Source: Rebecca billardiae RCC1528 (taxonomy: Eukaryota > Protista > Haptophyta). From it: a DNA stretch of 64,000 nucleotides. Below are positions 1 to 64,000 of the stretch, piece by piece. The notes beneath the pieces are model-generated. The model was not told where the DNA came from and made no database searches. It saw nothing but the letters and a program-made list of their open reading frames with translations. The stretch covers positions 1,922,001-1,986,000 of the forward strand of contig OZ251223.1 of the NCBI GenBank assembly GCA_965240325.2, given 5' to 3'. Every line of letters begins with the position of its first letter. Within the stretch, counting starts at the first letter, position 1. Position numbers and translations under genes: made by a program.

Positions 1-422
1 GGCCTCGGCCGGTGACTCGATAGTCGGTGAGGTGACTGATGGTGACAGGTGAGTCAGGCCGCGCCGCGTGGACGCGCGTCGGGACGTGGTGCGTCACTCC
101 GCGCTCCGCAGGCGCTGGCAGCGCCGGGCCTGGCCTTCCGGTGCTGCAGCTGCCGGCCTGCCGGCCGTCACGACACACCACTGCCTTCGTCGGCGTGGCA
201 CATCGGCGGCGTCCCACGACACAAAGTAACAGTGCAGCCCGTCTGGTGCCGTCGGGCGCCAGACGGGTGGCTCCTTGTGCCTCGCAGCCGTGCAGCCGGC
301 AGCGCAGATGTTTTGTACCACTGTGCTTCATCACTCACTTTGTGCTCGCTCAGGCTCTAATGGCGCTGTCCTCCACACGCCAGCGCGTGCCGCCGCCCTC
401 CGACCGCGGAGCGCCGCGCTGC

Positions 423-1437
423 TCAGCACGCGCAGTTCTGCGACCCTGGCTTCTCCTTTTGGTCGTTGAGGTCGATTGTGTCCGGCAGGTAGCTGCGCGC
501 GCGAGCACGCGGCGTGCGCGGTCGGGCGGGCGGGCGGTGCCGGTCCGTCAAGGGAAGCCGCGCCGCGCGGGGCGGGGCGGGCGGGCGGGGCGGGCGGCGC
601 GCACATGTCCTCCTCCTGCTCCTGTTTGAGCGCATTCTTCGCGATCACCTGGAACGCCTGCTCCACGTTGATGTTGTCCTTGGCGCTCGTCTCGAAGAAG
701 GGGATGTTTCCCTTGGCCTGGCACCACGAGAGCGCGCGCTTCTGCGACACCTGCTCGGCAGCGCGCGCGCGCGCGCGGGTGTGTGTGGGCGGGTGCGGCC
801 GGGCGCGGCGGCGAGGTACGAGCAGCGGCGCGGTGTGCGGCGCGGCGGTGCGCCGCGCGCAGTGCGTACGATGCGCGTGTCCATATCGACCTTGTTGCCG
901 AGGACGACGAACGGGAAGTTGTCAGGGTCGCGCGGCCCCGCCTGGATGAGGAACTCGTCGCGCCAGCTGTCAAGGTTCTCGAACGTCTTGGCGACGTTGA
1001 CGTCGAAGACGAGCACACACGAGTCCGCACCCCGGTAGAAGGCCACGCCGAGGCTCTGAAACCTCTCCTGCCCTGCAGTGTCCCAGATCTGCGCGGGCGT
1101 GCGCACCGGGCACGCGCATGCTTTGCCTCAGAGCCGCCCAGCACCGGAGGCGAAGGGGGCGCGGGGGGCGGACCTGCATGGTGACTAGCCTGTCGTCGAT
1201 AGTGACCTCTTTCGTCAGGAAGTCAGCCCCAATCGTCGCCTTGTACTGGTTGCTGAACTTCTTGTTCACGTACCTGCGCGCCCGGGGCGCGGAGGGCGGT
1301 CAGGCCCCAGCGCGCGCGCGCGCGTGGGGCCGGGCTGCGCGCGGGCGGCTTGTCACGCACTGGTTCATCAGGCTCGTCTTGCCGACACCACTGTCACCAA
1401 GGATGATCACCTTCAACAGCACCTTCTTGCCCGGCAT
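423..1437 (-). CDS. RAB7: Rab7 small GTPase, 5 exons (1437-1361, 1273-1174, 1088-870, 750-605, 492-423)
   Basis: Spliced translation [50 protein letters not shown]...[21 protein letters not shown]...GNKVD...ETSAK...NCAC (CXC prenylation end). Four GT..AG introns restore the frame. Confidence 0.97.
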
Positions 1438-1617
1438 CGTGCGGGCGGGTGTCCGCCCGCAAGCAGCGATTCGTCACGAGCGTGCGGGTCCTTGGACCGT
1501 GGAGATACCCCAGCAAGCAAGCGCTGACCAACCGGCGGTGCGGGCGATGGCCGCCAAACGCGCGAGCGGCTCAAGGGCTTGTGCACCGCTTGCAAGAAGG
1601 GTCTGCGTCGCGCACGG

Positions 1618-3432
1618 ATGATCTCGATCGACGAGGCCGTCGACATCGCCCTCGCGCACGCCGCGCGGCTGGAGCCGGTGCGGCTGCGGCTCGACGAGGC
1701 GCTCGACTGCGTGATAGCCGAGGACGTGCGCGCGGCGCAGCCGCATCCCCCCTTCCGAGCCTCCATCAAGGACGGGTACGCGGTGCGCGCGGGTGACGTG
1801 CTGAGCGCCGGGACCGAGCTCGACGTGGTCGGCGACAGCCGCGCGGGTTGCCGCGAGCCGCCGCGAATCGAGGCGGGCCAGGCGTGTTACGTGACCACGG
1901 GCGCGCCTGTCCCCGCCGGCGCCGACGCCGTCGTCGAGGTCGAGCGCACGACGCTCACCGGGGCTGACGGCGGCCGGCGCGTTTGCATCCAGCGCGTGCC
2001 GCGCGCGGGCCAGGACATCCGCCCGGTGGGCCACGACATCCCGCGGGAAGCCGTGGTGATCGAGGCGAACTCGCGGCTCGGCCCAGCCGAGCTCGGCATC
2101 CTCGCGACCGTCGGCGCCTCGGAGATCTCGGTCTACCCCAAGCCCCGCGTCGCCGTGCTCTCGACGGGCGATGAGATTGTCGACCACTCGACGCCAGCCG
2201 CGCAGGTGCCGGCCGGCAGCGTGCGCGACGCCGTGCGCCCGATGATCATCGCCGCGGTGTCGGACGGTCGGTACGCGCGCGCCGTCACGGACCTCGGCAT
2301 CGTCCCCGATGACGCGGACGCGCTGCGCGGCGCGATCTCGCGCGCGCTCGAGTCGGAGGCCGACCTCTTGCTCACCTCAGGCGGCGTGTCCGCGGGCGAC
2401 CGCGACTTGCTGGGCGCGCACGTGCTCGGCGAGTTCGGCGAGGTGCTGTTCACGCGCGTGAAGATGAAGCCGGGCAAGCCGCTCACGTGCACGCACGTGC
2501 CTCGGCCCGGCGGCCGCGGCGCCATGCTGATCTTCAGCCTGCCGGGCAACCCTGTCAGCTCGTTTGCCACGTTCAGCCTGGTGGTCGCGCCGTGCCTGCG
2601 CCAGCTCGCAGGCGTGCGCCCCGCGCGCGTGCGCACGCTCGGCGTCGAGCTGGCGGCGCCCGTCGCGCTCGACCCCGAGCGCCCCGAGTACCACCGCGCG
2701 TGGCTCTCCGAGTCGGCCGCGACCGACTCGGCCAGCGCGCGCTGGCTCGCGCACAGCACGGGCGCAGCGCAGCAGAGCTCCAACATGCTGAGCTGCCGGC
2801 ACGCGGACGTGCTGCTGCAGCTGCCGCAGGGGCCGGGCACGCTCGCGGAGGGCGCAGCCGTGCGCGCGGTGCTCGTGCGCGATCTGCGCGCCTCGTCGGC
2901 CCCCGCGCTCCAGCGCGAGCCCCTCGAGCTGCGCGTGCTCTGCGCCCCAGCCTCGCGCCACCCGGCCGCGTCGGCCGCGCAGCCTCCGCACGGGCACGTG
3001 GACTCGTGCGCGCGCGCGGCACGCGGCGCGCTCGAGCGTGCTGGCTGGCTGGTCCGCGTGCAGACGCACACCGAGCCCGTGCCCGAGCCGTTGGGCGAGG
3101 CCGCTCTGGCGCGCGCGCCCTGGTCCGACGTGCTCGGCAGCCATCGCCCAGCCCTCGTGCTCGTGCTCGCGTGGCCGTGTGTGCACATTGCCGACAACAC
3201 ACTGGGCGGGCTCTCGGCCGCGCTCGGCGAGCGCGCTCTTTGCGTCCCGGCGCTCGGCGCCGCGCTGCGACGAGCCGCGATGGGGGACGGCGAGCTGGCC
3301 GCCATCTCGGCTCAGGACGCGACCGTCGTCGATCGGCGCACCGTCGTCCTCCTTCTCGACGCTTCGGCGCAGACGGTGGGCGCGAGCCTCGCGGCAGCCG
3401 CTCCCGTCCTGGGCGCGTTCCTCGGGGGCTGA
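1618..3432 (+). CDS. CNX1: Molybdopterin molybdenumtransferase (MoeA/E domain) fused to a degenerate C-terminal MogA/G-like domain; CNX1/gephyrin family
   Basis: MoeA motifs PPFRASIKDGYAV, TGAPVPAGADAVV, STGDE, TSGGVSAG, MKPGKP, LPGNPVS, RPEYHR. E-then-G order as in plant CNX1. Start ATG is the first in-frame Met. Confidence 0.9.
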   Translation: MISIDEAVDIALAHAARLEPVRLRLDEALDCVIAEDVRAAQPHPPFRASIKDGYAVRAGDVLSAGTELDVVGDSRAGCREPPRIEAGQACYVTTGAPVPAGADAVVEVERTTLTGADGGRRVCIQRVPRAGQDIRPVGHDIPREAVVIEANSRLGPAELGILATVGASEISVYPKPRVAVLSTGDEIVDHSTPAAQVPAGSVRDAVRPMIIAAVSDGRYARAVTDLGIVPDDADALRGAISRALESEADLLLTSGGVSAGDRDLLGAHVLGEFGEVLFTRVKMKPGKPLTCTHVPRPGGRGAMLIFSLPGNPVSSFATFSLVVAPCLRQLAGVRPARVRTLGVELAAPVALDPERPEYHRAWLSESAATDSASARWLAHSTGAAQQSSNMLSCRHADVLLQLPQGPGTLAEGAAVRAVLVRDLRASSAPALQREPLELRVLCAPASRHPAASAAQPPHGHVDSCARAARGALERAGWLVRVQTHTEPVPEPLGEAALARAPWSDVLGSHRPALVLVLAWPCVHIADNTLGGLSAALGERALCVPALGAALRRAAMGDGELAAISAQDATVVDRRTVVLLLDASAQTVGASLAAAAPVLGAFLGG

Positions 3433-3684
3433 CCCAGTGCAGGCTCCTGTGTCAAAGCAGCCTCCGACGCCTGCTGACGATACTGTGACGCCCACTGTCG
3501 CGCCACACGAGTACGGCGACTGACGCGCTGCTCAGTTGATGACTTTGACTGTGAGTCTGAGTTGGACGGCCTCGGACCCGTGAGGCCCGCCGATGAGTCC
3601 TCACGAGAGGACAGAGGTCTCGTGCAGTCCAGAGTCCTTCCTCAGTCCCGGCGTCCAGACTCAACCGGACCCTTTTCGCTTACT

Positions 3685-3761
3685 GCGTCTGAGATTCTGA
3701 GGTCATGGGTTCAAAACCAGTTTCCAGGTCTCTCCTCGGAGAGCGTGCGATGAAGGATGGC
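3685..3761 (+). repeat. Partial copy of a tRNA-related SINE-like repeat
   Basis: Near-identical to 32067-32136; contains the B-box-like GGTTCAAAACC. Confidence 0.6.
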
Positions 3762-5129
3762 CTGTCCACCATGCACTTCGTGCCCGACCGCCCCGACGCA
3801 GCGGTCTTCGGCCTCCTCCGGCGCGCGCTTCTTTGTGCCGCCGCGCTGCTGCCCATCGTTTGGAGCCGGCCCCATCTGCTCGAAGCCAGACGAGGAGGCG
3901 GGCCGTCAGGCCGCGAGTTCGTCCGCAAGTACGAAGCCCTGTGGGGCACGCGGTGGCCGTACGCGCCATTTGCGCCAGGATGTGCGAGCCCGTGCTGGCG
4001 AGCAGACGAGTCGACTCAGTGGGGTGGGCCAGGCGAAGCGAGTCCACGCTTTCGCTGCCTTCCGCTGGTCTACGTCTGCGGCGTGCGCAAGTGCGGGACC
4101 TCGTCCATCGTGGACGCCCTCGTCACTTCCTGGTCGCAAGCGATGCTGCTGCTCGAGGCTCGGTCGAACGTGACTGCTGCCGGACGCAGTCACGCTGTGA
4201 CTGCTGCCCCTCTTAGCCGGGGCGCAGACGGGTGCACGGGCGGCCCAGTGAAGGAGACTCACTTTATGAACGTCATGGCATCCTGCCTGCAGCGGGGCGA
4301 CCGTGAATGCAGCCGGCTGGACGCCCGTTTCCAATGTGAACCGCACATCAACATCAACGAGTCGTACGCTGGGCTGTTGTCGAACGCCGACCCTCTCCGT
4401 CGCACCTCTCGCTTCTTCGTCTCCAAAAGCTGCCACGCGCACTTTGTGGACGGGTCGCCCTCGGCGTGTTATAAGCCCGACATCCTCAGCGCACTCGTGG
4501 CGCTCACTCCGCGCGCTCGGCTGATCATAAGCCTCCGCCACCCGCCCGCGCGGCTGTGGTCAGACTACCTCTTCTCGCACAAGGTATCATGCGGCATGAA
4601 ACGTACATCAAAGCTGCAACGCGCCGGCTTCGAGCTGGACTGCGCCGATCGGCTCGACGCGCAGAGACAGCGCTTCCACCGATCGATCCGGATTGGCATG
4701 CGCCCCCCCAACGATCTCACTTCCCTCGAGATGTTCAGCGCGGGCATTTATCATATCGTGCTGCGCAAGCTGCGCACAGCTGTGCTCGTCGTCCGCCTTG
4801 AAGACTGGCAGCTCGACCCGGCACACTTCGCCGCCTCGATTATCGCCTACGTCGGCCATGACGACGATGCGGAGTGGGCCGAGAAGATGCGTACCACGGC
4901 GGAACTTGTGCGCATAGGCAAGCTGGGTGCAGGAGTTTCGAGAGTGGTCAGCACGACTCACGGCAAACGCAACACCAGCACGGGCGCATCCAAGAGCACC
5001 GCAATGTTACCCGCCACGGCATGTCTCTTGGAGCAGGCCTATGCGCCGCACAACGTGCAGCTTGCTGGCCTCCTCGACGACGACGACGCCTACTTGTGGC
5101 GAGACGTGGCTCCTCAAGACTGCACTTGA
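3750..5129 (+). CDS. Sulfotransferase (heparan-sulfate O-sulfotransferase-like), probable type II membrane protein
   Basis: 5'-PSB loop CGVRKCGTSS, KETHF, 3'-PB motif SLRHPPARLWSDY, N-terminal hydrophobic anchor. Intronless; start uncertain (3705/3750/3771). Confidence 0.8.
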   Translation: MKDGLSTMHFVPDRPDAAVFGLLRRALLCAAALLPIVWSRPHLLEARRGGGPSGREFVRKYEALWGTRWPYAPFAPGCASPCWRADESTQWGGPGEASPRFRCLPLVYVCGVRKCGTSSIVDALVTSWSQAMLLLEARSNVTAAGRSHAVTAAPLSRGADGCTGGPVKETHFMNVMASCLQRGDRECSRLDARFQCEPHININESYAGLLSNADPLRRTSRFFVSKSCHAHFVDGSPSACYKPDILSALVALTPRARLIISLRHPPARLWSDYLFSHKVSCGMKRTSKLQRAGFELDCADRLDAQRQRFHRSIRIGMRPPNDLTSLEMFSAGIYHIVLRKLRTAVLVVRLEDWQLDPAHFAASIIAYVGHDDDAEWAEKMRTTAELVRIGKLGAGVSRVVSTTHGKRNTSTGASKSTAMLPATACLLEQAYAPHNVQLAGLLDDDDAYLWRDVAPQDCT

Positions 5130-5135
5130 CGATTA

Positions 5136-5189
5136 CACAGGTAGTTCCCTGGGCCGCGCGCGACGCGGCGGCCCAGGGAACTACCTGTG
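5136..5189. repeat. Perfect 22-bp inverted repeat (hairpin / mini-MITE)
   Basis: CACAGGTAGTTCCCTGGGCCGC (5136-5157) and its exact reverse complement (5168-5189). Followed by a tandem pair of 24-bp CGTAAGGGGGCCGGCGGTCCACTG (5190-5241). Confidence 0.9.
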
Positions 5190-5961
5190 CGTAAGGGGGC
5201 CGGCGGTCCACTGCGTACGTAAGGGGGCCGGCGGTCCACTGCTGACACTCGTTCCGTCACGACAGCTTCTAGGAAGCCAGTCGTGGGCATAGCGCGCCCG
5301 TCTCTGCCCGCGCGGCATGTGGGACATGATGTCAGGCTGCCGGATGTGACTGCTGGCTTCGGGACCACTGACCAGGCTGCGGGAGCACGTCGCTGATGCA
5401 TTCCAGAAGACTTCTCAGGGGAGCCAGACGATGACGGACGAGTAGTGTCATAGCCATATAGGCTATACTTCTAATGCTGCTGCACTGCTTGCTTGAGAAG
5501 GGCCACTCGTCGTGATATCAGTCGAGTCGTCAATAAGTGATAATGACGCCAGAATCGTCGCGCCACGGCCGCCACGTGCCGGCACCGTTAGAAGGCAGAT
5601 GAACAACTCGCGCGTAGTCCCGCTGAGAGCGAATGTACGGTATGGCTGCGGCTGCAACGCGCAGTCGTCTGACGCAGTCATCACTCGACGGATGCCTGGC
5701 TGCTTGACCGACGAGACGAGCCACAGGCTTAGATCTGCGAGCGGCGAGTCCGCGACGATGGCGAGGTGGCATATGCTAAGGGCGACGCCGTGCTCCCCTC
5801 TCAGTCACCCGTGCTCGCAGTCGCCCTCGTGCACGGCGACGCGCCGGGCGCGCACGCAACGTGATTCGGTGAAGAACGCGACAACTAGATACCAGGGCCG
5901 TGCGCCCTCAACTTCGTTGTTTTATACTACCCGAAGATCGGCATAGCCGATCATTATATTA

Positions 5962-7698
5962 TGACCGCGTTCCGCGGTCCTTTTCCGTAGAACGAACGTA
6001 GTTCAGGGCCCGCGGTGGCGGTGCACCCTCCGTCGCAGTCGTCCATTGACAGACCCGGAGTTGCATGCCCGTACAACTAGACTCTCCACCAGCGGCGCGC
6101 CGCCGCCCGCCGCGCCGCGGGCGGGCCCATCGCACTTCGCAGCCGCCGGCGCAGCGCCGATTGTGTACAGGCGGATGCGACGAGGCGTGATCGACGCATG
6201 AGCGCGACTCCACGTGCACGCCAGGCCACGCGAAGCTGACAGCCAGGGAGCACGGTGCGGGGCCGCGGATTCGTTCGGGCCGCCGTGCTGCTGACTGTGA
6301 CCGCTGTCCCGGGTCACCGCGCACCGGCAGCGCCAGGATAGTTAGATGATTTGCACTGGTCCGAGTAGGGTTCGACCAGCGCCTGCGCGACGGCCGACAG
6401 GCGGGCGCGAGGCGTGATCGACGCATGAGCGCAACTCTACGAGCACGCCAGGCCACGCGGAGCTGACAGCCCGAGGGACGGCACGCAGTGCCGAGGTTCG
6501 AGGGCACCGCAGTCACAGATCGTTCGCGCACGCCGCGCGTGCACGGGCGGACACACCTCGATCAGGCTCGGCACGCGTTGCAGAGGCACAGCCAGCTCTG
6601 GGGACGGCACGCACCACCGTCGCCCGCGCAGCTCGTCCTCCTCGTAGAGTACCGTTCAGTTCCGAGGCGTAGCCCTCGCTCAGAGTCGACCGTCGACGAT
6701 GGACTCGGATCGTCGGCGCTCCCCGGAAAGGCATGGCAAGGGCGGCGCGTGGTGAAGTCGAAGACTCAGAGATCGATCAGTCCGGCATCAGGCGCCGCTG
6801 CCCCCGAGCTTGCGAGAGCCCGAATACAGGGCGGCTGCCGCGGCGCGGCCGGGGCGCCCCGGGCGACGCGCGCGGCCGCGCGCAGGCATCGACACGGGGC
6901 GGCGGGGGCGCGCGGAGTGAGCGGGGGCACGAACGCGATGTCGACGGCAGTCGGGACCCGCCACAGCCGCGCGCTCCAGGCACAACTCGCCGCGCGCACC
7001 TGCCCATCGCCGTACTCACCCGTCGGTCGCTCGTGCGGCTCGCGACCCTCTCGCGGAGAGTGCGCAGCAACCAAGGTTTGGCTTTGAGCTCTCTGATCAA
7101 GAGTGCCTTGCGTGCCGGGTAGCTCTCTGATCAGTAGGTTACGACGCGGTGGATTCATTCTCCTGATGGCTCATTGATGAATACCATTTGTCGTCACGAA
7201 GCGGTGGATTCGTTCTCCTGATGGCTCCTTGATGAATACCATTTGTCAGATGGCGACGATCAGGTAACGAGTGGTAAAGAGTCCGGTCATACGCGACCCG
7301 CTTCCTCTGCAATCCCAGCTTTCGGCATACGCGGGTACTACGATACATTATGGCCCGCGGTGAAGATAAATACGATGAGAGTCGTTGCGGCGGCGAGGCC
7401 ATATTTATTTATTACTATGGTCGTCACACATGAACGAGAGGCTACCCACAATTACCCAGCCTGGCACACTTGGGCGTGGGTTTCGTTGATTCCTCTGTTC
7501 ACTATTCAAGACGGCGGCCGCGTCCTTTTTCGACGCTAATGCACCTGTAAGGGAGTCTCAAAATCGAAACTCGGTCTCCTCCAGCCCTAAAAAATCGCCC
7601 CCCGTCCCTTTTTTCTTGATCAAAGATCTTTTTGAAACGTGGTTCGGGCCCGCTGGTGCGGGCTCCACGCTGCGCGCTCCGCCCTGCACCGCGGGCCA
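5962..7698 (-). mobile_element. Non-autonomous Helitron2/Helentron-like element, copy 1
   Basis: Shares both termini with 11462-13186 and 56286-57675: TGGCCCGCGGTGCA at one end, and a subterminal inverted copy plus terminal hairpin GACCGCG-GAA-CGCGGTC at the other. Confidence 0.7.
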
Positions 7699-8223
7699 TT
7701 ATTATTTCTATCTAATCCGCGCCGCCGCGCACGCCGCGCGCGCCGCCAGCGCCTGTCTAGTGTCTGCGCCACGGGCACGGCACCAGTCCGAAGTGCCAAG
7801 TTTTAAGTTATTACGATTATTATTCGTGTGACGACCCGGACGGACCCGGACAGCCAAGTCACATATATCGACCGCGCCGACTGCCGACCGTCAGCGACCG
7901 TGCCCGTGATCGTGAGTCAGTCGGACCGTGATTATTACATCGCGCAGTATGTTGAGTATGTATGTAGTGCATCATATGCGCTAATAAATGCTGCTTCGGA
8001 TGCTATGATGATTGCTGTCGCCGTCGATTACTTGCTGATGACTGATGATGATGATTGATGATTGCTGATGATCGTCATCAGCTGATTGTATCAGCAGCAG
8101 CAATTATAATATTAACAGCGTCGCAGCAGGCGATAAGTAGCAGCGTCGTAATGAGCGGCGCTTGGCGGCCGAGTAGCGTACTGAGTAGTAGCGTAGCACT
8201 AGCAGTATAGCAGCGTAGTATAT

Positions 8224-8225
<2 letters not shown>

Positions 8226-8278
<53 letters not shown>
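8226..8278. repeat. (CA)n microsatellite
   Basis: Direct reading. Confidence 0.98.
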
Positions 8279-8281
<3 letters not shown>

Positions 8282-8492
8282 GCACGACATTAATTATTAG
8301 GACTCGATCTTGAGTAATGAGTTGGTCCGAGTATATAATCGGCGGAGAAATGAGCCGCTGCGCCTGCGGCCCGCTGCCTACTCAGTCTGTCTCAGACGAC
8401 ACGACGACGAGTCTGCATGAATAACGCGGCGGCTCGACGCTACCCCCGCATAACCTCGCTCTGTGTCAGAAGGTGCAGCATCATGTCGTGTG

Positions 8493-9548
8493 TCACGTTC
8501 CCGGACTGTCACCGGCGGCCGCCGGCGCCGTGCCCGTGAACAAAAAGCGCTGGTATGGCCACAGCGCGCGCGGCAGGAAGGGCAGCAGCGGCACGGCCGC
8601 TCCCAGAGCACATGCGACGCGGTCAGAGCGGCACTCCGCCAGGTCCACGTGCCCAAACCCCGCGTCGAGGAGCGACTTATGGAGCCATTCGGCGTTGGTC
8701 GTGTGGAGGACGAACTCGTCGGCGCCGACGCGCATGACCGTCCGAGCCTGCGCAAAGCTGAAGCCATCTCCCACACACACGCTGCCCGGTGCGGCCGCCG
8801 AGGCAACGGCGCGGAGGAGCCCTCGCTGCGCGGCGGGGTCAAGGTAGTAGAGGAGGCCTTCCAGGACGAACACGGTGGGCTTCGAGGGGCGGAACCCGGC
8901 CTGGGCGGCGAGCGCAGGCCACTCTGCCACGCGATCGTACTCCACGGGAACGACTCGCCTGGTGCACGCTGGGCACGCGCGCTCTCGTGCGAGCACGGCC
9001 TCCTTGTACGCGAAGAGGTCCGGGTGGTCCACCTCAAAGGCTGTCACATCCGGCGCGTCTGCAAAGAGGCGGAAGGGCCGCGTGTCGAGGCCCGCGCCCA
9101 CCGTCACCACCTGCCGCACCCCCTGTGCGACCGCGCGCTCGCACACGCGATCAATATACGCGGTGCGCCGGATGTGGTCCTGGTGGACGCGCGACAGCTC
9201 GCCACCCCCACGGAGCAGCCGCCAGGCGAAGTTGGAGGCCGCTTGGATGGAAGTGACCGGGCTCCCGCGTGCCGCGCCGGCCCCTACGGCGGCGAGGGCG
9301 GCGACAACCCCCTGGACACCGACGGCTGCCGAGAAGGCCGGGCCGGAGAAGTGCCGCTTGAACATGGCGTGGACACGGCGGCCGCCGGGGCCAGTGAGCG
9401 CCTCGGCGAGCGGGTCCTGGATCAGGGCATCGGCACCGCGCGCAGTCTCGTCGGCGCGCATGGCCGAGATCCAGAACGCCGTCACCGCAATGCTCGCGCG
9501 CGATGCATCGAGGTCTGCCGGCTGGACGTGGGAGCCGTCAGACGCCAT
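8493..9548 (-). CDS. SAM-dependent methyltransferase, leucine carboxyl methyltransferase (LCM) family
   Basis: TAFWISAMRADE, QDPLAEAL, RTAYID, QVVTVGAGLDTRPFRL, FEVDHP, LEGLLYYL. Intronless 351-aa ORF. Confidence 0.88.
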   Translation of the reverse strand: MASDGSHVQPADLDASRASIAVTAFWISAMRADETARGADALIQDPLAEALTGPGGRRVHAMFKRHFSGPAFSAAVGVQGVVAALAAVGAGAARGSPVTSIQAASNFAWRLLRGGGELSRVHQDHIRRTAYIDRVCERAVAQGVRQVVTVGAGLDTRPFRLFADAPDVTAFEVDHPDLFAYKEAVLARERACPACTRRVVPVEYDRVAEWPALAAQAGFRPSKPTVFVLEGLLYYLDPAAQRGLLRAVASAAAPGSVCVGDGFSFAQARTVMRVGADEFVLHTTNAEWLHKSLLDAGFGHVDLAECRSDRVACALGAAVPLLPFLPRALWPYQRFLFTGTAPAAAGDSPGT

Positions 9549-9583
9549 CGCACCGCGTACGCACGTTAAAACAAATAAACTGT

Positions 9584-10260
9584 AATCTCGCCTGCCTGAG
9601 CTGTGTGCGTCTCTTATTCTTAGTAAACTGTGGAGTCGATCTCGCCTGCCTGAGCTGTGTGCGTCTCTTATAATTCTTAGTACAGTTTACTAAGAAGAAG
9701 AGACGCACACAGCTCAGGCAGGCGAGATTGACGCCCGCCAACTGTCACCGCCCATGAAGCCGTCGCCGATGGTAGCGCCGCCGGAAAAAATCGTTCAGCC
9801 GTCCGCCTGCGAGGCCTGGATGAGGGCTGCGGCCGCCTCGCGGCGCGCCAGCGCCCGTCGTCCTCGCCCCACCGTCGTCCACAAAACGTCGTCGTCCGAA
9901 CTCGCCGACTGGGCGCCGATGCGACAGCGCGCCGACAGGATGAGGATGTCACAGTAGGGAATGTAGAGCCCCAATGTCGGTTGGGGAAGGTGTGTATCAA
10001 GCGGCATGACTGGGGTAGCTTATCACACAGAAGTGAGAAGGCCTGGCCCTCAGGTGATATGTGCCCCAGTGTGGCGTGTCGGCCTCAAAGCCGGCGGCAG
10101 GGTTCTGACTTCGGAGCAGGGTTTGCTGGCGCATCAGCTGCGTGGGCCGGGGCGTCCGGCTGTTTGCGTTTGCGGGCCGGGGCCGGCACTGATGCCACCC
10201 CGCCGCGCATGCTGGCCTGCATGTACGGCTGCTGCCCAAGGTCAGCCCCGGCATAAACTG
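9584..10260. mobile_element. Nest of Tc1/mariner-like TIR fragments plus a partial element
   Basis: Two reverse TIR pieces (9584-9631, 9639-9682) abut a forward TA|CAGTTTACTAAGAA.. end at 9683. 9683-9900 is homologous to 45100-45352. Confidence 0.65.
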
Positions 10261-10316
10261 TAATCACGCCTTTACCAAGTGTGCACGTGAAAACATACAG
10301 TCAAGGGCCCTTGATA

Positions 10317-10662
10317 CAGTTTACTAAGAATAAGAGACGCACACAGCTCAGGCAGGCGAGACTGACGCCCACCAACTGTCACCGCCCATGAAGCCGTCGC
10401 CGATGGTAGCGCCGCCGGAAGATTCGTTCAGCCAAGGACATCCTTGGTTCAGCCGTCCGCCTGCGAGGCCTGGATGAGTAGCAGCGCTATGTTTTTAACG
10501 TGCGCACACTTTCAACTTGGTAAAGGCGTGATTGATACAGTTTACTATTAAAAGTTTACAGCAGTGAACTGATGTGGCGACGCGCCTTCATGGGCGGTGA
10601 CAGTTGGCGGGCGTCAATCTCGCCTACCTGAGCTGTGTGCGTCTCTTATTCTTAGTAGACTG
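10317..10662. mobile_element. MITE with ~75-bp TIRs, TA target-site duplication (Tc1/mariner-like)
   Basis: TA|CAGTTTACTAAGAATAAGAGACGCACACAGCTCAGG... and ...CCTGAGCTGTGTGCGTCTCTTATTCTTAGTAGACTG|TA. Confidence 0.75.
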
Positions 10663-11461
10663 TATTCCCAGCAGTATTCTTGGCCGGAGTCACCGGAGTA
10701 CTGTACCGGCTGGCTGGCGGCTGCATTCCCTCGCCGTGTTGACGACGGTGGCAGCAGTGATCGTGCAGGACACGCGCGCAGCCTGGGCGATGGTTCCAAA
10801 CCCTGCCTACCGAGTACCGTCGTCACATGAGGCGTGCACGACGGAGAGCGCCTCGCTGTGGAAGATCATGACCGCTACGTGCGCTTACGTCACTGGCTGG
10901 TGCTTGGTAGGGAACATTATTCTGAGCATCCAATATAACCACCATATCGATCGCGCGACGAGCTCGCTCGGTTACACTGGCTGGACGCCGTGCCTGGACG
11001 CGATTGGCATCAACAAGCTGCCGATGCTACACTTCGCCCGAGCATTCGGCATCCCGGCGCCGCGAGGGCGCGAGTCTCACCTAGCATACATGCATAGTAC
11101 CTGTGCACGCAAGATCCGTGCGCGAGCTGATGCTTGTTTGTCATCCAATTCACCATGTAATATATATATTAACGACTAGACTACAAGTTAAGTAGTAGTA
11201 CATAGTCTACTACTAGTCTTACTCAGACGGGTAACTGACTTTCACATTCGGTCATTCAATTCGTCGCGGCATTCCGCGCCCGGACAGCATTTATAATCAT
11301 CACTACGACTATCTCTACTATTATTGTAATTTAAAAGCTGCGCCTTTTCACTATAAATCACGCGGTGGCAAGTAGGCCAAGTAGTGCGGTTACTATTATT
11401 TATAACTTCTTCAGCTTAGCTTTATAATTATATATATAATTATTTTAAATGTATATAATTA

Positions 11462-13186
11462 TGGCCCGCGGTGCAGGGCGGAGCGCGCAGCGTGGAGCCC
11501 GCTCCGTGGACACTACTGTAACCACGTTTCAAAAAGATCTTTGATCAAAGAAAAAAGGGACGGGGGACGATTTTCAGGGCTGGAGGAGACCGAATTTCGA
11601 ATTTTGAGACCGCAAAGAGACATCCATTAGCGAGAAATGGGCACGTCCGGCTTGTTTGTATTCAGAGGAATCAACGAAACCCACGTCCAAGTGTGCGAGG
11701 GTGGGTAATTGTGGGTAGACTGTGACCATAGTAAATAAGCACATGACCATAGTAAACAAGCCTCGCTGCCGCTACTAGGCGCGCGCCAGACACGGAGCGC
11801 GCGCACCAGTTGCGTCGCGCTGCGCACGGCCACGGAGCATGCGCGACGAGATCGCGGCGGGGGCGGCGAGATCGCGGCGGGGGCGACGGGCAACAACCTG
11901 CCCGCGGGCGCGTTCGTCACTCGAGGAGCAGCGCGCAAGGGCGAGCCGAGTCCGGAGCACGCGAGCTCGTCGCTCGCCGCCCGGAGCAGAGCGCGCCGCT
12001 GCGAGCGAGCGGCGCGGCACAGCTGATGAGCCCGAAGCGCCCGGAGCTCGCGCGGCTGACGGGCGAGCTCGAGCACGCGAGCTCGCGCCTCGACGCTGAG
12101 CGCGAGCTCCTCCTCAACTCGGTCGACGGCGGCGCGGAGGTGCAGCAGCGTGAGGACGAGCAGGAGCATCAGTGAAACGCGCGCCGGTTCCGGGTCGCAG
12201 CGGTGCCCAGCTGCCTGCCACGCGAGCGGCGGCCACGTGGCGCGAGGAGCTGCGTGGGGAAATCGCCGCGCGCGTCGACGCGGCGATCACCGGGCTGCAG
12301 GCCTCGGCAATCGACGCGGTGCGCACCCTCGCCGCCAGCCGCGACGACTCCGCCGTCGAGCTGCAGCAGCTGCGCGCGCAGATGCCAGAAGTGCCGATGG
12401 GCGGCGGCGTATCAGCAGGCTGACGTGCACGAGCACGTGACACGCGGAGGCGCTAGGCGCCAAGCTGGCGAAGTGCGGCGCCGAGCTCGACGAGCTGAGC
12501 GACGCGGCAACGGACGCGCTGGGCGCCCGCGCCGCCATCGTCGCGGCGCCCTCCAGCAGCTCGAGCAGCTGTGGATAGTTGGCCGTCGAGGCGACCGCGG
12601 GTGTGACTCACAGTGTGAGTGAGCCGGCGCGCGGCTCAGCCTGCCGCTGGCAGCCGCCGTCTTCGAGGCCGACGCGGCGGAGGAGGCGGCGGGCGAGCAC
12701 GGCGGCGCGGTGGAGCAGGCGCGCACGCGCGGCGGCAGGCGCGACGCGCCGCTCGCCTCGTTCCACCGCCCCGAGCTCCGCTCGGTCGGTCTCGGTGCGA
12801 GGCTGCGCAGCCGGCAGGCCGGGGCCAGCAGTGGCGCGCGCTCTCGCTCTGCCGGCACGAGCGACCAGCGGCCCGTCGTCGAGCGCATGGCGCAGGGCGA
12901 GTACCTCAAGCAGGTGCGCCCGCTCGCGCGCACGCGCCGGCTCGCGCCGCGCCAGCGCCTCTCGCCCTGCCTGCGCGCGCGCGCCGGCCGCTAGTCCCCG
13001 CGGCGGCCCGCGGACCCGCGGCGACAGTCCTCGGCCCGCCGGCCCGGTGGGCGGCAGTGACTGAGTTGGCGGTGGCAGCTCAGGCGAACTGTTACACATG
13101 TCAGACTGAGACAGCAGCCGACGGAGGGTGCGCCGCGGGCCCCGAACTACGTTCGTTCTACGGAAAAAGACCGCGGAACGCGGTCA
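11462..13186 (+). mobile_element. Non-autonomous Helitron2/Helentron-like element, copy 2, with coding-like cargo
   Basis: Starts A|TGGCCCGCGGTGCA. Ends TGCGCCGCGGGCC..(~30 nt)..GACCGCGGAACGCGGTCA|T. The 5' ~260 bp matches copy 1 and the 3' ~700 bp matches copy 3. Confidence 0.72.
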
Positions 13187-13320
13187 TTATCACGTTGCTG
13201 CGCCAGAGTCATCACAGCATAGCGCTAGCATTATCAGTGGCGGATCACCTGATTCACATCAGCAGGTGCGCCCGGACGTCGCGTCACGCGTGCCATTGCC
13301 ACCGCCGACGAATGGGCAAT

Positions 13321-15627
13321 TTAGGCCGCGTCCGGCTCGGGCTCACCGTCGCTCGGCTGCGAGCCGTCCATGCGCACGCCAGCGCCCTTCTTCACGCTGG
13401 CCGTCGGCACGACCGCGCCCACAGGGGACGGGGCGGGCGTGGCGGGGACCAGGCGGCTGTTCTTCTCGAGCGTCGCCTTGTCCTCGTCGCTCAGCCAGCG
13501 GCGCTCGAAGAGCGACGTGCCCTTCCACGGCCGGCGGCCGATGCCCGCCGGCGGGGCGTTGCCCGTCTCGCGCGCAACCACCTGGGCGGTCCTGCACTCG
13601 CAGCCGTAATTCCAGGGCTTGGCCTGGCAGCCGCCCATGCCGGCGCGCGTGCGCTTGCGGATCGCCTGCGTGCTGTCGACCGGCAGCGAGCGCCAGACGG
13701 CGCCGGCCACCTCCGCCTCGGTCACCTTCTCGCACTTGCAGACGACGTTGGCCTCCGGCGCCGCGCCCGCCGAGTTGACCTCCGTCTTCGTGTCCGGCGT
13801 GTACACGAGGCCCTCGTCCCCGCTCTTGGGCACGATCAGCGGCGCGCGGATCGGGTTGAACTCGGGGTCGGCGGGCGCGTCCAGGCCCGCCTTGGCGAGC
13901 AGGTCCAGCACCTCGAGAGCGATGGCGGGCGAGGCGGCGATACCCGGCGAGTCGATGCCGGCGGCGTGGATGAGCTGCGGCTCGGTCGCGCACGGCTCGA
14001 TGATCCAGTCCCCGCGGCTCGACTTGGCGCGCGCGCCGGCGAACGAGTGGAAGGCCTCGGCCGCGTCAAAGTCGGGCACGAGCGAGCGGCACGCGGACAT
14101 GACGGTGCCGATCACCTCCTCCTTGGACGCCGGGTCCACGTTCGGGTCGGCCCACTCGTGCTGGTCGCGCGCGGTCGGGCCGAGGATGAGGTTGCCCCAC
14201 AGGGTCTTCTGCACCAGGATGCCTGCAGGGCGCGGGGGGGCGGGAGAGGGGGAAGCGGGGAAGGGGAGGGGGCGCGGAGAGGGCGGAGATCAGTTTAAGC
14301 CAACGCTGCCACTCGCCACAGTTGCGCGCGCGAGCGCGCGCTCGGCGGGGGCATGCTCAGCCGCGCATCCGCGCGCACCCTTTCCGTACGGGCCGGGGCA
14401 GGGGAAGAGGATGTGGTTGCAGAGGTGGCCCTGCGACTTCTTGAGCAGCACGTACTCGCCGAGCCGCGGCTTGATCGTGAAGGAGTTGTCGCCCACCATC
14501 GCCGCGACCTTGTCCGAGAAGCCGCCGGCGCAGTTGACCACGTACCGCGCGCGGATCTTCTCGCTGCCCACGGTCACGCCGTCCATCGCGCGCTTCGAGC
14601 CCGAGCCGCCGACCTTCATCGCCTCGACGTCGACCTTCTGCTCGCCGCGCTTGAGCTCGGGGAACTTCTCCCACGGGCCGCCCTCCGCCTCCGCGCCGTA
14701 GTAGTTGCCGAGGCCGCCGGCCGCGCTCGCCTCCTGCGCGGCGAGCCACTCGCGCGGCTCCCAGTGCTCGAGGTCGAGCTCCATCAGCCCGTCGGCACCG
14801 CGCGCCATGCCCGTAAGCTCGCGGCGGATCCGCACCTCCACGCCGTTGTCCACCGCGTTCTCCGCGAGCGCGATCGTGTACTCGTACGGGATGAGCGTGC
14901 CGGCGTCGGGCGAGAAAAGGCCAGACACAATGTCGGACGCGATGTGCGGCTCCATCTGCTTGAGCTCCTCGCCGCGGACGATGCGCAGGTTCTGCACGCC
15001 GTTGGTCTTGCCGCGCTCGAGCAGCTCCTCGAGGTGCGCCTCGTCCTCCGGCGTGCGCGCGAGCACGAGCGAGCCGGTCAGCTGGTAGCCGAAGTGGAGC
15101 TCCTCGTCGAGCTTGGGGAACATCTGGTTGCCCTTCCAGCAGAGCTTCGCGCGCGTCGTGCCGGGCTTGTCGTCAAAGCCGGCGTGCACGATGCCCGAGT
15201 TGCCCTTGGTCGCGCCCTGACACACGTCATCCGCCGCCTCGACCATCAGGACCGACGCGGTCGTCTTGGCGAGCTCGCGCGCGACCGCCGCGCCGATGCA
15301 GCCGCCGCCGACAATCACGACGTCGTACGTGCCGTCGGGCTTGGCCGCCGAGTGGCGGGTGCGCGAGCGGGGGCAGGGCTGCGAGAGGTCGGGGCGCGTG
15401 TTCGAGGCGCCCGCCACGTTGAACTTGGTCGGGCACTCCTCGAGCGGCACCCAGTGCCCGCCGACGAACGCGCCGCCCTCGCCGTGCACGCGCGCGCCCT
15501 CTGCCATGCGGACGGCATGCCGCGCGGTGCGGCCGAGCGGGCGGCGCGTGGCGACGCCGACCGAGGCCGAGGACGGGTGCACGAGCGCCGAGGCGCCCGT
15601 CGCGAGCAGGAGGATGGCCGAGAGCAT
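13321..15627 (-). CDS. FAD-dependent oxidoreductase (GlpA/DAO-like) with C-terminal BFD-like [2Fe-2S] domain; probable plastid presequence; intron 14378-14223
   Basis: YDVVIVGGGCIG, GATKGNSGIVHAGFD, VVNCAG, KG|ILVQKTLWGNLILGPTA, AAGIDSPG, VCKCEKVTEAEV..IRKRTRAGMGGCQ..C. N-terminus MLSAILLLATGASAL. Confidence 0.9.
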
Positions 15628-16121
15628 GCTTGTGCTGGTGCCCGAGCGCGAGAGGTGGGGCGGTCGGGTGGCCGTCGACGTCGATCGCGCGGCGGCGGCG
15701 TTTGCGCGATCTGAGACCGCGCGCGGAGGTGCGGTCAAGGGTGGTCCCAGCGCCGTGGGACGGCAGTTTTAGCTATTGGGCAGTCAGGCTGGGCCTCGCG
15801 ACCCAAACGGCGTTGTCCAGCAGTCCAGGACGCGACGCGGAACAGCTTTCGATCAATCAGAGCAAAGGACCATCAATCAAAGAGTCGCCAAGTAATTCTT
15901 CGCCTTCATCATAGAATTCGATGAGAAGCTCCATCGGGCGGGAAAATAAACGCCGGCCGGCCAGCCGCCGCGGTGGACGGCGACCGACGGAGCTACCGTG
16001 CCTAGACTAGTAGGATCTAGTACTGACGTTTGAGTGAGCGTCACGCCGGGACCGCAGTCTCTGAGTCTGATCGTATTGCCCGTCGAGCGGATGCCAACAC
16101 CATCGCGGCAGCCTCCACTGC

Positions 16122-16748
16122 TCAGCGCGAGGCATCAGCGTCGGATGGCGCCTGGTCGAGCCCGGCGACAAACCCGACTGCGCGCGCGACCGCCTCGGCC
16201 GCCGCCGCCGCACCCTCGGCCTCGGCGCGCTCGGCGGCGCGCGCCGCCGCAGCAGCGCGCTTGGTGCGCAGCGGCTGCGGAACTGGCATCACCACGCCAT
16301 GCCCGCCTGCAGCCTTGTACAGAAGGCCAAGCTGCAGGGGCTTCCCGCCCAGCTCGGGCTGCGCGCCGACGGCCGCTTCGGCAATCAGCGGCGCCTGCAC
16401 CTGCGCCGCGCGCAGCATCGACATCGGCAGGCCGTCTGCGGACGAGACGAGGCCGACGGCGCGCCAGGGCGAATCCGACTCGCCGTCAGGCCGCACATAC
16501 ACTGCACGCGGCGTCGTCCGCGCTGCCTGAAGCCGGTAGACCAGGCGCTGGCGGCGCGCGGACAGCGCGCTCGCCGGCCGCAGCGGCCGTGGCACCGGGC
16601 AATGGCCGTAGTCCGAGCTGCGCGCGGGCGAGGCCGACGAGGAGAGGACGGGGGCGATACTCGACATGCGCAGCGCGCCACGCGGCGCGACTCCCACCAC
16701 CGAGGCGAGATTGCACGCGAAGAGCACTGCGGCCGCGTTCGCAAACAT
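16122..16748 (-). CDS. Hypothetical protein with signal-peptide-like N-terminus
   Basis: 208-aa ORF with ATG, hydrophobic N-terminus and protein-like composition, divergent from the translocator gene. 3' end uncertain. Confidence 0.45.
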   Translation of the reverse strand: MFANAAAVLFACNLASVVGVAPRGALRMSSIAPVLSSSASPARSSDYGHCPVPRPLRPASALSARRQRLVYRLQAARTTPRAVYVRPDGESDSPWRAVGLVSSADGLPMSMLRAAQVQAPLIAEAAVGAQPELGGKPLQLGLLYKAAGGHGVVMPVPQPLRTKRAAAAARAAERAEAEGAAAAAEAVARAVGFVAGLDQAPSDADASR

Positions 16749-17080
16749 GTTGGCGGCGAGTCGGCGGCACGGTGCCTGCCTGGGTGACGAGGGTGACGAC
16801 GGCTGGAGTCGCGTCGTGCTCGACTTTACTCACGATGATGCTATCTGTAGTCAAGTTTGACAGTTTCTGAGTCGTAATCGATATGAATTGTCCGACATTG
16901 ATGACTCGGGTGCCCGTTCGGACCTCCCGGGACAACGCAACCTGGCCAATGGCGTGCAAGCCCACCGGGAGTCGTGCCGTCGCGTGGTCCTGCCTCCCCA
17001 GTGGTTTGGTCCCAGACCCTGAGGACGTTCGTTCCCGCCCACGGAACGCGCGGCGCCGTGCTCCTCGGGCGGACGGTCCT

Positions 17081-18481
17081 ATGGCTCTCGCGATGCACAC
17101 GCGCTCCCTCGTCCTGCTCGCGCTGCTGCCGGCGACAGCAGCCTACTCGCCGTCGGCGTTGGCATTCCGCCCGCGGCTCACCGCGAGCGCCGCCGCCGGT
17201 GCTGCCGCTCGCCGCATGCCGCGCGCCGACTCCTCGCACATGGCTGACGCAGCAGCGCCGCGCACCATGAAAGGCATCGGCAAGCTCAACCCGGTGAAGG
17301 GGATCGTCGACATCTTCCAGGGCAGCTCAAACTTCGAGCCGGTGGCGTGCGGCGACCTCGATGAGTGCATCGCGCTGTGCGACGAGGAGGAGTGCCACGT
17401 GCTCGCGCCCACCTCGCTGCTCCACCGGCTGAAGGTCGGCTTCTACTTTGGCGTCTGGTTCCTCCTGTCGGTCGGCTACTCGGTCACCAACAAGAAGGTC
17501 ACGAACGTGCTGCCGCTGCCGTGGACGGTCGCCACCGCGAGCGTGCTCGTCGGCTCCGTCTTCGTCTCCGGCATGTGGGCGACCGGCGCGCGCACGCCGC
17601 CCACGCTCCCGCGCGGCGCGCTGCTCGCGCTGCTGCCCGTCGGCGCGTTCCACGCGATCGGCCACATCGCCGGCACGCTCGGCACGGCCGCTGGCTCGGT
17701 CTCGTTCGCGCAGGTGGTGAAGGCGGCGGGCCCGGTGTATGCGTGCATCCTCTCCGCGCTCTTCCTCTCGCAGCGCGTCTCGCGCCGCGTTGCGCTCTCG
17801 CTTGTGCCGATCATGTCGGGCGTGGCGCTCGCCACCCTCAAGGAGCTCGAGTTCTCGTGGCTCGCGCTCGGCGGCGCTGTCGTGAGCGACCTCGCGCTCG
17901 CGCTGCGCAACGTGTGCTCCAAGCTGTCGATGGACGCGCCCAAGGGCAAGAACATGACGCCGGCCAACCTCTTTGGCGTGCTCACGGTCATCTCCACGCT
18001 CGTCTCGCTGCCGATGGCCTTCATCGCGGAGCGGCACGTGGCACGCGCAGCTTGGGCGGCAGCGACCGCCACGATGCCCGCGCAGCAGCTGCTGTGGCAG
18101 ATCACGCTGACCGGCCTCTACTTCTACGGCTACAGCGAGGTCGCGATGCAGGCGCTCAACAACGTGAGCCCCGTCACGCACGCGATCGGCAACACGCTCC
18201 GGCGGGTCGTCATCATGGTCGTCTGCGCCGTTGTGTTCAGCACGCCGATGACGCCGCTGGGCATGGCCGGCTCGGGGCTCGCCATCGGCGGCTCGTACCT
18301 CTACACCATGGCCAAGCACGCTGAGAAGGCTGCCGAGAAGGCCGCCGAGGCCGAGAAGGCGGCCGTGCTCACCGAGCCGGTGATCCCCACCCCGCCGTCC
18401 TACGACCCGCTCAGCACAAAGTTCAACTCAACAGACATTGGTGCTGCGCCCCGGGCACCGGCGGCAGCTGACTCGGATTGA
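17081..18481 (+). CDS. Plastid phosphate translocator (TPT/PPT family)
   Basis: Bipartite presequence; GFYFGVWF..YSVTNKKV, GSVSFAQVVKAAGPV, ALRNVCSK, VSPVTHAIGNTLRRV; multiple TM helices. Confidence 0.9.
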   Translation: MALAMHTRSLVLLALLPATAAYSPSALAFRPRLTASAAAGAAARRMPRADSSHMADAAAPRTMKGIGKLNPVKGIVDIFQGSSNFEPVACGDLDECIALCDEEECHVLAPTSLLHRLKVGFYFGVWFLLSVGYSVTNKKVTNVLPLPWTVATASVLVGSVFVSGMWATGARTPPTLPRGALLALLPVGAFHAIGHIAGTLGTAAGSVSFAQVVKAAGPVYACILSALFLSQRVSRRVALSLVPIMSGVALATLKELEFSWLALGGAVVSDLALALRNVCSKLSMDAPKGKNMTPANLFGVLTVISTLVSLPMAFIAERHVARAAWAAATATMPAQQLLWQITLTGLYFYGYSEVAMQALNNVSPVTHAIGNTLRRVVIMVVCAVVFSTPMTPLGMAGSGLAIGGSYLYTMAKHAEKAAEKAAEAEKAAVLTEPVIPTPPSYDPLSTKFNSTDIGAAPRAPAAADSD

Positions 18482-19447
18482 GACTGAATCGTCACTTCGA
18501 CGATGACGATCCGCTACTCCGCTAGAGCCTCAGTACAGTATTAACCGCATATAACTGGTCATATCAGACATGATTTCACATTATTCCGATTAAGTCATAT
18601 TTACTGATTTACTCACGACTCTTGACTCTCATACTCTCACTCATTACTCTGCACTCTGTGAGCCTCGATGAGTCGATCTGTCGGGGCACCGCGCCGTTCG
18701 GCCCCGCCCGCCGGGCACTCGCTCGCGACTGCGAGTGTAGTGCCGGACGGCCGCGGCGGTGGTTTTAAGTTTACACGGACTGAGTGAGGCGCAGGACTCT
18801 ATTTTTACTACTATGTATTAGTACCCATTTCTGATTTCAGACTCTGCTCAGAACACGGTCCGAGAGCGACGGTCCGGATGCATACGTAGCCGTACTGATT
18901 GGAAATATGTCACTGGACTGGGTAAATAGCTATGAAAAATAGAGTCTGAACTAGTCACAAACTGATTTTCACACCCTGTGAGGCCTGATGATTCACTGAT
19001 AATGCAGGGCACTACTCACTCTAGTCATTCCGGGACCCGTAATCCATAGCAACCCCAGGCTTGGGGCCCTGTGGGACCGACTTCGGGCGCTCATTCGGCC
19101 GCAGGAATGCGATGATCATTTTCGGTACGCCCGCTTTCTATGACCGGACTGGCAGGGGTCAACCGGAGCCAGAGCCAAGTGGCATCGGAGTCCTCGAGCC
19201 TCGGTCAGTCCGCCGTCGGTGGGGCTCGGTGGCCGGCGTCGCGGAGCCACTGGGGCCTCGGATCACTCGCGACCAGATGCCAGGTGATGGGTTTGAGGTC
19301 ACGGAGGCCGTGGACAGCCCCGGCTGGCTTGGGCAGCACCCTACGCGCCCGAAAGGCTTGGGGATCATTAGCGGTCGTTCACGGTCACGCCTCACTGCCT
19401 CGCGGCGGAGTCACGGTGCTGGCAGCTCTTGCCCAGTCCGTGATTCA

Positions 19448-19984
19448 TCACATGCCATTCTCTGCAAAGCCAATGAGCTGCAGCGCAGCACAGAGAATCG
19501 CGCTTCGGCTTCCCTCTTGTCCCAGCTCGTCCTCGCCGAGACTGTCGAAGGCACCCTCACCCGCTGAGATGAGCGCTTCGCACACGCCTTCCTCCGCCGA
19601 GAAGGCACCTCGAGAAAGATCGTTCATGACACGGGTGAAAGGCGTTGCGCGCCCGAAGTTTCCCGCGCGCTGCACTGCAAGGGCAAGTGCGAGAATCCGC
19701 TCTCCAGTCATGATGCCATCCTTCGCCTCCAGCCAGGCCCTTCGCGCCTCTGGTGTGGCGAGGCGACTCCGGATAATCTGGGCGCGGTCGTGTGCCTCGC
19801 CGACAGCATAACCCCAATTCCAATTCGTGGAGCCCCAGGTGACATCCCACGCCCAGGAGACAGGGGAGGTGCCAAATGCACTCTGTGTTGCCATGACAGC
19901 CGCTGACCGCGTGCGCATCGCCGAGGCGCGACCATGCAGCTGCATACCAATGACAGCAGTGCGGATGAGCAAGGCCGCCGCCAT
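19448..19984 (-). CDS. Hypothetical protein, possibly plastid-targeted
   Basis: ORF with a presequence-like N-terminus and a Trp-rich motif WGSTNWNWGYAVGEAHD; head-to-head with KMO. Confidence 0.55.
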   Translation of the reverse strand: MAAALLIRTAVIGMQLHGRASAMRTRSAAVMATQSAFGTSPVSWAWDVTWGSTNWNWGYAVGEAHDRAQIIRSRLATPEARRAWLEAKDGIMTGERILALALAVQRAGNFGRATPFTRVMNDLSRGAFSAEEGVCEALISAGEGAFDSLGEDELGQEGSRSAILCAALQLIGFAENGM

Positions 19985-20241
19985 AGGACGAGTATTCGAG
20001 GTCCGAGTGATCACGAGATTCCGATGGGATAACCGGAGATTCACGAATCACGTGCCATCATCTACCGTTGAGACGCGAGCGTCCCCGGTATGTATTACTA
20101 TGGAGCTCACTTTCCCAGGCGTTCGACGAATCAGCGAGCTCAAAGCGGCGAGCTGGCGACGACACCGGCACGGGTGTTGCTGGAAGCGTCTCTCGAGCCG
20201 CCTCCGCGCCCTCCGGGATCTCCCCGCGCGTGGACCCCGCC

Positions 20242-21821
20242 ATGGCGGTGATGAATGGCGCGACTACGTCGACGCATGGGTCGGAGGGCGAGCGGGCGGA
20301 CCAGCCCGTCGTCGTTGTCGGCGCCGGGCTCGCTGGTCTGCTCTCCAGCCTGTACATGCGCCGGCGCGGCATGGACATTGTGATCTCGGACATCCGCGAC
20401 GACCCACGGATCGCGCAGCTGCAGCACGTGGAGTCGGCGCAGGGCAAGCACAAGCTGGACGGGCTGGGCAAGCTGGGCAACGCGACGCGGCGCTCGATCA
20501 ACCTCGCCCTCAGCGCGCGCGGCCTGCGCGCGCTGCGCAAGGCCGGGCTGGACGAGGACGTGCTGCAGGACGCGGTGCAGATGAACGGCCGGATGATCCA
20601 CGACCTGCAGGGGCGCACGACGCTGCAGCCGTACGGCGACACCCCGGACGAGGCGTTGTACTCGGTCTCGCGCGATGCGATGACGCGCTACCTCGTGGAC
20701 AACCTCACCGCGCCGCCAGCCGAGGGCGAGGGGCGCGTGGACGTGCGCTTCCGCAGCAAGTGCGTCGGCATCTCGGCGCACGGCACCGTCCAGCTGCAGA
20801 CGGCCGACGGGCGGACGGAGGCGCAGCCGTCGCAGGTGGTGATCGGCGCGGACGGGATCTTCTCGGTCACGCGCCGCGAGATCTCCCGGCACACGCGGCT
20901 CAACCTCTTCCAGGAGTACATCGAGCACGGGTACATCGAGGTGGGCATCCCGCCCTCGCCCGAGGGCGAGTTCCAGCTCGAGCCGAGTGCGCTGCACATC
21001 TGGCCGCGGCACGACTTCATGCTGATCGCGCTGCCCAACGTGGACCGCTCGTTCACCGGCACGCTCTTCGCGTCGTGGGACATCCTCGCCAAGCTCGAGA
21101 ACCAGGACTACGCCGTGCAGTGGTTCACCGAGCAGTTCCCGGACGCGGCCTGCCTCGTGCCCTCACTCGGGCGCGCGCTGTCGACAAACGTGCGCGGCGC
21201 GCTCGCGACCGTCAAGTGCTCGCCGTGGCACGCGAACGGGCGGATTCTCCTGATCGGCGACGCCGCGCACTCGGTCGTGCCGTTCTACGGCCAGGGCATG
21301 AACTGCTGCTTCGAGGACTGCCTCGTGCTCGACGAGGCGTACGAGCTCGCGCGCGGCGACTGGTCGATCGCGCTGCCGCTCTTCTACAACGCGCGCAAGT
21401 CTGCGTGCGACGCGCTCGCCGAGCTCTCGCTTCACAACTACGTCGAGATGTGCGCGCTCGCGGGCGCGGGCGGCGCGCGGGCGGGCAGGCCGCGCGGGCG
21501 GGCTGACCTGTGCGCGCCCCGCCCACGCCGCCCGCGCGCACCCGCCGCGCCCCCCACCATCCCACCCCGGCCCGCAGGCGCTCGCGCACCGCGTCGCGCT
21601 GGTTTGTGCTTAAGGGACACATCGACCGCGCGCTGCACCGCGCCTTCCCCGCGTGGCACTCGTCGCTGCACTCGGCCGTGTGCTCCTCGCACCTGGAGTA
21701 CGACGAGGCGATGGCGGCCTGCGCTCGGCAGGACCGCCTCCTCGTGCAGGGCATGGTCGCCCTCGCCGGGCTCACGGCCGGCACCGCGCTGCTCGCCGTC
21801 TCGCGCTTGCGCGCGCGGTGA
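20242..21821 (+). CDS. KMO: Kynurenine 3-monooxygenase; intron 21450-21577
   Basis: VVGAGLAG, RSINLALSARG, GADG, ALHIWPR, LIGDAAHSVVPFYGQGMNCCFEDC, NYVEM|RS; C-terminal TM anchor. Confidence 0.92.
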
Positions 21822-22472
21822 GCGGAGCCCCCGCCCGCCCCTGGCCCCCTGGGCCTGGACAGAGCGGCCGTGCGTGTCGCGCGGCCCCTGCTCGCCAGCG
21901 CGCGCCGCTCTCAAGTCAGAGCCAGGTGCGCGTGCTGCTTCAAACCGTGGGGCAGGCCTGCGCGACATTCGCTCAGCCGGCATGGCCACCCACGCCTTAG
22001 GCCGTGCGATGCGAGCGAGGAGTTGACGATGCTCCTGATTACGACAATCGTGACCGATCGGGCCCGCGGGCGCCAGGGGCGCCAGGCGCCCGAGGCGCGT
22101 GTCGTACGCACCGTCACGCAGAGCCTCGCGTCTGCCCCCTACTTGCGACTTCGACCGTCAGCAGACCGCGGCACTCACAGCAGTGCCGAGTGCGTGGGTC
22201 TGCGTCCACTTTGACCCTTTGTCCGCACCGGCACCGCGGCGCCAACGTCAGAAGACAGCTCCTCGTGGAGCCACGTGCCTCAGGCTCAGCGGGAGATGAG
22301 TAGCCATCAGGCTGCTTGACAGAAAGAGGTGAGCAAGCGCTTGTTTCGTCGAATCTGAAATCGCCGTGCCACTTTGCGCTTCGTCGGACGAGCCGCCATC
22401 GCGCGCGGCTGATGCGGGGTGCCGACAGTTAGCGTGCGGAATACGCGGCGGGCTTGCCGCCCGCGTTGTCGG

Positions 22473-24193
22473 ATGACGCTCGGCGGCCCACCCGCCGGTG
22501 GAGGGGCGGTGGGCGCGCTTCTGCGGCTGCTCTGCGAGGATCCGACGTCCGCGGCGGACGCGGCGGCCGAGAAGCAGCGGCTCGACGACTTCCTGCTGCA
22601 GAACGCACAGCGGTACTCGTTTGCGTCGAGCGAGCACCGCGAGCTGCTCCGGCTGCTCGCCGAGCGGCGCTTCCTCTCGCGCGAGCGATGGGCGGCGCTG
22701 CAGCCTGACCACGAGCTGCGCGTACTGCAGGCGATGCGCGTCCTCCTCCGCGACGAGCGCAACCGCGCGGCCTTCGCCGAGCTCGGCGGCGTCGACGCGC
22801 TGTGCGAGGTCTTCTCGAGCGCGATGGACGCGCACTTTGGCGACGAGTCGGACGGCGGGTACGTGTCGGAGATGCTCGTGGAGATCCTGTCGATTGTGAA
22901 GCGCTTCGCGGACTCGGACCACGCGCTGCCCGCCGCGCTGTACGAGACGCTCGCGCTGCTCCTCCGCTCGCGGGACGCGCTCGTGCTGCAGTGCGCGCTC
23001 GTCGCCGCGTGCCAGCTCGCCAAGCTCGCCTCGCACCGCGCGGCGCTGGCGCGGCTCGAGTGCGGCGAGGTGCTGCTGCGCACCCTCGCGGACGGCGAGC
23101 CCGCGTTCAAGACGCTCGCCGCCGAGATCCTCGAGCGCCTCGTCCTCGAGCCCGCCTTTGCGCGCGCGCTCGTGGGCGGGTGCGAAGGGCTGCCCGTGCT
23201 GCTGTCGCAATTGCACGCGGATGAGTCGCGCCTCTCGCTGTCGCTGCTGCGCGCGCTGGAGACGCTCGCGGCGGACGAGGAGAGCCAGCGCGAGCTGCGG
23301 CAGCTCGGCGGGCTGCACGTCGTGCTCTCGCTCCTCGCGCCCGCCGTGCAGGCGCTGCAGAGCGGCGGCGCGCTCTCCGCGCCGCCGCCGAGCGCCGCCC
23401 AGGGCGCGCCGCCGCCGCCCGTCTCGCGCGAGCTCTCGGCGGACGTGCGCGTGGGCGCGGGCGCGGGCGTGATGGCGGGCGCGGCGGAGTGCGGCCCGCG
23501 CGCGGCGTCGCACCCGCCCACCTCCACGACCACGCCGCGTGCCACGCTGCAGCCCGCGTACCTCGTCGCCGTGTGCCAGCTGCTCGGACGGCTCGCGGTC
23601 GACAATGAGAACGCGCACGCGCTGCGGAAGGCCAACGCCGTCTTTCTGCTGGGCCAGCTGCTGCTGCCCGCGGCGGGGGAGGCGGGCGGCGTGGGCGAGG
23701 GCGGCGGCGCGGACGCGCCGGCGGGCGCGCCGGCGCACCCCGCCGCCGGCGCGGCCGCCGCCGCCGGCGCGCGCGCCGGTGGCTCCTCAGACGCTCTGAG
23801 CGTGCGCACCGCCGCGCTGTGCGCGCTGCGCTGTCTCTTCTCGACCGAGCGCAACCGGCGGATCTTCAAGCGGCTGTTCCCGCCGGACATCTTCGCCGCG
23901 TTTATCGACATCGGGCACTACGAGCACGGGCTGGGCGCGTACGTGCCGCTCGTGCGCGCGCTCTCCGCGCTGCCCGCCGAGGCGCACGCGCGCGTGCGCG
24001 AGGCGCTGGACGACATCAACGTCGTGAAGGGGCCCGCGCGCCGCTCGGTGCGCGGGTACGCGCTGCAGGAGCTGCTGGGGCGCGGCGCGTTCGGCTGCGT
24101 GTTCCACGGCGTGAAGGGCGGCGCGGGGGGCGGGGAGTACGCGGTGAAGCAGCTGCCGCTCACGATGGCGGCGGACGGCAGCTCGACCGCCGA

Positions 24194-24229
<36 letters not shown>

Positions 24230-26485
24230 CGACTCGGAGGCGGCGGCCGCGCGCGTGCGGCGCGAGGTGGCCATCCTCTCTGGGCTGCACCACCCGCATA
24301 TCATCCGGTACTACGAGTCCTTCTCCGAGGCGGAGTCGCTGTACATCGTGACCGAGCTTGTGGACGGCGCGACGCTGCTCGACCACCTCACCGCGCTGCA
24401 GGAGAAGCGTCAGCGGCTGCCAGAGCCGCGCGTGTGGCAGATCTTCGTGCAGCTGCTGCTCGCACTGCGCTACTGCCACAAGGAGGCGGGCGTGGTGCAC
24501 CGCGACCTCACGCCCTCCAACATCATGCTCACCGCGGACGGCACCGTCAAGCTCGCCGACTTTGGGCTCGCGCGCGCGCGCGCCTCGGCGGACGGGCGCG
24601 AGCAGCTGCTGGAGAGCGTGGTGGGCACGGTGCTGTACCAGTCGCCCGAACTGATCAAACACGAGGTGGGGCGCAAGGGGGGCGCTGGGGGAAAATGGGG
24701 GGCGCTGCGCATGGCTGCGCCGCGCTGCGCCGCGCCGCGCCCGGGGCAGCGGCAGCGCAGGAAGCGGCCGCCGCCGATCGGCGGCGGCCGCGGGGCCGGG
24801 CGCGCGCGCCGTGCGCGCACGCGGCGCGGGCGGCGCTCATGCCCCCCAGCGCACGTGCCGCCTCCTCCCCCGCCGCCCCGCCCGCGCGCGCGCCCTCCCT
24901 CGCAGGCGTACTCCGACAAGGCGGACGTGTGGGCGCTGGGGTGCGTGCTCTACCAGTGCGCCATGCTCGAGCCCCCGTTCTCGGGCACCAACCCGCTGGT
25001 GGTCGCGCAGCGGATCGTCGACGGCGCGTACCCGCCTCTGGACGGCGCGTGCTCGCCCATGCTGCACGACGCGGTGGCGCGCTGCCTCACCGTGCGCGAG
25101 GAGGACCGGCCGGACGCGGACGGCGTCGGGCAGCTCGTCGCGCCCAAGCTGCTCGCCGAGCTGGACCGGCTCAACGCCGCGCAGTCCGCGCTCTCCGCCG
25201 AGCTCGCCACCGAGCGCGAGCGGCGCGTCGAGCGAGAGCGCGAGGCGGCGCGCAACAAGGAGGCGATGCACAGGCTGATTGCGCGCTCCGCAACCGCCGA
25301 CAGGCCGGCGGGCGGCGGCGGCGGCAGTCGCGGCTCCTCGCCCGCCTCCGCGCGCCCGCCCGCCGCCGAGGCGTGTCTTGCGCCCGCGCCGACGTGCGCG
25401 GGCGCGAGCGGCGCGGGCGGCGGCGGCGCGCGCCCCGGCGCAGTGCCGGCGGCCGAGGCCGCGATGCCCGCCAGCGCGCGCGGCTCGGATGGCGGCGCGC
25501 CGGCCGTGAACGGGGCAGCAGCCGCGGCGGGCGGGGGCGGCGGCGGCGGCGGCGCGGAGCGACCGCCGCCGCCCGCCGGCCTCGCGCTGCAGCGGCTCCA
25601 GCGGCTCTCGTCCGCGGAGGGCAGCGCGCTGCTCGACTCCGGCGGCCAGCCCTCGCCGCTGCGCCGCCTCAACTCGGGCGCCTCGGTCCCCGCCGGCCGC
25701 TCCCAGATGCTGTCCATCTCCCCGCACCGCATCCGTGAGATCAACGACCCGGCGTCTCTGCTGCTCAACCAGCTGCACAAGGTGCTCTTCATCGAGCAGC
25801 TGCCGCCCTCGCTGCACGCGCACGCGGTGCGGCGCGGGCGGCGCACTCGCGATCGCGCGCGCCAACAGCACCACCGCCGTGCCACCGCCGCGCGCGCGCG
25901 ACGACACCCACCTGAGCGCCGCGCCCCTCGCGCCGCGCCCCTCGCGCCGCGCCGCCCGCCCCCCGCCGTGCGCAGGAGCGAGCGATCGTCGAGCGGTACA
26001 AGCGCTCGCTCTTCGCGCACCGCCCGGGCGCGCGGCCGCGCGCGCTCAAGGACGAGCTGCACAAGCTGATGTCCGGCTCTCGCGAGCTGGTGGACCTCAG
26101 CCTCGCCTCAGGCCTGCCGGCGCGCGCGACCGCCGAGCTGGGCGCGTCGGGCGCGTCGGGCGGGCAGCACCACGTGAGCTACGAGTCGCTGCAGCAGATG
26201 ATTGAGAAGGTGCTGGCGGACACGGGCTACTACGACGTGACGACCACGCCGGTCGAGGGCGATGGCTCCGAGGGCGGCGGGCCGCCCGCCGTGGGCACGT
26301 CGACGTCGATGCCGGACGGCCTCTCCGCAAACGCGACCAACGCGCGCGCGGGCCGGATCTCGATGGCCAACGGCGCCTCCTCGCCGCTCGGCGCGGTGGT
26401 GCCGCCCTCGCGCATGTCGTCACTGCCTCCGGGGTACGCTGTGAAGCGGAACACCCCACGGAGGCTGGTGCGACCTTGGGAATGA
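22473..26485 (+). CDS. NEK10: NEK10-like Ser/Thr kinase (ARM repeats + kinase); introns 24666-24905 and 25827-25975
   Basis: LRCLFSTERNRRIFKRLFPPDIFAAFIDIGHY, LGRGAFG, HRDLTPSN, DFG, KADVWALG, IREINDP..LLNQLHKVLFIEQLPP, IVERYKRSLF. Confidence 0.88.
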
Positions 26486-26673
26486 ACATGGTATGATGGC
26501 AATAGTAACATAGCGCTACTACTGAGCTATTACTATAGTAGTAGCTACCATAGTGTTTCTACTGTAGTAGTAAGTGAGTTTTCGTCTAAACCTCGTTCCA
26601 TGGGCAGCCCGGGGCGGTTCGAATGAATTCTTTTTAATAAAATTGGCGGGCATGCACCGCATCCGCGCGTGGG

Positions 26674-28846
26674 ATGGCGGCGGGATCCCCGGACGCGGGT
26701 CCCACTAACGCCGGCACGATGGGGGCGATGCGGATCCCCGGCGACGTGCTCCTCCTCATACTACTATACGCACTCGCTCCGGCCTACGGGACAGGGCTGG
26801 ACGCGCGTGGCGCCGACCGGGTCGGTTCAAGTCCGCTGGCCGCGTACACGTGTACTGCCTCCTTCGCGCGCGGCGCGTACGAGCTGCACTGGCGGCTCGA
26901 GCGTGCGGCAGAGTGCGCGGCCGCGCAGCACACGGAGGACGAGCTCTGTGATGGCGCGCGTCGTGAGGTGCACCTCGCGCTGCAGATCCAGCTGCGCGGC
27001 GACGCCGCCATCCAAGCGCGCGAATTGGGCTGGTGGGCCGGCTTCGGCCTCGCCGAGGCTGGCGGCATGCGCGGAGCCGACATGTTCCGCTTCGAGGCCA
27101 ACACGACGACGACCCAGCTCGTGGACACGCACACGACGACCACGCCGCGCATGCTCCGCGACGAGAGCCAAGACTGGCGGCTCACCGTGCCCGCGCGGAC
27201 GAGGTGGAGCGCGAGCGACGGTGCCGCCTTCGGCGCCACCATCGAGGTCGCGCGCCGACTGACAACCACGGACACGCTGTTCGACCGCCCGTTTGCGTTC
27301 GACGCGCAGCTGCCGTTCCTGCCGACGCGCGTCGTCGGGCAGTGGGGCGCGGGCGCGTACGACCCCGACGCGCCGCTGGGCACCGTCCGCGCGCAGCTGC
27401 GCCTGCACGCGCCCGCTTGCACCGTCGACTCGCTCAGCGAGGTCCGCGCCGACCCCGAGGTGGTGCGCGTGCGCGTGCAGAAGCGCGGCTACTTGGTGAG
27501 CCCCAAGCGGCTCAAGGACAACGCAAGCGCCACGACGGTGTATCACACGGGCTGCTTCGAGCTGGCGACGCTGCCGGGGCAGAACCGATCGCTCCACATG
27601 CTCGGGCGCGGCGCGCACATCATCGCCGTCGAACCCGTCTTCAAGCCCGCGTGGCACCGGCAGTTCATCCACCACATGACGCTCTTCGGCAGGCACCGCC
27701 CGTGCGCCCCCGTCGGCAACAGAAGCGGCATGTGGTTCCAGAACGCGGCGCCGGCGACGCCCGTGTACGCGTGGGCAGCTGGCCACGAGGGCCTGGTCCT
27801 CCCGCCCGAGGCTGGCTTCCGCATCGGCGGGCCGGCATTCGGCGGGATCCTCTCCTTCGACCTGCAGGTGCACTATGAGCTGACCGCTGACGCGTTCCGG
27901 CCACAGCCGGGGACGGACGATGGCGCCCCGGGCGCGCCGGAGGGCGAGCCGAGGTTCGTGGACTACTCGGGCTTCCTGCTGCACGTCACGCCGAGGCTGC
28001 GCAGGTACGACGCCGGCTTCCTCTCGAGCGCCGATCCTATCGACTCGCTCAAGCCGCGGCCGATGCCCATCGGCTGCCCCGAGTACACGTACACGTGTGG
28101 TGCACAGTGCACACGGTCCGACATGGCCGTCGGCTTGGCTGCGGGCGAGCGAGCACGGCTTGGCTTTGCGCAGGAGCTGCCCAAGCCGCTGGGATCAATC
28201 AACGCGACGGCAAGCGGGCCGCGCATCTTCGTCTTCATGCACATACTGCACATGCACTTCACGGGCGAGCGCATGCAGTACTCGCAGTGGCGCGCGGATG
28301 GCACCCTCGTGCGTGAGCAAGCGGTGCGCGGCTGCGGCGCCGCGCGGCGCGGCGAGCGCCTTGCGGCGCGGTGCGGGCGGCCCACACTGCGCGGTGTGTC
28401 CCTGACCTCGCGCCGAGCTGCCCACCCCGCAGATCGACTACTTCGACGGCGACGCCGCACAGATATTCCCGCACCCCTCTGTGGGCGCTGGGTACACCAT
28501 CGACGCGGGCGACTCGTACGCCGTTCAGTGCACGTACCGCAGCGAGCCACCTGACGGCGGCCGCTTCGGGGCTGGCGCGAAGAGCGAGATGTGCCTCTCG
28601 ATGATGTTCTACTACCCGAGGATGCGCTACATTCGAGGCTGTGGGCCTGCGCGCGCCCTTCGCGCATCGTCCGCGCGCCGTCGCCGGCGTGCAGCAAATG
28701 AGACGACGGTACGAGTGGCGGACCGCCCCGATGTGCCTGAGGGAGGCTGGGATCTCTGCCACGGGAATCTGCACCGCGTGCGCGTTTGGCCGGATGACGC
28801 GCACGTGCCCCGCCGCTGGGGTGTTGTTGAAACGTCATCGCCATGA
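26674..28846 (+). CDS. DOMON + copper type II ascorbate-dependent monooxygenase (DBH/MOXD1-like), secreted; intron 28324-28432
   Basis: WAGFGLAEAGGMRGADM (DOMON); Cu ligands IHHM, QVHY, LHMH, EMC; signal peptide. Start could be 26719. Confidence 0.85.
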
Positions 28847-29007
28847 GATCTCATAGCAGCAGTCGTGTCTGTCAGACTCCGCGGGATCCGGCGCGAAGTC
28901 TCAATCAAGTCACGACTGACGCCGATCACACTCCGCGGAGTCAGTACTGCTGCTGTCTGCTTAATTAAATGAAGTAGGCGCGGAATGCCGATGATCGGAA
29001 TGACGAT

Positions 29008-29030
<23 letters not shown>

Positions 29031-29058
<28 letters not shown>

Positions 29059-29069
29059 GTATATACATA
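29031..29069. repeat. (TA)n microsatellite
   Basis: Direct reading. Confidence 0.95.
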
Positions 29070-29658
29070 TCAGCTATATAGTATATTCCGATACAGTGAC
29101 ACTCATCAGGACAAGTAGAATAGCTAGTGATACACGGTTGTGACAGTAGTGCATCATTATTCATTGGCTGAGTGACGTCTAGACTATCATATCACTATAC
29201 TACTGCATGTAACTAGTGACGACGATGATCTGCTCAGATTCTCAGCATTGACAGATTTGACTCATCATTCTCATTCTGAACTGTGATTAATCAGTGAAGT
29301 GCCAGAGTCCGGGATTCGCGAGGTCGCGTTATACTCTTCACCGCCGCCGGATCCAGCTGACCGGTCAGTCCATTCCCCTGCAGCTCTGTACATAATAAAT
29401 TGTATACCCCGCGGTGTGCCAGGGCTCCCGCCGCCCGGGCCGCGGCGGGCCCGGCCGGGTGGCCGGGTGCGGGACCGTCGTGCGGGCCACCGAGCGTCCG
29501 CCTCAGGCGCCTCGGGCCCTGCCAGTAGGTGCAGCACTCGGCCACGCGGGCCGGCGGCGGCGCGGCCGGCGCGGGAACCGCGCGGAGGCTCTGCTGATCC
29601 GCCAGGTCCTCGTCCACCCGGACCCGCTGAGGCTGGGTGCTCCGCCCGCCCTCCGCTG

Positions 29659-30288
29659 TCATCGAAGGGACACGTCGCGCGGAAACGGATCGAGTGGTGC
29701 GCCTGCGTGCGGTGTGTTGATGCTCCACGAGACCACGTTGGAGTAGCGGTCTCCAGTGCGCTCGAGACTCGCGGGAGTGTTCACCGGTCTGAGCCAGGCA
29801 GCCCGCGGGACGTTTGCTGCGTGTAGGGGCGTGAACGTCTCAGAGACGATCGCCTGGCGCACCCAGGCGTCGTGTGCCGCTGTGGGTACGAGCGGGTGTG
29901 TGTTTGTCTTGGTGTGCACAGGCACCTTGCTGCGGAATGCTGCGCTCGAGCGCACGGGGTCGTGAATCCACTCCTGAGTGGGCGTGTAGAGTGGCGTCGC
30001 TGCCGTTACATGCTTCGTATTTTTGGCCGACGGCGCGTGGCTCAGGCTGTGCGTTGGCGCATACGATGAGCGCTGTGCAGTGCCCGAGGCAAACGCCGCG
30101 CTGTGCTTGCGGCCCCGAGTCTGCGCAATGGACGATGAGAGCTGCACGTGCTGCTTCGTGCGGTAGCCGTTCATCGTCCAACCCTGCGATCGCTCCCACT
30201 TGTTCCGCTTCTGCGGCCCGGCTGCGTCATGGCTCACCCACTTTAGAGGGGCTATCTTCCTCTCCGGGGCTGAGTTGGGCGCCATCAT
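29659..30288 (-). CDS. Hypothetical protein
   Basis: 209-aa ATG-started ORF with non-antisense-like composition and repeated SAAFxS motifs; divergent from S15. Confidence 0.35.
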   Translation of the reverse strand: MMAPNSAPERKIAPLKWVSHDAAGPQKRNKWERSQGWTMNGYRTKQHVQLSSSIAQTRGRKHSAAFASGTAQRSSYAPTHSLSHAPSAKNTKHVTAATPLYTPTQEWIHDPVRSSAAFRSKVPVHTKTNTHPLVPTAAHDAWVRQAIVSETFTPLHAANVPRAAWLRPVNTPASLERTGDRYSNVVSWSINTPHAGAPLDPFPRDVSLR

Positions 30289-30449
30289 GCCGCCCGCCGT
30301 GCCACCCGCACGTTACCTGCCCGCGATTGTCCGGGGATGCCGCGCGCCACGGCGCCGGACTGTTGGAACGCAGGATCTTGATCGATCTCGCTCGCTCGTC
30401 GCCAGAAGAGAGACGCGTGGCGACGGTGGACGTCTGCTTGTCGCGAGGC

Positions 30450-31411
30450 ATGTGGGCAGCGATGGCGATCCCGCTCACAGTGCTGTTGGGACTTGCGCAC
30501 ACCTGCGGGGCGTTCGTGGCGACGCCGAGCCCCGCCCACCGGCCGGTACGTCCCTGCGCGGCGCCGCCCACCCCGCGGCCATGCCGCGACGGCAGGCGAC
30601 CATTCATCTCATTAACGATGATGTCGCGCACTCTTGCGCGGAATGTGCTGCGGCTTTGGCGCGGCGTGCACAGGCGGTGGCTCGGACGCAGGCATACCGA
30701 TCCTTTGGCATCGTCATGTCGGACGCGGAGGCGGGCGAGGGGGTCGCGACTGCGCCGATGCCGGCTGCGTCTTCTGGGCCCGTCACGGCCTACCCAGAGC
30801 TGGGCCTGTCTGAGGATGACATGCGCGAGGGCGAGGATGTCACGGGCCTGCTTGCGGAGCTGGCGCGCGGCGACGGCGCGAGTGGCGAGGCCGCGACGAT
30901 GGACCCGGTGGGGCCGTACGTCAACGCCCAGGCCCTCTCGAGCGCACTGGATATGTGGAAGAAGCACGACAAGGATGTCGGCTCGTCTCAGGTGCGTGCG
31001 GCGCAGCGCAGCGCTGCGCGCAGGGGAGAGCAGGGCGTGGCATGGCTCGGCAGGACGGCGCATGCTGCGGGCACGGGCGGCTAGGCGCATGCGCTCTCTG
31101 CGCGCTCACGCCGCCTTGCCCCGCCCCCACCGCGCGTGACGCCTGCCCTCGTGCAGGTGCAAGTCGCGCGCCTGTCGGAGCGCATCGCCTACTTGACCAC
31201 GCACCTCGGCAAGAACAGGAAGGACAAGGCGGGCGAGCGCGGGCTCGTGCTCCTGGCCAACCGCCGCCGGAGGCTCCTCAAGTACCTCATCAACGAGGAC
31301 CAGGAGATGTTCGAGAAGATCACGGCGCACTACGGCATCCGCACGCGCAAGATTGTCGAGGAGTCGCTCGGAGTGACGCGCCTCGAGAAGAGCCGCAAGG
31401 GCTCGATCTGA
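30450..31411 (+). CDS. rps15: Nucleus-encoded plastid ribosomal protein S15 (uS15); introns 30546-30673 and 30992-31156
   Basis: HDKDVGSSQ|VQVARLSERIAYLTTHLGKNRKDKAGERGLVLLANRRRRLLKYL; signal peptide ending TCGA-F. Confidence 0.9.
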
Positions 31412-32066
31412 TCGCGTGCTCGCCAGTGCAGCCGCTGCCGCCGGCTCGATGCCGTGCGGGTTCCGAGCTGTCAGTCCAATCGCGATTGGCTGCCGCGGCT
31501 CTGAGGTGGATACATGGGCTGAGGCTGCAGGGAAGTCAGTCGGTCCGCGCGGCCTGCGCGGAGTGCTCGCCTTCAGCCATGCGACTATTGCGACCGTCGT
31601 CCGCCTGCGCGGATTGGCTGTGAGTGAGACAGTGAGTGTGGCGGCGCTGCCCGTTGCCCGTTCCCGTTTTGGCCAGCCTGGCGCAGCCTGGCTTTCGCGG
31701 TTCGCCAGGCTTGTTATGAATAATTGACACTGCGCGCGCCTGGTTAGCACGGCACGGCTGCACGCCGGTGGCCTTATAAGCCCGGAATACGGGAATACTG
31801 CTCAATATTCTGATGTATGATTTTATAAAAAGACTAACAGGCACGAGGGCGCAGCTCGATCCTGATTCGTCTGTCGAAGGACTGAATGGAGTTAATGGAG
31901 GATGTCGGAGCGCGTTGGCCGCGGGTGAGGGAGTCGGCGTCGTCCCCGATGCTGATCACACGGTCACGGAGGTAGTTATAGTAGGCGCCCAGGGATGCCG
32001 CTGTTTTACTGACGATAAAGATGCCCGAGGCGGCCGATATTAAATACCGCGGATACTGGCGTGCTC

Positions 32067-32190
32067 TTGCGTCTGAGGTCATGGGTTCAAACCAGTTTCC
32101 AGGTCTCTCTTCGGAGAGCGTGCGATGAAGGATGGCGCGGCAACCTGCCACCGTGAGCCTTACGCACGTTAAAACAAATAATAAACTGTA
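32067..32190 (+). mobile_element. tRNA-related SINE-like repeat, longest copy
   Basis: AGGTCATGGGTTCAAACC (T-arm/B-box-like), CTCTC-TTCG-GAGAG hairpin, 3' TACGCACGTTAAAACAAATAATAAA tail. Partial copies at 3685 and 9558. Confidence 0.55.
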
Positions 32191-33136
32191 GAGTGTAGTC
32201 CCGGCCCTGGCTGATTGAGACCCAGCCGTTTCATCTCCGCGACGTCGATTTTCTGGCGACGCCGCTCCGCGCCAGCGCGGAGCTCGTCAGAAAAGGCGGG
32301 GTCTCAACCCGCCAGGTCCCGGCCGCCCGGCGTCATCGGGCGGACCGACGGCCGCCAGGTGCTGAATATTTAATTGAAATCCGAATCAGGCGCGGCTCGG
32401 CACTGCTGACTGCGGGCGCGGCACTGCCCACTCGCTGTCTGAGTGTCTCGCAGTCGCAGGCCAGTCAGCGGCCTGACAGTCTCTGGCTCTGCACAGTGAG
32501 TCAGCCTCACGGAAGCCAGCGGTGCAGGACTTCTGGTCCCGCGACTCACAGGCTCACAGCTACGGTCCGTCACTCGTCAGCACTCGCTCAGTCTGAGTCT
32601 GCCCAATCTGACGCCGTCACTCGTCACGTCAGTTGACCGCCGAGACAGCCCCCGAGTGCGCGGGCCGAGTGGCGCGGGCCGAGTCCGACGGCTGAGTACG
32701 ACGGCGCCGCGACTATTACTCCGAATCTGACGGCGGCAATGTGATGATATATCCATCGCAAGATTCCAACGGCAACTGAGTCTGAGTTCTGCGTCTGCAG
32801 ACCCGCGCACCGTGACTCACTGGTAACACAATAAACACTCTGAGTTACACTGACCGTCGGACGAATGCGGGACTATATTGCTGTATTGAGTGCATTGGGA
32901 GCGGCGCGGGCGAGTCCTGAGACAGTACAGGCAGTAGTACTGGACTTTCAGGCCACTGTACTGACGAGACGGAGTCTGACTGTCATCTGTAGCTTATCGG
33001 CAGCGGCAGCGGCGCCGCGCGAGCCCGCCGGCCCCGCCGCGTGGCCCCGCCGACGCGGCCCGCAGGCGCAGCGCGCGCCGTGGCCCGCGCCGGCGGAGGC
33101 AGCCGAAAGCAGCCGCGCGGGAGCTCATGACACCAC

Positions 33137-35362
33137 TCACCAGATCCGGAAGCCGAACAGGCTTCCAAACTTGGCGGCATCACCTGCGCCATCCCCAGCG
33201 CACGCGGTCGACGAAGCAGCCTGCTGCTCGCTCTGATCGTGGCCTGCGCTAGCATTTGCCCGCGCCGCGCTCGCACTGCCGTCGCTCTGCGACATCAGCC
33301 CAAAGGGGATGCCGCCGTTGAGGTCAGCGCTGCCCGCTCTGGACTGGGCGGCCGGGGTGACGCCGCCGATCGCGCCGTTGGCGACCATCTTGGGGCTCTC
33401 CGGCGAGCCCGGCCGCGTCGCTCGCATGCGCCGCCGCGCAAGCCCCGAGTGCCCAGACGAGCTCCCGCCCGACGTGGGCGGCGAGTCGGGCAGCCCAAAG
33501 GGCGCGCGCGTGGACTTGGCGACGTAGTGCAGCGTGGCGAGGGTGGGCCTGCGCTTCTGCCGGAGCCAGGAGAGCACCTCGTGCGCATGGGACGGCGCCG
33601 GGGTCGCCGATGCCGCACGCGCGGTGCGCGCCAACGCCTCCGCCTCGCCATCGTCCCCGGCCGCGCGCGTGCCCGAGCTGAAGCTCACGACCGCGCTGGT
33701 CGCGCGCTTGCGCACGTGCGAGCGGCGCCCGCCCGGCCCGTCGGGCCAGAGCGGGTCGGCTGCCGGCGCGCCGGGCAGGCTGAAGAGCGTGCGCCGCCGC
33801 AGCCCGCCCGGCCTTGCGACGCTCCCCGTCGCGACCGCCTCCGCCTTGGACGCGAGGCCCGAGCCTGCCACCGCGCCGGCCGGGTGCAGGCCCTCAGCCG
33901 CACCCATCGCATGGAGCGCCGCGCCATGAGCCATCACGGTCGCGGTGCGCGCGGACGCCGCCGCCGCGGCGAGTGCGGCGTCGCGCTCGGAGGCCTCGCC
34001 GCTCACGGGCACGTTGCCCGCGTGCTCGACGCTCGGCGCCGCGTCCGCGACCGCCGCCTCCATCGCGCCGTCGTCAAAGCCGGCTGCGCTCAGCGCCCTC
34101 GCGCGCCCGCGCCCCTGCGTGCACAGCCCGTGCGTCGGCGGCGGGCCTGGCTCTCCGCTGCCGCCCTGCACGCGCGCGTGCAGCGCCTCCATGGCGGACG
34201 AGAACTCGCAGAAGCTCGTGACGTTCTCGGAGCCGATGGTGCTGGCCAGCCAACGACGGCCGTCCTCCATGAGCACGGGCTCGCCGCGCTCGTCGAGCGA
34301 CAGCCCGATGTTGGCCAGCGACTGCTCCGTCAGCTCGTACCCCGCGCCGTCCGGCCGGCGCACCATCTCGATCAGCATGCCGTTGCGCGGGTTCTGCGTG
34401 CCCTCGAAGACCTCGACGGGCCAGTGGAACCAGCGCATGAGGAAGAGGCGCACCGTGAGCCCGTGCGAGACGATCACCGCCTGCGCGCGAGCGCGGCAGA
34501 CGCGGCCGGTTGGCCGCGGCCGGGTGCGTGGCGCCGTGGTGAGCGCCGCGCGCGCTGCGATCGGGCGGCCGAGGGCGGCGCGCGCGCGTGCCGCGGGGCG
34601 GCGCGCGCGCACGTTGGTGTCGCCGCGCAGCGAGTCGGAGACGATGTCGCGCGCGAGCGTCTCGAGGAACGTGGACACGCGGTCGTACACGTCAGCGCCC
34701 GACTCGCCGTTCGGGAAGCGGTAGAAGAAGCGCCCAAACTTGGCGCGCTCCTCCTTGGCGGAGCGCATGCCCTCCGACTGCTGGAAGTTGCCGAAGTCCT
34801 GCTCGCGCAGCCGCGGCTCCATGCGGTACTCCACGAGCTGGCCGGGCGAGAGCTGCATCGCCACGTTCGCGAATGTCTCGCGCGTGCGGTAGTACGGCGA
34901 GACGTAGAAGACGCACGGGTCGTCGCCGATCGCCGCCTTGAGCCTCTGGCCTGCCTCGACCGCCTGCCGGTGGCCGCGCGCGGAGAGGCGTACGCGCCAG
35001 TCCGGCGTCTTCTCGTAGACGCTCTCGTCCACGTTCCCGTAGGACTCGCCGTGCCGGATCAGCATGATGCGCTTCGGCAGCTGGTGAACGTGCGCATCGT
35101 CAAGCTCGTCATCAGATGCGCCGAGCATCGCTGGGAGCGCATGCTCTGCGGCAGAGCGCAGCGTGCGGCGGCGCGAGCGCGAGCGGCACAGGAACGACAG
35201 GCAGAAGAGGCAGAGGAGACCCACACCGGCCCCAAGCCGGACGCCGCCCCCCAGAGCCTGCCCGTGCACATGCTGAAGCCATGTGCCGACAGTCCGTGCG
35301 GACGCAGGTTGTGGCTTCTCGACGCGCGCGCCACGGACCTGGTGTCCGCGCCGGCCACCCAT
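33137..35362 (-). CDS. Histidine phosphatase (phosphoglycerate mutase family, DET1/At3g05170-like); intron 34612-34481
   Basis: RIMLIRHGES, LREQDFGNFQ, FGRFFYRFPNGESGADVYDRVSTF, VSHG. Start uncertain (35362 or 35128). Confidence 0.88.
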   Translation of the reverse strand: MGGRRGHQVRGARVEKPQPASARTVGTWLQHVHGQALGGGVRLGAGVGLLCLFCLSFLCRSRSRRRTLRSAAEHALPAMLGASDDELDDAHVHQLPKRIMLIRHGESYGNVDESVYEKTPDWRVRLSARGHRQAVEAGQRLKAAIGDDPCVFYVSPYYRTRETFANVAMQLSPGQLVEYRMEPRLREQDFGNFQQSEGMRSAKEERAKFGRFFYRFPNGESGADVYDRVSTFLETLARDIVSDSLRGDTNVRARRPAARARAALGRPIAARAALTTAPRTRPRPTGRVCRARAQAVIVSHGLTVRLFLMRWFHWPVEVFEGTQNPRNGMLIEMVRRPDGAGYELTEQSLANIGLSLDERGEPVLMEDGRRWLASTIGSENVTSFCEFSSAMEALHARVQGGSGEPGPPPTHGLCTQGRGRARALSAAGFDDGAMEAAVADAAPSVEHAGNVPVSGEASERDAALAAAAASARTATVMAHGAALHAMGAAEGLHPAGAVAGSGLASKAEAVATGSVARPGGLRRRTLFSLPGAPAADPLWPDGPGGRRSHVRKRATSAVVSFSSGTRAAGDDGEAEALARTARAASATPAPSHAHEVLSWLRQKRRPTLATLHYVAKSTRAPFGLPDSPPTSGGSSSGHSGLARRRMRATRPGSPESPKMVANGAIGGVTPAAQSRAGSADLNGGIPFGLMSQSDGSASAARANASAGHDQSEQQAASSTACAGDGAGDAAKFGSLFGFRIW

Positions 35363-35704
35363 CGGCGGCAGCTGACGTGCTGCTCAACGCACGCGGCGCT
35401 GGAGACGCGGCAAACACGCGGCAGCCCCCTTGGGGTCGAGGTGCCTGTGCTCGAGCTCGCCGCGCTCGATTGCGCTACGCGGACGCACGATGGCTTCTTA
35501 CTGTATTACACTTGCGGACCGGGACGAATCTGAGTCTGGCGTGGAAACTCAAGAGCGTGGAAATAAGCGCAGTTTCTGATTTCCGTGCAAGTCAGCCGTA
35601 ATATACGCTGCATTGGCCAATCAGCTGCGGCCGCCTCGCGCGAGCTCGCGCCCGCCGGCTGCCGTCGGACGCGCGCTCCGCCTGCACCTCGCGTGACCGC
35701 CATC

Positions 35705-37791
35705 ATGTCCGCGAACGGCACGGGCAAGCAGCGCGCGACGCTCAAGCGCATGCGCACGTCGAGGTACGCGGAGTGGGACGAGCGCCCCTCGTCGACGGCC
35801 CCCGCACGCATGCCGCTCTCGCCGGAGTCGCCCAAGCCGCCGCCGCCGAAGATGTTTGCAGGTGGGCAGAGTTGCGCTGAGCGGTACACGTACTACGCCT
35901 CGCCATGGGCGGCGCAGCCGCAGCCGCCGTGGTTCCCAGAGGAGGGCCACCCGTCGTGCTACTCGAAGACCCGCGTCGCCGAGTACCAGCTCCTCGACTT
36001 CAACCCGCAGCTCAACACGTCGTCGTACGTGAACGTTGTCTTCGAGCCGGAGGAGGACCAGGTGGCGCTCATGGGGCTCCGCGTGAACATCGCGGACCAG
36101 ACGATCTACCCAGGCTCGTTCAGGCTGCACAACGACGCGCTCAACATGGTCGCCGACCTGTGGCACTGCCCCAAGCCGCCGGGCTTTGACGAGTACGGCT
36201 GCTTCCCGGGCGCGGGCACGGTCGGCTCGACCGAGGCGTGCCTGCTCGCCGGCCTCGCGCTCAAGTTCCGCTGGCGCGCGTGGTACGCGAAGCGGCACGG
36301 GCTGACGGAGCACCAGGTGCGCGCGGTCTACCCCAACCTCGTGATCTCCACCCAGTTCCAGGCGTGCTGGGAGAAGATGTTCAAGTACATGGACGTCGAG
36401 CCCAACTTTGTGACGCCGAGCGTCGACTCTTTCACGCTCGACGCGGACGAGGTCGCGCGGCACATCAACGACAAGACGATCGGCGTGGTGTGCATCCTGG
36501 GGAACCACTACGGCGGGCAGTACGACCCGGTCGCCGCCGTCGGCGCCGCGATCGACCGCGTCAACGCCGAGAACGGCTGGTGCGTCGGCATCCACGTGGA
36601 CGCTGCCTCGGGCGGGTTCATCGCGCCCTTCCAGGACGGCATCCCGCCGTGGGACTTCCGCGTGCCGCAGGTGCTGAGCATCTCGGCGTCGGGGCACAAG
36701 TTCGGCGAGTCGTGCTGCGGCACGGGCTGGGTGGTCTGGCGCGAGCGCAAGAACCTCGCCGAGTTCGTCGCGATCAACGTCTCGTACCTCGGCGGCAAGG
36801 CTGAGTCGTACACGCTCAACTTCTCGCGGCCCGCGTCGGGCGTCTGTGCGCGCGCGCCGCGAGACGCGCGCCGCGAGATGCGCGCCGCTGCTGCGCACCG
36901 TTGCTGCGCGCACGCGCGCGCGCAGCCGCGCGCGCGGGTCGTGTGGCAGGCCGTGCCTGACGCACCCACGCGCGCGCGCGCCGCTCCCCCGCGCGCCGCG
37001 CGCACCCGACGCGCGGCCGCAGACGTGCAGCTGTACAAGTTCCTGCGGCTGGGCAAGGAGGGTGCGCGCTCACGCGCCGCTGCTGCTGCCGCTGATGCCC
37101 GCCGTGCGGGCGCGGGCGCTGGCGGCGCACCCGCTCCCCACCTCGGCGCGCGCCTGACCGCGCGCGCCGCGTGCGCCGCGCGCAGGCTACCGCATGCTCA
37201 CGGGCAACCAGATGGCGACCGCCGAGTTCATCCGGTGCGGCCTCAAGGCGATGATGCACGACGACAAGCCGCTCTTCAAGATTCTGGACAACGGCTCGAC
37301 CAACTGCCTGCCGGTCGTGACCGCGATGCTGCACCCCGATCTCTCGCTGCCGTACGACGCGATCGACCTGCAGCACGTGCTCGCCGAGCGGCACTGGTAT
37401 GTCTCGGGGTACAAGGTGCGCGCACACAGCGCGCGCGCGCTCAGCACCGCGCGTGCCCGCCCGATCACCACCGCCTGCGCGCGCGCTCTGAGCCCCGCCT
37501 GCACCGCCTGCCCGTGTGCCCGTGCGCCCGTGCGCGCGTCACCTGCGGCAGATGCAATTCCACGAGCCGGTGAGCGGCGACACGGTGCCGCTCTTCACCG
37601 ACATGCCGGCAGAGACGACGATGTTCCGCATCGTGGTGAAGTCCAACCTGACGCGCGCTCTCGCGGGCGACCTGCTCACCTCGATCGGCAACAGCGTGCA
37701 GTTCCTCGAGCAGGTGGGCGAGGGGTACGCCGCCATGCACCAGGTCGAGGTGAAGAAGTCCAAGTCTGGCGCGCACATCACGGTGTGCTGA
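35705..37791 (+). CDS. GAD: Glutamate decarboxylase; introns 36846-37022, 37062-37185, 37416-37551
   Basis: PQLNTSSYV, TVGSTEACLLAGLALKFRW, CWEKM, IHVDAASGGF, SGHKF (PLP lysine), TLNFSRP, QLYKFLRLG, FRIVVK. Confidence 0.95.
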
Positions 37792-38580
37792 GGCGGCCCG
37801 ATGGCCGAGCTCTCGTCCAGTCGCGCGCGGTGCCACGAGCTACGAGGCCGTTTCTGGCGCAGGCGGAGGCCACCGCCCGAGCCAGAGCTTAAATGCTGCC
37901 CCGCCGCGTCGCATCTGCCAGCTGCATGCTGAGTGTGCGCGTGGTCGGCCGTTCGGCCGAGTGCCGCCGCGGCGCCCGCGAAACTCGACGGGACAGGCCT
38001 GCTAAGTAGTGCGCATAGCCGTCAGCAGCCCGATCATATGCAGCAGCTCACGGTTGACGGTACCCGACTCCGCGGTCCCGAGTGCCGAATATTAGTGGCG
38101 CGGCGGGTCGGGGCCCGACCGGGTCGCGATAGTACCGGCGGTACTCTGAATCAGATGATACCGTGATACGAGCTGCGCTGAGCCGACACGGTGCGGGTAG
38201 CTAGACGGAGACTAGTACTCTTATGCTGTAGCCTGTAGTATACTGTAACTGAGTGTACTGCAGATAGACTGCTCATCACGAGTTATCATCTGCCATCTGG
38301 CGCCGCACATCGTCATCTTGATCTGCTGACTGCTGCAATAAGACTCTGCGCGCTGCTTTTTCAATAACCGCCGACGATCGAGCGCAGATCGATCGGACAT
38401 CATCGTCTAGACTCCAGCGACCCACCTCCGCAGTCCGCCAGCACGTCGTCCGACATCACCGCGACCCTGTCTCCTCGTCTGCCGGCTCCCGTCGGGCACC
38501 GGCGACGCCGATCGGCGCGCGCGGCGCGGCCGCGCGGCGCTAGGCGGCTACGACGACGACGTGACACTGACCACCGGCGG

Positions 38581-41500
38581 CTATGTGATCTCGTGCAAGC
38601 TGCGGGCGATCGCCGTGATGGCCGGTGGAGCGAGGAGGAGGTCCGCCTTTGTCGGCTCACGCCCTTGGTCCTGCGACCGCGGGCAGCATGCAAGGGGCGG
38701 CGATGTGCGATGCGTGAGGGGCGCGGGCGGCGACACCGTGCACGCGCGCCTCCGCAGGTCCGGCCGCGGCCAACCCAGCGGCGCGGGGCGGGGTAGGCGC
38801 GCGCGCGGGCGCGCGCACCTTGAGCAGCTTGTCCTTCCACTTCTTGTACATGGTGAGCTTGTCCTCGACGCGCTTCTCCGCGGCGTTGAGGGGGCGGTTG
38901 GGGTCGGGCTTGTCCGTGCGCGTCGAGGGGACGCGCGTGAGCCCGCCCTCGATCGTGCCGTGGTTGCGGTTGCCCGACGAGTCGATGCACAGGTCGCCCG
39001 CGCCCTCGTTGAAGGTCCACTGGCCGATCAGCCCGGGCGTCAGCCCGGCGAGCGGCTCGTTCATGTTCTCGCGGATCTCGGCGTCGGAGCGGCAGACGTT
39101 CCAGATGCGCACCTCGTCGATGAGCCCGTCCCACGCCGCCTTGTTCGGGTGCGCGCCGATGCACAGGTCCGCCTTCGTGTAGTGCAGCGCGTCGATCTCC
39201 TCCTCCTTCTCCGCCTTGAACTCGACCGAGTCATGCGTCGTGCCGTTGATCACGATCCGCAGGTGCTGCCCGTCGTACGTGCCGGCGACGTGCGTCCAGA
39301 CGAAGGGCTCGATCATCGCCTGCACCTTGGTCGTGGCGTACCCGGGCGTGAGCCAGAAGTTCACCTGCGGCACCTCCTCCACGTCGCCCTTGCCCGCGCC
39401 GTACTTGGCGAGCGCGAAGCCGGTCTTCCAGCCCATGTCCGCCTTGGAGAGCACGGTCGCGTACGGCGGCCACGCGCGCGCGAGCAGCCACGCCTCGACG
39501 GTGAAGGTGTTGCGCAGGGTGCCGATCGTGCCGCCCTGCCCCTTCACCGCGACGTACTGCGTCGGGTCGGCCGTCGTGTCCAGGCACGCCACCTGGTGGA
39601 ACGTCGTGATGTCCACCACCTGCACGACGTCGGACGCGTGGCCGCTCTTGTCGAGGCCGCCAAACGTGAAGAGCTCGCCACACGCGCACGCGCACGCGAT
39701 CGAGTGCTTGGGGATGACGCCCTGCTCGAGCTTGGTCCAGGTGACGCCGTACAGGTTGAGCATCATCACGTCCTCGTGCAGCGAGTTCGACTCGTCCAGC
39801 CCGCCGATCACGAGCATCTGCCCGGTCGGCTCGATCAGCACGGCCGAGTGCAGCTCGCGCGCGCTCGGCAGCTCGCCCGCCGCCTCGGGCAGCTTCCACT
39901 CGGCGACGCCCGCGCCCGTGTCGAGCACGTGCAGGTCGTCGAGGCAGCCGAGGTCGGAGCGCCCGCCGAAGATCCACAGCGACTCCTTGAACGCGATCAC
40001 CGAGTGGTGCTCGCGCTTGCTCGGCGGCTCGCCCGTCGTGCGCGAGCCGAGCGCATCCACGGACGAGTGGTAGCACGTCCACGTGCAGCTGAGAGAATCG
40101 AAGCAGAACACGTCCGCCAGCCGGCCCGAGCTGTCCTTGCCGCCGACGAACCAGAAGGTGGCCTCGCCGATGGCCGTGCGCATCGTCGCGATCTGCGCGC
40201 CGCTCGTCGCGTGCGGCGGCTCGCCCTTCACCGGCAGCCGCGCGCGCCGCAGCTCGCCCGAGACGCGCAGCTCGTCGAGGGACGTGTGCCAGACGCCGTC
40301 GATGCGCTCGGTCGCGCTCGGCTGCGCAAACATGTACAGCGAAGCGTCGACGGCGGCGAGGGCGGTGGTCTCGGGGAGGAGCGGGCCCTTCATCTCGTGG
40401 GCCTCCCAGTGCCGCGGCCCCGTGTGGAACAGGTGGAGCACGTCGTGCTTCGGCGGCCGCGCGCCCTCCGCCCTCGCGATCGGCCGCCGCACGACCATCA
40501 TACTCGCCGCGCGCGCGCAGTCGCGCGCGCTCATCGGCGGCGGCAGCGCCTCCGGCAGCGTCGCCTCGTCGGCGAAGACGGTCTTGTGCACGATGCCCTC
40601 GGGCGCGCTCGCGTACGACGACATCACGCACACCTTGAAGGGCGAGCCGAAGATCGGCACGCGGTCCAGCGCCACCGACACCGAGTACCAGCCGGCGAAG
40701 TTGCTCGCCCAGCTCACGTCGTACACGCCGTTGCCGTTGTCCGACAGCTCCGCCTCCGTGCTCCACTGCGCGCTCGCGCGGCACGGGGGCGCGCGCGCGG
40801 CCGGCCGGGGCGCGGGCGAGCTCGGCACGCGCGCGCGCGCCACCGCGCCGCGTGCCGCTTGCGCGCGGCGCGCGCGGCGCGCGCGGCCGTGACGCGGCCG
40901 TGACGCGGCCGCGATCACCTTTTTGATGAAGCTGGTCGCCTCCTTTTGGAAGGTGGAGAGGGCGTCCACGTGCACGCGGAACACGTCGCCGCCGGAGACG
41001 CGGCGGTTGTTGTACGCGTCGCGCGCGACGATCTGGAACGCGCACGCGACGCCCGCGACGCCCTCGTGCAGCCCCTCGCCGAACGCGCGGCAGTTGGTCG
41101 GGTCGGTCTTGCCTGTGCGGCAGCGGCGGCGGCGGCCGGTCGCGGCCCGCGGGCGCGTGCGCGTGACGTTTGCGCGGCGCGCACGCGCTCGAGTCGGCGC
41201 GCCCGGGGAGAGACGGGCGCGCGCGACGCGGGCAGCCGGCGCGCAGGCGCCGCTGCGCGCGCGCACCTGGCTCGAACGACGCCTTGAACGGCGTGCCCGC
41301 GAGCCGCGTGCCGTTGACCGAGACCATGATGTCAACATCGCCGAGCGCGCGCGTAGGCAGGTACGTGCACGTGTACGAGCCGTCCGAGTTGTCGATCACG
41401 TGGCAGTCGACGGCGTGGCCCTTGCCCTTGCGCGGGAGCAGCTTCGCGACGACCACGTCCCCGCCGCGCGTACGGTTCTCGCCGTGGCTGTCCTTGCACT

Positions 41501-41774
41501 GCACCTGGAACATGGCCGCCTGGCCGACCACCCCTCCACTCAGCCCCTTGCCCATCGCGACGGAATGGCGCCCTGCGCGCGCGCGGCGTGCGCGGGCGAC
41601 GGCGGGACGCGCGGCCGGCCGGGTGAGACGAGATGCTCTCGTGCGGCTGGCGGCGGGCACGAGGCTCGTCGCCAGCCGCACACGCGTACGAGCACGCGGC
41701 CGTCTCCTCGCGCGGCGGCCGCGGCCGCACGCACCGCTTGTGGCGATATGCACATCCTGCGCGAAGCCGACCAT
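38581..41774 (-). CDS. Filamin-repeat / kelch / LamG (concanavalin A-like) multidomain protein; introns 41734-41573, 41266-41113, 40918-40766, 38818-38671
   Basis: Two filamin repeats (DNSDGSYTCTY, DNGNGVYDVSW..GSPF), kelch GG motifs (FVGG, IFGG, VIGG, TFGG), LamG (FTVEAW, WTHVAGTYDG, GLIDEVRIWN), C-terminal WKDKLLK|DQGREPTKADL. Confidence 0.85.
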
Positions 41775-42112
41775 GGCTTCGGACTCGGCGGCCCTAGTCT
41801 ATCGCACCCGCGTGACGCGGCGGCCACACCGACCGGCAGAGCCGCAACGCCCCCGCACGCGGCAAGCACGGGCCGGAGACAACCACCACCGGCCCGGGCG
41901 GTGACTTTGCACGATGGAGTCGTTCGTTACCGCGTAACCGGTAACGGAAGGCCCCGCCCGCCATTTTGGACCAAGCACTTCTAGGGAAGTTCCAAGCTCA
42001 AAGGCCAAAGCCGGTCTGGTTCGTCAGTGCTTCCGGCTTCGGGCATTTCGGCGGCTTCCACGCGTCGACGGCCGAACGGCAGCGACCGCGGGCGGCGTAC
42101 GTGTTCTCGACG

Positions 42113-44033
42113 ATGACGACGATGGTGCACAGGCGAGCGACTTTCGCGCTGGTGGCTCTGGCTGCCATGGCGTCGGCGCGGCACGCCGCGCCAATGCCGC
42201 GCCGGCCCGAGCTGCAGCAGGCCCGGCCGAGCGTGCTGCTCGCACAGCGCGGCGGCCATCTCGCGCTGCGCTCGCGCGGCGGCTCGACTGCGTCGAGCTC
42301 TACGCCCAAGTTGGGCCTGATCCCCGTGCATCGCAAGGAGATGCCCATGTTCCTTACCTTCGCCGCGATGATGTTCTTCACCATCTTTATCTTCACCATG
42401 GTGCGTGACACGAAGGACACGCTCGTGGTGACGGCTGCGGGCGCGGAGGCGATTGCCTTCCTCAAGGTGTACTTTGTGATCCCGGCGAGCATGCTCTTCT
42501 TCCTCGTGTACGCGAAGATGTCGTCGGTGCTGAGCAAGCGCACCCTCTTCGTCTCGACCATGCTCCCCTTCATCGCCTTCTATGCGCTCTTCGGGTGCGC
42601 GCAGCGCGTGTGCGAGCGCGGCGCGCGTGGCGAGGGCGCGCCGCGCGCGCGGCCGCGCGCGCGCGCACGCGCGCTGACGCGCGACCGCCGTCGGCGCGGC
42701 GCTCGTCGGCGAGCAGCTTCGTGCTCTACCCGCTGCGCGACCAGATCCACCTCGACTCGATCCCGAACGTGCCGCAGGGCCTCACGTACGCCGTGAAGCT
42801 CTTCCAGTACTGGTCGTTCACTCTCTACTACATTGTGTCCGAGCTGTTTGGCAGCGTGGGCGTGCCGCTCCTCTTCTGGCAGACGGCGAACGACATCGTC
42901 GGCGTGGAGCAGGCGAAGCGGTGGTACCCGCTCTTCGCGCTCTTCGGCAACGCCGGCCCCATCGTCGCGGGCCAGACCTCCGCCTTCGTCAACCGCAAGT
43001 ACGAGTACGGCACGGCGCTGCGCATGCTCACCATCCTCGTGATCGCGGCGGGCGCGGGCGTGATCGGCACGTTCGGCAACGTGCAGCGGCTGCACGCGCT
43101 GGACGTGCGGGAGAAGGAGCGCGCGGCGGAGCAGCAGGCGGTCGAGGCGGCGGGCAGCGCGCCCGCCCCGCCCGCCGACGCCGCCGCCGCCCCGCCCGTC
43201 GTGAAGAAGAAGAAGCCCAAGCTCACGATGATGCAGTCACTCGCGGTGCTCGCGCGCTCGCAGTACCTCGGCCTCGTGTGCGCGCTCGTGCTCTCGTACG
43301 GGCTGGCGATCGAGTTCACCGAGATCATGTGGAAGGCGGTGATCAAGATGTACTTCCCGGACAAGTCGGACTACATGAAGTTCATGGGGCAGTACTCCAC
43401 CGCCATCGGCGTGACCACCTTCCTCATGACGCTGATCGGCGGCCGGATCCCGAAGATCCTCGGGTGCGCGAGCCGCGCACGCACCGCGCGCGCGCACCGA
43501 GCGCGGACCGATTGATGATGGGCGTGCCGCGCGCCCCCGCCCTCGCGCGCCCCCGCCCGCCGCGCAGCTGGCGCGCGGGCGCGCTCGCCACGCCGCTGGT
43601 CATCGGCTCCCTCTCGTGGCTCTTCTACGCGTACATCACGTTTGGCGACGTGACGCACTCGCGCGCGACGCTCAAGATGGCGGTGATCGTGGGCACGACG
43701 CAGAACGTGCTGAGCAAGGCGGTCAAGTACGCGCTGTTCGACCCGACGAAGGAGATGGCGTACATCCCGCTCGACGAGGACTCGAAGCTCAAGGGCAAGG
43801 CCGCCATCGACGTGCTCGGCGCACGCATCGGCAAGTCGGGCGGCGCCCTGATCCAGCAGGCCATCGTGATGGTGACTGGCTCCATCCTCGCCGGCGCGCC
43901 CGTGATTGCCGCCATGTTCAGCGGCGTGATCGTCGCGTGGGTGTACTCGGTGAACAAGCTCAGCGTGCTCTTCAAGGCCAAGCTGCGCGAGCATCAGCAG
44001 GCGGAGGACGCCGCGGCCGCAGCGCCCATGTAG
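42113..44033 (+). CDS. NTT: Plastid-type ATP/ADP transporter (NTT/TLC family); introns 42595-42716, 43464-43567
   Basis: RDTKDTLVV, AEAIAFLKV, LFWQTAN, AKRWYPLF, QNVLSKAVKYALFDPTKEMAYIPLD..KGKAAIDVLGARIGKSGG. Confidence 0.95.
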
Positions 44034-45099
44034 GGCACGTCCTAGCCGGGGGCAGTCGCGCGCCTCTGGCACCGTCACTCCGACGTCCGACGGCGGACGG
44101 CCTGCCGCTGCCGCCGCGGGCCTTTGGGGCAGGCTGCGCTCGTCACTCGATGCGTGCGATGCGCATGCCGCCAACCGTGATGGCGCCAGTGCGGACTGCG
44201 CATCACTTCAATGCAGACCGCGCGATTGGACCTGGCGCGGGCGCGGCGCGGGCGCGGCGGTGCGGCAGGCTGTCACTGACTGTCACACCGCATGCCAGCC
44301 AGCCAGGGGCAGGTGCACTCCAGGTGACCAGGTCAAGGTGTACTCTGTGTAGCCTGGTGAGCGGCTGCGGTCCTATCGCTGGCGTCGGCGAATGCGGAGT
44401 GAGATTGAGCGGTCCTGACCCGTGGACCGTCGTGAGCCGCCAGTCAGCTTCGTCGCCTTCGATCGGACCGAATAAGTCCGAACACGGCGTCACTGGCGTG
44501 CTCGGGAGTACGCTGTCATACGGGAGTACCCGTGCTCGGTCCGCGAGTCGCCGGGGCCGTGTCAGCAGGCGGCCGGGCGCGGCCCGCCCGCGCCGCCAGC
44601 GCCATAATCCGTCGGACCCGCCGGCGGACTCACCGGCCGCACTGCCACTGGTCGACGGTCGTCGTCGAACACGCCGCCGGCCCGGAAGGCGGACGAATAC
44701 TAAACCGCGCGCGGGCGCTTTAAAACGCAGCTGGCATCAGTAAGAGTGATATACTACTGACAACTTGGTGATGAGCTGCTGCCATAACGCTTCAACGACT
44801 GCTGTCTGCTGGACCATGCACGGGCACTCGGCCATCCGCATAATAAGATAATTCCGACAGCAGAGTGGTATCAGCCATCACCTCTGAGTCTGACTCGGAC
44901 GGCTGAGACCGCTAGGCGCTACTGTATATGATGATCGTCCGACGATACCGGAGAGGAGCAAGGGAGGCTAAAAAAATAATAATAACGACTATAGAGTATT
45001 ACATAGTTACTACCACTTTGTATAACAGCTAGCAGCCCCTGCTTGGTCAATAAGGAGGAGCGCTCTCGTCCTGTAACTAGCTAGAATCTCCTACTACTA

Positions 45100-45352
45100 C
45101 AGTTGACGAAGAATAAGAGACGCACACAGAGTCTGGGCGGGCGAGATTGACGCCCGCCAACTGTCACCGCCCATGAACTACAGTATGAAGCCGTCGCTGA
45201 TGGCCGTGATGCCTAGCGCCGTCGGCGTCGGAAGAGTCGTTCAGCCGTCCGCCTGCGAGGCCCGGATGAGGGCTGCGGCCGCCTCGCGGCGCGCCAGCGC
45301 CCGTCGTCCTCGCCCCACCGTCGTCCACAAACTAAGCTACGTCGTCGTCCGA
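45100..45352 (+). mobile_element. Left end of the Tc1/mariner-like MITE family
   Basis: TA|CAGTTGACGAAGAATAAGAGACGCAC...; colinear with 9683-9900. Confidence 0.7.
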
Positions 45353-45498
45353 AGTACTTACTCTTCTGATCATGAGTCTGAGTGCAAGCCTGGGTGAGGG
45401 TAACCCCTGATCACCGCCCTTGGTCTGACACGATGAACAACAGACGACTGTGAAATGGACGAAACTTCAAACTTGACACGACATTGAGGCCAAGCGCG

Positions 45499-46722
45499 AT
45501 GGCGGCGAGCGCACCGTCGCCTCAGCTGAATCGGCGGTGTTACGTGGATGGTTGCGGAGCCCTGAGTGACGCTGTCCACCCCCTTACCGACGAGCAGGAG
45601 GAGGAACTGCGCGGGCTCGCGCGCCGATACCCTCCTCTCGGCGACAGCGACGTCGAGGAGCTCTCGCAGCCGAGCTCTGCTGGCACGGCGCTGTACACGT
45701 GCGGCGCACACGCGGGTCGTGCGCTCGGTCATGTGGGCAAGCGGGTGCTCTTATTCCCGTCCGCCAGCTCGGCGGAGGGCGGCTCCGCTTCGTTGGGCGA
45801 CGCTACCTCGCCCCGCCTCGCCGAAGTGGGCCAGGTCCGGCGTCTGGCGATGCCCGCAGAGGGGCGCGAACCCGAGCACGATACTCGGCATGCATCGACG
45901 CGTCGTGGTGTTGCCACAGCGGCTGCGGAGACCGCGCGGATGGGCGAGCTGCTGAGGGAGAGCGCGATCGACCGGCTCTTCCCCGAGGAGGACACCCCCT
46001 ACGTCGTTGCTCTTTACGACGATGACAGCCTTGGCGTGTTCGATGCGGCACACGAGCCGCCGCCGTCCTCTGCCCGGGAGCGCGTGCTGCGCTTGGGTGA
46101 GTTGGAGTCGGCGCACCAGGCGTACGTCCATGCCTCGGCGCTTGTCCAGCGCGCGCTCCGGCACGAGCGAAACGTGGAACGCGAAGCCCTGCAGGCCGAG
46201 CGGCAGGCGGCGGCGGCCGAGTCGAGGCGCTGGCGGATGGAGGTCGAGGCAGAGGCTGACCCCGCGCAAGAGCGCCTGAGTCCGGCAGCAAGGGACATTC
46301 TAGCTATCACGCTGGCAGAGGCCCATGCCGAGCTCGCCCGGCGCGAGAGGTCATGGTGGCCGTCGTCGCTCACACCTCGGGTCCCCGTGCTGACGCGCGG
46401 GGTCGCGCCTGGCTACGCGCAGCTCTGCCAGCTCATGACTCGTGCGCCACTGCCTGCCACGCCGAGCGGCTTCAGCGGCGTGCACCCACAGGCGCTGGGC
46501 GGCGCGTACCATCCTGAGCTTGCCTCGTTATGCGGGCTGCCCGGTGACGGAGTCGGCCCGACGTCCGCGCACGGCGCGCTGGTCTGCAGCGAGCTGAGCG
46601 GGGCCGCGCGACGCCCTCCGTCACGTCGTCACGTTGCTACGCAGACTGGCGACAGCAGAGGAGCGCTCCTCCAACTGCTCATCCGATTCGGGTTCGTCAA
46701 GACGATTCGTGCGAGAGTCTGA
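45499..46722 (+). CDS. Hypothetical protein with THAP-like C2CH motif
   Basis: CYVDGC-x~50-CGAH and a coiled-coil segment; no other recognisable domain. Confidence 0.45.
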   Translation: MAASAPSPQLNRRCYVDGCGALSDAVHPLTDEQEEELRGLARRYPPLGDSDVEELSQPSSAGTALYTCGAHAGRALGHVGKRVLLFPSASSAEGGSASLGDATSPRLAEVGQVRRLAMPAEGREPEHDTRHASTRRGVATAAAETARMGELLRESAIDRLFPEEDTPYVVALYDDDSLGVFDAAHEPPPSSARERVLRLGELESAHQAYVHASALVQRALRHERNVEREALQAERQAAAAESRRWRMEVEAEADPAQERLSPAARDILAITLAEAHAELARRERSWWPSSLTPRVPVLTRGVAPGYAQLCQLMTRAPLPATPSGFSGVHPQALGGAYHPELASLCGLPGDGVGPTSAHGALVCSELSGAARRPPSRRHVATQTGDSRGALLQLLIRFGFVKTIRARV

Positions 46723-46908
46723 AATGGAGTGGAGCTCGGCAGCTCGGCCATACAATTTTATTTCCGAAACGCGCCGAGGCTGGGGTGAAACGCTCTCGGT
46801 GTTCAACTTCGTGTCGTCTCACGTCCGAGTGGTCACCCGTGGGCCGGCGAGCGTGCATCCCGCGCGACCGAGCGCAAAACGAGCGATCGTCCGAGCGCGT
46901 GCAACGAG

Positions 46909-49900
46909 ATGAGTGGCGCCGAGTCCAAGGCAGTGCAGGTGGTGGTGCGCCTCCGCCCGCTGAACGAGAAGGAAAGCCGCGGCTCGACGCTGCCGGTGGT
47001 GACGGCATCGACGGACAAGTCGGAGGTGTGCATCTGCCGCGGCTCGGGCAACCGGCAGCTCAAGCAGGCGTTCTCGTTCGACAAGGTGTTCACGAGCTTC
47101 ACCTCGCAGCAGGAGGTCTTTGACCAGACCTTCGTGCAGCAGGGCATCATCGACGACGTGCTCCGCGGCTACGAGTCCACCGTCTTTGCGTACGGTCAGA
47201 CGGGCACGGGCAAGACGTTCACGATGGAAGGCGAGCTGGCGAGCGAGGAGCTGCGCGGCGTGATCCCGCGCGCGACGGCGGAGATCTTCGAGCGGCTCTC
47301 GCGCACCGAGTGGTACGAGGTCAAGGCGTCGTACCTCGAGATATACTGCGAGGAGCTGTGCGACCTGCTGCACACGGGCGAGGGCGCTGAGCCCAAGCTC
47401 GCCATCCACGAGGACCGCGGCGACGGCAAGGGGCGGCGCGGCAAGGGCATGTTCGTGCAGGGCCTCTCGGAGAGCATGGTGCGCGACGAGCGCGAGGTGC
47501 AGGAGCTCATCCGCCACGCGACCGAGCGCCGCCGCGTCGGCGAGACCAAGATGAACGCGCGCTCCTCGCGCTCGCACTGCATCTTCACGCTCTCCGTCCA
47601 TTCCAAGACGAGGCTGGAGGACGGGGCGATGATCGACTCGTCGGGCAAGCTGCACCTCGTCGACCTGGCGGGGTCGGAGTGCGCGAAGAGTTGCACGATG
47701 GGCGGCGCGAGCGACTCGGCGCGCGAGCGCGAGCGCAAGAACATCAACCAGTCGCTGCTCACGCTCGGGCGCGTGATCGCTGCGCTGCGAGACGGCTCGG
47801 GCGCGGCGCACGGCCCGGCCCACATTCCGTACCGCGACTCCAAGCTGACGCGGCTGCTGCAGGAGTCGCTCGGCGGGCGTTGCAAGACGTGCATCATCGC
47901 GACGCTCTCGCCCTCCGCCCTCGCCGCCGACGAGTCGCTCTCCACGCTGCAGTACGCGCAGATGGCGATGGGGATCACCAACAAGCCGGTCGCGATGTCC
48001 TACCTCAAGCTGGGCGAGGGCGCGGCCGGCGCGGCCGGCGGCGGCGGCGGCGGCGGCGTGGGCGGCTCGATCGAGGAGTGGAGCAAGATGGAGATGCGGC
48101 TGGCGTACATGGAGTCGCAGGTCGCCGAGGCGCAGTCCGCCCTCGCGCGCAAGCACGCCGCGCTCAGCGAGGCCGAGGCGCGCGCGGACGGCGCCGAGGC
48201 GCGCGCCGCGCTCACGGCGCAGCAGCTCGAGGAAGCCAACACTGAGCTCGGCGCCGAGCGCGAGCGCGCGGCGGCGCTCGAGTCGGAGCGCGACGCGGCG
48301 CGCGAGGAGGCGGCGCGGCGCGCGCGCGTGCTCGCCGCCACGCGGCGCACCGAGGCCAAGCTCACCGCCGAGGCGCGCGCCCTCATCGCCGCCCTCCGCC
48401 ACTCAGTCGACGGTAGCGCCGCTCTGGAGCGCGCGCTCGCCGCGGCCGCGGCCGACGATGGCACGAGGCGCGAGCGCTCGCGCGCGTTCGCCGAGGCGGC
48501 GGCGGCGGCGCTCGACGCGCTGCGCAGCTCGGGGGACGAGCACGCGGGCACGCTCGCGCAGCGCGCGCGCGACGCGGCCGACGCCCTGCGCACCGAGTTG
48601 GACGGCGCGCGCGCCCGCGCGCGCGAGGTGGCGGCCGCGGCGCGCGCCGCCGCCGAGCGCTCGCGCGCACACGCAGACGAGGGCGTCGCTGCGACGCAGG
48701 AGGCGGCGGCGGCGGCGGCGGCGGCTCGCGCCGAGGAGGCGGAGCGCGTGGCGAGCGCGCACGACGCGCTCGCCGCCGCGCTCGCCGAGAACATCGACGC
48801 GGCGCGCGCCGCGGTCGGCGCCGCGGAGACGGCTGCCGCCGATCACTCTGCCGCTACTGAGGCCTGGGCGGAGGCGCGCTCGGCCGCGGCCGCCGCGGCC
48901 ACGCGTCAGGTGTTGGCGTTGGCGCGCGCGCAGGAGGAGGCGGAGGACGCCGCGGCGGAGCGCGCCGCCGCCGACGTCGACGCCCTGCGCACTGCGCTGC
49001 GCGAGCACCGCGACGCGATCGGCTCGCACGCCGCCGCGCTCGGCGCGTGCCTCGACGCCCAGACCGCCGCGGTGCGCGCAGCCGAGGAGGGCAGCGGTGC
49101 GCGCCGCGCGGACGCGCACGCGCGCGCTCAGGCGGTGGAGGCGCGCGCCAAGGCGATCGACGACGCGCTCGCCGAGCACGCGCGCACGCGCGCGGACGCC
49201 ACGCTCGGCGCCGCGCTCGGCGCCGCCGCCGACGCCGCCTCCGCCGGCGACCGCGCCCTGGGCCAGGCCCTGGCCGCAGCGGCCGCGGCACTGGACGGCG
49301 CGGCCGCGGCGTGCGCAGAGGGCTGCCTAGAGGAGGCGGCGCGCGCCGCGCTGGCGGAGTCGCACGCCGCAGGCACCGCCGCCGCCGAGTCCGCTGCCGT
49401 CGCGCTGCGCGAGCAGACCGCCGCCCTGGGCGCCACGCGCGCGCGGCTCGAGGCCTGGCTCCACTCGGCGGCGGCGCGCGAGACGGCCGCCGTGGACGAG
49501 CTGATGACGGGCGTACGCGCTCTGGCCGAGAGCAAGCTTGGCGCGCTGCGTGAGGCGGCCGCGGCCGAGCTCACGCACGTGAGCGGCTGCGTCGAGCAGG
49601 CGGAGGGCGCCGTCGAGAAGCTCGCCGAGGGCGTGCGCGGCGCGGCGACCACGCGCGCCACCGAGGCCGCCGCCATCGACGCCACCCTCGGCGCGTGGGG
49701 CGAGAGCACGCGCGCGGCCGCCACCGCGCTCGGCGCGGGCGGCCGCGCGGCCGAGGGCGCGCGCGAGGGCGCGGCCGAGGCGCACGCGCGCGTGCAGACA
49801 GCCCACGCCGAGACGCGCGCCGCGCTGCAGGCGTGGAGCAGCACGGACGACACGGCCGCGGCTGCGCTCGCGCACACGGCCGCCACGCTACGCGAGGACG

Positions 49901-51204
49901 AGTCCGCGCGCGCCGCCGCCGATGGCGCGCGCGACCGCTCGGACGAGGCAGCCCTCGACGGCGCGCGCGCGCTGCTGCACCAGCTCGGCGTGGCGCGCGA
50001 CGCGTGCCCGCAGCTCGCGGCAGCCGCGTCCGAGGCCGATGTGCAGACGGCCGCGCTGGGCGAGCGCGCGCGCGGCGCGCGCGACGGCTCGCGGCTCGCG
50101 GCGCGCGCGCTCGGCGCAGCCATCGAGGAGGGGGCGAGCGCGGAGGCCGAGTCGACGCGCGCTCTGGTCGAGGCGGGCGCCGCGCCGCTGCAAGAGGCGC
50201 ACGCGGCCGCTGACGCGGCGCGCAGCGCCATCGACGGCGCCGCGGCGGCCGCGCGTGACGCCGCCGCCGCGGAGCAGGCGGCGTTTGCCGCCGCGGCCGA
50301 CGCCGCGGCCGCGCAGTGGGGCCAGCTCGCGAGCGCGGGCGCCACCAAGGCTGAGGCCCTCGCCTCTGCGCTCGACGAGACAATGGCCGACGCGGCCGCC
50401 GCCCTGGAGGGCGTGCATGGCGCGTGCGGCCGCGCGCGCGACAGCGCGCACGGCGCACTGGACGAGTGCGCGGCCGCCGCGCGCGCGCACGCGGAGCAGG
50501 CCGGCGCGAGCTGCGGCGCGCTCCACGGCTCCGTCGACGCCGCCGCGCGCGATATCTGGCGCACGCACGAGCCCGTGCCGCCGCCGCCCACCGCTCCGCC
50601 CGTCGCCTTCTCAGAGGCCCTCTCTGCCACGCCGGCGGAGGAGCAGCTGCTGGGCCGCCCCGCGGCCGCGGACGACGAGAGCGACGGGTGCGACACGCCG
50701 GCGGCCGACGCACTCGCGCCGCCGACGGCGGCCGACGCAGACGCGGGCGCCGAGCCTGTGGCGCCCGCCGACGCGCGATCATCGGCAGATGCGACCGCAG
50801 CGCCGACGGTGCGCGCGGCGCGCGCGCGCGGAGAAGCGCAGCGCGGCCCCTGCACTGCTCACACACGTCAGCTCACCGCCGCGGCCCCGCCTTCCCGGCT
50901 GCCTGCCCGCCCCGCCTGCCGCCCACAGGCTGTGCAGCGATCGGGCTCGAGCATTGCAGCCGACGCCGCCCTGGTGGCCGTCGAAGCCGCCGCGGCCAAG
51001 GCTCTGCCAGCGCAGCGCACCGGGCGCGCGCGTGACGGTGCGCGCCGAGCGCGCAGGCTGGGCGCCCGGCCCATCGGCAAGCGCGGCAGCTCGGGATGGC
51101 TGGTCGAGCCATCACGACCTGCCGGGCGGCGCGCCATCGCACGCGCGTTGGTAACGTCTGCGTGCTCACCGCACCCATGTGCTTCCCCAACCCGCGCCCG
51201 CTGA
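46909..51204 (+). CDS. Kinesin-5 (BimC/Eg5 family); probable in-frame intron 50809-50928
   Basis: VQVVVRLRP, FAYGQTGTGKTFTMEG, ETKMNARSSRSH, LVDLAGSE, INQSLLTLGRVI, HIPYRDSKLTRLLQESLGGRCKT; long Ala-rich coiled coil. 3' end uncertain. Confidence 0.9.
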   Translation: MSGAESKAVQVVVRLRPLNEKESRGSTLPVVTASTDKSEVCICRGSGNRQLKQAFSFDKVFTSFTSQQEVFDQTFVQQGIIDDVLRGYESTVFAYGQTGTGKTFTMEGELASEELRGVIPRATAEIFERLSRTEWYEVKASYLEIYCEELCDLLHTGEGAEPKLAIHEDRGDGKGRRGKGMFVQGLSESMVRDEREVQELIRHATERRRVGETKMNARSSRSHCIFTLSVHSKTRLEDGAMIDSSGKLHLVDLAGSECAKSCTMGGASDSARERERKNINQSLLTLGRVIAALRDGSGAAHGPAHIPYRDSKLTRLLQESLGGRCKTCIIATLSPSALAADESLSTLQYAQMAMGITNKPVAMSYLKLGEGAAGAAGGGGGGGVGGSIEEWSKMEMRLAYMESQVAEAQSALARKHAALSEAEARADGAEARAALTAQQLEEANTELGAERERAAALESERDAAREEAARRARVLAATRRTEAKLTAEARALIAALRHSVDGSAALERALAAAAADDGTRRERSRAFAEAAAAALDALRSSGDEHAGTLAQRARDAADALRTELDGARARAREVAAAARAAAERSRAHADEGVAATQEAAAAAAAARAEEAERVASAHDALAAALAENIDAARAAVGAAETAAADHSAATEAWAEARSAAAAAATRQVLALARAQEEAEDAAAERAAADVDALRTALREHRDAIGSHAAALGACLDAQTAAVRAAEEGSGARRADAHARAQAVEARAKAIDDALAEHARTRADATLGAALGAAADAASAGDRALGQALAAAAAALDGAAAACAEGCLEEAARAALAESHAAGTAAAESAAVALREQTAALGATRARLEAWLHSAAARETAAVDELMTGVRALAESKLGALREAAAAELTHVSGCVEQAEGAVEKLAEGVRGAATTRATEAAAIDATLGAWGESTRAAATALGAGGRAAEGAREGAAEAHARVQTAHAETRAALQAWSSTDDTAAAALAHTAATLREDESARAAADGARDRSDEAALDGARALLHQLGVARDACPQLAAAASEADVQTAALGERARGARDGSRLAARALGAAIEEGASAEAESTRALVEAGAAPLQEAHAAADAARSAIDGAAAAARDAAAAEQAAFAAAADAAAAQWGQLASAGATKAEALASALDETMADAAAALEGVHGACGRARDSAHGALDECAAAARAHAEQAGASCGALHGSVDAAARDIWRTHEPVPPPPTAPPVAFSEALSATPAEEQLLGRPAAADDESDGCDTPAADALAPPTAADADAGAEPVAPADARSSADATAAPTVRAARARGEAQRGPCTAHTRQLTAAAPPSRLPARPACRPQAVQRSGSSIAADAALVAVEAAAAKALPAQRTGRARDGARRARRLGARPIGKRGSSGWLVEPSRPAGRRAIARALVTSACSPHPCASPTRAR

Positions 51205-51999
51205 AATCTCGCGCGCGCGCCTCCCGTGCCGAGCGCAGGCGAGAACACGCCGCCGAACGGCTCTCCTCGTCGCGCGTCACGCTCCCCCGCGCCGCTCGGC
51301 CCGAAGAACTCGTCCAGTCACGCGCACGCAGACCGACCAGATTCGCGCGGCGGGAAGACGGCGGGAGTGACGAGCAAGATCCCTGGCTTTGGCAAGGGCC
51401 GGCCGGCGTCGGCCAAGGTGGGGCACGCGCGGCCATGATTCATCATGATACGGGACCACGTCGCGCGATGACTACACGACGACGATCTTCAAGTTCATCT
51501 TTGTCAAGCGCAGCGGCGCCCATCGTCATAACAACTGCTCGCTGATCTAATCGTAGTCGTATAATCAGGCATCAGCAGCAAGTTATTCGTAACATCCTCG
51601 TCGCTATTGATGATACTAGTAATACTGTACTACCGGTACTGAGTTTGAGACGCGCCGCACTCGCGGCCGCGGCGACGGCACTACCAGTACCAGTCGGGGC
51701 TGATGAATTCCGAACTCGGACTGAAATAAGTATTCGCTGTAGCCCGTAATATCGTGCTGTGACGACGACGTATCACTGCTGCAGCATGAATTCAAGCAGA
51801 CGTATTCTAAGCATCAGTAGTTACGGTCCGAATAGTCCGCGTGTCAGACCGGCGCAGACTGAGTCCTGTGCGCTGAGCGGAGCACGGCCGTGTGGTTATT
51901 CACACACTGACGTGATTCTCGGCACCCGGCCTGGCGCTCTGCCCTGGGCCTGGCGCACGCCAGGGTGCCATGCCCTCACAGCCGGCTGTAGCACGATCA

Positions 52000-52797
52000 T
52001 CACGACTTCCACCCCTTCGTCAGCTGGCCGTCGTAGTAGGCCATGTAGTCGCTGTACGCCTCGTTGAGCGAGTCGGAGCCTTCGCTGGGCAGCACGATGT
52101 CGAGAGGCCTGAGCACGGCCGTCTCGAGGTGCTCCTGCTCGCGGTGCGAGCGCGGGTCCCGCTGCGCGGCGGCTGTCAGCATGATCTGCAGGACGTCGCC
52201 ATGCGCGACCAGCAGCACGACCCAAGGTGCCGACTCGGCCGGCAGTGTCTGCTCGATCTCGGAGAGGAGCTTGCACGTGCGCTTGGCGACCGAGTTGACG
52301 CGCTCCACGTTGAAGTCCACGTGGTTCGCGTCGCGCGCGTCCGAGAGCCAGACGCGCTTGTAGTTGTCCACGCTCGTGCCGTCAAAGTCGCCGAACCAGC
52401 GCTCGCGAAGCCGTGTGTCGGGCACGACCCCGTCGCGGAAGCACGACGCAGCGTGAGAGGCTGCTGCCTGCGTGAACGCAATCTCAGCCGTCTCCTGGGC
52501 ACGCAGGAAATCGGATGTGAAGATCGCCGTGTGCCTGCCCTTGCATACCTCGGCGAACGCGCTCGCCGCACGAGCGGCCTGCTCCCGGCCCTCATCCGAC
52601 AGCCCGTGCTCGCGCGTGGCACGCTGTGGGTCGGACGAGATGATGCCCTCCACGTTTGCCAGTGACTGCCCATGCCGCAGCACGTAGTACTCGTTCCGCG
52701 GTGCTGTCGCGGCGGTGAAGGCGATGAGCCCGCGGCGGAGCATGCCCGGACGCGCAATCGATGGAAGAGCGCCTTTCATCGCTCGGCGAAGCTGCAT
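52000..52797 (-). CDS. Histidine phosphatase / phosphoglycerate mutase family protein
   Basis: YYVLRHGQS, TSDFLRAQETA, LRERWFG, VAHGD; transit-peptide-like N-terminus. Confidence 0.88.
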   Translation of the reverse strand: MQLRRAMKGALPSIARPGMLRRGLIAFTAATAPRNEYYVLRHGQSLANVEGIISSDPQRATREHGLSDEGREQAARAASAFAEVCKGRHTAIFTSDFLRAQETAEIAFTQAAASHAASCFRDGVVPDTRLRERWFGDFDGTSVDNYKRVWLSDARDANHVDFNVERVNSVAKRTCKLLSEIEQTLPAESAPWVVLLVAHGDVLQIMLTAAAQRDPRSHREQEHLETAVLRPLDIVLPSEGSDSLNEAYSDYMAYYDGQLTKGWKS

Positions 52798-53224
52798 CGC
52801 CAACCGCGGCGCGAGCCGCGAGGAGCCCGAAACCTCACGTCCCCTGCTGCTGAAGCGTAAAGCCGGTCGTCCTCCGAAGCCGCGTCCGGCGAGGTGACCC
52901 CACCCCGTGAGCAAGTCCGGGGGGTGAGGAGGCCTTTCGTGGGGGATCGAATCTCGTCCTGTCGTCCAGATCCGCTCTCGAAGGTCTTCCAGCGCAGGCA
53001 TCAGTAGCTTTTTGCGGCCAAATAGGCAAATACCGTATGTCCTCGGACGGACCAATGGGGTTCACCCGTGGACGGCGAGGGGATCTTCGGCCTAGCTTCC
53101 TCGCCATACAGTCATCAACATCGCAAGGAGCACGGCCCTGCTCATTATCCTCGGCAGGACTCAGGTCCGCGGCCAAGCTTCCTCGGCAGGCGACAACTCG
53201 TGCGGCGCCATCGCGTCGGCAGCG

Positions 53225-55398
53225 ATGCAAGCGATGCAGCCGATGCAGTACCTCGTGACCGTTCCAGAAGGGCTCGCGCCTGGCCAGCAGTTCATGGCCA
53301 CGTGCGGCGCGCAGATGGTCTCTGTGACTGTTCCGCCGGGCGTGGGCGCAGGGTCCCAGCTGGCAGTCAACGTCATGCAGCCAGTCATGCTCGACCCAGC
53401 GTCAGTGCCAGTGGCGATGCCGGCACCACCCCCCGCAGTCTCAGCCGCCGAGCCAGGGCTGGCGGCGCAGAGCTCTCCGGCGCAGCCGGCGCCGGTGGCG
53501 GGTGCATCTGGGGCGGCCTCCCAAGCGGCAAGTTTTCAGCAGGTCATGCCCGAGATGACGGCTGCGCAGAGCGCGGAGGCGGGGGAGGCAACAGCTGAGG
53601 GTGAGAACAAGGAGGAGCCGACAGCGCCGGCTCCCGTGTGGGACTCGACGTGGCAGCTCCTCTCCAGCCGCTTCCCGCGATCGCTCGGCTTCCTGGCGCT
53701 CGGGTTCATGCTCGTGCTGGTGGGCAAGACCATGCAGGAGGCGAACCGCCCGGCCGAGAGCGCGACCCTGTGGGAGGTCGCCACTTGCTGCTACGACCCG
53801 ATCAAAGTCAACTCCACCACCCAATGTGATTTATGGACTGGGCACTACGAGGGCCCGGGGATGGACTGCCCGGTGGGCTCCGCAAAGTCCACGGAGCAGT
53901 CCTGGGAGATCACATCTACGGCAGGCGGATTGCTCGTCGGCCGACCGTATTATCTGGTGCTGTACACGAGCGAGGGCGCAGATATCGTGCTGAAGTGGTC
54001 ACTACAGAACGCACGGGGCGCGTCACTCGTGCCAACCACGCGCGTCATCGTCTCGGCGGGAGGAAAGCGGCGTCAGCTCCTCGACGCGCAGCCGCTGCCG
54101 GCCGGCGCTATCACCAGGAGCGGCACCACCGAGCGCGAGCTGCTCAAGGGCGGCAGTGGCGGCGGCAGCAGCGGATCAAGCAGCGGATCAAGCGGCGGAT
54201 CAAGCGGCGGGTATGGGGGCCGATCGCGCGGAAGCTCCGGCGGAAGGAGCTCCTGGTCGTCGACAAGCTCACTGCGTAGCTATCGCGGGACCTCGTCCAA
54301 GACAGCGTTTGGCTCACGCTCCAGTGGCCACGTCAGGCAGGGCGCGGGAATGGGAGCCGTGTCGTCGAGGCGTAGGGCGAGGGGCCAGGATGACGACGAC
54401 GATCGCGGCAATTCTCAGGAGACCAGCGCCGAAGAGGATCTCGACCGGTGAGTGCCACGCACGCCTGGCGCCCACACCTTCGCAAAGCGAGGGACATTCT
54501 CCTGACTGATTCGGCGCGCGCGCGACGCCTGACCCGACCCTCTCGCCCTACAGCGCCGAGCTTACCGCGCCCACCTTCAAGGCTCCAGCTGGCGGCTATC
54601 CGCTCACTCTCACCGCCTCCGTGGACCTGACCCTGCCGACGTGGCGGGAACCTGGGGATCCGCCATTCCTCTACCTCGGCTTCTTCACCAAAGTGAGTGA
54701 CGGGCAGCTTGTGCTCGCGGACGTGGGCATTGCTTTGTGGGTCGTGGGCACCACTATCATCAGCCTGACGTTCCTCCTTCTGTTCCGCAGCAGCGGTCGA
54801 CTCAAGTCTTCGAACGACGATGGAGTCGAGTATTCGAACGGCAAAGGCGTCGATCGACCCAGGGGGCCGAAATCAAGGACGGCGTTTTTCGCTGTGTACT
54901 CATCGGCCATCTTCGCCACATTCACGGCGGGCATTGTGGCCGTCACGCAGTCATCGACCGTATCGGTGTGCGCCCCACCCCGGCAGCCGCTGCTACGGGC
55001 GCTCGCGTAGTGTCGCGCCTGCGCTCCCGCCCGCGCTGACCAGCTCTCCCAACCTCCACACCCCTCACGTGCAGAAAGTGTGCGGTGCGCTCTTCCTGTG
55101 CGCCGCAGTGTGCGCAACACCCGTCCTCCTGCAAGTAGCCAAACGGCAGGCGGTCGGGGGCGATGCAACGATCGTGGGCCGTGGAAAGAGTACCCGACTG
55201 TTGGCAACATTGACTGCTGCCGGCGTCGGGCTCACCCTTGTACTGTGCTTTGGTGTCGCTGTGAATGATGGTTCGTTGCTTTTCTACATTGGCGTGGGCG
55301 TTGGATTGGTCCTCACGTGCGCTTGCTGGGGCGCTGCGTGGCACGTCGGTGGCATCAAGGATGAGTACGTGCGACCGTCGAACGCAGCAGACGAGTAA
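53225..55398 (+). CDS. Hypothetical multi-pass membrane protein; introns 54448-54553, 54966-55074
   Basis: N-terminal VTVPxG..PG repeats, TM helix, Cys-containing and Gly/Ser-rich region, about five further TMs. Both GT-AG introns restore the frame. Confidence 0.7.
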
Positions 55399-55577
55399 TC
55401 TGTCCGCCGCTGTCTTGCTCCTTACCGCCGCAGCCTGAGGCTGAGCCTCGTCAGGCCTCATATAGTCGTAGCAGTATAATATATATAGTAGTGACGACCT
55501 GTTATTGTGAGACGCGGTTATTCCGATACGGGACCGTACGGTTAGCGGGTTAAGCCGAGTACCGGCTGACGCCGTCT

Positions 55578-56139
55578 CAGTGAGGCACTATCGCGGGCAA
55601 TAAGGAGCTGTCACGTTAAGATAAACTGGGGCTTGCTATCTGCGGATCTGGCCTAGAAACTGAGACTAGCGATTGGCTGGTTCGCTATACGCATAGTCAC
55701 ACCAAGAAATAAACCGGGACTATGTCGGAGTCGCGGCTGACCGGAGTGGTCCGCCGAGGCGCAGTGCCCGTGGGACCGGCGGCGGGCGGCCCGACTACGA
55801 CTACGAGTACAGGCCAAGGATTCCCGACGACTTCTCCTGATGACTGACTCCTGGCCACTGCGCGCAGCATCCATGCAACATCATGCCAGATTTGCTCCAA
55901 AATGGCCTAAATGTTTTCTTCGGCCTCGCCGGCCGGGCCTAAAGAGGCTAAAGACTCAGCGGGGGGCTCAGCCCCCCTGCCGGGCCTGCGCCCCCCGCGC
56001 CTGCGCGGCGGCGGGCGGACCTAGCTAAGAAACTGCGACTCCGTATTCCGTAAGCGGTCGGGCTACCGAACGGCTAATAAGAAACCGCTCCGAGACTAGC
56101 CGTGAGATCTCTGACTTCTTATTGCCCGCGATTGCCTGT
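55578..56139. mobile_element. Possible MITE with ~24-bp imperfect TIRs
   Basis: AGGCACTATCGCGGGCAATAAGGAG versus CTTCTTATTGCCCGCGATTGCCT. Confidence 0.5.
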
Positions 56140-56285
56140 GTCTCAGTCACCCGCGACCCGCCATCCGGGACCCGGCCGGACGGCCGGAGGCCAGACCACG
56201 GATTTATGATTATACCCGGATGACGAATTCATTTATTATAATATATATTAACGACGTGGTATGCAACGGGCAGGCAATATATATA

Positions 56286-57671
56286 TGACCGCGTTCCGCG
56301 GTCCTTCCGTAGAACCAACGTAGTTAGGGGCCCGCGGTGCACCCTCCGTCGGCTGCTGTCTCAGTCTGGTCAACATGGCGGGCCGATGAGGACTGTCGCC
56401 GCGGGCCCGCGCGAAGAAGTACGGACGGCGGCCGGGGCAGCGGCGCGCGCGCGCAGGGCGAGCCTGCCTTGAGGTGCTCGCGCTGCGCCACGCGCTCGAC
56501 GACGGGCCGCTGGTCGCTCAGCCGGCGCGCCTCGTGCCGGCAGAGCGAGAGCGCGCACCACTCTGCTGGCCCCACCCCCAGCGGCCCCAGCCTGCGCTCA
56601 CGGCGCTGCGCAGCCGCGCACCGAGAGGCGAGACCGAGCGGAGCTCGGGGTGGAACGAGGCGAGCGGCGGGTCGCGCCTGCCGCCGCGCGTGCGCGCCTG
56701 CTCCACCGCGCCACCGTGCTCGCCCGCCGCCTCCTCCGCCGCGTCGGCCTCGAAGCCACGGCGGCGGCCAGCCAGCCTCCGACCGAGGCGGAGCCCGAGC
56801 CCGTGCGTGCTCACTCACCCGGCGCGGTGGCGCCCTCGAGTCGACGGCCGTCTACTCCACAGCTGGCTGCTCGAGCTGCTGCACGGGGCGTCGCGACGAG
56901 GGCGCCGCGCGCGCCCAGCGCGTCCGTCGCCGCGTCGCGCAGCGCGTCGAGCTCGGCGCCGCGCTTCGCCAGCTCGGCGCCCAGCGCCTCCGTGCGCACT
57001 CGTGCTCATTCGATTGTCGTCATCGCGCTCGTCGGCTCCGTGGCGAGCCCGCGGGGCGGACGAGCGGACTACTGCGCGCCGCAGCAGGAGCAGCGCGCGG
57101 CGCGCAGCGCTCCGCGCGCAGCAGGGCCGTCTCCTCATCCACCGAGTGCACGGCCTGCGCGGCGGCGACGGCGGCGCGCGCCGCCGCGGGGGGACGCAAG
57201 CGCTGCGGGCCGAGATGAGTCCGGCCGCCGAGCCGCGGTGGCGAGCGGCGTCGGCTTGCGCGCCGGGAAAATAATGCAAACCGGCAAACAGCGCGCTCGG
57301 TACGCCGACATGCAGTTTGAAACAGTCGTAGTATATGACCCATGCACATGCACTTATTTGTCAAAACAATACGGCCCTTGGACCGGCGACCAAGTTTTCA
57401 ATAGCGTCGATGACACGATGACTAAACTTTACTGACAAAGTGACGGCCAGCGGCCTTCGATCTTTCTTATTACTCACGTCCGGGCGCGCCTATTTCGTCA
57501 ACCGCATCTTGCGATAGAGAGCTATCTACCCCTCGAAAAAGCGAAAACTCACCCTCCAACAACCGTAAAAATCGTCCCCCGTCCCCTTTTCTTTGATCAA
57601 AAGATCTTTTTGACAACGTAGTGAGGGCCCCCGGCGGGGCTCCACGCTACGCGCTCCGCCCTGCACCGCGG

Positions 57672-57675
<4 letters not shown>
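56286..57675 (-). mobile_element. Non-autonomous Helitron2/Helentron-like element, copy 3
   Basis: Same termini as copies 1 and 2; perfect 13-bp asymmetric IR GGCCCGCGGTGCA at 56329-56341 and 57662-57674; flanked by (TA)n. Confidence 0.72.
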
Positions 57676-57726
<51 letters not shown>

Positions 57727-57748
57727 ATATATATATATATATATGTGT
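57675..57748. repeat. (TA)n/(TATG)n microsatellite
   Basis: Direct reading. Confidence 0.95.
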
Positions 57749-58823
57749 GTGTCCTCCTGCATGAAGAGCGATGCGACGCCATTGAGTATGGACGAACATC
57801 ACCCACAGTCTGCGTGATGTGCATGCGAGGGCAGGTATTGCAGCATATATGCGAGCATGCAGCAAATGCCGATACACACCATGCCGAAATGGTGATGTAT
57901 AAATATATACTTGCGCGTGGTGGGGATTTGTCCCTGGCTGAACGGGAAGAGCGACTGAGCCGACGGTGCCAAAGCTGCGCGCAGACTGCGCCAGCGACGC
58001 AGCGTGTGGCAGCAAGGTCCCTGGCTCAGGCAAGCGCAGCACTCACAGGCCTGACGACAAGGTTGTCAACCACAACGGAGGCTGCAGGGGCGGATGGCGG
58101 GTTTCGCAACGAGCACAAGCAAAGAACGCAGAGGAGATGGCGGGACCTCGGGCTTTGCAGATGCGCAGGCCGAAGCAGGGGCTGCCGAGAGGCGAGAGAT
58201 GAGCAGCTCGGCCCGAAAGGTCGTGTAACCGATGATCGAGCGAGCTCTGCTAGGTGGGCTGCTTGATATGAACTTTGGTAAGTTGCCACGCCGACTTAAG
58301 ATGACCTTGTATATGATCTCGAGCGCCGGATAGTGGAGAGGAGCGGGTACTTACAGAGGAGCCAGTGTGGTTGGCCGATATGAAAGGACCAGCGCCCGCC
58401 ATGATGATGATAAAGGATAGCTCCGTGGCCGATGAGCTCCGGAAATCGACTGCAACTACCTGCAGGACCTAGAAGACGATGGCGGCCCTTGTCCACCAGC
58501 TGCGCGTTGCCTTTCCAGCCTCCCGACACACTCGGTTATAACTCCGTTATAACGCCACGTGTCCTCCTGCATGAAGAGCGACGCGACGCCATTGAGTATG
58601 GACGAACATCACCCACAGTCTGCGTGATGTGCATGCGAGGGCAGGTATTGCAGCATATATGCGAGCATGCAGCAAATGCCGATACACACCATGCCGAAAT
58701 GGTGATGTATAAATATATACTTGCGCGTGGTGGGGATTTGTCCCTGGCTGAACGGGAAGAGCGACTGAGCCGACGGTGCCAAAGCTGCGCGCAGACTGCG
58801 CCAGCGTGTGGCAGCAAGGTCCC
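57749..58823. repeat. Pair of ~265-bp direct repeats (57749-58021, 58559-58823) around a ~540-bp spacer
   Basis: Near-identical copies differing by one substitution and an 8-nt duplication. Confidence 0.93.
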
Positions 58824-59032
58824 GTTTGTGAGCAGGAGAGATCCCGTTGAGGATGAGGGCGCTGCTGAGAGATGATGGAGGCGGATGACACGGAGGAGGC
58901 CAGAGGTCTGTAGCGCAAGGTGGCACGTCCTCGTTTTTTTTGGGGGGGGTTTTTTTGAGGTTGCGTGCGTGTGCGCGCGCGCGCGCGCGTTGGGTAAGCG
59001 AGTTCGGGGGTGGGTGCGTGGGGACCTCCGGA

Positions 59033-59278
59033 CCTACAAAGGTCTGGCCCGCAAGGGCTGTGCCTACAAAGGCTGTGCCTACAAAGGTCACTGGTGTGCC
59101 TACAAAGGTCACGGATGTGCCTACAAAGGCTGTGCCTACAAAGGTCACTGGTGTGCCTACAAAGGTCACTGGTGTGGCCTACAAAGGTCACGGGTGTGCC
59201 TACAAAGGCTGTGCCTACAAAGGTCACTGGTATGCCTGCAAAGGCTGTGCCCACAAAGGCTGGTGGCCTACAAAGGCT
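59033..59278. repeat. Minisatellite of 15- and 21-bp units built on GCCTACAAAGG
   Basis: About 13 cores; units GTGCCTACAAAGGCT and GTGCCTACAAAGGTCACTGGT. Confidence 0.95.
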
Positions 59279-59492
59279 TGGCCGAAGCGTAGAGACGATG
59301 TTGCTGCAACTTGAGCGAGAGATGTGCGCCGCGTCGCCAGAGCGCGCCTCCCAGCGGAGCCGGCAACGCGTGCGCCGGTGCGAGGGCCGGATCCGGCTGC
59401 GAGCGCGACTGCAGCGCGAGCGCGACGGGCGGCGGCCGCCGCCAAACTGCGCCGCGCGACTGGCGAGCAGTCGATGCAGCGGCGTCCGTGTC

Positions 59493-62400
59493 TCAGCGAC
59501 AAGCGCCCACCGCGGGCGGCGCGCCACGGACTCGCGAGCGCCGCCACACCGGCCCAGGGTTGCTGGCCTCGCCCACGCGCTCACCGCGCAGCGGCATGGG
59601 CGGATCGGCAGCGAGGACGAGCGGACGCGAGAGCAGCGCGACGAGCTCGTCAAGCAGCGCCTGCACGCGCACGACGGGCACTGCGAGCCACGTCGGGCGT
59701 AGGCCGAGCTGGGCGCACAGGCGCTCGAGGACGCCAAACTCGCCGCGGCTAGCTGCGTCCGCCAACGGGTTCATCTCGGAGAGGAGGAACTCCGAGTCGG
59801 CCAGCTCTGCGATCGTTCGCCATTCAGGGGCGTCGAGCAGCGCGAGGTGCGCGTGCTGCAGCAGCGGGGAGTGCGCGGACAGGTTGTGGAGGATGTGGTC
59901 GGTGACAGAGCTGTCGGTGCGGAGCCGGATGACGGCGCCTGCAATGCGCGGCGCGAAGATCAGCACGTTGGCGAACAGCGCGACGAACTCGAGCGCGACC
60001 ACCGGCAGAGCGAGGTCCGACGCGCGCAAGGGCAGGCTCCAGCAGAGCCCGTGGGCGTAGCCCCCCAGCGACGGCACGCGCGCGCCATCCTTGGCGGCGT
60101 CCGAGAAGAGCACGAACGCAGGCGGCGCCGCGGCCGGCAGGTGCCGGCGGGTCGAGGGGCCCGGCAGCGCGTTGGAGAAGAGCACGCCCGCGGTGGAGCG
60201 CAGGAGCTTGGCCCAGCGCGCGCACGCGGCGCGGAGCGTGGCGGTGATGGGCACCGGCCGCGCTGGGTGGCGTCCGAGCTCGCCGAAGTGCGTGTACAGG
60301 CCGTAGAAGAACGTGCGGTTCGCCGGCGTGAGCGGGCGGAAGTGCTCGAGCAGACCGACGAGCGCGCGAAAGGTAGAGAAGGGTACCGGCCTGCTCGCCA
60401 GCAAGTCGTCCAGGATGACGAGAGCGCGCAGGATCTTGGCCGGCGGCACCGCGAGGACGCCAGCGCAGACGACAAAGTCGCAGCCGAGCCAGAGCGCTGA
60501 CTGGCCGATTTGGCGCTTCTCGGGGATGGCCATGAGCAGGCCGAGGCTGGTGGTGACGCGGTGCCAGACGGAGAGAAAGCGCACCGTTCTGTCCACGCCG
60601 ACGATGGAGAAGTTGGTGTCGTCCGTGAAGCAGTCGCCGCTGAAGAGGCGCAGCTGGGGGCGCCGCGTGGTCACCGCGAGCGCACGGCGCTGCTCGATCC
60701 AGCTGCGCACAGCAGGGGGCGTCAGCGGGTCAGCGAGCATCGCCTCGAAGCGCGGCAGCTCCTCGTCGTCGAAGCACCGCGAGGCGATCTGCACGACGGT
60801 CGTGCTTAGGCGCTGCGCGATGTTACTGCTGGGCGAGAGCCCAAAGCCGAGGCGCGACTCAGAGACGACGACGTGGCCGCCGGCGGCAACGCCCTCGCCG
60901 TCCGGCCGCAGCCAGAGGAGGCAGACGTTTGGCAGCTCGGCCGTTGCGACGCCGAGGTGGTTGAAGAAGTCGGCCACGTCGTCTGTGAGCGTGAGTATTG
61001 GCTCGCCAAACACGGCGGCGGCGTCGAGCAGGATCGCGTTGTCGTGCATCTTGCCGCCGACCGTGGGCTTGGCTTCGCGCGGCCACTTGCGCGGCGGCGC
61101 GCGCGGCAGGGTGGGCGTAAGACCCGCTGCGATCATCCGCTCGGCCGCGGCGGACGGGGCAGCCGCTGCTGGGCGGGGCACGTCGTGCCAGCCCGCGGCC
61201 GCGTCAGCGACCTCGTCGTGGAGACCGACAGCGACGTTGAGCGGGATGACAGGCACGCCAGCTGTGTCGACGAGCGCGCGGCGGGGCGCGCCGCCATCGG
61301 TCGTGCGGCGGTGCCGGTCCGGCTCGAGCTTGCGCGGCGTGGACCCCTGCGGGCTGAGCCGGCACGGGAGGAACGGGAAGTCGTCCCAGAAGCTGTACCA
61401 GCCGCGCGCCGCGAGGCGGAGGAGCTCCTTGTGCACGGAGGAGGCGGCCGCGCCGAGGGTGGTGAGGTGCGGCAGCAGCACGAGCTGGAGAGCCACATCG
61501 GCCTTGAACCGCACACCGTGGCGCACAAAGGAGAGCAGCTCGCGGTCGGGGAAGTCGGGACCGACGGCAGCTTCGAGGGCGTCCGGCATGAGCGTGCGCG
61601 ACTCGAGCGGCGCCGAGAAGTCGAGCGGCAAGTACACGCCGTCCACCTTGCTCCGAAGGTCCCAGACGATGCCGCGGGCCTCCGGGTGGAAGAGGTCCTG
61701 GCCGATGGCGAGCGGCGCGTTGGTGCGCCGGGCGGCTGAGCCGAGCGAGAGGTACGCGCGCAGGTCGGCCTCCTCGCGGCGGCGCCAGCCCGCGACGAGC
61801 TCGAGCGCCGCGGGTAAGAGGATGTCAGCAACCGACCGCGGGCGGTACGAAGTCGCACGCTGCCGCCGCGGCGTCGGCACGTTGGTGTGAGGAGGGTCAA
61901 AGCGCGCCGACGTGGAGTCAAAGGGGAGCGCGGCGAGCGACCCGAGCGGCACGCGCATCGAGTGACCCTGCAGGGCGACAGGGATGCTGGAGCGGTCGGT
62001 GCGCACGCGATCGCCCCAGCCGGTGAGCGACTGGCCTTCCGTGGCCGGCAAGGAGGCGGCGCGTACAGCGATCATCGCCCGCAGAGCGGCGTCGGTCGCC
62101 TCGGCCGCGCGCGCCCCTTGCGCCCACGAGCGCTGCCTGGCGGCCGCCAGCGCCAGATCGCGCGCGGCCGAGGAACCGGCCGGACCCGTCGCGGCGAGAG
62201 GAGGCATGCGACGAGGGAGGACGTCCACGAGCGCTGCACACGCAGCGGCGGCCGGCTCGTACAAGTCGGAGCCGGCGAACGCGCCCAAAGGGAACCACTC
62301 GCAGCCAGCAGCGAGCATCGGCGAGCGCGGCGGGCGCGTTCGGCTGGGAAGGGCCACGACGTGCGCCTCGCCGCCAAAGCGGCACTCGGCGCCGCGCAGG

Positions 62401-63269
62401 CGTGTGGCGTAGATGCCCGTCAGCGGCGGGCCACCCGTGAGCGCGCGTGCGACGAGAGACTCGGCCCGTGGGCACGCCTCTGAGCGGGGGCACGACGACG
62501 TGGATGAGCCCAGAAAGGAAGTCGGCGCGCCGCCGGGCGCGCGTCGACCGGCAAGGATGAGCGGCGCGTCGGGATCGTCGAGAGCGACGACGAGCGCCAG
62601 CAGCGAGGTGCTGGAGTCCGTGGATGCACTGAGCGTGCGTGTCGGCTCGACCCACGCCAGCCGCGATGGCGGCATGCCACCTCCGCTGCGCGCCGCAGGC
62701 GCGCGCAGCGGCGGCGGCGCACCGGCGCCGGCAGATGTCGCCGCCTGGCGAGCCCGCGCGTCTCCGCCGACGCGAGGCGGCGGCAGCCGCGAGCGGTCGA
62801 GCAGCGCTGAGGCAGCCACGCCCGGCGCCAGCGAAGCGAGAGGCGTGGAGCCGCCCCGCCCCGCCGGCGCGAGCGGCGGCGGCGGCGCATCGCAGCCGAC
62901 AGCCGGCGCGGTTGGGCGCGCGCGCTTGGCGCCGTCGACGCGGGGCGGCTGCAGCCGCGCGCGGGCAAGCAGCACGGCAGCACCCACGCCCGCCGTCACC
63001 GCCGCGACTGGCGAGGAGGCGGCAGATGACGAGTCGCCTGCGCGCGCAGCCTCAGCACGCAGCGACCGCGGTGAGGCAGCGGCGGCCAGCCCACCCGGCA
63101 AGGGAGCAGCAGGTGGTACCGCCGGCAGGGGCACCTCGGCGCTCATCGCCGCGCGCGCGGCAGCGCCCGCGGGCCCGGCGGCGACCGCCGCCGCGGACGC
63201 CGGCGAGAGAAGCGGGCAGCAATCCGCCGGCGGGCGCCCACTTAGTGGCCCGTCGGCAAGCCAAAACCC
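59493..63269 (-). CDS. DIRS/Ngaro-type pol ORF (reverse transcriptase + RNase H), probably reached by -1 frameshift
   Basis: RT motifs TDDVADFFNHL, RLGFGLSPSSNIAQR, FTDD, PEK, WLG. DIRS-type RNase H motifs LFSDAAK..LGG, LEFVAL, RTDSSV, NPLADAASRG. Confidence 0.88.
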   Translation of the reverse strand, partial: GFWLADGPLSGRPPADCCPLLSPASAAAVAAGPAGAAARAAMSAEVPLPAVPPAAPLPGGLAAAASPRSLRAEAARAGDSSSAASSPVAAVTAGVGAAVLLARARLQPPRVDGAKRARPTAPAVGCDAPPPPLAPAGRGGSTPLASLAPGVAASALLDRSRLPPPRVGGDARARQAATSAGAGAPPPLRAPAARSGGGMPPSRLAWVEPTRTLSASTDSSTSLLALVVALDDPDAPLILAGRRAPGGAPTSFLGSSTSSCPRSEACPRAESLVARALTGGPPLTGIYATRLRGAECRFGGEAHVVALPSRTRPPRSPMLAAGCEWFPLGAFAGSDLYEPAAAACAALVDVLPRRMPPLAATGPAGSSAARDLALAAARQRSWAQGARAAEATDAALRAMIAVRAASLPATEGQSLTGWGDRVRTDRSSIPVALQGHSMRVPLGSLAALPFDSTSARFDPPHTNVPTPRRQRATSYRPRSVADILLPAALELVAGWRRREEADLRAYLSLGSAARRTNAPLAIGQDLFHPEARGIVWDLRSKVDGVYLPLDFSAPLESRTLMPDALEAAVGPDFPDRELLSFVRHGVRFKADVALQLVLLPHLTTLGAAASSVHKELLRLAARGWYSFWDDFPFLPCRLSPQGSTPRKLEPDRHRRTTDGGAPRRALVDTAGVPVIPLNVAVGLHDEVADAAAGWHDVPRPAAAAPSAAAERMIAAGLTPTLPRAPPRKWPREAKPTVGGKMHDNAILLDAAAVFGEPILTLTDDVADFFNHLGVATAELPNVCLLWLRPDGEGVAAGGHVVVSESRLGFGLSPSSNIAQRLSTTVVQIASRCFDDEELPRFEAMLADPLTPPAVRSWIEQRRALAVTTRRPQLRLFSGDCFTDDTNFSIVGVDRTVRFLSVWHRVTTSLGLLMAIPEKRQIGQSALWLGCDFVVCAGVLAVPPAKILRALVILDDLLASRPVPFSTFRALVGLLEHFRPLTPANRTFFYGLYTHFGELGRHPARPVPITATLRAACARWAKLLRSTAGVLFSNALPGPSTRRHLPAAAPPAFVLFSDAAKDGARVPSLGGYAHGLCWSLPLRASDLALPVVALEFVALFANVLIFAPRIAGAVIRLRTDSSVTDHILHNLSAHSPLLQHAHLALLDAPEWRTIAELADSEFLLSEMNPLADAASRGEFGVLERLCAQLGLRPTWLAVPVVRVQALLDELVALLSRPLVLAADPPMPLRGERVGEASNPGPVWRRSRVRGAPPAVGACR
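63226..63269 (-). promoter_or_regulatory. -1 programmed ribosomal frameshift signal
   Basis: G GGU UUU in the ORF1 frame, 5-nt spacer, then stem-loop GCCGACGGGC-CACUAAGUG-GGC-GCCCGCCGGC. Confidence 0.75.
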
Positions 63270-64000
63270 GAGGGCCAAGCGTCGAGAGCATGCTGGGCGA
63301 GGTCGACGGCATCGAGCGAGTGCGCGCCGGCGCCGATCGCGCCGTGGCCGGGTTGGCCCGAACACGGGCAGCGCCGGATGGCCACGTCCGCGAGTGAGGG
63401 CTTGGCCCTGCCGTCGGCGCGCAGCTTCGGGAACCGCGTGGCCACGACCGGCAGGCACGGGTCGACGTGCATCACACTCACGTACGCCGCCGAGAAGGAG
63501 CTCAGGCGGAAGAGGCCCAAGTTGTCCGAGAGCAGCCCGATGCCGAAGCAGTCGTGCGTCTCGGAGACGACATAGCCGACGGGGGGGCCGAAAGGCTTGG
63601 TGTTGAGGATGGTCACCTGCACGTCCGAGCCGTAGCTCGGCGCAGCGGCCGCAGGCCCGCGCGCCAACTGGCGCTGCTTCTTGCTCGGCGGGGGTTGCAG
63701 CTGCGCGCGAGCACGCCCTGGAGCGGTGGGCGACGGCTGCGGTTGCCCGCGCAAGGGGTTGGCCGGGGTGCTCGGGCCGGGGCCTGCCGACTGGCCGGCG
63801 CCCTGGCTGGCGCGGAGAGCGAGCATCCGGTCGACAAACGCCGCGCTCTGGTTCCAGGTGATCATGGTCGCCTGCGTGGAGCGACAGGCCTCGCGGATGG
63901 TGGCCAGCACGACCGACGACGGGTCGAGGAACGGCAGCTCAGGAATGCGCGCGAGCGGGTTGGGGTCGGCGAGGGCGACGCCAAAGCGCGTCTCGAGGTC
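63242..64000 (-). CDS. ORF1 (gag-like) of the retroelement, 5' part outside the window
   Basis: Open frame continuing to the window edge, overlapping pol in a different frame; C-terminal Cys/His cluster (DPC..RRCPCSGQPGH). Confidence 0.6.
   Translation of the reverse strand, partial: DLETRFGVALADPNPLARIPELPFLDPSSVVLATIREACRSTQATMITWNQSAAFVDRMLALRASQGAGQSAGPGPSTPANPLRGQPQPSPTAPGRARAQLQPPPSKKQRQLARGPAAAAPSYGSDVQVTILNTKPFGPPVGYVVSETHDCFGIGLLSDNLGLFRLSSFSAAYVSVMHVDPCLPVVATRFPKLRADGRAKPSLADVAIRRCPCSGQPGHGAIGAGAHSLDAVDLAQHALDAWPSGFGLPTGH

Follow-up and report, generated by a model that had tools for sequence, protein, structure and literature searches.

A GEA-x-[NH]PGP motif shared by retroelements and RNA viruses as a candidate third class of StopGo/2A-like peptide

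Introduction

Does the pol ORF of a haptophyte retroelement end in a signal that makes the ribosome skip a peptide bond? In the window, by which we mean the whole 64,000-nucleotide stretch of Rebecca billardiae RCC1528 DNA analyzed here (contig OZ251223.1, positions 1,922,001–1,986,000), a 2A-like motif, LRGERVGEASNPGP, lies at 59550–59591 on the minus strand, near the 3' end of a pol ORF. A first-pass annotation had described an NPGP motif near the pol end, and its coordinates and reading were confirmed from the sequence.

Two classes of 2A peptide provide the frame of reference. Class A has the core (D/G/C/N)(V/I)ExNPGP; rare active variants carry H at p16, or G at p13 together with G at p12, and residues N16, E14, and D12 of 2A contact 28S rRNA (PMC12846837, Li et al.). 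In scans of P2A and F2A, V13 tolerated only I and E14 only H, and natural 2A-like peptides with A instead of the core E were 39–74% active (bioRxiv 10.64898/2026.09.24.754024, Baral et al.). Class B was defined by Rao et al. (PMC12338488) as W...EEGIEP(N/H)PGP, in which N and H occur equally often; the study places this class in dsRNA viruses, ticks, and dinoflagellates and reports 2A peptides in Haptista. Active variants with H at p16 are known (PMC12338488, PMC12846837). In APE-type non-LTR elements (L1Tc, Ingi, and the CR1/Rex1/L2 clades), proven 2A peptides are located N-terminal of the APE domain (PMC3708506).

Here we argue that the motif G-x-R-(I/V/F)-G-E-A-x-(N/H)-P-G-P is probably the end of a distinct class of StopGo/2A-like recoding module, a reading to which we assign a rough probability of 0.6.

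Results

A DIRS-order retroelement with a divergent RT

The genome consists of 72 Mb in 41 contigs with about 68% G+C. It holds ten copies of the pol region at 94–100% identity, a diverged copy on contig C5 at 59%, and one partial copy. Element anatomy was derived by comparing 20-kb stretches around the copies. Split direct repeats occur in the order A1...B1-A2-B2, with the A copies 98% identical over 459 bp and the B copies 99.6% identical over 248 bp (Table 1). This Ngaro/PAT-like layout marks the element as a tyrosine-recombinase retroelement of the order DIRS and supports the DIRS-class assignment made in the first-pass annotation. The pol frame comprises 1481 open codons, extends on the upstream side as far as about 63938, and shares part of its length with the ORF1 frame. 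A GGGTTTT heptamer is present in the right frame 18 nt ahead of the ORF1 stop, which fits the −1 frameshift that had been proposed for the element. A word-index protein search with the pol-recombinase ORF returned five relatives only; the single named one, from Pavlovales sp. CCMP2436, is annotated as a hypothetical protein and has 34% identity, a hint of a haptophyte host.

Table 1. Positions of the element's features in the window
Feature	Position	Strand	Remarks
3' split direct repeats	57749–58806	−	B1 58559–58806, A2 58100–58558, B2 57749–57996
Repeat A1	beyond window end
Tandem repeats, about 36 bp	59052–59278		flanked by pol and the 3' terminal repeats; repeat number differs among element copies
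Non-coding linker remnant	59314–59492	−	homologous to the start of the sister linker; homology stops at about 59314
pol ORF	59493–63458	−	1321 aa from GTG
TGA stop of pol	59493–59495	−
Tail VWRR...GACR, 18 codons plus TGA stop	59493–59549	−	stop is a sense codon in recombinase-bearing sister copies
Core GEASNPGP	59550–59573	−	part of LRGERVGEASNPGP
Motif codons	L 59589–59591, N 59559–59561, P 59556–59558, G 59553–59555, P(+1) 59550–59552	−
Putative skipped bond	between G 59553–59555 and P(+1) 59550–59552	−
RNase H domain of pol	59730–60128 (about)	−	fold match Z 10.9; invariant D, D, and N columns
Reverse-transcriptase region	60441–61202 (limits approximate)	−	FTDD; language-model clusters; thumb/connection fold match
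FTDD aspartates of RT	60618–60623	−

Pfam returned nothing usable for the pol ORF, whole or in three pieces, with no RVT_1 match, and PDB sequence searches with the pol protein and with a six-sequence profile produced no match. The identity of the protein was approached through an alignment of six pol sequences (the window copy, the diverged copy, and four database relatives), in which the DD of a YxDD-type motif is invariant (FTDD in the window; D360 and D361), as are the D, D, and N columns of an RNase H-like pattern across the relatives. Protein-language-model neighbors of the RT region are RVT_1/RT_RNaseH clusters (score 0.96, 193/256 features in common). The AlphaFold2 model of the RT-RH stretch, made from the six-sequence alignment, was poor (mean pLDDT 46), and only its RNase H and thumb/connection portions gave usable fold matches. 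Model residues 525–657 match RNase H1 (3u3g) with Z 10.9 and rmsd 3.0 over 120 aligned residues, and they also match the corresponding domains of the HIV and foamy-virus RTs. For residues 418–654, the matches are to retroviral RTs (HIV, MLV, and HERV-K) across thumb, connection, and RNase H. The RNase H match is located just upstream of the motif, with some 45–60 residues between the end of RNase H and the motif; the earlier description of the motif as following right after RNase H was therefore correct.

The motif departs from both 2A cores

The pol C terminus reads ...PMPLRGERVGEASNPGP, followed by an 18-aa tail and TGA. When aligned with the class A core, NPGP (59550–59561; HPGP in the C5 copy) occupies p16–p19, and p12 is G, one of the four residues allowed there (D, G, C, or N). 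The next two positions depart from the core: p13 is E in every member of the motif family, where class A has V/I, or G when p12 is G, and p14 is A, where class A has E or rarely H. The first-pass annotation had called the motif a variant rather than a canonical 2A, and the presence of E and A in place of the V/I and E required in tested 2A peptides agrees with that view. The class B signature, an invariant Trp about 15 residues ahead of the bond and EG(I/V)E-P, is absent, and the central stretch reads R-V-G-E-A-S; in the recombinase-element family, there is no W in the 40 residues preceding the motif. Upstream, the 10 residues ahead of the motif core are rich in Pro, Gly, and Arg, and the stretch at about −10 to −14 is DPPMPLRGER instead of the hydrophobic, Leu-rich helix of class A. 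A Leu-rich stretch lies farther upstream of the motif, at about −17 to −35.

Sister copies encode a probable tyrosine recombinase downstream of the motif

The first-pass annotation had proposed that the motif may split RT-RNase H from a downstream enzyme, such as a recombinase or a methyltransferase, and that fuller copies should reveal what follows. In the copies on C33, C18, and C23, for which pol is 94–96% identical, there is no stop after GEARNPGP, and the frame continues for 566 aa as a tyrosine-recombinase region. Its C-terminal part scores 26.3 bits against PF00589 (E 7e-6), just below the cut-off of 27.1; the region contains an HSFR...RWRS...Y box, and its R...HxxR...Y pattern aligns with the recombinase ends of the database relatives. 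The linker from motif to recombinase is about 230 aa long in full versions. The recombinase region is also found on C12, with one stop, and on C38, where it is partial. The proposal of a downstream enzyme, probably the recombinase, was thus supported in C33, C18, and C23; no methyltransferase follows the motif in this family. In these three copies the motif sits in one ORF between two functional proteins, RT-RNase H and recombinase. Among the copies detected by the search, eight of which were inspected, none combines gag (ORF1), full pol, motif, and recombinase, and the three recombinase-bearing copies that were read are without the 5' parts of the element.

The window copy belongs to a subfamily of seven copies that are 99–100% identical, share the in-frame TGA, and have lost the recombinase. 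The first 85 aa past the motif are still recognizable, at 69% identity to the other subfamily and with one TGA, and homology is lost about 180 nt past the window-copy TGA. Loss of the downstream enzyme, also anticipated in the annotation, is seen in the TGA 18 codons past the motif and the disappearance of homology beyond it. No second protein follows these 18 codons, so the motif in the window copy is a vestige at the pol C terminus and at most a release signal, because nothing useful follows it.

These young copies bring up the explanation that the motif is a decayed or inactive 2A relic, which causes no skipping or just lowers downstream translation and persists in young copies by inertia. 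The window subfamily keeps the motif with nothing useful after it, its 99–100% identity leaves little time for selection, and many eukaryotic 2A-like peptides lower protein abundance rather than skip cleanly (PMC13405545). We nevertheless regard a relic as quite improbable, given how the motif behaves in more distant carriers.

The motif is retained in a diverged sister element

The C5 copy is 54% identical to the window copy over 995 aa of pol (tblastn) and 59% identical over the last 307. Its ORF ends with ...DGVRFGEATHPGP and 13 further residues and keeps G-V-R-F-GEA-T-HPGP. From the last RNase H helix to the motif, the linkers of the window family and C5 are unlike in sequence, are of unequal length, and show an indel, whereas G-x-R-x-G-E-A-x-[NH]-P-G-P is kept; persistence at 54–59% identity amid a changing linker speaks against a relic. 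No recombinase was found after the motif within 10 kb in the C5 copy, where pol homology stops at HPGP. An 86-nt palindrome is present at the stop of the C5 copy.

Relatives at 36–42% identity, which are metagenomic single ORFs encoding RT, RNase H, and recombinase, have no NPGP, and their linkers are long and unrelated. Since these relatives have a fused ORF without NPGP, the element type does not need the motif. The expectation that sister elements would conserve the motif holds at 54–59% identity (C5); the relatives at 36–42% lack it. By sequence comparison, the motif is conserved among sister elements in the genome but is not general to the element type.

Two unrelated retroelement families share the motif in the genome

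The genome was scanned with a back-translated pattern for GEAx[NH]PGP and with a reversed control pattern. The motif pattern produced 21 sites in the 72-Mb genome and the control 0, which indicates that the motif is present more often than chance would allow. Eleven sites are in recombinase elements, eight are in a LINE, and two are orphans; a genome search had been suggested as a check of the motif, and it places 19/21 sites in two retroelement families. In the eight-copy LINE family, GQRQGEAKNPGP precedes the Exo_endo_phos (APE) domain by 11 aa, and its frame covers at least 500 aa on the upstream side, so that here too one ORF spans two functional proteins, an ORF1-like protein and APE. The LINE ORF had no relatives in the word-index protein search. 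Both families share GEAxNPGP together with G(−11), R(−9), and P(−14). Canonical cores of the form [DEG][IVM]Ex[NH]PGP are absent from the whole 72-Mb genome.

The orphan sites L032 and L039 fall in short frames, and neither is homologous to the recombinase elements or the LINE; they were rejected as further family members and taken as chance occurrences or relics. Two further EAx-HPGP sites are present in the genome, at C10:977220 and C13:2119471.

A chance NPGP in a Pro/Gly/Ala-rich protein of such a G+C-rich genome has to be weighed at this point: composition makes PGP-like strings common, and 2 of the 21 genomic sites are the short-frame orphans. The control counts stand against it, both in the genome and in the viral contigs described below, as do the recurrence of the motif at the same junction in diverged sister elements and the bias at positions that the search pattern leaves free. 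We consider chance very improbable.

The motif recurs in metagenomic LINE-like ORFs and RNA viruses

The pattern G-x-R-x-GEA-x-[NH]-PGP occurs in at least 120 metagenome contigs, mostly in LINE-like ORFs. Among the matches listed, which comprise 111 distinct peptides, the pattern-free residue at −8 is I/V in 68%, and H precedes PGP in 63 and N in 48; the metagenome matches listed also tend toward the prefix [GP][LY][RA], and their pattern-free positions are strongly biased. Pfam domains show several contexts. In L069 and L108, the motif precedes an APE domain by 13–27 aa, with RT following; in the LINE-like ORFs of L071, L095, L135, and L166, it is about 700 residues ahead of RT. In L133 it follows a C5 DNA methylase, and in L056 it precedes DnaJ and RNase H domains. 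Several ORFs contain two or three motifs in tandem.

IMG/VR was scanned with a pattern for R-[IVM]-GEA-x-[NH]-PGP and a reversed control, and 38 viral contigs were found compared with 3 for the control. Among the carriers are picorna-like RdRP_1 polyproteins, in which the motif lies downstream of the polymerase, and one ORF that combines a zinc knuckle with an RdRP_3 domain. When the +1 position was left open in the pattern, Pro was found in 28/29 contigs. When −3 was left open, N/H was found in 28 contigs and D, K, or R in 4/32 long-ORF viral contigs; a fifth non-N/H match, R in a 57-codon frame, is probably due to chance.

Every synonymous codon, the six for Arg among them, appears at each fixed position, and this free variation indicates that the constraint acts on the peptide. 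When the pol, recombinase, and LINE proteins of the genome were compared by BLAST with every metagenome and viral locus, none matched, so the carriers are unrelated to the genome's elements at this level. Diverse codons in more than 100 independent carriers are a second argument against a relic, since inertia cannot explain such recurrence.

The same data bear on whether the motif could be a conserved short linear peptide with a non-recoding role, for example as a site where a host factor docks or a protease processes the chain; mobile elements and viruses of these hosts would then place it where domains join. Its core differs from tested 2A peptides at two intolerant positions (bioRxiv 10.64898/2026.09.24.754024; PMC12846837), D, K, or R replaces N/H at −3 in the 4/32 contigs mentioned above, and the G(−11), R(−9), I/V(−8) extension matches no described 2A class. 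The invariant part, on the other hand, is exactly [NH]PGP, with P(+1) nearly constant; the N/H alternation is shared with known StopGo peptides; a polyprotein-junction site is common to picorna-like viruses, LINEs, and recombinase retroelements; and no protease domain was detected in the retroelements. We judge a non-recoding role unlikely, although less so than a relic.

Discussion

A possible recoding mechanism

We favor StopGo recoding because of the [NH]PG/P ending, the position of the motif at junctions, its carriers (RNA viruses, LINEs, and recombinase elements), and the LINE site, which resembles that of proven 2A peptides. The alternation of N and H, as in class B and in the active variants with H at p16, supports this reading, and the natural peptides with A at p14 that are 39–74% active offer a precedent for the A of the motif. 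Several features count against it: E at p13 and A at p14 lie outside even the expanded core; the upstream sequence is Pro/Gly/Arg-rich, without the Leu-rich helix of class A or the Trp of class B; and D, K, or R at −3 in a minority of viral contigs would be intolerable to canonical StopGo.

In full elements, a single ORF encodes RT-RNase H, followed by the motif, the linker of about 230 aa, and then the recombinase. If StopGo recoding operates, the nascent peptide would stall the ribosome while Gly occupies the P site, the RT-RNase H chain would be released with ...NPG at its end, and translation would restart at Pro to yield the recombinase as a separate protein. Copies of the window subfamily may then rely on recombinase from recombinase-bearing copies. 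We infer that the recent spread of recombinase-less copies beside recombinase-bearing ones would fit a free recombinase acting in trans.

A broader reading is that the motif represents a third, undescribed StopGo class with a shifted I/V and E register, common to protist RNA viruses, LINEs, and tyrosine-recombinase retroelements; it would give the DIRS order its first 2A-type signal and, with the −1 frameshift, could allow three products per mRNA. We give this proposal an even chance. A literature search for a 2A-like signal in DIRS/Ngaro elements found no paper. No paper in the literature searched prints the motif octamers. The seeds of recent surveys were within one change of D/G-(V/I)-E-x-NPGP, and the GEA core, at two changes, would therefore have been missed.

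Implications

An active motif would widen the rules for 2A peptides, with the ribosome stalled by a differently registered peptide, and could supply new components for expressing several genes together, some of which might suit algae. No less, it would be the first such recoding signal in tyrosine-recombinase retroelements, and release of the recombinase as a free product of the pol ORF could explain the multiplication of recombinase-less copies like that in the window. As a feature common to RNA viruses and to retroelements with similar hosts, the motif could help host assignment of orphan viral contigs.

Comparison with known elements and 2A peptides

The element resembles Ngaro/PAT-like elements in its A1...B1-A2-B2 repeats, in the order of ORF1, RT-RNase H, and tyrosine recombinase, and in that no integrase or protease was detected in the window family. 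It differs from them in an RT that is too divergent for Pfam RVT_1 and in the absence of the recombinase from the window subfamily.

Compared with class A peptides (FMDV F2A, P2A, and T2A), the motif has the same C-terminal NPG/P, G at p12, variable p15, and tolerance of H for N; it likewise marks a site between two functional proteins in one ORF, and RNA viruses and retroelements use both. In contrast to class A, the new motif has E at p13 and A at p14, and it combines a conserved G(−11) and R(−9) with the absence of a Leu-rich stretch directly upstream. Relative to both classes A and B, its I/V is two residues, and its E one residue, farther from the bond.

Class B (PMC12338488) is similar in the roughly equal use of N and H ahead of PGP, G at −7, protist-like sequences, and, in many metagenomic members, aromatic residues common 12–15 residues upstream. 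The new motif differs from class B in having no EG(I/V)E, no fixed Trp (there is none in the window copy), and no conserved Pro ahead of N/H, where S, K, or A is found instead. Judged by its sequence, the new motif fits neither class A nor class B as defined in PMC12846837 and PMC12338488; some members may overlap with the class B sequence table.

In position, the motif parallels the 2A peptides on the N-terminal side of APE in non-LTR elements: in the genome's LINE and in metagenomic LINE-like ORFs, the motif is located 11–27 aa before APE. The known APE-side peptides have DxExNPGP cores, whereas the GEA motif of the window is carried by a tyrosine-recombinase element.

Frameshift candidate and repeats of the window's element

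The pol frame, which encodes RT-RNase H on the minus strand, lies at -1 relative to the upstream ORF1 and is already open for approximately 690 nt upstream. A GGGTTTT heptamer sits 18 nt upstream of the ORF1 stop codon. Judged by sequence, this candidate site and the position of pol in the -1 frame fit the -1 frameshift proposed in the first-pass annotation.

Beyond pol, units of the tandem array translate as ...VGTPVTF... in one frame, and the array is far longer in other copies of the element (contigs C15 and C24) than in the window. The terminal repeats contain long TA-rich, microsatellite-like runs (window 57700-58050 and 58450-58800), in contrast to the genome G+C content of approximately 68%. 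In the diverged sister element on contig C5, a near-perfect palindrome is placed exactly at the pol stop codon, with HPGP 13 codons earlier; homology to the family stops at the palindrome, which could have been inserted there or could mark a breakpoint.

Features discussed in this section (G000, the R. billardiae genome; C, its contigs; L, individual loci)
Feature	Location	Strand	Remarks
GGGTTTT heptamer	window 63263-63269	minus	X XXY YYZ register of ORF1 frame
ORF1 stop TAA	window 63242-63244	minus	
Tandem array	window 59052-59278		units ~36 bp; between pol and 3' repeats
Palindrome, 86 nt	G000:C5 about 3000659-3000743		L018+L026
EAMHPGP / EAQHPGP sites (n=2)	G000:C10:977220-977239 and C13:2119471-2119490		preceding G absent
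LINE copies (n=8)	L035 (C5), L042 (C12), L033 (C1), L038 (C10), L041 (C11), L045 (C17), L049 (C26), L043 (C15)		G000 contigs
Viral contigs	L175, L176, L190, L209, L191 and 33 others in L173-L210		IMG/VR
L133 ORF	205-5193	+	metagenome contig

The 2A-like motif in other elements and viruses

The motif found near the pol C terminus also occurs in a LINE family of the same genome, as GQRQGEAKNPGP, 11 amino acids upstream of the APE endonuclease (Exo_endo_phos). At least 500 residues precede it in the same frame; no Pfam family accounts for them, and a word search of databases returned no relatives of this LINE family.

R(I/V)GEAx(N/H)PGP is also present inside the polyproteins of 38 environmental RNA-virus contigs, in some of them twice. 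The carriers include picorna-like viruses with RdRP_1 and one RdRP_3 contig with a zinc knuckle; Pfam assigns nothing to the polyprotein regions downstream of the motif.

In the L133 metagenome contig, a single ORF encodes a C5 cytosine DNA methylase (amino acids 210-393), then the motif at amino acid 728, followed by approximately 900 more residues. Methylase-bearing retrotransposons have been reported from dinoflagellates (PMC5890265), and the L133 ORF is similar to these elements.

Follow-up and report, generated by a model that had tools for sequence, protein, structure and literature searches.

A site on the minus strand of the window, the 64,000-nucleotide stretch of Rebecca billardiae RCC1528 DNA analysed here, is probably a programmed -1 frameshift signal that joins a Gag-like ORF1 to an RT-RNase H frame in an element whose features support a Ngaro-like retrotransposon. 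The original prediction, that a Gag-Pol fusion is made by -1 frameshifting, is supported by a predicted pseudoknot and by ORF1 homology that ends at the slippery heptamer, and because of this probable pseudoknot and this homology boundary the frameshift reading is better supported than that prediction knew. The features involved, in window positions, are the following.

63242..64000, minus strand: C-terminal 252 codons of ORF1, Gag-like; stop TAA at 63244-63242, start beyond the window
63320..63460, minus strand: Cys/His knuckle-like motif P-C-x-P ... R-C-x7-H-x7-H, near the end of ORF1
63263..63269, minus strand: slippery heptamer G GGU UUU, of X XXY YYZ type, in ORF1 phase
63258..63262, minus strand: 5-nt spacer GGCUU between heptamer and stem 1
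63226..63257, minus strand: stem 1, 63257-63248 with 63235-63226; nine G-C pairs and one A.C mismatch
63247-63244, minus strand: loop 1, CACU, enclosed by stem 1 and beside the 5' arm of stem 2
63210..63243, minus strand: H-type pseudoknot, predicted stem 2; 63243-63236 paired to 63217-63210 over 8 bp, one of them G.U
63225-63218, minus strand: loop 3 of the predicted pseudoknot, 7-8 nt; loop 2 has 0 nt
59493..63263, minus strand: pol frame, 1256 codons from the slip site, -1 to ORF1, ending at TGA 59495-59493
62683..63021, minus strand: 168-nt imperfect tandem duplication (75%) in the pol linker, frame kept
59760..62045, minus strand: RT (~62045-60174) and RNase H (~60125-59760), from structure-model matches
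59550..59573, minus strand: putative 2A/StopGo-like motif G-E-A-S-N-P-G-P, after RNase H
57749..58823, minus strand: 3' direct repeats 58823-58559 and 58021-57749, 96.7% over 273 columns, 537 nt apart

Read directly, the minus strand from 63271 to 63242 is TCG GGT TTT GGC TTG CCG ACG GGC CAC TAA, with six sense codons between G GGT TTT and the TAA of ORF1. The long minus-strand ORF at 59493-63938 lies in the -1 frame relative to ORF1, is open across the site and reads G-F-W-L-A-D there. Sequence and phases agree with the original prediction in placing the heptamer in the phase of ORF1 six codons ahead of its stop, in running the RT-RNase H ORF through the site in the -1 frame, and in locating an in-frame Met downstream, the first pol-frame ATG being at 63146. 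A simultaneous slip is predicted to yield P-S-G-F, followed by W-L-A-D-G and the 1256 pol codons. G GGU UUU is the one canonical heptamer that the coding strand of the element contains from 59400 to 64000 (~4.6 kb), and its TTTT is the sole A or T run of at least four among the element's 27 runs. The spacer measures 5 nt, or 4 if U63258 adds a U.G pair to stem 1. Available parts of the literature place G_GGU_UUU among the most shift-prone heptamers (PMC5009743) and describe a spacer of 5-9 nt to a downstream structure as part of the -1 frameshift design (PMC7618472). Along pol, stops in the ORF1 frame fall at 11 of 1256 codons; TAA accounts for two, one of which is the stop of ORF1 itself, and that stop is written in the pol frame with the rare codons CTA (2 of 120 Leu) and AGT (1 of 55 Ser). 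Two further considerations were set aside. The ~700 nt of open -1 frame upstream of the stop were dropped as evidence because T is rare at third positions of ORF1, where GC is 0.87-0.94 down to ~63400, and stop-codon read-through was rejected because it would keep the ORF1 frame and terminate at TGA 63145.

The position of the heptamer coincides with the end of the recognisable Gag-like homology. Homology between ORF1 and related Gag-like proteins runs through the knuckle and one helix ending in W-P-S, which abuts the heptamer. An in-phase heptamer would turn up by chance within the 25 codons that follow the knuckle with a probability of 0.8% given its rate across the window (43 in 128 kb) and of 0.2% in GC-rich context (6 of 76,086 positions); the figure is ~2% at the rate found in four related ORF1 tails (3 of 3,686 codons), and 4.2% when the same peptide is recoded with the codon usage of the element. 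ORF1 aligns with the ORF1 of four related loci at 21-27% identity, with a pairwise E of 5e-4 for the knuckle, and the knuckle residues R210, C211, H219 and H227 are invariant in all five aligned rows. Searched alone, ORF1 found no match among database proteins of 442-2000 aa and none by phmmer against 1.84 billion representatives, and it yielded no Pfam family and no usable Atlas match. Its position, its Cys/His motif and its homology to the ORF1 of related loci fit a Gag protein, and the knuckle may bind zinc.

The stimulator downstream of the heptamer is probably a predicted pseudoknot, overlooked by the original prediction, rather than a capped hairpin. Eight base pairs can form between the hairpin loop AAGUGGGC (63243-63236) and GCCCGCUU (63217-63210), so that the signal reaches 63210; two bases of the ORF1 stop fall within the predicted stem 2, and stem 1 spans 10-11 positions with its single A.C mismatch. 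The long stem 1 and a loop 3 of 8 nt presumably resemble the minimal IBV pseudoknot. The G-C stem 5 nt downstream that had been proposed is present with its spacer, but its stability is unremarkable (z about -0.6): at eight lengths between 35 and 120 nt the hairpin alone gave z values from -0.67 to +0.54 against shuffles, and 19% of the element's 45-nt windows fold as stably. The CAC-UAA-GUG cap proved minor, being worth just 1.3 kcal/mol (-16.7 vs -15.4). Folding with RNAfold, the check that had been suggested, returns the stem 1 hairpin as the structure of minimum energy when the 40-50 nt next to the heptamer are folded (pair probability 0.96 at 50 nt), but in longer contexts the probability of stem 1 drops to 0.6 or ~0 and the hairpin is replaced by a helix built from its loop, which is stem 2. 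Both helices emerge as alternative RNAfold hairpins, which is what a pseudoknot would be expected to give in a method unable to represent it. Hairpin energy was accordingly dropped as evidence, being no more favourable than that of shuffles, as was the CAC/GUG cap as an important feature, since it gains so little and blocks the better loop partner.

The pseudoknot was scored as the best one following a spacer of 4-9 nt, by summed stacking energies without loop penalties, giving -38.8 for the site. With tight loop limits, which were set after the structure had been seen, this score was reached by 13 of 5000 shuffles (0.3%) and by 4 of 1500 GC-matched positions, and the site ranked first among the 43 heptamers of the window; in a separate scoring run, none of 1000 shuffles reached it. 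Under loose rules it was reached by 151 of 2000 shuffles (7.5%) and 106 of 1500 GC-matched positions, and the site ranked second of 43. Nine further positions of the element, located in the GC-rich linker, score equally (12 of 1475 when three belonging to this site are included). Independently of the heptamer, the structure is a 0.3-7.5% event by chance. A comparison of the region with Rfam gave no matching family at E up to 5.

The frame entered by the slip comprises an Ala/Pro-rich linker, a pre-RT domain, RT and RNase H, in that order. According to a structural model built on database relatives (pLDDT 87.5), pol is an LTR-class RT followed by RNase H: the model matches MMLV RT with an E of 5e-12, along with retroviral and Ty3 RT, the RT match having Z 16.0, rmsd 5.1 and 328 aligned residues and the RNase H match Z 13.9, rmsd 2.6 and 113 aligned residues. 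The RT is too divergent for recognition by sequence, as pol had no Pfam match and nothing meaningful was found among PDB sequences in a profile search. Among the 39 database matches to pol, one is near-identical and the others share 28-45% identity; PF00589, marking the recombinase, occurs in 7 of the 39 and PF00145 in 3, and the only named organisms are Pavlovales sp. and Prymnesium sp., suggesting a host akin to haptophyte algae. The neighbouring host genes in the window are eukaryotic and alga-like, among them a kinesin, a triose-phosphate transporter and an ATP/ADP transporter.

The original assignment to a DIRS/Ngaro type holds as Ngaro-like in view of the RT-RNase H, the 3' repeats and the recombinase of relatives, but the recombinase itself is absent here. 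The C-terminal 560 aa of 14 relatives matched only RNase H and the 2A region in the window, while, as a control, the C-terminal parts of all 14 matched loci L003 and L004. Relatives carry RT, RNase H and recombinase in one frame, and the 2A-like motif sits where they run on into the recombinase. The motif has E-x-N-P-G-P, with R-V-G in place of the canonical G/H-D-V/I, the canonical 2A/StopGo core being D(V/I)ExNPGP (bioRxiv 10.64898/2026.09.24.754024). Eighteen codons past it stands the TGA stop, followed by a minisatellite and then the direct repeats, which probably form the B-A-B terminus of an element with split direct repeats, its 5' A copy being expected outside the window. The available parts of PMC3783388 and PMC3266345 give the Ngaro-like layout as A-ORFs-B-A-B without adenine methylase. 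No adenine methyltransferase was seen after RNase H, where the 2A-like motif and the stop follow within ~60 codons; the 3' repeats are direct, not inverted terminal repeats of the DIRS1 kind; and no protease or DDE integrase is evident in the element. The copy in the window is likely a deleted member of a recombinase-bearing family, and because it is defective, lacking the recombinase, its sequence need not be under selection.

Related elements, among them L003, L005, L012, L017 and L018, were drawn from contaminant contigs in two prokaryotic bins. This distant clade, to which all loci found with a gag/pol junction belong, occupies another branch of the pol tree than the window element, which joins P0031/P0035 with a support of 87 on a long branch, its row having an unusual letter make-up; the tree is a quick version with SH-aLRT only, from which P0036, P0038 and P0039 were left out for short overlap. 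An in-phase heptamer near the knuckle occurs in none of four loci of the distant clade, whose ORF1 runs 740-1265 codons beyond the knuckle. The extension contains what we take, from their motifs, to be OTU-like and methyltransferase-like regions, neither of which Pfam recognised. The knuckle is present in 10 of 11 Gag matches, and these continue 121-887 residues past it. Segments of 335, 336 and 291 nt in L005, L012 and L017 begin at a G|GTACGC donor in phase 1 and end at a common, C-rich ...ACAG|G acceptor, and excising the segment joins ORF1 and pol in frame at all three complete junctions; L018 has only the donor-like site and L003 only the acceptor. Because ORF1 and pol of this clade can be joined at these three junctions, a Gag-Pol fusion is plausible in the family and appears to be its usual plan. 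Judged from these sequences, the frameshift signal does not extend to the whole family, in which splicing is a genuine alternative. Closer relatives were also sought. A metagenome scan with 65 candidates gave two loci, neither with a usable junction: L001, a distant fragment of RT-RNase H, is broken and lacks ORF1, and L002 was rejected as a chance match in a bacterial response-regulator region. Viral contigs gave no close relative among 169, 2 and 20 candidates, the heptamer-plus-stem pattern found 17 viral loci of which none codes for a relative, and no plasmid matched the element.

It is unlikely that the family has a single gag-pol ORF and that one base in or near the G/T run went missing from this copy or from its assembly, the heptamer then being a homopolymer slip and the structure a by-product of 77-82% GC. 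Homopolymers are common sites of indels, L017 reads from gag into pol without a stop in one frame (1937 aa) even when nothing is excised, this copy is damaged elsewhere (the recombinase is missing and a TGA follows the 2A-like motif), and under loose rules chance yields the pseudoknot in as many as ~7% of cases. Such a break, however, would need to have struck the sole T run of 27, at the end of the Gag homology and 5 nt before a predicted pseudoknot, with a rare TAA directly behind it and the remaining pol open for 1256 codons. Six listed contig pieces of sequencing run X1 that lie in the ORFs (151-608 nt) contain no gaps or differing letters; these pieces leave the slip site uncovered, the nearest listed being 63290-63440, and the window may itself derive from this run. 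Three sequencing runs were listed with words of the window, one having 41% of the words, and none is an RNA run.

Splicing of pol to ORF1, as predicted for the related clade, with the heptamer incidental or a back-up, is a doubtful explanation here. The excisable segment of L005, L012 and L017 speaks for it, as do the little codon periodicity of the linker and, in the window, a weak phase-1 GC donor at 63327 with phase-1 CAG acceptors at 63038, 63008, 62807 and 62480. Against this, the intron-bearing clade is on another branch and its intron lies at least 740 codons past the knuckle; a scan of the window past the knuckle found no GTACGC donor; the strong donor-like sites at 63485 and 63481 precede the knuckle; the GC donor at 63327 would remove its last His; and GT donors between knuckle and stop are limited to a weak GTC and the heptamer's own GTT. 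Least probable is the production of an unfused pol from ATG 63146 or 62675, by reinitiation past the ORF1 stop or from a shorter transcript. ATG 63146 stands 96 nt past the stop with a purine, G, at -3, the near-identical database protein P0001 was called from ATG 62675, and the region from the slip site to ~62600 shows no evident conserved domain; a start assigned by a gene caller nevertheless says nothing about where translation begins, reinitiation tends to be inefficient once a long ORF has been translated, and the heptamer and predicted pseudoknot would be left unexplained.

Under the preferred reading, programmed -1 frameshifting, we infer that the pseudoknot forms and that ribosomes slip. 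At the predicted pseudoknot a ribosome would pause while its P and A sites hold the Gly and Phe tRNAs, paired to GGU UUU. A minority would re-pair one base back on GGG UUU and continue into W-L-A-D-G and the 1256 codons to make Gag-Pol, and most would unwind the structure and stop six codons on, at the UAA inside it, to make Gag alone. A more tentative proposal is that an algal lineage of tyrosine-recombinase retrotransposons makes all its proteins from one RNA with two virus-style recoding switches, the pseudoknot-driven frameshift that would set Gag against Gag-Pol and a 2A-like StopGo, or a G-D-G-P variant, that would free the recombinase, an intron having replaced the frameshift in the sister clade.

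The arrangement resembles -1 frameshifting in retroviruses, coronaviruses and animal LTR retrotransposons in its heptamer, spacer, predicted structure and order of gag followed by a -1 pol, and differs in that the element has no evident protease or DDE integrase. With Ngaro-like elements it shares ORF1 followed by RT-RNase H, a recombinase downstream in relatives, a B-A-B-like 3' repeat and the lack of an adenine methyltransferase. For Ngaro, programmed frameshifting has been called probable at the overlap of RT and recombinase (Poulter and Butler 2015, as quoted in the available part of PMC13003380), and in fungal Ngaro the recombinase may share the RT frame, according to the accessible portion of PMC3783388. 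In contrast, the signal here is at the gag/pol junction, with a defined heptamer and a predicted pseudoknot, the RT lies beyond Pfam and PDB sequence search, a 2A-like motif follows RNase H, and the recombinase is absent. SymbioDIRS-Dnmt3 of dinoflagellates, as described in the available part of PMC5890265, likewise has a divergent RT missed by Pfam, with A-coding-B-A-B repeats; the likeness extends to the PF00145 on 3 of 39 relatives of the window's pol, whereas its recombinase is in a separate ORF and a C5 methylase domain is missing from the window element. The main text of PMC5890265, as far as it was available, does not use the word frameshift, and the accessible parts of PMC8547959, PMC6681497, PMC5890265, PMC7192593 and bioRxiv 2022.06.16.496473 give no gag-pol frameshift signal for these elements.

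The literature searched contains no described gag-pol signal of DIRS or Ngaro, no pseudoknot in YR retrotransposons and no 2A-like peptide in DIRS; a gag-pol shift may already be proposed in Poulter and Butler 2015 or the original Ngaro paper. The original remark, that frameshifting was not familiar as the described expression mode of tyrosine-recombinase retrotransposons, needs amending for the RT/recombinase overlap of Ngaro, where frameshifting had already been suggested. How overlapping ORFs in DIRS order are expressed has been suggested, but not shown, in the literature examined, and the site offers a candidate cassette of 60 nt. An active signal here would carry pseudoknot-driven gag-pol frameshifting beyond retroviruses and LTR elements into a tyrosine-recombinase lineage, and, taken with the intron-bearing clade, it would reveal one family switching between frameshifting and splicing as the means of joining Gag to Pol.

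The pol frame of the window element stays open for about 74 codons beyond its TGA (window 59493-59270, minus strand), and this stretch carries W-R-R repeats resembling those upstream of the stop, which suggests that the TGA is secondary and that the element was truncated further downstream. The same stop ends P0001, a near-identical database protein that comes from another assembly. The position expected for the recombinase is occupied by a minisatellite (window 59033-59278), built of 15-21 nt units around GCCTACAAAGG.

Several other repeats are found in the window. A second dispersed repeat, about 160 nt long and approximately 80% identical between copies, lies at 57537-57706, just past the 3' repeat of the element and a TA microsatellite; further copies occur near 7.5 kb (7439-7715) and 11.5 kb (11430-11721). 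A coding-like stretch is duplicated in inverted orientation at 12445-13165 and 56305-56992, 43 kb apart, with 91-98% identity across pieces of 52-107 nt. A short MITE-like dispersed repeat (9584-10664 and 45118-45331) occurs in direct and inverted copies of 46-111 nt at 83-100% identity.

Several protein relatives, including P0002, P0006, and P0032, carry a C5 cytosine methyltransferase domain upstream of the RT in the same frame, as do the dinoflagellate DIRS-Dnmt elements, from which the window element differs in lacking this domain.

The related DNA loci (L003, L004, L005, L012, L017, and L018) are eukaryotic retrotransposon contigs present as contaminants in two bacterial genome bins, G001 and G002, the former holding at least five such contigs. 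Three loci of a distant related clade contain a predicted intron between ORF1 and pol:

L005, 4944-5278: predicted phase-1 intron
L012, 5009-5344: predicted phase-1 intron
L017, 4464-4754, reverse strand: predicted phase-1 intron

These predicted introns share a donor and a C-rich acceptor, and their removal would link ORF1 with pol in this clade. L003 has the acceptor without the donor; L018 has a donor-like site without the acceptor.

Downstream of RNase H, the window element carries one further feature:

59573-59550, minus strand: 2A/StopGo-like motif, 3' of RNase H

Counts were based on 22 relatives in which the RNase H end was found by pattern and sufficient space remained for a recombinase. 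E-A-S-N-P-G-P occurs in two of them (P0009 and P0027), a D/E-G-P motif, often as F-S-x4-G-D-G-P, in nine, some perhaps by chance, and neither in the remaining 11. By-eye inspection identified T-A-S-N-P-G-P in P0015 and D-A-D-H-P-G-P in P0032. The motif is possibly a means of freeing the recombinase from the polyprotein.
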